A program made the position numbers and the translations under genes. DNA of 62,036 nucleotides, filler included, from Squatina squatina (lineage: Eukaryota): the NCBI GenBank assembly GCA_031763465.1. It is 3 parts of 3 records of this genome, joined end to end, with 100 filler letters (N's around TTAATTAATTAA, not from the genome) between each part and the next. Parts side by side here need not be neighbours in the genome. Positions count along the whole stretch, not along the records: positions 49,087 to 62,036 come from JARFOE010000234.1; 2 more parts are not named here. One strand, given 5' to 3'. Of this stretch, positions 1 through 62,036 are shown one piece after another. The notes below the pieces were generated by a model. The model was not told where the DNA came from. It saw nothing but the letters and a program-made list of their open reading frames with translations, and searched no databases. Positions within the stretch are counted from its first letter, which is position 1. Every line of letters starts with the position of its first letter.

Positions 1-11090: not shown

Positions 11091-11801
11091 AGTTATCCAA
11101 CGGATTGAAGCCAGCCTTGCACACTGACATTTAGTGCGGGGAGCGTCCGTGTCCAGTAAACCTGGGCACACGCGGTGTCATCACTGGGCCTGATTTCACG
11201 TCTCTCAGCTATGATTGGCCGGTATCAGAGTGTGGGGGGAGGGGAGGGGTCCCTCGGTGTGTTATAACTAGATTAGTGCACTGTTTGCAAATGACAGATT
11301 AAGTTTCGCAAAAGAAATATACAATATTCTATTTTTAAAACTACACAACTACTATAGTTAGTGTGAGTGAGTAGAAAGCCTGTGAAATGACAAGTGTGAA
11401 TTGCAGGGNNNNNNNNNNNNNNNNNNNNNNNNNNNNNNNNNNNNNNNNNNNNNNNNNNNNNNNNNNNNNNNNNNNNNNNNNNNNNNNNNNNNNNNNNNNN
11501 NNNNNNNNGACTGAGCCTGTCCTCACAATGCACAACCTTTATAACTAACCATAAGCAACCAAATAACAACCCTTCTAACTAACCATTAATAATTAGATTG
11601 AAAAGCCAGCGTGACTGACCCCAGAAGAACCTTGAACCTTGGCTTAGCCCCATGTTCGAGACCTCCAGTGAGCCTGTGTCCCAAAAGGCAGTGAGCCTAT
11701 GTGCCTTTCAGAACACCGAATGTCCTGACAAGGAAAGGCCAATCGGGACGACAGCGGCTTTGCCGTGGGTTGTGTGCAATGAGCGGGAACAGTTCACTTA
11801 C

Positions 11802-11894
11802 CGTTAACATCTCTTCCCTCTCTTTAAGAGTCTCCTTCATCGCCTCAAACTGATGCTGCAGGATGCTGTAGGCGTGTTTCTGTCTGTCCAATTC
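11802..11894 (-). CDS. LRRFIP1: LRRFIP1 internal exon
   Basis: TAG/GTAAGT-bounded 93-nt phase-0 exon: ELDRQKHAYSILQHQFEAMKETLKEREEMLT (compare human [30 protein letters not shown]). Confidence 0.92.
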
Positions 11895-12339
11895 CTAGCG
11901 GGAGTAGAAAGTCAGGATCTTCAGCTCCAATACACAGGGACAGTCGGAAACTGCACCAGCTACAACGCCAGAGTTAATGACGGACTCTGTCCATAGCCCA
12001 AACCCCAAAATAACTGACGTCAGGGCGGTCCAACAATCCAGCACCCGAATGATGGGACAGAGTCTGTGNNNNNNNNNNNNNNNNNNNNNNNNNNNNNNNN
12101 NNNNNNNNNNNNNNNNNNNNNNNNNNNNNNNNNNNNNNNNNNNNNNNNNNNNNNNNNNNNNNNNNNNNGGGGTGCCCTTATGTCTTGCCATTGACTACAA
12201 CTCACTAAACCACTTCCAAAGGTGCACATAAATCTGTCCAAGAAGGCAGAGTGTTCAAAATAAAGATTTCAATGTTTGACAACACATTCGCAGAAACTCT
12301 ACATGAACATTTGCTAAAAGACTCAAATGCCTACCCTTT

Positions 12340-13090
12340 TGTGTTGTTAGTTGGTATGATTGGGCTAGGATGAGGGTGAGTGTGAGGGGTGGCTAGTGAG
12401 ATGGGGATGTGATAATGTAGATGGAGAGAGAGGGATGGGTAGAGGTGCAAGGTAAGTTGGTGTGAGTAAGGATGTGCAGGAGTAGGGTAGGGAAGGCACA
12501 GTGATAGGGATGTGATGAGTGTGGCTTTGCAGTAACTGAAACCGTTGAAAGGTTTGTACCACTGCAGCCAGGTCCTCCTGACGACATCCCTGTTTGTGCC
12601 CTCCTGTGCAATGTGCAACCAGGAACCAGGCAGCGTTGGTGTCCTGGGGAGGTCTCTTCTGCCCTTTGGCAGGGAAGAGAACCTCTTTGCATGCTGCGAG
12701 TCCCTCCGTAAGCATATGGAGAGAGTCATGGGAGAGCCTGGGTGCAGCCATCCACCTTTGTGTAGTGCTTGTCAGTGTTTGCAGCACCTCACTGCTGCAG
12801 AACACTGACAGCACAGCTGTCAAAATATATGTGGGCACGGTCCCTTTAAGGAAACCGGCTGATGATGCATCATCAAATGATGTCATCAAACCTGCTTCCT
12901 TTTAATTAGTCAGGAAGCTCACAGGGTGAGCTTAACAAGCCCAATCAGAGCAAAATCACCAACAGAGCCGGGAGCGGGATTCTGCCACATACCTCGGCCT
13001 CATTTAGTCCACCTCGGTAGGCGAAATCGTGGCCGGAGTTTCCGTTGCGTGCGGCAATGTAATGTCGGGTGCAGCTCTGAAGAATTTACC
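12340..13090 (-). mobile_element. PIF/Harbinger transposon remnant, Myb/SANT-like ORF (frameshifted)
   Basis: From ATG 12751: MAAPRLSHDSLHMLTEGLAACKEVLFPAKGQKRPPQDTNAAW, frameshift, LHIAQEGTNRDVVRRTWLQWYKPFNGF; Myb/SANT-like (Myb_DNA-bind_5 type) pattern with GC-rich terminal region. Confidence 0.75.
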
Positions 13091-13789
13091 ATCTGTAATG
13101 ACTAAGCGCTTGAGCCAAATACAGTGTAGGACAGTATTAATGGTTTCCTTATTTTCTTCCAGACTTCTAGCGACAGCACTTGGGGTGAGTCTAAATTTGC
13201 TCCACTTTTTAATTTTGTAGTAAAAGCTGTAAATTGCAAATGGTGCCCTGTAGCCTAATGAGCACAGCGGTAAAGTGAATAAATGATTTGCTACTGCAGG
13301 ATGTTTATCATTCCAATCTGCCTGCAGCACATGTCAGACACATTATACCTCGGTGGATGAGAAGCAAACAGTCCTTTAGTGTTTTATCATAAACATGTTG
13401 ATGTTGTTTATATATCTTACCATAAACTTAGGTCACACACATTAAAGTTTGAGGTTTCCCAATGAGATTTTATTATTCCAGCTTGAAGTGGACTAAAACT
13501 GTTGCAATGATATCTGCATTGGGTGTACAGGGTAAATTCCCTGATGCCACATTGCCAGTCGTAAGCTACTCTTTTTGACAGTACAGTCTTAAAACACTTT
13601 CCAGAAAATGTTGACATTTTCACTGTCAAATTCATCTTTCCGTTCATTTCAGTACAGAATCTCTAACACTGAGCATAGACAACTGAGTTTTAAAATTAAG
13701 ATTACTTAGATTTGAGCTCATTGAAAGGAGGGTAACTTGAATACAAAGTAGGCACCCCTATGTATTGAAAAATAATATCTCCAATACTC

Positions 13790-14600
13790 AAGGAAGTACA
13801 AGCCAAGCTTATGCAACCTGTCCTGATTATTTAACTTTAAGCCCCGGTATCATTCTGGTGAGTCTGTGCTGCACCCCTTCCAAGGCCAATACATCCTTCC
13901 TGAGGTGCAGTACTCCAGATGGAGTCTAACCAAGGATCTATACAACTGAAGCATAACCTTTTCCTCTTTATATTCCAATCCCCTTGATATAAAGGCCAAC
14001 ATTCCATCAGCCTTTTTGATTGCTTTTTGTAACTGTCTACTGGCCTTTAATGTTTTGCGTACTTCCCAAATTTCTTTGCTCCTTTGCAGTCCTTAGTTTC
14101 TCAACATTTAGAAAATACTCTGATGTATCATTTTTGGGTCCATAGTGGATGACCTCACACTTGCCCACACTGAACTCTTGCCATAGTTTTGACCACTCAC
14201 TTAATCTATGTCCATTTGCAACTTCCTGCTCCCATCTACACTACTTATTGTTCCTCCTAACTTAGTGCCATCTGTAAACTTAGACAATTCTCTATTCTTT
14301 TATCCAAGTCTTTACTAATTGTGGTGAAAAGTTGAGGCCCCAGATCAGATCCCTGGGGAACACCACTTGTCACATCCTGCCAATCAGTACCTACCCTTTA
14401 TACCCACTCTCTGTCTCCTACCTCCTAAACAATTTTGAACGCAAGTGAAAAGGCAACTTCAATTCTGTTTGCTTTCATTTTTTGCTAACAATCTCCTGTG
14501 TGGAATCTCAAAGACTGCCTATCGAAGTCCATATAGACATCATTCATAAACACTCACTTACCTACATTATTAGTGACCTCTTCAAAAAATTCAAATGATT
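13790..14600 (-). mobile_element. CR1 LINE reverse transcriptase fragment
   Basis: Minus strand shows decayed VTSGVPQGS.LG, F.D.TKLGG, KCEVIH.G and LYRSLVRLHLEY motifs. Confidence 0.85.
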
Positions 14601-16439
14601 TTCTGAGTGGTCATTCAGTTATATTAATTTTAGTGGACTTAAGTTCCCAGAGCTTCCAGAAACAACACAGAGTAAAGCGAAGCATTCCTGACTGTTTATT
14701 TAAAAAGAAAAATGGGGATGAAGTGCAACTCGCATCCCATGCACTGTCTGTCTGCTAATAGAAATTTCACATCATGAGTGTTCAGTGAAACTGCAGCAAC
14801 TTTTAAGTTGATATTTTGACTGTGGAAATGTATTGATTGTCTATCTAACTCTATCTGGGAGAATCCTGACTGCTAACCCAGGACTCACGTTAGCCTTCAG
14901 TGAGAGGAACGGCCCTAAGGGTGGGGTGTTGTGAAATACAGATCAGAAGATTGTCAAATTGAAAATGACTTGTGTTTTTAAAAAAAATCTGAGGTCTAAT
15001 AATTTAAAATTAAAAATGTAAAATAGGAATATCTGTTCTTTGACCTGTAATTCTAATTATTTTGAGTTTATAATTACAGACATGTCCAGCAATATTATAG
15101 GCTATTTAACAAACCGGTAGACCAATATTCAGGAGACATTACTTAACATTTGAACTCTTTCCATTTTAATTGCTGAAGCAAAATTCTAGAAATTACTGGA
15201 AGCATAAAGGGATAAGGGACTCAGAGGAAACATAACCATTACAATAACTCATTAATGTGAATGAAGATCTTCACTGTTTGTATCAGATTTTCTCAACCGT
15301 CTCTTCATTGTAATTAAAAAGTCTTATTACTTTCAAATGTTTAGTATCCTCGTGACCTTCTTGTTGATTGCATTCCATCTAATGTGCAAAAGGAGTGTGG
15401 AATGAACTCTGAGGTAATTGTGTTTGGAAATAAAATGAAATGACCCTTGACCTTTTGAAGAGCTTCTTGTTTCAGGAACAGTATTTTATCCCTTCCCCTC
15501 TCCTTTCCTAAATGCAGTGATTCAAGCTGAGGTACATTTACCTTACTCAAATAGCCATTCTTAAAGTGAGAGCCTAGCTGGGAAGGGATGGGATTGAGGA
15601 AGAAGTCTCACAGCTGAGACGAATCCTCTCCTCACTTTGATAGCAATAGGTGGTGAATAGTCTGACTAATTTTGTTCTTTCTCTCTTCTCTAACACTTGG
15701 GTCAGTTGTATTGCACCCACTGGGGCCAATTTCTATTTCGCTACCACCTCGTTTGTGCCTGAAAATGGGTGGTTGCACTGCCAAAATCGTGTGGATGATT
15801 GCAAATCCCACTGACGTACGGCTGGTTATCCGCCTATTCTAATTTTCAGGCGGATCTTGATTTAGGTGGCTGGAGCTCCTGTTGGAAATTGGCCAAGGCC
15901 TCATTAATAGTTACAAATTGTAGTCAAATGATGCAGAGTTCGCCTCTACCTGTATTGCTACCACCATTCATGCACTTCCTAGATACCAGCCTGTATGCAG
16001 ACTCAACCATATAGAGGTCTATGGTATGGGGTAATCTAAGGAACTGTACTTATTCTTGTAATCTTCATTCACTTTCAGAACCATAAAAGAAAGTTAATTG
16101 ACGGAGAATGCCATGTGGCCACTAAGAACTCTGTGCTAGTAGTGCAAATTTATAAAATTTATCCTTTGATCTTTCAATAAGTTTGGTGTTTGGTAGTTTT
16201 CTACTCGTATTTAGCCTTGAACCATTGTTGAAGTGGAATAACCTGATTACTTTCACATTAGCCATGCCTTTCAACTTTTGAAGACTTGGATCTCTTTTCT
16301 TGAGCTTATGTTCTCTAATACAAGAACAAATGGAATTTTGATCCTTCAGCACTCTGAACACTTTCTGAACGCAATTAGTGTCCTTCCGAATATAAGGTGC
16401 TCCAAATTGAACATAGTATTGTGTGTAACAAATGTATGC

Positions 16440-16880
16440 CTCAGCTGATGGCTCAGCCGCCTCAGGCAGTGAATAGCTAAGTCTCAGAACCCAGCAAAGC
16501 CCTAGTTCAATGCTTGGTCTGTATTGAATTTGTTGTTGTCAGTTGGAACAGCAATAAGAAAACTATAACTGGCCTCTGTGCCCCAGGCTGAAGAAGTGAA
16601 AAATCAACCAAGGTTCTTGCTCCTCACACCACAATTGGCCTCAGTAGTCTTGGGCTAAGAAGAGGAAAAATCAACAAATTTCCCACTCCCAATCACTACG
16701 CAACGACCTCTGTTGGAAGTGTGCATGTGTGGATGTTGGGGAACGACAAGATCGTGCTGAGCAGTGATACTTTCAGTAATTGAATAACCAGATGTCATGG
16801 CTCACATATAAAGAGTGACCATGTAGGTACAATACTAGAAGGTGCTTTGTACTTGTGGAACTGTACTCGAGCAGGGGTGG
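16440..16880 (+). mobile_element. AmnSINE2-like SINE with internal duplication
   Basis: Homologous to 3465-3835; the TGGCCTC..GGCT.AAGAAG..AAAAATCAAC..TTC..CTCC segment occurs twice (about 16565-16625 and 16630-16690). Confidence 0.6.
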
Positions 16881-17239
16881 AGGGCAATAGTGAAGAAGAC
16901 AGTTTGACTCCAATTTCAAACAACTTCTGTTTTGGACGAAGCACCTTAAATAGCTGGATGATGCATGCTTTGAAATGGACTGTAAGTATAGGAATTTAGC
17001 CGATTTATTTTGCTCCCTTCCATTGTGCATACGTGTTACTAATGTGCATTCATCATACCTGTTTACATATTCAGTTCCATTACCCAGCTGCTTACTTAAT
17101 TTGCCGAGATAGAAACATAGAAAATAGGAGCAGGAGTANNNNNNNNNNNNNNNNNNNNNNNNNNNNNNNNNNNNNNNNNNNNNNNNNNNNNNNNNNNNNN
17201 NNNNNNNNNNNNNNNNNNNNNNNNNNNNNNNNNNNNNNC

Positions 17240-17445
17240 TCACCTTCAAAATAGTGCAATGGGATCTTTTACACCCACCTGAGAGAGCTGACTTTGTGAA
17301 AGATGGCACCTCTGACAGTGCAGCACTTCGTCAGCACCGCATTGGTGTGTCAGCCGAGATTTATTTGCTCAAGTTCCTGGAGTGGGACTTGAACCCATAA
17401 GCTTCTGACTCAGAGGTGAGTGCACTATCCACTGAGGTAACACTG
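17240..17445 (-). mobile_element. Deu-domain tRNA-SINE (SacSINE1/AmnSINE1-like), 5' part
   Basis: Reverse complement has a tRNA-like head (GGGTTCAAGTCCCAC B box) followed by GTGCTGCACTGTCAGAGGTGCCATCTTTC...AAAAGATCCCAT Deu domain; related pieces at about 5300-5445 and 10260-10362. Confidence 0.8.
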
Positions 17446-19016
17446 TACATTTTCCTTTCTTCATTCATTTTAACAAATAAAATTGTAGGGAGCACGCCAA
17501 GATTTCCTGATATGCACTCTTGCTTGGCAAGGTTGTAGCACATATTCAGAAAATTGGCCCTTTTTAATAATAAAAACAGATTGAAAAAAAACTGAAAATA
17601 TCCTCGTGTGGCCTTGCCATTTTCAATACATGAACTGTAGCTAGTAAGAAGGGATTATGATACCACATGAAAAACATATTTTTACTTTATGGAATAATAA
17701 TGAAAGAAGGGAAGAAAGTTCAAGGGGAAAACTTTTTAAAAAGCTGAAAGCAAACTTAGGAGACAAGTGCCTGTACTTGGTCCTAAAATTCACAAGAAAC
17801 ATAAGAATTCAGTGTGGGATTGTCCTTAAGTCGGGGTCACAGAACTTGTCAGTAACTAGGTAATTCAAGATGTAACAAGATTTGACACATTAAATTTCTG
17901 AAAGCAGGCTATTTGCTGCTGTCTGTCATAGTATAAATGATCTTCTGCTTGGCATGTGTGTTCTTTAAAAAGGTGTTTATTAAAGAATGGGAAGGTTTGA
18001 ATCAATATGTTGTTATTGGCCTCCATGAAAGGAAAGACATTAAATGTCACAGCTCACACATAGGAAGGTTTTCACGATTTGACAGGGGGGAGGTCAAGGC
18101 TAATAAGAAACCTAATGGACTCTGTTTTTAAACAATAAAGTGTTGATCACTTCATGCTTTTATGTATATGATTGCATGTATGTTTCAATAACTCTTTTGT
18201 AATTTTCTATTTCAAGTAATTGAGTTTACTATAAACTGGAAATTACTTAATACCTTTGTATGACTTTCCTCTGTTGTTTTCGCAGAGACTTTAACCCATT
18301 CTAGATAACTGGGTTAACATCTACGTTAAAAAAGAGGGCAGAAGGACGCCACATAAATAAGCACGGGTCCCATAATATCACCAACAATAATTTCTGGGGT
18401 TATGCATTCTTAAACAGTCAAATCTATTTCTGAAAGGAATATACTCATCAGATAATCACACTACTGTCAGATTATTTGTTTCTATTGTAATCATTCCTCA
18501 TATAGCTATTCCTGTTTAGCGACTGTGCTGTGGTTTGTCCTGACCCTTTGCGTAGGATTCCACTGTTTTTTCACTTTGATGCTGGTGACTAACCAAGCAT
18601 CACCCTCCAAATGAGTTGTTAGACCAAGACAGACCATGAAGCAATAGGCTTGAAGAAAGCATGTGGTAGTAATTACTCCCATCTACTTTGGGTTATTTAC
18701 TGTGTTCAAATTGTATCGGAAAGTAGATAACATATTAGTCAAAGTCACAGCTCATTACCTCTCAAAGACTTCAGTTCAGCCTCAGTTCCGTGCTAAGACA
18801 TTATTTGAATCTGTACTTATTTATCTCTTTTATAAACAAAAAAATTGCCTCTTTGTGCAGATTTCCCCCGCCACACATCATTCCCTCAGCAGGACCTGGA
18901 CCCAGGCTGTGGCCATTGCTGCTCTGCAGCAACTACTGTTATTTATGCAGGTGCAGCCAGGACAGAATGAACAGTTTCCATTCCCTCCCTTTAGGTAATA
19001 GACTGGGCTCTACATG

Positions 19017-19359
19017 CAGTGTTGCTAACCCTCCAGGATTGTCCTGGAGTCTCCAGGAATTAAACATTAATCTTCTGGACCCTGCTTTTAGCAACCCTGA
19101 AAAAAATTATAAGGGCACTAAATAAATGTTTTTTTTTCATTTTCTTTGAACACTTTTTATTAATTATAAAAATATTTGAGATTGAAAAAAAGGCTGTTTA
19201 ACTGACAGTCAAGAATCATTCAATCTGTTCACTTTCAATTAGCGTGGAATGGTTGAGTCAGGTGACCAATGGTGGGAGTGTGGGGCTGGGGTGGTTGGAA
19301 GCGGGAGGGTCATGTGACGACACTTGCAGGAATACTTCCAAACAGAGTTGGTAATCCTA
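19017..19359. mobile_element. Non-autonomous hAT-like DNA transposon
   Basis: Ends CAGTGTTGCTAACCC...GAGTTGGTAATCCTA resemble TAGGGTTGCCAAC-type TIRs; flanks TCTACATG and TTTGCGTG differ only by 3 transitions, consistent with a decayed 8-bp TSD. Confidence 0.6.
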
Positions 19360-19841
19360 TTTGCGTGGCACCATCACCAATGATATGCCTGAGATTGGGA
19401 ATTTGTAGTCCGTTGGCCAGCTTTCAGTGGTCATAGCAAAGACTGCCAGGCTGGGGAAGTGAAGTGAGTTCCAATTCCTTGTAAATATCAGAAAATGAAG
19501 AGAAAAAAAACTGGAGTTTCGTTTACTCTTAGTCTGTTCAGTGAAAGTTGATTTTTTTCCCCTTTAGTGTATTTGCAGAAACTTACAGGTTTATTGTAGT
19601 GAATTCATGAAGNNNNNNNNNNNNNNNNNNNNNNNNNNNNNNNNNNNNNNNNNNNNNNNNNNNNNNNNNNNNNNNNNNNNNNNNNNNNNNNNNNNNNNNN
19701 NNNNNNNNNNNNTCAGGGGGTATGGAGAGAAAGCAGGTACGGGGTACTGAGTTGAATGATCAGCCATGATCATATTGAATGGCAGTGCAGGCTCAAAGGG
19801 CCAAATGGCCTACTTCTGCACCTATTTTCTATGTTTCTATA

Positions 19842-20080
19842 ACTCCTCTGCTCTTCTTTGAAATAGTTCCATGGGATTTTATATGTTGATCAGAGCGAGC
19901 AGACGAGCCTCGGTTAAAGTCTCACCTGAAAAATGGTACCTTGTACAGTGCAGTGCTCACTCAGCACTGCACTGGAGTGTCTACCTAGATTTTTGTGCTC
20001 AAGGTCTCTGGAGAGGGACTAAAAACCACAACCTACTAACTCAGAGGAGAGAGTGCTACCCACCAAGCCACAACTGACAC
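19842..20080 (-). mobile_element. Deu-domain tRNA-SINE (SacSINE1/AmnSINE1-like)
   Basis: Homologous to 17240-17445; abuts a CR1 3' end at 19713-19840. Confidence 0.8.
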
Positions 20081-22391
20081 TTTATAATAGTAAGCATAAC
20101 AGCAGTCCTGGATTTTGCCTTCTGTCTTCCTTTTTCAGTTCTAACTAAAGATCTCAGTCCAATATAGTGTTTTTTTCTTTAGGAGCGATGTATTTCTAAC
20201 ATTTTTTTTGTTAAAAAATGTTTTTTTTTTAAACAATTAGTACAATGCTGGATTCAAACAAAAGCAGACAGAAATATAACGTGGAAATTACATTGAAAAA
20301 GTTTTAAAAGAAAAGAACGGTGATCTGCACATTGCATATGCCAACAGGCTACAGCACAAGGCAATTGGTCTGCAATATATTGCACAGTGAGAACTTGATC
20401 TAATCTAGCACTTAGGGCAGACATCAACTGCTTTGCAAGTGGAAGGAAAAAGAGCAAAACCAGAAGTCATCTCAATGGACTGTTCCTTTTCCACTTTTCT
20501 TGGAGCAGTACCACAGCAGCATTACTCGAGACGCGAAGATACTCCCTTTCTTGGTTGGAAAGAGTCTGGAGTCCAGAGATGACATGAAAAAAAACACCTA
20601 TCAGGTGGATCAGAACCACTATGTTTGGTGAAGGGAAAATATCAATAATGCTTGCATCATTTCACTTTTGCTCAAAGAAGGAAACCATTTATCATCTTGT
20701 TTCTTCATACAGTACTAGGACTGTTTTGTAGCCAACATTGATGACATAAGTAACAGTTTAATGCTGTTTCTGGCTGTAACCTTTTTAAAGTTTTGCTTGG
20801 CAAAGATCTTGCATAGCACTGACTGTTCAGTGAAAATGATGTTGCTGTCTAAAAATATCCAGTGACTAAACAAGTAAAGGCAAACAGAAGAAACCTGTCT
20901 TGCTCACAAACAATAATCAAACAATCAGCAGGTCACTATACTTCTTCCGCTAAATCTGGAAGGCAAACGGAACACGTGGAGAAGAATCAAACAAAACATG
21001 TAGAAAACTAAAAAGTCGCTTGATCCATAAACAATGAGCTACCATTTCTCCATTTCTTTGAGGTGTATTCTGACATATTTATTCCTTTCGAGTTCCTTCA
21101 CAATGTATTTCACTGGTTGTTATTGCAGGATCCCAAGCCAGATTGGATCACAAATCTGACCAGTGAACAATTCCTGTAACACTCCTTTCGGATATTTCTG
21201 GATAAAATGTCCCAGAAGAATCTTTATTATTTCATACTGAGCCAAAAAAAATCCATTTGATACCTTGTGCCGCTATCAAGAATCTACTTCCACTTTTCTT
21301 AACTCCAACAGTCACTTAAATTTTCTTCCTCTGACTTTTAAATGACTCACAATCCCAACTACTTTTTTGATGTGTTACACCTTGTCCCATTTGCTAGTCT
21401 CGGATCTCCATTTAGCTACTTAATCTCATTACATTGTTTCTTTGTTATAAGAGTATACTTCCAGTCTCTCTCCCTTAAAACAGTTAAAACATCAACTTCA
21501 TTGTTCAGTTGTTTTCTAGTCTCTCCTACCTAGCTTTGCTTTAAAACACAAAGCAAATGTATTCTTTTCCAAACGTAGCCCCCCACCCCACCCACCACTT
21601 TCCTGATGCATCCACAAGGTTCTTGTGAAGAAATGAACAAGGGTGTTACTTTAACCCTCCGCCTGCATCATTCCTACTGGGTGGCAATTAAAATCGGCCC
21701 TAAAGTAATTACAAAATAAAATACAAATTATCTTACTAATCTTTGCTAACACATTTAACACAAAATCTGAGCAATCTATTTGATATTTAAGCTAAAAAAT
21801 ACTGTTCAGCAGGTAAAGAATGAGTGCCTCAAACACACTGTGAGAAGTTTATTCACTGTAAGATGATTTACAGCAGGCCTGTTACCACATTTATGCGCTT
21901 GGTGAAGAACGTCTCCCAAAACAATCTATTGGTGTTGCACAGGGTAATCTGACTAAATGTAAACTAATGAACCAATAATGAAGGAGTTGTAAAGGCAAAG
22001 TGGATTCAACAGAGTAGGACTACTCGGCCCAAGACAATTCATTGAAAATTAGAGAGCAAATTGAAGTATAAAAAAATGTTCAGCAACATTGCCCTTCCTG
22101 AAAAGCACGTGCAAAAATCTGATTGGCTGAACAATAGTGACTCACAGGCGACCCGGATCAATGAATTCGGCGCGGGGCGGAATCCGGTGTGAGAAATGCT
22201 GGCTCCTGCCCCGTGAGCACCCCTGGGGGCGTGAATCAATTTCTAGCCCTCAGTGTTGGCAGGCTAATCTCTCACGGGATGGGTGGAGTGGNNNNNNNNN
22301 NNNNNNNNNNNNNNNNNNNNNNNNNNNNNNNNNNNNNNNNNNNNNNNNNNNNNNNNNNNNNNNNNNNNNNNNNNNNNNNNNNNNNNNNNNN

Positions 22392-22535
22392 AAACTAAAA
22401 GGTACCACCCTAAAGAGGGTACACGAACTGAGAGACCTGGGGGTACGTGTGCATGGGCAGGTTGAGAAAGTAGTTAAAAAGGCTTTCAGGATCCTGGGCT
22501 TCATAAATAGAGGTATGGAGTGCAAAAGTATGGAT
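22392..22535 (+). mobile_element. CR1 LINE ORF2 fragment
   Basis: KLKGTTLKRVHELRDLGVRVH..QVEKVVKKAFRILGFINRGMECKS. Confidence 0.85.
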
Positions 22536-23113
22536 ATTGGCCCTGAAATTGCGATTGGAGGCTTCCTGAAGAGTTTGTGATCTTCAGTTGGAGATTCGGA
22601 ATGGGGCTCTCTAGTTTCCTGGGCAAGTCGAACGAAGATGCTGGAGAGGTCACATGGGAGGCCCTAGCCAGTCAATCAGGTGGGTGTATCTTTTATTGCA
22701 GTTTTGACAGTTCTCAGCAATCTGTCAAGAACTGTCAAAACCTCAATAAAAGATGGAAAACAACACAAACACATCCCAAAACATTTTTAAAACTATTCTA
22801 ACATTAGTGGATGCATTGGTTGTAATCTTTCAAAAAGCGCTTTTTGAATAAGTGTGTTATATTGGCAGTTTTCCAATCCTCCGGTACTTTTCCAGAAACT
22901 AAAGATTTTTGGAAGATTACAACCAATGCATCCACTGTCTCTGTAGCCACTTCTTTTAAGATCCTCAGATGCAAACCATCAGATCCAGGGGACTTGTCAG
23001 CTTAGTATGCCTCATACTTTTTCTCTAGTGATATTGATTGTATTTATTTCCTCCCACCCTTTTGCCCCTTTGCTCTTTATAGTATTATTGGGATGCTTTT
23101 AGTNNNNNNNNNN

Positions 23114-23280
23114 TCCCCTGAAGGTGCTGACTCTGCCTGGGTTCAGTACTAAACTCACATTCCCCTCTCTCTCTTCTCCAGAAGGAGCTGACAAGTTGGA
23201 GTTCAGTTCCACACTCACTGTTTCCCCTCCCTCTCCTTCCCTGAAGGTCCTGACTCTGGCTGGGTTCAGTTCTGCACTCA
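23114..23280. repeat. Short tandem array of about 60-bp units (3 visible)
   Basis: Unit approximately TCCCCTGAAGGTGCTGACTCTGCCTGGGTTCAGTwCyACACTCACwkTTCCCCTCyCTCTC, repeated three times with divergence. Confidence 0.8.
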
Positions 23281-23461
23281 TTCGGACCCTGAAACCTTCC
23301 CACTCTACACCTTGTCAAAGAGAGCCACGCATGCGCTCTCCTGCCTGTTGGATCACGCCGGNNNNNNNNNNNNNNNNNNNNNNNNNNNNNNNNNNNNNNN
23401 NNNNNNNNNNNNNNNNNNNNNNNNNNNNNNNNNNNNNNNNNNNNNNNNNNNNNNNNNNNNN

Positions 23462-23944
23462 ATTGCATCGCTGTCCTCGGCTCCACATCGGAGTCTGAGA
23501 CTTTACGGGCTATCTCTTGCTAGGTGGCCCGGTGTACAGCTGGGGCAGCCCTTCTCCCAGATGCTGGGAAGAGCTGCCCCCTCCTCCTCTCCACCCCAGA
23601 CGCCAGTATCTCCAGAGTCTCATCCGAAAACCGATGACTCCTACTCATTGCTGCCATTTGCCAGAAAGTTTGAAGCCAAAGAAGCTGCAGAAGTGTGAAT
23701 ATGAATGAAGTCAGCGGGAATGCAATTGAACGATCTGGGTCACCTGATAGAGCTGTGAGCAGTCAAGAGAGCGCCCCTACAGCAACTCCAGGCAGCTGTC
23801 AGTGCCTCTAACAGTGCCACGCCTGGTCAGAATTAAAACGTTTGCGAGTTTCGCAGCTCAATGACGCTATTAACGCCGGGTGCTGTTTGGGCACTAAACA
23901 GTGCTGCAGCTTTTCAAACATAGCAAAAGCCAATTTCGGCCCCC
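23462..23944 (-). mobile_element. Second PIF/Harbinger remnant: Myb/SANT-like ORF with terminal repeat
   Basis: From ATG 23657: MAAMSRSHRFSDETLEILASGVERRRGQLFPASGRRAAPAVHRAT*QEIARKVSDSDVEPRTAMQ (conserved W replaced by stop); TIR-like GCCAATTTCGGCCCCC at about 23929-23944. Confidence 0.8.
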
Positions 23945-24696
23945 TTGACTTTGTGCAATAGTGTAAAACAGGTGAATTCAATGGAAATAAAAATCGGGAG
24001 AGATGTAAAAAGGTCTCCTGACTTACTATCACCCGTTTTCCGCTATCAAGTCAAGATCAACCCCTTTGTCATAGATACTTCAGTTTTACTCATTTTATTT
24101 TCGCAATGCACAACACAAACAAGCTAAAACAGTTATAAAAGGGGGCACTGAATTGTAAGTTAATTCGCTCTTGAAAGTTATTTTACATCTTTTTATTGAT
24201 GTTACTTCAGAATCTGGCCAAATGCCCAGAGGTTGGTTGATTTATAATTTATGTCACTGACCTAGAAATACCAGGTAGAGTTGCTAATGATGATTTTAAC
24301 CACAGAATCAATTTATGAAGCCAGAGTGATAATAAAAATTTATAGGAGCTGAGGATTATGAACAGAATATTGAAATATTTCTCAATAATAAGCCGAATCA
24401 GTAAGAGATATAAATCTCTAGATTATAACTGGAATAATAAGCATTGGTAGGTCCCAGGCCTTTCTTCTACATTAATTGTAGAAGCTACAAATCATCAACC
24501 TTCTCATTTCAGATGTGCTCTCGAGTGATAGCTCCAGAGAAACTTATGCACAGAATCAAGCATTGGAAAAGTACATACACAGTGAAGGGACGCATTCAAC
24601 TCTACGAGTTCATGGACTTATTGTTACTGTAAGTGTTGAAACTCTGCTGAAATGTTACTTTCTCCTTTGAAGAATATTATTTTTATGATCCAGAAT

Positions 24697-25100
24697 ACAT
24701 AGAAACAGGACTCAGCCATTCAGTCCTTCGAGCCTGCTCCGCCATTCAATCAGATCATGGCTGATCCGTACCTCAATTCCATTTATCTGCTTTTAATCTA
24801 TGTCCCTTGATACCCTTACCTTACAAAAATATATCCAGCCCAATTAACCCATCAGCCACAACTTTTTAGGGAAAGAGTTCCAGATTTCCACTACCCTGTT
24901 TGTGTAGAAATACTTCCTTACATCACCCCTGAACACCTGGCTCTAATTTTAAGGTTATGCTCCCTTGTTGTGGAATCCCCCAGTGGAGGAAATAGCTTCT
25001 CTCTATCTACACAATTGAATCCTTTTATAATTTTAAACACCTCAATTAAATCACCCCTCAACCTTCTAAACTTAGGGGAATACAAGCCAAGTTTATTGTT
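24697..25100 (-). mobile_element. CR1 LINE 3' end
   Basis: KLGLYSPKFRRLRGDLIEVFKIIKGFNCVDREKLFPPLGDSTTREHNLKIRAR plus 3' UTR and CATAGAAAC tail. Confidence 0.9.
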
Positions 25101-27053
25101 ATGCAAACCAAGTTTATGTTCAGGTTAAGAACTTAATTTGCAATTTTCCAATCCAAACGCATAATTCCTGAATCGAGAGAACTTTCAAATATTATGATTA
25201 ACACATCTGCAATTTCCTCACTTATTTCTTTTAATAACCTATAATCTGGGATGGAAACCAACAAGCCCTAGAGATTTGACTATCTTAAGTCCCATTACTT
25301 TCTCCATTACCATTTTTTACTTATATTAAAATCAAATGTTCCTCCCCTTGACTTATTTCTAGGTTCCCTCATATTGTATTCTCTCCTCTTTTACTACTGT
25401 GAAAGCCAACAAAGTACTCATTTAACAAGTTTGCCATCTTCTTATTGCTGATCTGTTTTTAATGGACCCACATGTTTCCTTCCCATTCTATAAGGTAGAA
25501 ATTGGATAGCGCCAGTCTGCCGACATGAACTGGGCTTTGGGAACAATCCCTGTGCTGAAACAAGTTGGCCTGAGGCTAGTTCGAAATTAGGCCTTGGTCC
25601 TCATTTAAACTAGACCAGCAAGCTGCAGACACCTGCTACAGATCAGACAGCCCACTGGTGAAGCAGATATCAATTTCTGGCCGCTGCGACACCGGCAACG
25701 ACCCTCAGGTAGGGCCGGAGGTGGGGCGGTGACGAACAGGAGGGGTTTGGGCTGGGGTTGACAGCGGTCTTTGGGACGGCTGTAGAGTCAGGAGGATGAT
25801 TACACTTCTGTGATGCAGCTCAGTACATTTTATTTTCTGATAAAGGCCCTGTATAAATGCAAGTTTTGTTTTGTTGTCGTAAAAGCAAGATCAGACACGT
25901 ATTCTTGCTGCCTATCGCCTCCCTATCCAGCNNNNNNNNNNGCATGGATCAGATGTGAAACTGAGTAGGGTAAGGGATCAAAATTGCAATTGGGGTCCTA
26001 TGTTGGATAGTTCTTTGTCTGTGCCTGTGCCAGCCCTTTGAAAGAGCTATCCTTAATTGGCACGATGGGCCAAAAGGCCTCATTATATGCTGTATCATTC
26101 TATGTACATCATAGGATCTGATTTGCATGTTAAAAATGGCCTCCCGCCTCAAGCAGGTGAGCGCTGTAGCCACCCATCTGAAGGCCTCTACCAAGATGGT
26201 GGTGACAGGAACACGAGCGTAAAAGGGACACCCTANNNNNNNNNNNNNNNNNNNNNNNNNNNNNNNNNNNNNNNNNNNNNNNNNNNNNNNNNNNNNNNNN
26301 NNNNNNNNNNNNNNNNNNNNNNNNNNNNNNNNNNNGGAACAAAATGACACTGGGGCTTGTAACTATTCCATTTGACCCTGATTAGCATATAATTAATGAA
26401 GCTCTTTTCTGTTTCTGGTGGGTGCTCTGGAGACCTGGGTTGAGGTGTGCCCAAAAATCTGGACGGGCAGGAAAGCAGCAATAAGTCAACTATTCTGTTT
26501 TAAGTCCCGTTTTTGTTCCAGTCCTGCCCTGTTTTTAAGTAGGAACTAGGAAACGACCCCTTCAACTGGTGGAGAACTTTCATTGCTGATAGTTATCTGT
26601 GATATAGATTTGAGCAGTAGAGGGCAGATGGGAGCAGTGCACCAGCCTTTGCAGAGAGTCAGGCTCCCAGTGTCTCGCCATTGTTTCAGTATCTCAGTAA
26701 TTGCATCTTTCCACTATATCTCTCACCAGTCTGACTGCAACACAGATCAAAACTGAGAGCTAGGCTTATACACAATGTGCTCATATAGCTAAAGCCTCTT
26801 AGTCAAGTTGCTCCTTGTTAATTCAGTACGCTAAATTTTTCTTATCTGGTATGGATTTTACAAACTGAATGACAACTGATGCTTTTATATCTAATAAATA
26901 ATACAATAACTCAGTAAAACCTATAATAATCACTTGCCACTTTTATATATGTTNNNNNNNNNNNNNNNNNNNNNNNNNNNNNNNNNNNNNNNNNNNNNNN
27001 NNNNNNNNNNNNNNNNNNNNNNNNNNNNNNNNNNNNNNNNNNNNNNNNNNNNN

Positions 27054-28009
27054 GCAAGTACTGCAGGGCTCCTCCAGTGCGGTTCAGGCAGCAGAAGTCA
27101 TGTTCAAGATTCAATCATCTGCTGTATCAGATTTTGTGTGGCAGCATGGCTCTCATTGTACGCATGCTGTCCACATGTGCGTGAGTTGCACAGTGGAGCC
27201 ATGAGCCAGGTGGTCATTGGATAGCCACCCTCTATTTTGTCAGGGTGACTCATATGCAGATGGTAGAGCAGACTGCTGCCAGGATACCGAGCATTGACCT
27301 GCAGGANNNNNNNNNNCATCGGCTGGACATTGAGGGAGCGAAATCCCGTCCGGTTGTGATACATCTCCGAATTGAGATCTGGCACTTGCAAAGCAACGTG
27401 TGTGCAGTCAATGACACCCTGCACCATAGGGAAACCTGCTATCCTGGTGAAGCTGCATGCTCACACTGTCTGCCTCTCTCTGGAAAGAGAGTGAAATATA
27501 TTCAGCTCTCACTGCATACAGAGCCTCACTCACCTCCCTTATACATGAACGGACGGTGAACTGTTAGATGTTACAGATGTCGCCTGCTCCAGCCTGGAAG
27601 GAGCCCAACGTAAAGAAGTTCAAGGTCACGGTCACCTTTACAGCCACTGTTGATTCTGACCTTGCCCTGGACTGAGGCTGCAGGTCTGTCTGCAACTGGT
27701 GGCAGATTTCAGTGAGTACCTCTTTAGTAAAATGGAGACTTTGCGTGCAATATTCATCACTGAGGTTGACCCACCATGAAGCCCATACACTGTCAAAGTT
27801 TGAAGAGATGCCCACAGCATTAAACTGTGTAAAATAGAGTGATAATGCCTGTGGCCTCAAAACTGACAGTTTAAAATTCCGCCAGAATCATCCTCGCAAA
27901 AAATCACCAGTCCTCTATAAGGCCTGCTAGGATCCGACCCCAATGCATTTAAATGGGATCATGTGGATGTCTCTCACTGCTCCAACCCTTTCCACCCAAA
28001 TTCTGCCCC
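27054..28009 (-). mobile_element. PIF/Harbinger (HARBI1-like) DDE transposase, decayed
   Basis: Minus-strand pieces LSDEYC..LHFTKEVLTEIC...VAVKVTVTLNFFTLGSFQAGAGDICNI, GFPMVQGVIDCTHVAL, NRTGFRSLNVQ, VNARYPGSS, GYPMTTWLMAP...YNESHAATQNLIQQ; TIR-like CCAAATTCTGCCCC at the right end. Confidence 0.9.
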
Positions 28010-28234
28010 AAATCTGTCCTGTATAAGTAGTGGTACGAACACTATTAAGATATCCTGAAGCTAGTACTACATTGAGGAGGCCATTTTGGTTAGTTCAACT
28101 GAAGGTCAATGTTACTTTGCTTCCATATTGAACTGTTGGTACTTTGGAACTTCTGTCAGGACTTTTGCTGATGTTTTTAGTTAGGTCTGGCCTGGGAAGA
28201 TGAATTTCCCAATGGAAATCTCTCTATTCCAGTG

Positions 28235-28354
28235 TCCCTGATAACCATGTGTGCAGGAAGTGTATCCAGCTGCAGCTACTGGCAGACCGCATTTCAGCGC
28301 TAGAGCTGAGAATGGATATACAATTGAGCATCCGCGACGCTGAGGACGTCGTGG
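28235..28354 (+). mobile_element. CR1 ORF1 N-terminal zinc-finger/coiled-coil fragment
   Basis: HVCRKCIQLQLLADRISALELRMDIQLSIRDAEDVV is typical of the CR1 ORF1p start. Confidence 0.75.
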
Positions 28355-29555
28355 ANNNNNNNNNNNNNNNNNNNNNNNNNNNNNNNNNNNNNNNNNNNNN
28401 NNNNNNNNNNNNNNNNNNNNNNNNNNNNNNNNNNNNNNNNNNNNNNNNNNNNNNNTCAAGGGGCTGAGTGGCCTCTTCCTACTAATTTCTGTTTTGTCAG
28501 AAGTCAGATTTGGTGGCCTGTGTTTAAGATTTTCAGATCATTCAGATATTGACTTTTTAGGCACAGCAGAGCTCTTGTGCATAGAATTCCCTAAATGATT
28601 TACTAAATCTGGATGTAGCCACAATATGCACACAAATGAGAGAGAGATTTCCTTCTGGGAGGGCTTTATTTACAATAATCATTTTTGGGCAAGGGGGATT
28701 TACAAGATAGCATGAAAGCCAAATTAATAGAAAATCGATGTGACTAGTGTCAAATAATTAAATACAACTAATCTAGTATTTGCATTTAGGTAACAACAGG
28801 GTTGTTTGGTTCCTTTATGTTTGAGTTTCAGGAAGTAAACTACATTAATAGAAGGTGGCAGGAAATTAACAATAGCCCTGTATGTTAATATTAACCTTAT
28901 TATATTTTCAGCAGCTTTGAAGATTTTGCTTTGACTTGCTTTCCTTAGATACTTCTTCATTTGACATTTGAGCCTGTGCTGTTCAGTAATTCCAGTTCCT
29001 TGCATGCTTGCAGAAGCAGTCTTTTGTTTACATAGCGTGAGATAAAAAATACCTTTACAAATGTATCGTGGCCCTAAGCAATACAAATCAGGCACCTCTG
29101 GGCACCTCAGTATTAGCGTTTACATATGGGCGAAGACACCTCTTACAAAAACTATCTGTCATAATGCAGGCAACAGGTTTTAAAGGTTCTCTGTGGAAAA
29201 GATGGAGTGCTGAGTCCACAGAAAGTGATATATATGTGGTCTTATGTTTATTCTCCAATCCATTCGTGCTATTTACAATCAACGCTTAGCTTATTAATCA
29301 GTTTAATGACAGTACTGAAATGCATTATCAAGGGTAATGAACTTAGTAATATGACAGCAAATGGGCATGAGTAGAAAAGAATCAAACATAGTGTTTTAAT
29401 GAGTGCTTCCAGATGTATACAATAATCTACTTGTTAATGCATAATTGGGTGTTTTTGCAACTATTCCCTAGGCAGAATTACACAGGAAAGAGTATCAATG
29501 GCTGAGGACATCTCTTGTGGAATGCAATGAGCAGGTAAACTTTTTCTGCTGCGTA

Positions 29556-29655
29556 NNNNNNNNNNNNNNNNNNNNNNNNNNNNNNNNNNNNNNNNNNNNT
29601 TAATTAATTAANNNNNNNNNNNNNNNNNNNNNNNNNNNNNNNNNNNNNNNNNNNN
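29556..29655. other. Artificial scaffold linker (44N-TTAATTAATTAA-44N)
   Basis: Palindromic 12-mer with stop codons in all six frames at 29600-29611, centred in N; gene content differs on either side. Confidence 0.95.
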
Positions 29656-31841
29656 CCTTTATCTGCTTTTAATCTTTTACATGCGCTAATTGGAAAAGTG
29701 AAAGGAAACTCCAGGAATGAGAGTTTATCCCTTTCATATTGATGGACTGTGCCATATATTGTAAGAGTCAGGATTTCCAGTATTTATATTTGAATTTTTG
29801 AATCCCTAATTGTCCCAGGAGACTGTGCTGGCTACTTTTGTCAGCCATGAATTCTTTTTGAAAGGAATGTTTCTTGCTCCCCATAGATCCTAAGCCGCTT
29901 ACAGCATTTTTCCAAAGATGACACACCTCTGGAACTGCTTACTTGTAATGGTAAAGTAATGCATTTTGGAATCCAAATATATGGTTGTTAAGCATTATAA
30001 AAATCTCTTTGAATTTTGACTTTTAATCCACTCTGTAAAAAGACAAAAAATACAATTGTTAATGTCTGTCCTTCCATTTGAATTTACAGGTCTTCTGTTT
30101 ATTGTTTATAACCGTGACCAACTTTAAATAATATGTAACTAACCAGCTACAGAAAATAAGCTGTTTTTTCTTACTTTGAAAGTCTAGATGTAAAACTTTA
30201 GGGATTTAAGGCTACTGGGTTGCAGGAATTAAAAGTATGTTTTGCTTGTAGATGACTGCCCATAAAGTGTATTTTTTATTGTTGTGCTTCTGCCTCTTCC
30301 CTCCTCAAACAGGAGAATATCCAGTCCATCTCAGATTTTTGTACATTAAGGTGCTGATTCCCATGCAAATCATTGATGATACAGACTGTGTATTAATAAT
30401 TGAAAGGATGCTAAAATAAATTTATCCCTGTGGTTAAGTGTTAAGTTGTAGGCAGTCGTGCTGATAATAACTATGATTGCAATGTTCTCAGTGTAAGGAA
30501 GCCACTTTGTTTGGAATTCCAGAATCTCCTGCATACAATTAAGTGCAGACTGTATCAGATAGAGTGAGAACCTGCGCCATTGTGTCGGTCTGCTTTTTTT
30601 TCCCAACTCAAAGTCCTATGTCTTAAATTGTGGCAACCCGGTGTAGCACCAAAGCACACGGCCTCTCGACAGGAATAGATTGGATTGGTCAGATATTGGA
30701 ATTCTGTTAATTTATTTGGCTTGTCCAGGTTCTTATGTTCCTTTCCTAGGTTTCTCAGAAGACAACGGTGTTGACAGTAGATGACGAACCTCCAGAAAAT
30801 ATTATATGACCTGTCCTTTTAAAGAGAAGCATACAAAAGAGGAGCAATGTTCTTTAGGTTATATGGTGACACCAGCAATTAGTCTCATACTCCTTAGATG
30901 GCTATACAGAGAACAAATAAAGTAGACTGGGGAAAGGTTAAGGGTCATTCCAGCCCTGCTTTTTCAGCATCCCTCTATCAGGCTCCAGTTGATAGAACCA
31001 TAGAATGTTACCATGCTGAAACAGGCCATTCAGCCATCAAGTTTGGATTGATGTTTTTCTCCACAAACAACCTAGTCTAATTCCACCCTCCTGCTTACTC
31101 TCCACATATCCTTTAATATTCCACTTTTTTTTTCAAAACAACTGTTCAATTTCCTTTTAATAAAATTTATGGACTCTGCTTCAACAGTCAGTTGCAGAGA
31201 ATTCCACATCCTAACATCCTCTGACATTTTCCTAACCTCCCCTTTATATTGTTGTGATTATAAATTTGTGCCTTCTAATTGCCATCTCGCTGGCCAGTGG
31301 AAGCAATCTATCATTATTTTACAGACTTTTTAAGGGAGACTGGGAACAAAAACTAGGCTTCCAAATAACGGAGGAGGAATGAAGTGAAATGTAGAGACAA
31401 ATGCAATTCTAGAGCATATACTGCCTGTATCACAGCATCCCACATAAACTATAGCCCTCTCCGGCAGATGAATTTGGCTGAGGCTAGACACTTCAACACA
31501 CCTGTTGATCATGGCTCCATATGCATTCTAGAAGTCCAGAATTCCCCAAATGCCATGATTGACTCCACAGTTCAAATCCCATGGGGATTAATGATCCCTG
31601 TAGTATACAGGCTGGCACAATGCTCTCTACTAGTACNNNNNNNNNNNNNNNNNNNNNNNNNNNNNNNNNNNNNNNNNNNNNNNNNNNNNNNNNNNNNNNN
31701 NNNNNNNNNNNNNNNNNNNNNNNNNNNNNNNNNNNNAAGAAAGTTTATATTATAAGGAAGCGGTCACCAACATGCGGTTTTAAATATGGCAGGTTTACTA
31801 GAGTGTGATCATTTTCAATAGTTGCTTTATTTTTCTTGCAG

Positions 31842-32002
31842 ACATTGAGCTACAGGATGTCTTTGGACTGAATGGACAAATAGAACATAAATTAACTTTC
31901 CTCAGGAAAAATGTGCCAAAGGATATCAAGCTTGTGCTGATTGGCCATTCTATTGGTTGTCATATGATATTAGAAATGATGAAGCGTGAACCAGAACTAC
32001 AG
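31842..32002 (+). CDS. LDAH: Lipid droplet-associated hydrolase exon with GxSxG nucleophile elbow
   Basis: TTTTCTTGCAG/GTACGT-bounded; DIELQDVFGLNGQIEHKLTFLRKNVPKDIKLVLIGHSIGCHMILEMMKREPELQ. Confidence 0.93.
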
Positions 32003-33738
32003 GTACGTGCTCTGATTGGACCATTGTGATGATTGTACAACAGGTTGATGCAGATCATGTTCACACCGTACTTAATGACTGACGTTCTGATGCTGATACT
32101 TGCATGTTTTATCAGTCAAGATTTGAGTGGTATAAACTTGCGCATCATCTGGCCTGTTGTGTGCTTCTAATGTACCATGACTTAGTCATTTTTTATTACA
32201 AAATTTTGAATTTTTTCTCATTATTACAATATTTTGATAGAGACACTTTACATTGATGTACTAAATAAAGGCATTTGATTATGCATGTACAGGGCGGTTA
32301 GTGCAACACATGTCAGGGTTCGTATTTCTGACCTCAAGAAAAACTTAACAGCTCCAATGTTCAGTCAGCATTATAANNNNNNNNNNNNNNNNNNNNNNNN
32401 NNNNNNNNNNNNNNNNNNNNNNNNNNNNNNNNNNNNNNNNNNNNNNNNNNNNNNNNNNNNNNNNNNNNNNNNNNNNGAACATCAGTGTAACCTTCTCTAT
32501 CATAGATACTTTGCATTATATGTTACTGTCATGATTTAGATTTTGGATAATCATCACAAAAGGATTTTGGTGTAATTTATATTAAAATGATAAGTCATTT
32601 AGCTCACAAGGGATTAATTCTGCAGAGCAGCTGCATGCTGATGAATGTGCATTAGGTCTAGACGAACTGGTTGGTGAAGTGGTGCTGCCTGCATTCCACT
32701 TCAACTTGAAACGACGTGAGTCTTTTAGACATCCCTGTAAATATCCATGCCCATTATGTTGGGATGGCTCCATTCAGTCCAGCCAGTGGGGCTAGTTGCA
32801 GGGAATCTGCACTCTAGAGGGATCGTAGCTGTTTTAATTGGCAGCCTGACTTGCCAATCCCTGCACACAGGGAGCTGGGAGAGGGTCAGTGGTCAAGTAC
32901 TTAGTTTCCTGTTTAGCTGTGAAACAAAGGAGATTTATTTTTTAAAAACTGTCTGATTCGATTTGAAAGGACTTAAAAGGTATGGATGATTCACAGAGNN
33001 NNNNNNNNNNNNNNNNNNNNNNNNNNNNNNNNNNNNNNNNNNNNNNNNNNNNNNNNNNNNNNNNNNNNNNNNNNNNNNNNNNNNNNNNNNNNNNNNNNAC
33101 AGGTTTGCCAAGTTGCAGCCCTTTTCCTCTTCATTCACCAAGAAATAAGCATGACATGCATATTCCACAACCTAACGATTACTATATACCACAAAGTGTT
33201 GCTTATTTGAAGTGTGTGCATAATAGTAACCTTTCTCTTCCTCCCACTGAATGGAAACAAAATTGAAAGAACAAAGTTGCAAGATTCACCTAATACTACT
33301 TTTTGTATAATGGAAGTGCATGATTCGTGTAGAAAAGCATATCTGCGATTTCCGTCGATTAAACAAATACTTTTCTGGTGTTTGCTTTAAAAATAAGGTA
33401 CGGATGATTGCAATGTTGTTAAAAGCTGTATGGAAGACATAAAAAGAATTATCCTGTGTTTCTGTGCACTGTCTCCTGTGGCAGTACAATACTCTCTAAA
33501 TTAGTAAGTTATGAACCATTTTTCTTTGGAATTTGACATCGGCTTTCAGTGTTACCAGGCTACTAGTTCGGCCAGTTCAGGCATTTCAGGCAGCCTGTAA
33601 TTATCTGCAAAGGTTATTAATGTACCTGACAAACCTCACTTCACTTCAAAAGAAGGGGGAAACAAGGGCACTATTTCCAGAATTTGATACAGTGCCAGAG
33701 GCTTTACTTATTTGAGTTTTCTCTCACTGGTTCCACAG

Positions 33739-33820
33739 GTTCTGAAAGCGGTATTACTTTTTCCAACAATTGAACGCATGGCCGAGTCACCACAAGGCAA
33801 GCTTATGGCACCAGTACTAT
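33739..33820 (+). CDS. LDAH: LDAH exon, 3' end lost in gap
   Basis: CCACAG acceptor; VLKAVLLFPTIERMAESPQGKLMAPVL (LLFPTIERM.ESP.G motif). Confidence 0.92.
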
Positions 33821-33984
33821 NNNNNNNNNNNNNNNNNNNNNNNNNNNNNNNNNNNNNNNNNNNNNNNNNNNNNNNNNNNNNNNNNNNNNNNNNNNNNNNN
33901 NNNNNNNNNNNNNNNNNNNNCGGCGCTCCCTCGGTACCGCCCCTACGACCGTGCGGCACTCCCTTGGCATCGCCCCTCCGACAT

Positions 33985-34250
33985 TCAGCTGTGTGTCTTG
34001 CGAGGCCATTTCAGTGGGCATTGATGTGGGTCTGGAGTCACATATAGATAAGAACGGCGGATTTCCTTCCCTAAAGGAGATTAGTGAACCAGATGGGTTT
34101 TTCTAACAATCTGGTAGATTCATGGTCATTATTACTGATAATTAAATAAATCTGGAATAAAAAGTAATTGAATTTCAATTCCCCAGCTGCCGTGGTGGGA
34201 TTTGAACTCACGTCGCATTATCATTCGTCCAGTAACATCACCACGGCGCC
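33985..34250 (-). mobile_element. tRNA-derived SINE (Meta-like), second copy
   Basis: GGCGGATTTCCTTCCCTAAAGGAGATTAGTGAACCAGATGGGTTTT shared with 8750-9105; tRNA-like head at the right end (GTTCAAATCCCACC on minus). Confidence 0.65.
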
Positions 34251-37200
34251 ATAGGAGGGTGCTGAAATGTCCAGAATCATAAGATTGAATCAGGGAGCAG
34301 ATACAAGGAGGAGGCTACAGAGACAGAGCAAGGAGAGACCATGGAAGCAATTTGAAAGTGAGGATAGAGTTTGTGAGTTTAATATGTTGGGGAGAGGGTG
34401 CCTGTGCAGGGCAGTGAGGGTAGGAGTGACGTGCGAGGGGATTTAGTTCTTGACAAGCCAAAGGCATCCTTTGAATGGCCTGGCCATCTTTAGCATTTTT
34501 TTTAATGCAAAATTGCCATGGCTTTGAGTGTAAAACAACACAGCTCAAGACTATAAACACTTTAATATTACCAAGTGATGACTGAGTGTACTGTAATTCT
34601 GAAAAACTCCATGTGAACTTCTGGTTTATTATAGTCTGGGCCATAAAATAGGTAATAAAACAAATTACGTGGCTTTATATGTATAACAGTCTGGTTTGGA
34701 CCCATACTTAATGTCCAAAGCAGTCTCCTAAAAATCCACAGTATGTAGCAAAATAATGTTTCGACTATGTTAGACACCTCGTATTAATTTGTGGTAGAAA
34801 TGTTCATCCTGTTATCTGATACACATGCTCCGTATCAATACTAAAATCTGATCCTGGACCCAATTATTTCTCTTGGGGAAGGGGTCATCTGTAATGAATC
34901 ACCATATAATTAAAGTAAAACTGGTGTGTGCTTATTCTCTGGGCCATAAAGCCTGACAATGTGAGGGAATTGGATTAACATTAGAAGAGATACAGCCATA
35001 AACCCAGGCTGCTGATTCCACAAAGGAATGCACAGGACCTGAAGAGACCATTGTGCTCTATCTGGCCTGTCCCAAATACCATGAGTATTAATTCAACAGT
35101 GTTGTACAGTCAAGCTCAGTAACTCCAAATCAGTTTAACAGTTGTCATCATTCCATTAACAGAAATCTTTCACCAAAAAGCAACAAAATACAGAAAAGAA
35201 AATGATAAAAGACTGGATCCTTGTAACTTACTTTCAAATGGGGTGCTGATGGTAACGTGTATTCATTAAGACTATAGCTAGCTTCCCCAGTGGCTTTGTG
35301 GGTAAATGTAGCACGTGTGCCGAGGCTTTCCACCCTGCCTTGCCTAGTGGAGTCCTGCACCTCCAGCAGGGCAGGACTCTACCTATCCCAGAGATTCCCC
35401 ACTGACATANNNNNNNNNNNNNNNNNNNNNNNNNNNNNNNNNNNNNNNNNNNNNNNNNNNNNNNNNNNNNNNNNNNNNNNNNNNNNNNNNNNNNNNNNNN
35501 NNNNNNNNNTGCCTAAGCAGGAACATGCAGAACATTATCAGAAAATGCTGCGCTAGAGCTCTTGTACAAGTCTTGCCAACAGATAAACCTTATGTAAACA
35601 AAACATCTTGCACAGATTGTTTATTTTGGAAAGTTACCTGAATTGGATCCTGCTGCATGCGTCTGATTTGACTGCTGGAGGTGGAAGAATGTGAAGGTTT
35701 GAGCCATAAAGTATTTCTTAAGAGTTGCTACAATCCCCAGTGTGCAATAATTCTTCAAAGCGATAATCAATATTATTATTGTTATTAGTTGGTCAGCTTT
35801 TAATTCAGCTCTAAAGGGCCAAGAGGCAGGAGTATATTACAGCTTTAAAGAGCAAGCAGCTTTCAGTTTCCATTTGTTTATACTTGTATAGGAATACTTA
35901 AAGTAAGATAGATGCTGCAGCTTTAAACATACTAATCATGGGAGACCTCATTTTAAAGGTAGATTGCCTTGGTGTTCTGATCATTTTGTTTTACATGTTT
36001 AGTCTGTATTTGTTCACGAGTATGAGCCAACGTGGTCTTTTCAGTGTGTTCAACACAATACAGGCATTCAGAGCTCACAAACTGCTTCTGTCACTAATGA
36101 AATGTTTCTGCTGTGAAACAGAAGCTAAGTGGTGTTTCAATAGTGTGACACCCGCTGCTCAAACATCACTAATGGATTCCATTAAAACACAAATATAAAT
36201 CACCAAACTCTAGCAGGAGGAAATCACTAAGTTGCTTACTCCAAAATCAAGTGCAGGAATGGGTGCAGTTGGCAGTACCATATGTTTAAGGCATGCTATT
36301 GTTTAAGGTTTTTTTTATTCTGGTTTTTCTTTTTTGCAGATAAGTATTTCTGAGTTCTAAACTGCAAAGGTCAGGTCAACTTTATGTACTCATTTGTATA
36401 CAGCTCACATTTAATCTTGTTAATTGACATGGGAATAATATTTTTTAATGATTTTTCATACTCTGATCGATAATGTAAAACAAATGTTCAGCAGAGGAAA
36501 CTTTTTATTGGCAAAATGCCATTTTATAAATCACTGTAGGGAAGCAAATTCTTTAAGAGCATACTTACGGTCAGACTAACACAACACAGATTCACGATAG
36601 AGCGACAACCCTTCTTACTGTAGACTANNNNNNNNNNNNNNNNNNNNNNNNNNNNNNNNNNNNNNNNNNNNNNNNNNNNNNNNNNNNNNNNNNNNNNNNN
36701 NNNNNNNNNNNNNNNNNNNNNNNNNNNGAAAACCCTTTGTTGTAGTGGCTTCAGTCAGTGTTCACAGGCATTCATCCATTAACTATAACTTGGGTGGGAA
36801 ACCAACTTTGGGATCCCAAAAATTGCATGGCCACCATTTAATTAAATGGGAAGTGGCATGGGCAAAGGGAAACTGGACCAAATTTTGGTCTTCATAAAGA
36901 AGACAAGGTGACGATTAAATCCAAGTGTTTTAACTTGTTTCAAGTTACCAGTATTAGCGAGGGCGAGGTGTTACTGTCCTCAAGAATAAAAGGGGCCAAA
37001 CCACTGAAGGAGATCCGCTAAACGCCGATGTGGTTTCATTTCCTCGGGGCTTCANNNNNNNNNNTCATTGGAAACCTGTTTCTGCTCGAGTTAGGGTGGT
37101 GGAGCGGAACCCTGAGGGAATCCGTAAGAACATAAGAATTAGGAGTAGGATTCAGCCCTTTGAGCCTGCTCCGCCACTCAATAAGATCATGGGCCGCTCT

Positions 37201-37938
37201 TCTCCCTCAAATCCACTTTCCCGCCCGATCCCCATATCCCTAGAGTCCAAAAATCTATTGATCACAGCCTTGAATACACTCCTCCCCCACCCACTGAAAT
37301 CCCACAATGTGATGCAAAGTGGAATTTGGCTTGTTTAGGCATAGCTGAGCAGTGGCCCTGAAGAGTGGAATTGATTGTCGACTCCTGGCCTTCTACACAC
37401 ACTCCGATGTTGCGTTCCAAAGACTTTTTCTATGGTTGCATCGTTTCAAAAAAATGCCATTCAATTATTCAAGGCAAAGGGAATAAAGAATGAGCAGGCA
37501 TAGAACTAATTTCTCAGTAACGCTCCCAAAACATTTTATATACGCTGAATTACCAAGAAGTGTTACATCGCGTCTACAGCACAGGAGCAGGCCATTCGGC
37601 TTTATAGAGCTCGGTTTTCAATAGTAATTCAAAGGGCTCAAAAGATAGAGCTTGGAACCGAAGAGCCACTCTCTGTATACAATTATGCTGATCACCTGCA
37701 CTGGGTATCAATAAATTCTGTTCCATATCCTACAATAAGAAGTGTCTCATGCTTGCTCGAAGCGTGTTGTTGTGAACCAGAGGAGGAAGGAGATTGATTG
37801 TGGACAGTAGTGAACCGTACAGACTCGGAGGATCTCAGGTTTGGCCCCTGGTCTGTGCCACTCTCAACAGTAGCGGGTGGCTCTGTAATTAAGCCTCAGT
37901 GTTCTTGTGCAGTCTGAAGGAAGAATGAGAGGGAAGTC

Positions 37939-38162
37939 TTTTTTTCATTTATTTGTTCATGGGATGTGGGTGTCGCTGGCAAGGCCAGCATTTATTGCCC
38001 ATCCCTAGTTGCCCTTGAGAAGGTGGTAGTGAGCCGCCTTCTTGAACCGCTGCAGTCTATGTGTTGAAGGTACTCCCACAGTGCTGTTAGTTAGGGAGTT
38101 CCAGGATTTTGACCCAGCGACAATGTTTCCAAGTCAGGATGGTGTGTGACTTGGAGGGGAAT
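37939..38162 (-). mobile_element. CR1/L2-group LINE 3' terminus
   Basis: Minus translation AGSKSWNSLTNSTVGVPSTHRLQRFKKAAHYHLLKGN*, short 3' UTR and A-rich tail. Confidence 0.7.
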
Positions 38163-40176
38163 GGAAGCAAAGTCAGAAATCCCAAAACGTGACAATGCCT
38201 TCTTTCCTCTTGTATCGTTTCATACTGTATTTGTGGTGCTTTAAAACCAGCAAGCGTTATTATTTTCAATTGGACTTGACAAATACCACAGGACTCTTCA
38301 TTTGTTGCACCGTGAGCTCCTGCAAAAGTACAAGCTCCTCTTGTTTTCAACTTTTTCTGTTCTGCTGATATCTTGCAAATGCTTCAAGTTATTGTCAACT
38401 CTCTGGTTAGTGGACAATACTTGGCTATTTTAGATTCCACACAAACATTATGCACTGTCAGGGGAGAGACTTTAAAAAAAGTGAACATTTTTATTCATAA
38501 GAACGCCAGAGAAATTCAGCCAATACTAAAAACCACAAAATACTAAATTGTTAAAAAGCCTTGGACTCTTTAAGAGCTCCATCATTCATGGAGCTTCCTG
38601 CAGGCTCACTCCACATGGGCAAGGCCTATCCCATTCCAAGCAAATGAAAAATCTTTTTAGGCTTAATTTTAGAACATTATTGTATTCATATAGAGCTATG
38701 TTGCCTTTTCAGCAAGGCCACTTTCGGCCAGACTGTAAGCCTGTTGGAAAATTGCACTTGGCACAAAAGTCTAGTAAGTCTGGTCTTATGGATCTGAGCC
38801 GAAGTTTCTGGTCCCCAGCACCTATTCTGCTGTGCCACTGGGTTTAGCACCTGGAAAATGTACCCTTTTGTCTGTCTCTAGCGATTAACCTTTGCGCTCT
38901 GGTTTATGATAACAGTTAAACCTCCCAGAGTTAGTTTTGTGAACCAAACTTTTTAGGGAATTGTACTTATCAAATTATAAAATATATTACTTTATTAATA
39001 TTTGGCCTCATTTAAACTAAAAATGCAAATTTTATGCTAGATCCTGTAAACCTATACCTTATTGTCCCATGCTTCCCATTGCACCCAATACCACATTCTG
39101 TTTTATGGATTAAAAGTAAATTGTGGATCAACTTATAGTCTTTTTAAATAGGCACACATTTTGGGTTCCAAGAATGTCCTAAATGTGTCCAAGAATAATA
39201 TCAGTGTTGAGATGTAGTAATTCCAGGCCCTGCCCAGTGGTGTATTCTGACAACATTCTAAGCCATTTCCTGGCCAGGTACCCAGTCATCTGGACGTACT
39301 GTGAGCTCTGAACTTTTGGCCACTTGGTTCCATAGCAACTGTAGTAAATAACATTTAACTTGTTTCCTGCTTACGGTTGTAGTACATTATTTTTAATACT
39401 GTCAAAAATAATTGGAAGCTATATCGTTAAACAGTTGGTGCCTTAAGTTACTTTGATTATTCTTTGTTGAATACCCATGTTCAGTTTTGTAAAACCAGCT
39501 GCAGTTTGCCCCATTACTGGAAATATGAACTTAATGTGAAAAATAGGAATTTTCTCAAGTGTAGCTTGTCTAAACTCCTCATAATTACAGCTTTAAAATT
39601 GTACTTTTCTGTTGATTATGATCCCCTGAGTTCTCTAAAGAAGGGTCTAGTAAATATTCCACAAAGACATCAGACATTTTCCAATCGGAATTTCTTAAAC
39701 CAAGCTACTCAATGCTGCCTTCGGTGAACAGAACTTTCCTAGTTCAATTTCAAACAGAGTATGCTGTAAATCATTCTTTTGAGCTTCATCTTCTCTACAA
39801 TTTTTTATGTGAAATTTCCAGTACCTTCATGTTTAATGAAGGTATTGAAAATACATTCACAACCTTTACTAATGCCAACACAGCAAAATAATTTTGCAGA
39901 TCACCAATGAAGAAAATGATGTGTTAAATGCAGTGATATATAAGATGTGATGCTTTTTTGAAACTATACTTGGAAAGTTTAGTATTCAAAATAGACACTA
40001 AATCTCATAATCTGTTCCTGTATATCCTATTTTAATGTTGGAAAGTCTTGGCATAAAATGGTTTCCAGGATTCTCACAGTCATACGTTAAATATTTCATG
40101 TAACAAATAGCTGCTAACAAAGTGAATTTGGTAAGCAAATCTTTCCTGACAGTCTGCAATTGTGTCTCCATTTTAG

Positions 40177-40368
40177 CTTATATTTTACTATGGCTGTAAT
40201 GATCACTGGTGCCCAATCACATATTATGAAGATATGAAGAGAAGCTTTCCTGAAGGGACCATTCATCTCTGTCAAAAAGGAATTCGTCATGCCTTTGTTT
40301 TGGATGCCAGTGTAGAGATGGCTCAAATGCTGATAGACTGGTTACATACAGATCTAGCAAAATTGTAA
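40177..40368 (+). CDS. LDAH: LDAH terminal coding exon (contains the likely catalytic Asp and His)
   Basis: TTTTAG acceptor; LIFYYGCNDHWCPITYYEDMKRSFPEGTIHLCQKGIRHAFVLDASVEMAQMLIDWLHTDLAKL*; AATAAA at about 40495. Confidence 0.93.
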   Translation, partial: LIFYYGCNDHWCPITYYEDMKRSFPEGTIHLCQKGIRHAFVLDASVEMAQMLIDWLHTDLAKL

Positions 40369-43329
40369 TAGAGCCTTAGTATGTGCATAATGTAAAATAT
40401 TTTTTTTTAAAATTACATAATCTATCATGCAATATGTGCTCTTGGAATTCTAATGTGCTCTAGAATTGAACTATGGCTAGCTTATTTAAACAAAAATAAA
40501 TTAAATTTTAGATGTATCTTCCAGGCTTGAAAAATCATTTGCTAGTATGACTACTTGATTACAACAGCTTTCAAAAATGTGATTGCGCTGTAATTTTTAT
40601 ATCTATGTACAGCCCCTGTGTAAGTAAATCTGTTTTATATCAGGGTCATTTTTATGGGCTAATAATTGTTGGCATTCACTGTCTACTTGCAGTTCATTAG
40701 GTTAGTTGTAGTTTTCAATCAAAGGAATATTACAGATTTGTTGAAAAGCATAGATACAACTTTTCCAGNNNNNNNNNNNNNNNNNNNNNNNNNNNNNNNN
40801 NNNNNNNNNNNNNNNNNNNNNNNNNNNNNNNNNNNNNNNNNNNNNNNNNNNNNNNNNNNNNNNNNNNNCATAAAACTAACAAACCCACAGCACCACCAGC
40901 ATCCAACTATACAGCAGAATATTATTGCGTATTTAAATTTAAACATTCGTCATTGCTTTTCCCTGCAGGCTCAATTGCTTGTTGCAACTGTAACACTCAA
41001 AAACTCAATCACATCATATTTTAAACTAATTTGGATATTTAGATTGCATTTTCAGTTGTTGGTTGAAGGAAGAATTATAAATGCAATGCATCAATCAGTT
41101 CCCCATTTACATCTGCTCTTAGTGTACAGTAAGGAAGATGTTACAGAAGATGAAAGCAAACTTCCATAAGTCTAATTAAGAGGGCTGTGTTGCAGATGGA
41201 TGGACACCAAGAATTACAAAGAAGATACAGTATGATTAACAGTATGACACAAGTAAAGGCAAGAATGAGCTGGATCAGGATGTGTGCGAGCTGAATGCAA
41301 TGACAATTCAGCGGATGAGATTTATTGCACTGCAAATTAAACAAAGCTTCCAACATATGGGTCTGTAAGCATTTCCTCTGTGTGCTACTTCAGTTCCAAA
41401 CCTAAGGAAGCAGATTAGACCACTAAAGAAGAATTGTGGAACCAGTCACACCTTTTTATAATAAATTTTGGGATATCTTCCAGTTGTACTGTTCAATTGA
41501 TTTTATTATTGCAGATGGCATCTATCGATTATTTGCAGTGAAACTTTCTCATTTTGAACCATTTTCTGCATGTGTAAAATTTTCTCGTCACATGTTAAAC
41601 CAAAAGGCAAGACAATTAATTCTAAATTAATAGATTATAAGGCTCACATAAACAGTGTATACACTTGGGCCAATATGGAAGAGTTATTTACTGAAAAAAC
41701 ATTTGGGCACAAAACTCCTATCTGATATTCTTCTTCACGGCTATATGCTGAGGAGCTGCAACGTGTGAACCACAGAAGATTCAGACACACCAGGCTGGAT
41801 TTTCCACTGCTATCCCATCCAAAATAGGCCATGATAGTGGCGGCAAAGAAGGCTAAATTGGGTGGTAAGACCTACCACCGTGATCCTACCCTAAGCTCCA
41901 TTTCCCTGCCCCATTCCCACAAGGACTGCTAACAGTAGCCCCTTCCCCACCCACCACATATAAAGGCTAGCTGCGGACAGGGACAGCTTCCAAGCCAATT
42001 TTGCTGCAATCTGCTTCTGTTATCACCACTCCCNNNNNNNNNNNNNNNNNNNNNNNNNNNNNNNNNNNNNNNNNNNNNNNNNNNNNNNNNNNNNNNNNNN
42101 NNNNNNNNNNNNNNNNNNNNNNNNNNNNNNNNNTAGATATGGTAAGGTCCCAATATTCTTTTAATGGAGGATCAGGGCTTTCTCTCTTTCCAAAATGGTG
42201 CAATGCACTTTCAACAAAGACCCAAATAAAAATTTGGAACCCCCTTTGGGACTCTTTCACCCCCTTAAATTTCTGGCTGCCTCTTCTGATGCTGCAGTGT
42301 TGGTTCCGCTGCAGCATTGCCAGGATTTTGCTCCCTCACGGTGGTGTGTCTCTCTCTTGATGGCAGGAATCCCACTGAGAGTCTTCACTGCATGAGAAAT
42401 GACCCCAAACTTAGAAAATGGATCTTGTTTGCAGAGGTCTCGAGGTGACAGGCAGAAGTCCCACCCAATTTTAATAAAGCTGTGAAGAGGAGAATCTTGC
42501 CCATCAAGTTATCACCACCAGGGATTTCAAACATGTGGCTGAACATTGAGCCAGAGTGGCAGTAGCTCATTAAAAGTTTAGGTTACATATGAGAGAGCCT
42601 GCATCCAAAAATGAGCGTTGAAAGTAGGCAATGTCAGCAGTTCTTCAGAATTTAGCAGCTGACTAAAGAAATGCATTGTCAGAAGCATGGGGGTGAGTTT
42701 TATGCCCATTCTCAGTCTTTCTTCTGTACATTCTGGGATTATGAAGGTGGAAGTGAGAAGGCGTCCTTAATGCAAGCTGAATGAGGGTGTGCTTAGGACA
42801 ATCTGCCTCTGCCTGTCCATAGAATATGTTCTCACGTAGATTTGGTTGTTGCTCATGGGTTTCAAAGACTCCTTCAGCTACAACAGGATCTGCCTTTATT
42901 AAAGATGTGATAGCAGCACATTTGGAAAGTGGCGAAATCATCGGACAAAGTCAGCATGGATTTATGAAAGGTNNNNNNNNNNNNNNNNNNNNNNNNNNNN
43001 NNNNNNNNNNNNNNNNNNNNNNNNNNNNNNNNNNNNNNNNNNNNNNNNNNNNNNNNNNNNNNNNNNNNNNNNNNNNNNNNNNNNNNNNNNNNNNNNNNNN
43101 NNNNNNNNNNNNNNNNNNNNNNNNNNNNNNNNNNNNNNNNNNNNNNNNNNNNNNNNNNNNNNNNNNNNNNNNNNNNNNNNNNNNNNNNNNNNNNNNNNNN
43201 NNNNNNNNNNNNNNNNNNNNNNNNNNNNNNNNNNNNNNNNNNNNNNNNNNNNNNNNNNNNNNNNNNNNNNNNNNNNNNNNNNNNNNNNNNNNNNNNNNNN
43301 NNNNNNNNNNNNNNNNNNNNNNNNNNNNN

Positions 43330-43640
43330 TACAACCCTGCCAGAACTCTCCATTCCCCCAACTCTAGCCTCCTGTGCATCACTTCCCTTCACCTCCATTG
43401 CAGCTGTGTCTTTAGCTGTCAAGGCCCCATTCTGTGGAATTTTCTCCCTAAATACCTCCTTCCTTTTGCCTCACTCTTCTCTTTTAAAGACACTCCTTAA
43501 AATTCATTTCTTTGACCAAGTGTTTGATCGCCCCCCCCACCACCTCTTTCTCTGATTCTGCATCCATTTCAGTCTGATTGCATCTTTGTGAAGCTTTTTT
43601 TCTATGATAATAGTGCAATGTAAATTCAAATTGTTGTCAC
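43330..43640 (+). mobile_element. L2 LINE 3' end
   Basis: YNPARTLHSPNSSLL...FSCQGPILWNFLP...SFK pattern; similar copy at 53266-53560. Confidence 0.7.
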
Positions 43641-43649
43641 TTAAAAACA

Positions 43650-43880
43650 AGATTTGATCCCAGGTCTGTGCTGAGTTAGTTGATCTCAGCTGATGTGGCA
43701 GTAAGGGTTCTATTACTGGCCTCTGTGGTGCTGGGCTAGGGTGTGGAAACATTGGGCAGGGTTCCCACTACTGATTGCTATCCAGTGACTCCTACTGTGA
43801 AATCCAGGCATATATATATTGGTTAAGAATAGGATGGGGCTTGGTTGTGATGCCCCTGGTAAAACAGCTAGATGACACTC
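43650..43880 (+). mobile_element. AmnSINE2-like SINE fragment
   Basis: GGTCTGTGCTGAGTTAGTTGATCTCAGC...CTGGGCTAGGG...GGGTTCCCACTACTGATTGCTATCCAGTGAC...TGTGATGCCCC. Confidence 0.7.
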
Positions 43881-45034
43881 AGGGCGGCCAATTCGGCCGT
43901 TAATGCCCATGCTAAAATAGCGCAAAACGGGCATTAACGGCCGAATGACAATTTTGGGTAATAAGTTGTCCGCTGGCCAATTCGGGTGGCCCGATCCCGG
44001 GCACTAAAGGAACGTTGCACCGGGAGCACGTGAAGCGCGGTGGCCGGTGGTAGAGGGCGGGCGTGACGTCATCATTNNNNNNNNNNNNNNNNNNNNNNNN
44101 NNNNNNNNNNNNNNNNNNNNNNNNNNNNNNNNNNNNNNNNNNNNNNNNNNNNNNNNNNNNNNNNNNNNNNNNNNNNCTATTTGAGTCTTTGCCCTCAACA
44201 TGTTGGCCTGTACTATTAATGTTGGTATTTGCATGGATTTAACATTAGTGGTCAATGTTGGTGGCACAATCACTGCCGTTTCCACTCTGTGGTAATGGCC
44301 CACGGTCATGCTTTTATCATCAGAGTCATTAAAAGCCCATTAATCTTCTAATGAGGGGGCATTCTTGAGGATTGCCACAGTGCAATTTTCAGTGATAAAT
44401 TCCGGCATTAAATGCTCATGGCTTTATTTCAAAGTTAATTCGGCCTTAAAAGTACAAGAACACTGAAAATATTCTTAGAAACCTATTCAAAGCCCGAGTG
44501 TGGGTTCCTTACAGGTCAAGTAAAGAATGAAAACAATCTTCCACTTCCCATGTTACCTCTAACCGAAATCATTATAAATTGGAGATTGGACACTATCCTT
44601 GGTTTAAGGGTGCAGTTTTTTTTAGGCAGGTTTTTTTCTGTAAATGTTTCGAGTAGCATGAGAGCAAGTGCCCGATGCCAGGCCGAGAATATTCAGTAAG
44701 CAGTATTCCCAGGTTAGGCAATAATTGAAAACTTTGAAAACTTCTACAACTTCATAACAATGGTCCAGCAAAAGATGGGAAGGTATGATGGCGGCGGGAT
44801 AATTTCGCCGTTCCCCACAGCTTCCCACTGAGGCTAGAACCATTATACTTGTTTTCAATTAAGGTTTGTCTCATTTCTGGGTGTAACTTGAATTTGATTA
44901 AACTCCGAAAACTGCGCCAACGTTACTTAAAGGAGACGGAAATGCGACCAGCCAATCTACCGCCAGGCATTACAATCCAGGTGATACAAAGTGGAAGTTA
45001 CATTTAAAAGTGATGCTGACTATGACGGTAGAGT

Positions 45035-45270
45035 CTAGTGTGGTACTGAGTCACACAAACCAGAGAAGGCTGAATGTTTGATACCTGGTCTGTGATCTTG
45101 CCAGGGTTGTCTTCAATACTCTTGTGTCATCAGGAAAAATCAGCCAGGGCTCCCCCCTCCAAATCATTATCTGGTCACTCCGCTGGAAAATGCAGGCTTG
45201 CGGACATCAGGTGAGGCCGAGATTGGGCTAGGCTGTAATGGTTCACGTTGTTAAATAGCCCACCAACAGA
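45035..45270 (+). mobile_element. AmnSINE2-like SINE fragment
   Basis: GTGTGGTACTGAGTCACACAAACCAG...GGAAAAATCAGCCAGGGCTC...GCTGGAAAATGC...GGACATCAGGTGAGG. Confidence 0.65.
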
Positions 45271-48200
45271 CATTAGGGTTGATTCTGCGGTCGGGTGCTA
45301 GCAGAGAACGCTGACCAGAAAATCATGAGCCACGAGGAATGGATTTTCCACCCGATCCCAGAATCGGACCTGCTGACTCTGCTCCAATGCGAACAATGGC
45401 CAATTGGGTGAATTACAAGAAGGCGGACGAGGCTCTGGGAACATCACCGTCAGAGTGGAGAAAATAAAACATTCCTTCCTTGTAATTGGGCATTGACCTA
45501 ACTCGAAGGACTGAAAGTCCCTGTTAATCCCTCTCCCGCCTGACCGGAGCTGTTTGTGCAGCGTTTTCTAAGCGAGAGGAGACGAACATCAGTCAAATGC
45601 TGCAACAGAGAGTAAAACCTGATATTACTAAGAGTGAATACTGGTAATCTCAGAGTCAAACTGTCATACCAGGCAATCGCACTGACATATCCTTTTATTT
45701 TTTTTGCATTACTTTATACTTCACTTGTCTTGAAACTAAGAGAAGTGCCTGTGGCTGAGAGGTCCTGAGATGTGGAGCAGGCTCCCAGAAAGCGTTTGTT
45801 CGGTCCAAGCTATCCCACAAACCTAATCCAGATGCCAATTGATTCCAGCGACAACTCATTGAGATAATAATGAATCTGCGCGTTGTTTGAAGGTGCTCTC
45901 TTTAATTATTAATAAAATATTTAATAAAACTTATAGTCTGTACAAAACAATTTTAGAAAAGAGTATTAGAAAAGATACAAAGAGTGCTTACTTTCAATAT
46001 ATACTACTATATAATATTTCCAAGAAAATAAATTGCCGTTTACATTTAATTTACAGTTCAATATATACAGTCAATATAAAGCATAGAATACATATAAACA
46101 GTGCATTAATATCTGCTGCAGAGTTGTGGCATCAGTCTGTGCAGAGACTGCGAGCTGTGACAGTGAGGCTGCTGCCTTCTCAGCTCTGACGCATCGCAGT
46201 TTCTTTCTCCAAACGAGAAGTGGGGCACGCTGGCGGCTCGAAAAGTTATTTTACCAGCAGAGTGGATTATTGGCAGTGTAAATAATATTTCTATCAGATC
46301 TATACAACCCAGGTTTTGGGGGAGGGGGGAGCATCCAGTTCCCGACAGCACGTAACCTCACAATCATCCACTGTGCACTTTTCACGCAAAACTGTTTATG
46401 TTACAATTGTCTTCAACGGAGAAATGTTAACGAAACGACATACATTATGCATAATTGAAATGTGAAACTATGAAAGCAAATGTATATACCGTTCCCCGAA
46501 ATGTTCCCAACCTTCGATTGCATGGGACATTTCAGATAGATCCGGGATGAAGATTGGGGCTGTGGAACTGTAACATTATTTGACTAATTTATGTTTAAAG
46601 CACAAAGCATGTTAGCATGTAACTGAGTTAAGTTGGGGAGAATATTATTTAGATTTGATTTGAATCCAGCCTAAACAGGCTCGCAAAAGCCATACAAGTC
46701 TCTTCTCATCGTAAAAAGCTTATAGATTGTACAATGCCGTTGGATTCCGATAAAAGCGCGTTGGTTATTCAGTTTGATCATGATCATGCACCAGTCAANN
46801 NNNNNNNNNNNNNNNNNNNNNNNNNNNNNNNNNNNNNNNNNNNNNNNNNNNNNNNNNNNNNNNNNNNNNNNNNNNNNNNNNNNNNNNNNNNNNNNNNNGG
46901 AATGCCACATTGGGATTCTCGAAGCGCTATGTGCTTATCCAGAATCCAATGCATAAAGAGTATTGTGCCAGGATAACGAGATCATCCCAACTCGAGACAA
47001 GCTAATCATTCTTCCTTGTGATAGATAGTCTCCATTACTATTCGTGACAGTTTATACCCTGTGCATCTACTGGAACACGAAAATGCTCAAACTTAACTTA
47101 AATCCAGGTAGAGGCAATTCAGCAAAATGTTTTTAATTTGCTGCTGTCAGGAGCATTTTGGACTAGCATAAGGTTTACAGTGTGTGTAATAGAACACAGA
47201 TGGTTCCTTCAAGATGAAGATTCGGATAAATGTTAAGGTCAGGATACGGGCTGGTTTCATATTTGGATTTAGACTAAGATGTCAATTGCTTTTATGGACG
47301 TCTCTAAATACACACATATATACATAGGAAGGAGTTCGAGTTGTAAAACCCCAAATGAGAGCGCCATGTGGTGATAGAAGGTAAATGAAGATGTTTTAAA
47401 AAGTTAACGCTTTATGGGGGTGGGGGACTATAAAGAACAGAGCCGGTTGAGGGCTTCCGCCGAGAACCTCAGCGCACCGTTCTTGCTCAATTCCCAGAGG
47501 CATGAACAGGGTCGAGGTCCGTGTGATTGATGCACCGGGCCAGATTGCAGGTTTGCGCCTGTGCACTCGCCACTGATCATCCGGGGCAAAATCCAGCTCA
47601 ATCAATAATCGCGTGCTGATGGCTAACAAACAAAATGAGCTCAGAGGTGGCACATTGTAACATTGACATTTTATAAACTGAACATCTTACCTAGTCATCG
47701 TTTCTTTATAAGGGGCTCGCCTTTACAGCAAGGCACAAACCGCACTCGGGTTTCCTAGTTTGTGAACCGCTGTTATGAGCGGCCTATTTTCGGGGAGAAA
47801 ATGTTTTACTTTTATTCCTTTGGTTTTCCCAGAAACACATTTCTTGAAGTTAATGCATTGCATATTCAGCATTTCTATGCCAGTAATCTTGGATAATTAT
47901 AGGCAGCCATTAGATCGCGGGTGACTGTTCCTGCATTCAGGAAATTATAAGTAGCCAACAGATATTGAAAACAGGACTTTATAAACCATAATTCTTTAAA
48001 GATGCAGTATACTTTTTTCTGCGCCTGCATAGGAAGGATGTAAAACGTGTATAAAATAAAATCTATTTTATGTCCTCGTATACAAATGTTATATTTTTAA
48101 AATCGCGTCTGTAATGAGAATGCATTACCGTCGATTCATTTTAACACAAAAAGCAATAGCTGAAAGTTTGTTTGATTCCAAAAGCAGTGGGCGCTGTTCA

Positions 48201-48986
48201 AGGAAGGTGTGCATAATTGTAAGATAATGACTGAAACTTTAAATACTAATATCCTTAGTTATTTTATGATCCGGACATCTGCTGTCATTTTAAGCGAAGT
48301 TTCAGCGCGATATTGAATACACTTGATGTGTGCTCATGACCCTGGGCCACGGAGGAAAGACCATCGGCCAACTAACAAGCAAAAGGGGTAATGGGCAATA
48401 GGGGGGCCCTTAGAATCACGGAGTGATGCTCATAACAGTGAGCACACAGATTTCTGTGCAATTGGTCTCTCGTTGCTATGCAAAGTCTGAGTTATGCACA
48501 TAAAGTGCCATCATTTTATAGTAATAGATGTTTGTTTTTGTTTCCAGCCAGAAGCTGTGTGTTGTTCACTTCCAGCGTCTGGATCACGCGCCTCCTTGGC
48601 TCTACTGGTAGCTTTTTTTCTTTAATACTGTACATGTGTTCCAGTATCACAGTGGCGCGGCACCGACGCTTCATATTGTTGCAGCTAGATGCCCGAGTCT
48701 TGGTGAACACACACCAACTAGCTGAAGTCACATCGACACGGGGAGAAGGATACTCCATGCTACGCCTTCCTCCACGTTCAGGCGCACACAACCTCTCGGT
48801 GTTATCGTTTGGTAGACTTTAATTCACCCAATATATCAGCTGGAGGTGTAAGTAACACGGCCAACGATTTATAAGTGCACTGGGGTTAAAGGGGGACTGG
48901 CACAATGAGACGCCGAATTTCCCGTATAGTCGAGCCGTAGAGATGCATAGTATTTCAAAGATTTCTAGGCATATGTTGATCAGGGG

Positions 48987-49086
48987 NNNNNNNNNNNNNN
49001 NNNNNNNNNNNNNNNNNNNNNNNNNNNNNNTTAATTAATTAANNNNNNNNNNNNNNNNNNNNNNNNNNNNNNNNNNNNNNNNNNNN
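48987..49086. other. Artificial scaffold linker (44N-TTAATTAATTAA-44N)
   Basis: Identical construct to 29556-29655; 12-mer at 49031-49042. Confidence 0.95.
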
Positions 49087-49329
49087 AATAAATTTTTAAA
49101 ATAAAACTTTCATTAAAATAGCAATTTTTACTGATTCAGTGGCTAAAGAATTGACTTCTGAAGTCAAAATTGATCATTTTTTTAAAACCAGAATGTATCA
49201 TTAATAGTTAATATGCTGAATTGGTTAATTCTTGTTACAAACCACTTCTTCCATTTCAAAATGTCAAATTAAAGGTGATTAAACTATGCAGATTAATTTG
49301 CAGTTATGAAACATAATGTCTAAATTACC

Positions 49330-49890
49330 TAAAAAGCTAAAATGCCCCATTTAATCATGCTTTACATGAATGTAACTGTAAGCCTTAAGGGGCTAAAAAT
49401 CAACTGACCTTTCATGTGTAGTGCTGTAATCTTTAACGCAAAGTGTCTAATTAATTTGTTTTGCCTACATGTTGTTACTGGCCACGATGCATGAGGGAAC
49501 ATGAAGATAGTTATAATCATGCATTGCACTGAAAGTGTTTTCTTTTTGAGGCTGCAGTCATTAAGCGGGTGAAGTGAAAGCAAACCCATTGACAAGTGAG
49601 AATGGAAATAATTTATATTATATTGATGTTGTGTGACAAATATGTCAGAGTGGTGGCAGAATGCTGTGGGACTTTGTGAAGTATAAATGTTATATGCAGA
49701 GATGAAACCCTTCACAGCTCATTTAGTCCAAATACAGCCACCTGGGTGGTGAATCAGTTCAGCATACCATCCAGGGCATTCCTGTGCAAAATTAAATCTC
49801 TTAAAGGCAAGCATATAGAGGTATGCATTAATCATTACAGCTTAAATGTCATTTTGCAGGGCTCACAAAGGGATAAAGGAAACATACAAC
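49330..49890. promoter_or_regulatory. Candidate conserved non-coding element in the FAM172A segment
   Basis: Repeat-free, AT-rich, with homeodomain (CTAATTAA), TGACA and TGACCTTT (49405-49412) motifs; conservation itself not measured. Confidence 0.45.
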
Positions 49891-50989
49891 ATTTTGAATA
49901 GTCTTTATTGNNNNNNNNNNNNNNNNNNNNNNNNNNNNNNNNNNNNNNNNNNNNNNNNNNNNNNNNNNNNNNNNNNNNNNNNNNNNNNNNNNNNNNNNNN
50001 NNNNNNNNNNAAACCTTTCTCAAAATTGATACAAAATGTTTTGGGTTCGCATTCAGTAAACTGAGAGCATAAAGGAGGGAGACAGGGTCATTACCCATTA
50101 TATGGTACAATATTACTGTGTTGTACAAGTGATCCATTCTTTCTGTATCAAACCGTCTTATAAAAATGTTATGCCTCAATAAAAGTTTTAGAACTTCAGG
50201 ATCAATTTCTTCCAAATATTAAACTATATAGAAAATACAAATCTATATCACTACTTCAAGGTGAGCCATGACAGTAGGAATAAGAGGCATAGACACAAAC
50301 TGGTAAAAAGTGAGCTGATGTCTGGAAGAAATTCTTTATCCACTTTGAATATTTTGAATAGAGGTCTGGGCAGGGTAGCAGAAGCAAATCTTACTCATTG
50401 TGGGCAATAACATGGGATGTAGAATAGTACGGTGAAAATCAGTATTTCTGTTGCGTGTTCCATTGAACCATGTTATGCAAGAACCTTCCTGCAGACGTTG
50501 CCATGGTAAATATATGCAAACTTAACTATTATGGTTACCCACAACCCTTTGCCTGTGATGCTTGTAGGTGGTTCTCTAATAGTGAGACAACACCGAGATG
50601 TAATGCTCTGTCATGTAGAAATATTGGAAAACTGCTTTGAGTTGTATGTAGTTGAATGCTTTGGCAGTGGCACTATTTTTTTTCCCACAAATTCCTCAAA
50701 GTAGGTACTGAAAATATTTCCTCTACGCTTTTTTCTCTAACTGAATGATGAAACGAATTATTTATAGCTTTGAATGTCGTTAAAATTTTCACTTGAAGTG
50801 CCTCAGCTTTTCTCAAAAGCTTGGATTTAATGGGCCAGAAATGCCGGACGGAGGCTTCCTACGGGCGTAAGCTTCCGACCCGTAAAGTTTCTACGAAAAT
50901 ACCTGGTGGCCCGGGAGGTTCGCAGCCTTGCGTTATTGGGCCTCTTTGCGAATGCCAGCATAGAGACCCAGGTATCCTAGCAGCATATG

Positions 50990-51072
50990 CAGTTTGTAGC
51001 TAATGTAACCCCACTTTTTAAAAAAGGAGGGAGAGAGAAAATGGGGAATTATAGACCAGTTAGCCTGACATC
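50990..51072 (+). mobile_element. CR1 RT fragment
   Basis: VANVTPLFKKGGREKMGNYRPVSLT. Confidence 0.9.
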
Positions 51073-51172
51073 NNNNNNNNNNNNNNNNNNNNNNNNNNNN
51101 NNNNNNNNNNNNNNNNNNNNNNNNNNNNNNNNNNNNNNNNNNNNNNNNNNNNNNNNNNNNNNNNNNNNNNNN

Positions 51173-51520
51173 CCTCCTATCCCAGAGCTGGTCCCAATGC
51201 CCCAAGAATCTGAAGCCTTCCCTTCTGCACCATGCCTCAAGCCACGCACTGATCCTCTCTATCTTCCGATTTCCACTCTCACTGGCCCTTGGCACTGGGA
51301 GTATTCCAGAGATTATTACCTTCGAGGTCCTACTTTTTAACTTCATCCCGAGCTCTATGTCATTGGTGTACCACAACTTCAGGCTCACTCCCTTCCCTCT
51401 GCAGAATATTCTGCACCCTCTCTGTGATGTCCGTTACCCTGGCACCAGGGAGGCAACACACCATGCAAGACTCACGATGAAGGTTACAGAAATGCCTGTC
51501 TGTCCCCCTAACTATGGAAT
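51173..51520 (-). mobile_element. CR1 ORF1 SGNH-esterase domain fragment
   Basis: IVRGTDRHFC...MVCCLPGARVTDITERVQNIL..EPEVVVH and ELGMKLKSRTSKVIISGILPVPRAS...WLEAWCRREGFRFLGHW. Confidence 0.85.
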
Positions 51521-52439
51521 CTCCTTTCATGACTGCATTTACCCCTGTGCAATCCCTTGCCCATTGGTGTCATGGTCTGGACTGCACTCCTTCAGAGTGT
51601 CATTACTCCCAGCAGTCTCCAACGCTGAGTACCATTTTGAGAGTGGCACACACCCCAAATTCTCTCCTGTCTCTTCCTATTCTTTCAGATGGCCACCCAT
51701 TTACTATCTTGAACACACTTTGCCTGTGGGGTGGCCACCTCCTGGATTAGCTTTGAATTCCAGAGGTGTCAAAGGTGGCAATAGGAAAATCTGCTGATCT
51801 ATTTATGTCAAATGTCATGTGAAATTATCTGCATTCAGTGTCTTTTCAACCTTGTTTTATTTATGGTGTGTTTAAATCCTCCTTGCATTACCTGGTATAA
51901 TGTTCCTGTGATTACAAAATAGCGTATTTTCCAATGCACAATGAATAACATTACTGTAGATATGCTCGTATCAGAATAAAATGGTCTATGGTTTAAAAAA
52001 TCCTTCTGTCAGAAAGATAGTGAAAAGGTTGAACAGAAATATTGTCTTAAAAAGGCAGGAGCACAATTGATTTCACTCTTAGAATGACAGGTAGGTTGTA
52101 TCATGTGTTATTCTGCTACTAAGGTGGCTCTGTATTTAAGTAGTACTCTATCCTTAAGGCCTCATGTCTAATTGCTCTAAGTAAACACAGCCTGGAGTCG
52201 ATGAGAATTTAATTGCTGCTTTGAGGGAAGTTTGCAGATTAGCAAATGTTTATGAATTCTGAGCTCAAGATTAAAAGAAACCAACATAGGTATATGCAGG
52301 TATAATAGGGGGGTTCTCCCCCCATAAACAAAGCACTTACACACAATTCCCTATGTGCTTGCACTTGCAGTTATAATCCTCTCAAAATCAGTGGCTGAAC
52401 ATGGGAACGATTTTGGAGCAATCATTGATTAAGCCCAGT

Positions 52440-52800
52440 GTGAAACAATTATCAATAAGGCAAAAAGATTACTAGAATGCATCTGGAGAGCATTGGATTA
52501 CAAGGCAGAACAAATTGTATTAGCATTGTGTAGGTTAGTGGTGAGACCAATTCTGGAGTATCTCATGCAGTTTTGGTCACCCTACCTCAAAAAGGATAGA
52601 AATGTATCAGAAAGGCTTCAAAGAACAGTGAACAGGATGATTCCAGGCTAAGTGAACTATTTTTTTATGAAGAAAGGCCCAAGTGACTAGACTTATATTC
52701 ACGTCAGAAAAGTCTGAGGCCGGAAAATATCTATGTAAAATAATTAAAATCATTAATAAGTTTGAATTAAGCAAAGTATTTAAATTGGACATTGGACTAA
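52440..52800 (+). mobile_element. Old CR1 ORF2 fragment
   Basis: Decayed LVVRPILEYLMQFWSPYLKKDRNVSERLQRTVNRMIPG. Confidence 0.75.
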
Positions 52801-55517
52801 AGGGATAATTTTCTGCAACAATTCTCCCACTCATCCACCATAACCTCATCAGAAGAACCATGGGAACCCTAGAAGAATGACATAAACACACTTTATGCGT
52901 TTTTCCAGGGCTTCTGTAGCTCTATGACCGAAGTTATGGTGGATAATCAAAAGAACATCTGTGGAGAGTCACCCCTTAAAAGTCACAATTACAAAATCCA
53001 TGGCCGCAAAATTCGGTTCTGTAGCGCCTGTTGTTTACGCGCTATGGGTGCCGGCTTAGGTCCAAATCAGTGTACGCACACACATCTCTGGTGCGGGACG
53101 CGTCGGACGCCACCTTGGGCAGGTCATTAGCGCAGGCACAGGGGGCATGCACTGGAAGTATGCAGNNNNNNNNNNNNNNNNNNNNNNNNNNNNNNNNNNN
53201 NNNNNNNNNNNNNNNNNNNNNNNNNNNNNNNNNNNNNNNNNNNNNNNNNNNNNNNNNNNNNNNNNACTCTGAATTCTTGTACCTACCCCTCCTCCCTTCA
53301 CCCCTTCATTGGGAGCCACTTCTATAGCCGTCTAGGCCCTACGCTCTGGAATTCCTTCTTTAAACCGTACATTTCTCCACATACCTCTCCTTGAAGAACC
53401 TCCTTTGACCCATGACTTTGACCAAGCTTTTAGTCAACGCTCCTAAAAGCTTCTTCTCTGGTTGGGCAGTTGGGCATCCATTTTTGTCTGGTTACACTTG
53501 TGAAGTACCTTGGGACAGGATTTTACCTTAAAGGCACTAAATAAATGAAAGTTGTTGTCAAAACATGAAATTGGTGGTGAAGAAGAATAAGATGAAAGCA
53601 AAATTTTTGTTTTAAACGTTCTCCCATAAGAACATCTATTAGTTCATAAAAAGGTAAGCTATTTGAATTGTGCTTTCAATTTATCAGTTGCTCTATTCAG
53701 TTGTTGCATCATGATTTCAGCCAAGCATTAGTGTCCCGAGTTTGTATAAATTTCTGCATCATGAAAATGCTTAATTCAATTCTTTATTTATTTTCGAGCT
53801 GAAGTAAGATTGTATTTCATGTTCATAGTGGAAATGAAGAGAAATGAGTGAATTTTGTAAATCAGTTCATGCCTATGTTTTAAAAAAAATACTGAATTAT
53901 ATGCGATAAGTTGCTATTTGTCCTATGCTCAGATGACAACAAATAAATCAAATCATATGGTATTTTGATCCCTTTGACATTGCTTTCTGAAGGGACAGAC
54001 CTTTTAGTTCCTGATTTAGCAGGGAGTGGAGCGGTACAAAATGTCAGATGCTGGAGAGAAATGGGATTGCGCAAATAAGTCCTGAATGAAAGGTGGGGTA
54101 AGATGGATCTGCAGTCGACGAATCTTGAAATGATGTCCATTGAAAATACGATTTAAAAAAAAACCTGTTACTTAAGCAAGGATTTCACAATGTGTTTAAA
54201 TCCATTATAAAGTCGTGTAAAAACAAGCTATTAAACAGCATCCACAGAAATCAATACACTAATAACCAAAACTATGAAGTTAATGGTCTTGAGCCACAAT
54301 ATTTTGCCTAGAGGGAAAATTTACATTGTGTGTGCATTCCTAACAATGCTTTGGGGCTACACATGTCTTGCATAAACGTACTGCTTGCAGCTATGATTTG
54401 CATTCACTGTTAACAAAATGTAAACAATTCCCTTGTAGTTAGTATTGCAAGTATGACTGTCGTAAGTGAGATCTAATCTTTTTTCACTGCTAACCATATT
54501 GATTATTTTTGGCAGTTATTAAGCACTTTGGAGCTTACAAGAAAATTATACAAAAAGCTTGTTGCTATAAATCTTAATGCCATGTTTTACCATGTTAAAC
54601 ATGGGATTGTTTAATTCTGATCAATGTCGCATTCCTTATCCTAGTATGGAATAAAATCTAATACTTTATAGAAGTATTCAGTTTTTCCGCTCTTGCTTAA
54701 AATTTACAAATCAATATAACTGTGGAAGCACTACTGCAATCCATGAAACTCAGCTTAAATTTGTAGCTGTGTAATTCATGCTTAAATAATGTTACACATT
54801 CTTAAGGAAAAACAGTGTTAAAGTTTGCTAATTCATGCCTATCTAAGGTATTTGTGACAATAACTGGCAAACCTAGAAGGTGTNNNNNNNNNNNNNNNNN
54901 NNNNNNNNNNNNNNNNNNNNNNNNNNNNNNNNNNNNNNNNNNNNNNNNNNNNNNNNNNNNNNNNNNNNNNNNNNNNNNNNNNNCAAATGCATATTTCCTG
55001 ATGTATCCCAAAACACCACTATGGGATAATGGTAATATTCTGTTTGTATGTGGAGACTGAACTTCTTGAAGAGCATGCCTGTGGTAGACAAGCCAGTATT
55101 TAAGCTGATATCGTTTTGGCTAATTGTGTTAAAGCTGGGTGCTTCAAAGAGATTTAATATAATTATGTATACATTAACTATAGTACTTAATAAGCTCATA
55201 CAGTTTTTTCTGCTTCACAATATCAAGCCTGAGGTGATTTTGTCAGTAAGTATAACAATGTATTCATGAGATGATGTATCAATTAGAAAATATCATTTGA
55301 TTACTTGAGACAGCTTTTAACTTTATGGCCTCAAAAATGTTTTTACCCTTTTTATTCTTAAAGTTGAACTGTTTACCAGTTAGGTTTTATTCAGTCATGC
55401 AGATATGTAAAACTGCTTGTAAAATTAATTTAGTTCACTAGGATCTTTATTCTTGTTTTGTTTTTGATGTCTTTTGCTTGTGAAGAAGCTTAAAATGTGC
55501 TGCCTTCAAAGCAATGA

Positions 55518-56025
55518 ACAATAAAGATAGGAGTCGGCCATTCAACCCTTTGAGCCTGTTCGTCATTTAATCAGATAATGGCCGATCTTTACCTCAACTC
55601 AGTTTACCCACCTTTGTTCCATATCCTTTGATACCTTTACCCAACAAAAATCTATTGATCTCGGTCCTGAAAATTTCAATTGACCCAGCATCCACAGCCT
55701 TTTGAGGGAGCAATTTCCAGATTTGCACTAACCTTTATGTGAAAAAGTGCTTCCTTCTAAAAGGCCGAGTTCTAATTTTAAGATTATGCACTCTTGTTCT
55801 GAATTCTCCCACTGGAGAAAATAGTTCCTCTGTATCTACCCTATCGAATACTTTAATCATTTTAAATATCTTGATTAGATTATCCCTCAGTCTTGTAAAC
55901 TCAAGGGAATACAAGCCTTTCCTCATAATCTAACCCTTTAAGCCCTGACATTCTGATGAATCTGTGCTGTACTGCTTCCAAGGCCAATATCTCTTTCCTG
56001 AGATTCGGTGACCAAAACTGAACAA
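55518..56025 (-). mobile_element. CR1 LINE 3' end
   Basis: GLYSLEFTRLRDNLIKIFKMIKVFDRVDTEELFSPVGEFRTRVHNLKIRTRPFRRKHFFT plus 3' UTR. Confidence 0.9.
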
Positions 56026-56231
56026 TTGAAATTCATGTTCTGAAATTTGGCATTTTCTGTTTACAAATGCAAGATCTTAAAGCTAATTCTTATGTTTTCA
56101 GATACATTTGTTTGCAGTAGAAAGTTTTATGGGCCGTTACTTTTAACATTTTCCTTTGCATTTATTATTTTACTATGCACTCCAGTATAATTTTCAAAAA
56201 CCTTCTACTTTATTGCTTTTATTGAACTCAG

Positions 56232-56423
56232 GTGGATGCTTCAGAAGATGAACCAAAGAGCTTCATCTTTATGAGCGAAGATGCCATAGCAAACCCTGAC
56301 AAGTTGATGGTTCTGATTCACGGTAGTGGGGTTGTCCGGGTTGGACAGTGGGCCAGACGACTGATAATCAATGAAGACCTTGACAGTGGCACTCAAATTC
56401 CTTTCATTAAAAGGGCTATGGAC
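56232..56423 (+). CDS. FAM172A: FAM172A/ARB2A internal exon (Arb2 domain)
   Basis: CTCAG/GTAAGA-bounded 192-nt phase-0 exon: [64 protein letters not shown]. Confidence 0.95.
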
Positions 56424-56496
56424 GTAAGACTAATTTTCAGAAACTTGTTTCTGACTTTTCTGAATTTATTTAAATGTTTTCTTCTCCACTTTTGGA

Positions 56497-57560
56497 ACAT
56501 AGGAATGTGTAGTACCAGAAAAGATAATTTTAGTCCATCTGGATAGGTCCAGAGTTCAAAAGCAGAATATACAGTTCACTACCTGTAACTCTTAATTGAT
56601 TTTCTTGTCAAATGCTTGACCAGTTTCCTCTTAAAATAACTTGTGTTATCAGGCTCATTGCGAGAGGTTCAGGCGCTATACCCATAGAGGGGACGCGCCT
56701 AGTGTTTCAACGCACACGCCATGTTCATAGCAATAACTGTCCTGCAATTGGGGTGTTCAGTGTAGCTGACCGAATTACTAATGATATTCTCCAGGAAAAC
56801 CTTTAACACTCTGCAGGACTCCTTATAAATCAAGCCAGAGGTACGTTTAACATTACCACAACGATTCAGGTGGTGGATGGCTGGCTTGCTGATACCCCAG
56901 ATGTTATCTCTGAACACTTTGCAGTGACTCTTGGCTCCTCCTTTCTCCAGTCCCTTACCAGCTTTCATCCTACCATTCATTATCAGCATTCAAAATCAAA
57001 CCTCTGTCAAATCTCAATCACCTCTCATCCCAAATGTTCAGCACTCTTTTAATGAAATAGTTCTTTCTAATCTGTCTATTCTCCTTTCCTTCTCAGAGCT
57101 GCATCCTATTCCCCCTGGCCATTCTCAGGGTCATGATAAGCAGTTTCTCAGGTTTCAACATGTTGATACCCCTAGGGATCTTGAATACCTCAATAAGATC
57201 TTATCTTGGTGTCATCTGCTCTAGTGTAAACTTACTCAACTTTTGTAACGTCATTGTAGGCCAGATATTTGAAAGCAGGCAGCTTTTTGGTACACTTTTT
57301 CCGTGCTATGATGTCCTTTTAATAATGTGGCAAACAGAATTGCACATAGTATTCCAGGTGGGGTCAAATCTCGTGCCTTGTTAAGGCTCAATATCACATC
57401 CTGGGACGTGTGTTCTATGCATGTGCCATACAACTCAAGGCATATTTACCGCACCCACATGCTGTGCAGATGGTTTCAATAATATGTCCACCAATATCCC
57501 CAAATTGTTTTCCTGTGCGCCAAACTGCAGACATTTTTGTTCCAATTTTCCCCAGTTCCA
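56497..57560 (-). mobile_element. Old CR1 LINE 3' region interrupted by a histone H4 copy
   Basis: Minus strand ...DLIEVFKIPRG...IRKNYFIKRVLNIWD (to about 57024) resumes as EPDNTSYFKRKLVKHLTRKSIKSY (from about 56656), followed by a decayed 3' tail near 56497-56545. Confidence 0.75.
56669..56980 (-). pseudogene. H4: Histone H4 pseudogene, full length (104 codons with stop), one internal nonsense codon
   Basis: [102 protein letters not shown] aligns without gaps to canonical H4. Confidence 0.95.
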
Positions 57561-58292
57561 TTCTCTCCTTTCCTGAAAGTGTTGAACTACTTGAACAAAA
57601 ATAGCTTGTTGGCAGTCAACATCAAGCATCAGTGACCATTAGATCAACGCCCTCCTGTGCTTGGTCACTGAAGTGGCCATTTTTCATGAGTGATCCCTGC
57701 TGTCGACTGTCTGCAAGCTATTTGACTACAAGGAGCATCACAGCCGAGCCCAATTTTGCCCTCGCCCCACATATGCACTTTCAGCAATGGAGCCTTGGAC
57801 TGATCTGCTTTCCCTAATCCAGGGCGCTCTATTATTCTGACCCAGCTGACTCAGCACAGGACAAGAAATGACTCTGTCTTGCGTGCTTGAACGGCTCAGC
57901 TAGTTTCTGAACAAACCCACTGGGTAAAACCCAAAATAACCATTTCAGTGTTGGAGTAACTTACCTTGGAATCGTGAAGTTTATTTTCTTCATGCGGTAG
58001 CAAAGTTTACTATCTTCAGCCTGGACATGAATTGTTGGGCTGTGCCTTCCAGCATCTGCTTGAAATTAATCAGAGCAGCATATACATTGTGGGCTGTCTA
58101 ATAGCTTCCTGCTCCAACTGTAAGGAAATATGAGACTGTGACACCAGTGTACAGAGCCTGAACTGGAGGCAGCTGGCTGGAAGGAGTTACTGNNNNNNNN
58201 NNNNNNNNNNNNNNNNNNNNNNNNNNNNNNNNNNNNNNNNNNNNNNNNNNNNNNNNNNNNNNNNNNNNNNNNNNNNNNNNNNNNNNNNNNNN

Positions 58293-58362
58293 CTGGGCTA
58301 CCCGGGGCTACGCTGGGCTACCCTGCTCTGTGGGCTGGGCTGATCTGGGCTGGGCTGGGTTG
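58293..58362. repeat. (CTGGG)n-type pentanucleotide repeat at a contig edge
   Basis: CTGGGCTAC units followed by GGGCTGGGCT units. Confidence 0.8.
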
Positions 58363-61300
58363 CCTTGGAGGGAGAAGCTGCCAAGTTGGAGGTCTTTCCC
58401 ACTGGGAGAGTCACCAAGGTCCACCACTCTCTCAAACTCTGAGGAGTTTTTCAGAGTGACGTTGGTGGAAACCCGGCAGCAGGTCTCCTTTTTGTCCCAG
58501 AGCTGGTCTGTGATGTAGTGATACTGGATAAAGGTGAAGGAGAGAAAGTACTTATGCTTAGTATCTCCCTTACTTTATTCCCTGAAATGTGCCCTGACAT
58601 GGATTTGAGTAGCTAAGTAAAACTGTATTTGTGAGGTAGATAGTAGTAAATTTGGTTTGTTTGTATTCATTAGATTAAATTACTGTGTACCATTTTGTAG
58701 TATTCATGAGCCTATAATAAGGTTTTTTTTTTAAGTCAATGTGATAGCTCTTTTTTTAACCAGCATTTCTCCAACTCTTCGTGGCATTTGTTGTGATCTT
58801 TTCTTTACTGTTTGCATATTGACTGCTGATCCCATTCTCAATGTGTCACTTTTGTCGTTAAGATTGGCTGAAGTGGTCTGAATCACTGAATTAAAGCCGA
58901 AAGGGGGGAAAGCAGCGCTTTAGAATGTGCAGTGAGATATACTCTGGGTAGAAGGTAGCACTTTATGTAGTCATAATCAATGCACTTGACACATTCAAAG
59001 GCAAGAAAAGCCACGACTTGCTTAGGGGTTAAACTTTTTAAATGACTTCCCGAGGGACTGCTGCTGTCAATAAAATGCAATAATTAGTGGAGGATTCTGG
59101 AGTGTGTATTGCAAAAAAAAAGCTTTGGCAGATTTTGCAGAGCTGATACAACATTCCTACACTTTCCCATTTTTTTTCCCATTTGTAAAAAGTGAATGTC
59201 TGACATTTTACCAAAACATTTGCTGCAGAGTTGTCATGTTTTTGAAACTAATAGAACATTTTAATTTGGTAACTAATCTTTAGATGTTTTTGTTATTTTA
59301 TTGATATCGTGAGTTGATCTGAGTGAAAGACTTTTCCACACAATTTTATTGCGAGACCTTGTCTGGAATATATTTCCCTAGCTAGTTTCACAATTCAATT
59401 TATCAATCAAGTCCCAAGTAAATTATNNNNNNNNNNNNNNNNNNNNNNNNNNNNNNNNNNNNNNNNNNNNNNNNNNNNNNNNNNNNNNNNNNNNNNNNNN
59501 NNNNNNNNNNNNNNNNNNNNNNNNNNCATTAAAAATTTTAAGAACTTCAATTTTATCATTCATGAAATCAACAATTGATGATTTTCTTTTAATTTATTCT
59601 TGACTTTGAAAAGTAAGAATTATTACCTTCCTGTCCAGTGCCTTTTAAAAACAGGTTTTTTTTAATTGATTTTGAAATCTTCTTTCACTAATATTTAATT
59701 CTTCCTAAATGCTACAGTACCAATTTAATATATTCCTAATTGGATAGAAGTAAACTTTGATCTTGCATCTCCTATTAAAAATATGACCTATTAAATTATA
59801 TATTCTCTATGAAGCAAAATAGAAAAAAATGTGTTTGTACTACCTTTTACTCAAAAGATAGCATTGAAACAAATAAAAAATGATTTTACTGGGTTTAACA
59901 AATTACAACGTCAAAAATAATGACTGAGAGGTTTCTAGTAGGTCATTTTGTGCTTCAGGCAGTTTCTCCTCCTTTGGGAAGCACTTATTTGGTTTCCCTT
60001 GTATTCTGCCTGTGGCATTGTGTGGTGAAAGCTAGGCTTGTTCTTCCCTTTGGAGAAATGTCTGAGGCTGTAGATAACCTATACAAAATTAATAAATGGT
60101 GTTTCTTTTTCATTACCACCCATCTTTTACAGTTTATTTGAGGTTCTCTTTTGGGAACTTGTAGTAAAGTACTGCATAAAATATTTCATAAACTGAATAC
60201 TTTGACTACAGTTGTCTTATGTGGGATGTTATTCATGGACTGATATAATTTTATTTATTATGCAAGGAGATTTATTAAATGCTTCAAATTTAGCATGGTA
60301 GCCTAATTTTTATAACTCATTGAATTCTACCCTGCTGAAGAAGTTTTCAAGTGATCTGATCCAAATTGCAGTGCACAATTTTTATTCAGCATTTCCAAAA
60401 CTTCTCAACAGNNNNNNNNNNNNNNNNNNNNNNNNNNNNNNNNNNNNNNNNNNNNNNNNNNNNNNNNNNNNNNNNNNNNNNNNNNNNNNNNNNNNNNNNN
60501 NNNNNNNNNNNTCAGATGTATGTAAGAACACAGCTGATGTAAATCCCTAGAAGGCAACCAATAGAAAGAGACTGTGATCACCAAATCCTGATTGGAGACC
60601 ACCCAGAATAGTTTGTGGAAAACTGAGTACTGAGGCAGATCAAAGGCAATGAAGTGTAATGTTCAATAAGCTAATTTCTGAAGATCCATGTATAAAACCA
60701 TAATTGGAATTATTTTTTCAGCCTGCTCTCCTAATTAATGTTTATAATTTTTTAGCAACAATGCTTTATTATGCATAGGATCATTTTTGTTGGCTGGCTT
60801 GGGTATAAAAGATTGCCCTTCATTTCTATGGGCAGAGGCGCTAATAGCAGAAGACTATTTGCTGATCTACATAATTGTTTTGATATATTTCCTATAAATA
60901 TATTCGTTCAGACTGAAATAAAGCTGCACACACATTTTTGAGATGAAAAGGTTCATTTAGAATTTACACAACTCTGTTTCGAGTATCATAATTTTTTTCA
61001 TACTTCTTTGCAAGTTTGTATTCCTTATACATTACTGAGTACTCTTTCCCACTATTACAGATTCTTTTACAGTGAATGATTTATTTCTTAGAGTAGTAAA
61101 GAGTAACCTCGTGTATGATATCGACAGCTTATCCAAGATCTTTGCCAACTCGTTTGAAGACATTCATACTAATTGGCTGTGGCACAGGAAATTTGAACTT
61201 AAAACTAGAAAACACAACAGGATAAATTCACTGATACTGTGCTCCCAGTGTGGAACCACGCTCAAAGGGAGTGTGAATCAGAGAATTGGTGCTACAGTGC

Positions 61301-62036
61301 TGTTAGCCTGTTTTTGACCTACGCTCCCTTTGAACATGGCTCCCTGCTAGGACCAAGGGATCAGTGAAGTTACTTCAATATATCTTAAAGTTAATATTTT
61401 GGTATGTAGAGACTATTCACTTACTTATTCACATATATTATTAAAAATCTTGCATGTGGGTGCACTTCCTGTCTACAAATGTGTTGTCATAAGTTTTGGT
61501 AGTGCTTTTATATCAATATTTAACATTGAATCTGCTTATGCAAATATTTTCTTTTTTTCCTGTAAAAAGAATAGCTATCGGAGTTTATTGATGAGACAAT
61601 CGAATCTCTCAAAATTCCTTTGAAACAAAATTAATCTGCCATGTTTTTCTTAGGAATTGAATTTTCCAATGTCCAAAATGTGGTTTTAAACAAAATTAAA
61701 ACATGAATACTCAATATTTCACAAGAGCATGATGATATTTTCCCATTGAATTGTCTATTGTGCTTTTTAATACCTTCATTATAGTTTTTACTTCAAGGCT
61801 TCATTCTAGCTCAAAAGCCTGGGCTTTGACTGGATATTTTTATTTCACAATAGTTATCCAGAGCTTCCAACTGCATCTCTGCTGTAAGTCGCACACTCAC
61901 TAAACCTGGAGTCTTCCCGTGTGATTGACAGCGGCCCGGACACTCGTACCCTTATGTACATAGGCAGAGAGCCGTCGGCTGTCTAGTGGTTCGTGTGACA
62001 AGGACTTAAAGGCAAATGGATGTTTCGGGAGAGCGT

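Follow-up and report, generated by a model that had tools for sequence, protein, structure and literature searches.

A decayed, tailless histone H4 copy dividing an old CR1 element in a FAM172A/ARB2A intron of Squatina squatina, probably a retropseudogene

The tailless retropseudogenes, as presented in the accessible part of PMC5322556 (Noll et al. 2015), include 51 copies derived from human histone mRNAs; the same part of that study reports the class from therians and the anole, and not from the chicken, which is rich in CR1, or the platypus. CR1 accounts for 21.78% of the whale shark genome and 18.75% of that of the white shark, and Tx1 and RTE elements are reported in the whale shark, but no full L1 (PMC8455134, in its available portion). 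The retrocopies counted in cartilaginous fishes amount to 14,081, and non-mammalian retrocopies have been attributed to CR1 or Tx1 (10.64898/2026.06.26.734816, in its available portion). In the literature searched, which did not extend to most subscription papers, no report of tailless histone retropseudogenes in sharks was found. The novelty of the locus described here is likely to be modest only, and consists in the appearance of the tailless class in a genome of the cartilaginous-fish type.

The locus lies in a window of 62,036 nucleotides of Squatina squatina DNA (the whole stretch analyzed, along which all the positions given here are counted). It consists of a CR1-H4-CR1 block running antisense in an intron of FAM172A/ARB2A, about 60 bases downstream of the Arb2 exon, positions 56560-57330 corresponding to bases 4926097-4926867 of contig C234. 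The exon (56232..56423, plus strand), bounded by AG and GT splice dinucleotides read from the sequence, matches the Arb2 domain (PF22749, E 2.7e-12), in agreement with the FAM172A intron named in an earlier note on this DNA. All the parts of the block are on the minus strand. Upon searching with nhmmer and a CR1 profile built from 38 copies from the genome, both flanks of the H4 insert were found to be co-linear pieces of one CR1: a 5' piece (57013..57390), which is a 5'-truncated ORF2 end (E 8e-48 over 57249-57013), and a 3' piece of this old element (56488..56661), comprising the end of ORF2 and the 3' UTR (E 1.8e-43, aligned over 56656-56488, with an envelope reaching 56660). The claimed co-orientation of H4 with the CR1 sequence on either side was borne out, and both flanks match the same profile, which also places them in one CR1 subfamily. 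The end of the 5' piece at 57390 is approximate; near 57363, this piece contains a PHLEY-VQF-type motif which is also present in other CR1 copies. The 3' piece shows 27 mismatches with the family majority at 161 non-CpG positions. At the CR1 3' end (56480-56499), organisms A-D, which are among those compared below, carry 43-56 other letters, and about 40 bases were likely lost here in the present genome. A younger, better-preserved CR1 3' fragment is located on the minus strand at 55500-56060, in the intron upstream of the Arb2 exon.

The H4 coding sequence (56669..56980) is full-length: the 312-nt frame running from 56980 to 56669 contains no indel, as the earlier note had observed, and in a comparison with H4 chains of solved structure it gave an E value of 4e-31. 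Its dead state was not mentioned there. Compared with a native gene of this genome, the copy shows 62% amino acid identity, a TAG stop at codon 94 and a dN of 0.24, and its differences from the native gene L002 amount to 40 codons with amino acid changes and 27 silent differences. Among three native H4 genes, by contrast, no more than 5-7 differences separate any two at the first and second positions of the codons. Out of 199 invariant first and second positions, 42 differ in the copy, and for at least 14 of these 42 differences the other organisms have the native base, among the 40 of 144 variants listed; up to 28 of the 42 changes may predate the split from these organisms. Neither a site-II nor a TATA motif was found upstream in the insert, both being present in all three native genes. 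The absence of poly(A) and stem-loop at the insert was confirmed: no poly(A) or oligo(A) tail is present, and the histone stem-loop carried by all three native genes, where it starts at +30, +34 and +56 nt past the stop codon, was not found downstream of the copy, the insert ending 7-8 nt past the stop. The decayed copy received no score in a Pfam search, and a search with the CENP-T_C family added little. As the conserved open frame, the promoter and the stem-loop of a functional H4 gene are all lacking at this locus, the copy is a dead pseudogene showing no sign of function.

The limits of the insert were originally placed at a pair of ATGAG motifs (CTCAT on the plus strand at 56654-56658 and 57024-57028). 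These motifs were found on the sequence as described, 365 bases apart. Joining CR1 across this pair does leave it 21 nt (7 codons) short of the family, as had been reported, and the fact that it rejoins in frame is likely to be coincidental; the shortfall corresponds to a 16-nt gap plus the 5-mer in 8 of 23 aligned CR1 loci, the rest giving gapped or one-sided matches. The profile extends the 5' CR1 piece across a 10-nt deletion, through GAGGTGATTGAG and as far as 57013, and thereby recovers the CR1 stretch which had been thought to be lacking. Since the score of this 13-nt extension was reached by only 21 of 5000 shuffles, 11 bases of what had been taken to be a 43-nt leader are likely to be CR1 sequence. 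On the other side, the 3' CR1 piece may begin at 56661, one base shorter than the same stretch of the family. CR1 overlaps itself across the insert: the 5' piece runs up to profile column 256, and the 3' piece starts again from column 254 (its envelope begins 4 bases earlier).

Judging from these alignments, the insert is probably flanked by a decayed 9-10 bp target-site duplication. The likely 5' copy is GGTGATTGAG (57013..57022), which is CR1 sequence inside the nhmmer match and just downstream of the 10-nt deletion; the likely 3' copy is GCAATGAG (56654..56661), in which one base is missing with respect to the family. The exact length of the duplication is uncertain because the 3' extension past the GAG does not reach significance by itself, its score being attained in 435 of 3000 shuffles. 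The insert would then measure about 351 bp, consisting of a 32-nt leader (56981..57012), which is likely an H4 5' UTR, the coding sequence, and a 7-nt trailer past the stop codon (56662..56668), which resembles the start of an H4 3' UTR, blastn homology to the native gene running to +8. At the first CpG of the repeat, one copy has TG and the other has CA, a split which would fit separate decay after the duplication. The ATGAG pair is therefore likely to be a by-product of two small deletions rather than the flank of the insert. The 9-10 bp reading involves an imperfect repeat and needs deletions of 10 nt and 1 nt, and an ungapped automatic repeat scan missed this pair, its best pair being a 7-mer equalled by 10 of 60 shuffles. 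Whichever way the boundaries are read, a CR1 deletion is required and a repeat is left flanking H4 alone. All the organisms compared have the 10-nt deletion next to the junction, and it may have arisen in the insertion event itself.

Sequencing runs matching the stretch numbered 22, none of them being listed as RNA, and 8 runs from seven organisms (A-G) were compared with it. CR1 was found to be joined to H4 at this site in all seven. In each of organisms A, B, C, and D, one contig bridges the two junctions and differs from the present sequence by 59-80 letters in some 700-800 bases; both junctions are covered on two contigs in organism E, and the 5' junction is covered in organism G. Organism F has kept the 5' junction, the 3' one having been removed by a 122-nt deletion (56653-56774). 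Runs X13 and X22, which are RNA by guess, were counted for the presence of the DNA sequence only, and skips of 489-623 bases were excluded, as they came from other CR1 copies with unread sequence in between. The junctions are therefore real, and the possibility of an assembly artefact is ruled out by the single contigs over both junctions in organisms A-D together with the data on E, F, and G. The TAG stop is missing in organisms A-D, where frameshifting indels occur instead, and the H4 frameshifts differ among organisms A/B, C, D, and F. The orthologous intron had been proposed as a place to look for CR1 with and without the insert: the joined form is present in all seven organisms, and no empty site, that is, CR1 without H4, was seen in any of them (8 runs), so that CR1 may or may not have preceded H4. 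The comparison of CR1 and H4 divergence, also suggested there, gave no difference in age, the non-CpG values being 77/398 in CR1 and 33/192 in H4 (Fisher p 0.57, indistinguishable), a result which is just as compatible with both having arrived in one event. As presence/absence characters, both the insertion and the 122-nt deletion of organism F can be used.

The most probable explanation, in our opinion, is that a LINE enzyme placed a tailless H4 retropseudogene into a pre-existing CR1, and we hold this with fair rather than strong confidence. A LINE endonuclease would have made a staggered cut within the 3' region of a CR1 copy that was then young, and the freed DNA end would have served as primer for the reverse transcription of an H4 mRNA, starting about 7 nt past the stop codon. 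Priming of this kind would be internal or would occur on a 3'-trimmed mRNA, and would thus require neither poly(A) nor a stem-loop. Reverse transcription may then have continued until the capped end was reached, and repair would have duplicated 9-10 bp of CR1. The limits of the insert look mRNA-like in that the promoter and the stem-loop are missing; since H4 has no introns, the RNA step itself is one that we infer. By eye, a few bases at the junction are common to the H4 3' UTRs of the cluster type and to the CR1 target, which may point to some complementarity between target and RNA if the parent UTR was of that type. The candidate enzyme would be a LINE making duplications of this length, most likely of the Tx1/L1-like or RTE type, CR1 itself being possible. 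CR1 insertions usually leave short duplications or none. The A-rich L1 target consensus is absent, the target being G-rich CR1 ORF2 sequence, and this lowers the probability that the locus belongs to the therian, L1-driven form. With CR1 making up about one fifth of shark genomes, the choice of CR1 as the host of H4 is best attributed to chance.

Ordinary retrocopying of a histone mRNA without poly(A) had not been expected in the earlier note. This expectation is contradicted by the tailless retropseudogenes, with their 51 human histone cases (PMC5322556, in its accessible part), and by a sibling H4 copy of the same genome, L038. Of the two origins put forward there, insertion into an existing CR1 fits our data, and capture by template switching of CR1 has no positive support. 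The suggestion of tailless histone retrocopies in a CR1-rich, L1-poor lineage raises the question as to which shark LINE copies non-polyadenylated mRNA.

A leader unrelated to H4 genes would have refuted the earlier reading, and this is not what was seen. The leader is matched by no intact H4 gene (L002, L003, L004, L035, and L037), the source gene not having been found intact in the assembly, and it resembles the sequence upstream of L038, a pseudogene. When the two are aligned on the ATG, 13 of 20 positions agree (shuffle p 0.0026), and 19 of 32 agree over a longer span (shuffle p 0.0003), nine loci having been compared; 13/20 is the fairer figure because part of the 19/32 match falls in the flanking repeat of L038 itself. 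A search based on L038 (6 matches) yielded no further member. In two of the three native H4 genes, a TATA-like box lies at -60/-61, which implies leaders of about 30 nt, and in the third it lies at -97, which implies a longer one. Over the first 8 bases, the trailer and the cluster-type H4 3' UTRs have 6 in common, and the agreement at coding sites is mixed between the cluster and the variant native genes.

No second locus with both junctions was found in DNA searches of the genome with the whole region and with the junctions: 1 of 1 and 1 of 7 junction matches span the junctions, at this locus only. An exact CR1 pattern search, with a single match, was uninformative. The assembly is fragmented (1,152,659 contigs), these searches score the best candidates only, and their sensitivity to old copies is limited, the DNA search from this locus having missed L038 and L039. 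A search at the protein level with H4 returned 21 matches among 27 candidates, namely five intact or contig-cut genes, the present locus, one spurious match, and 14 decayed pieces; L047, which has no DNA match to H4, was dropped from the H4 copies. In the flank comparison, none of the other 20 matches carried these CR1 flanks. Other histones gave 51 matches in the genome, 30 loci of which were fetched and 25 screened, and none of the latter has CR1 directly on both sides, in a screen which is weak, as the small CR1 library used covers part of CR1 and 3-10% of the local DNA.

The clearest retrocopy of the set is L038 (579-822, contig C42231), a tailless H4 pseudogene cut inside the coding sequence, with no CR1 at its ends, a 20-nt leader resembling that of the present locus, and a 15-bp flanking repeat (13/15) located exactly at the 3' break (0 of 60 shuffles). 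L044 (655-866, contig C658626) is a 5'-truncated H4 which stops at the first bases of the stem-loop, and its A-rich flanking repeat (9/10, 2 of 60 shuffles) resembles an L1-type target. The flanking repeats of L008 and L043 were equalled in 3 and 6 of 60 shuffles, respectively, and those of the remaining siblings are at chance level or lost to contig ends. Only one of the 14 siblings therefore has a flanking repeat better than every shuffle, several contigs ending early. L040 reaches 90 nt past the stop codon, through the stem-loop. In L039 (1-280 and 281-440, contig C537034, minus strand), an L004-type H4 which begins at codon 17 and stops where the stem-loop would start follows a co-oriented CR1, joined at a different ORF2 position and with an H4 parent other than that of the present locus; a flanking repeat of 7/8 was seen by eye, and the contig ends seven bases later. 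An extra H4 fragment of about 40 nt is present in the same orientation at 645-685 of L039, about 350 bases upstream of the larger piece. In L046 (1-337, contig C351583, minus strand), about 66 nt of H4 are followed directly by a 5'-truncated, co-oriented CR1 (by eye), and this short contig may show either a chimera or a later CR1 insertion. In L042 and L043, it is CR1 that was inserted into H4 (by eye); in L042 (1-220, contig C584267), the CR1 is young, has a complete 3' end and lies within a cluster-type H4 coding sequence.

Several other histone genes were also observed. L003 (358-669) and L004 (149-460) are intact variant H4 genes with stem-loops, L004 showing I65 and S69 and L003 showing V54, S69, R79, and L84 (mature-protein numbering), which is unusual variation for so conserved a protein. 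L035 and L032 (contig C974949) form a close, divergent H3-H4 pair with codon use and UTRs unlike those of the other genes, and possibly come from an organism other than the host. L082, L083, L084, and L085 are H2B genes of divergent sequence, in which the stem-loop motifs are intact and the N-terminal tails are distinct.

Among the alternatives, the block might be the product of a single insertion event in which the CR1 reverse transcriptase, having started on the RNA of CR1 itself, switched to an H4 mRNA close to the stop codon, followed it as far as the cap and returned to the CR1 RNA a few bases behind its previous position. The two flanks, which have the same orientation, are co-linear and belong to one CR1 subfamily, the equal age of CR1 and H4 (p 0.57), and the lack of an empty site in the seven organisms are all consistent with such an event; the CpG, intact when the duplication arose, implies that CR1 was young, the adjacent 10-nt deletion could be the scar of a jump, and a backward jump could also duplicate a few CR1 bases. 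A single switch by a CR1 reverse transcriptase has been proposed for PittSINE (PMC5729268, in its accessible part), and L039 and L046 likewise join H4 to a co-oriented CR1. Co-orientation of H4 with its flanks has a 50% chance under any model, and at least two co-oriented CR1 neighbors among 14 decayed H4 copies are unremarkable given the share of CR1 in shark genomes (p 0.42 at an assumed 10%), so that H4 pieces adjoin CR1 no more often than expected by chance. Two switches are required where one ordinary insertion suffices, the LINE/RNA chimeras described in the available part of 10.1101/2025.02.02.635956 carry the foreign RNA at the 5' side only, and the sibling L038, with its clear duplication, sits outside CR1. 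Since the flanks are of one subfamily, the junctions are real and the leader resembles that of another H4 copy, double template switching stands unrefuted and is only unnecessary; we regard it as unlikely. The more general proposal that a non-stringent CR1 reverse transcriptase of cartilaginous fishes captures non-polyadenylated histone mRNA by switching out and back, this locus, L039, and L046, whose H4 pieces adjoin co-oriented CR1 at differing points of ORF2, being records of a recurrent CR1-driven route to histone pseudogenes, appears to be quite doubtful.

The filling of a double-strand break in CR1 by an H4 cDNA or genomic fragment, through end joining and without any LINE endonuclease, would account for the imperfect flanking repeat, the adjacent 10-nt deletion and the 3' end lying within the UTR, the short duplication and the nearby deletion being scars of repair. 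An intronless gene offers no splice proof of an RNA step, and the fact that L040 extends past the stem-loop suggests that H4 fragments of DNA origin may exist in the genome. Against such a patch, the 5' end near the expected cap site and the missing promoter favor RNA, and the 8-15 bp duplications of the sibling copies resemble staggered LINE cuts; its probability is accordingly low. The histone-carrying CR1 subfamily envisaged in the earlier note, or a once-functional H4 retrogene, could be advocated on the grounds that the frame is indel-free here and its sole stop lineage-specific, so that the ancestral frame may have been open, and that the fragmented assembly limited the searches to the best candidates, but is very improbable and largely refuted by the single locus carrying both parts, by the decay, with up to 28 invariant-position changes already ancestral, and by the missing promoter.

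The locus resembles the tailless retropseudogenes (PMC5322556, as described in its accessible part) in that a non-polyadenylated RNA was apparently copied, histone mRNAs being included in that class, and in that the 3' truncation falls in a single-stranded region and is not followed by oligo(A). The flanking duplication is 8-30 nt long in that class, and probably 9-10 bp and decayed here. The tailless retropseudogenes depend on a relaxed L1 and an A-rich target (TT/WAAAAWW), whereas the target is not A-rich here; the 51 human histone cases are 5'-truncated, whereas the 5' end looks complete here; and the class was described in therians and the anole, whereas the present host genome is CR1-rich and of the shark type. 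With the U6/L1 chimeras (10.1101/2025.02.02.635956) and PittSINE (PMC5729268), as far as the available parts of these sources describe them, the locus shares a cellular RNA co-oriented with a LINE 3' piece; in those elements, the foreign RNA is at the 5' side, the LINE at the 3' side and the duplication around the whole unit, whereas LINE sequence is present here on both sides and the repeat flanks H4 alone. Unlike the typical retrocopy nested in an older transposon, the insert is here probably a copy of a histone mRNA and the two ages are indistinguishable, but the arrangement is that of such nesting, one repeat being halved co-linearly by an insert that probably came later and made a short duplication.
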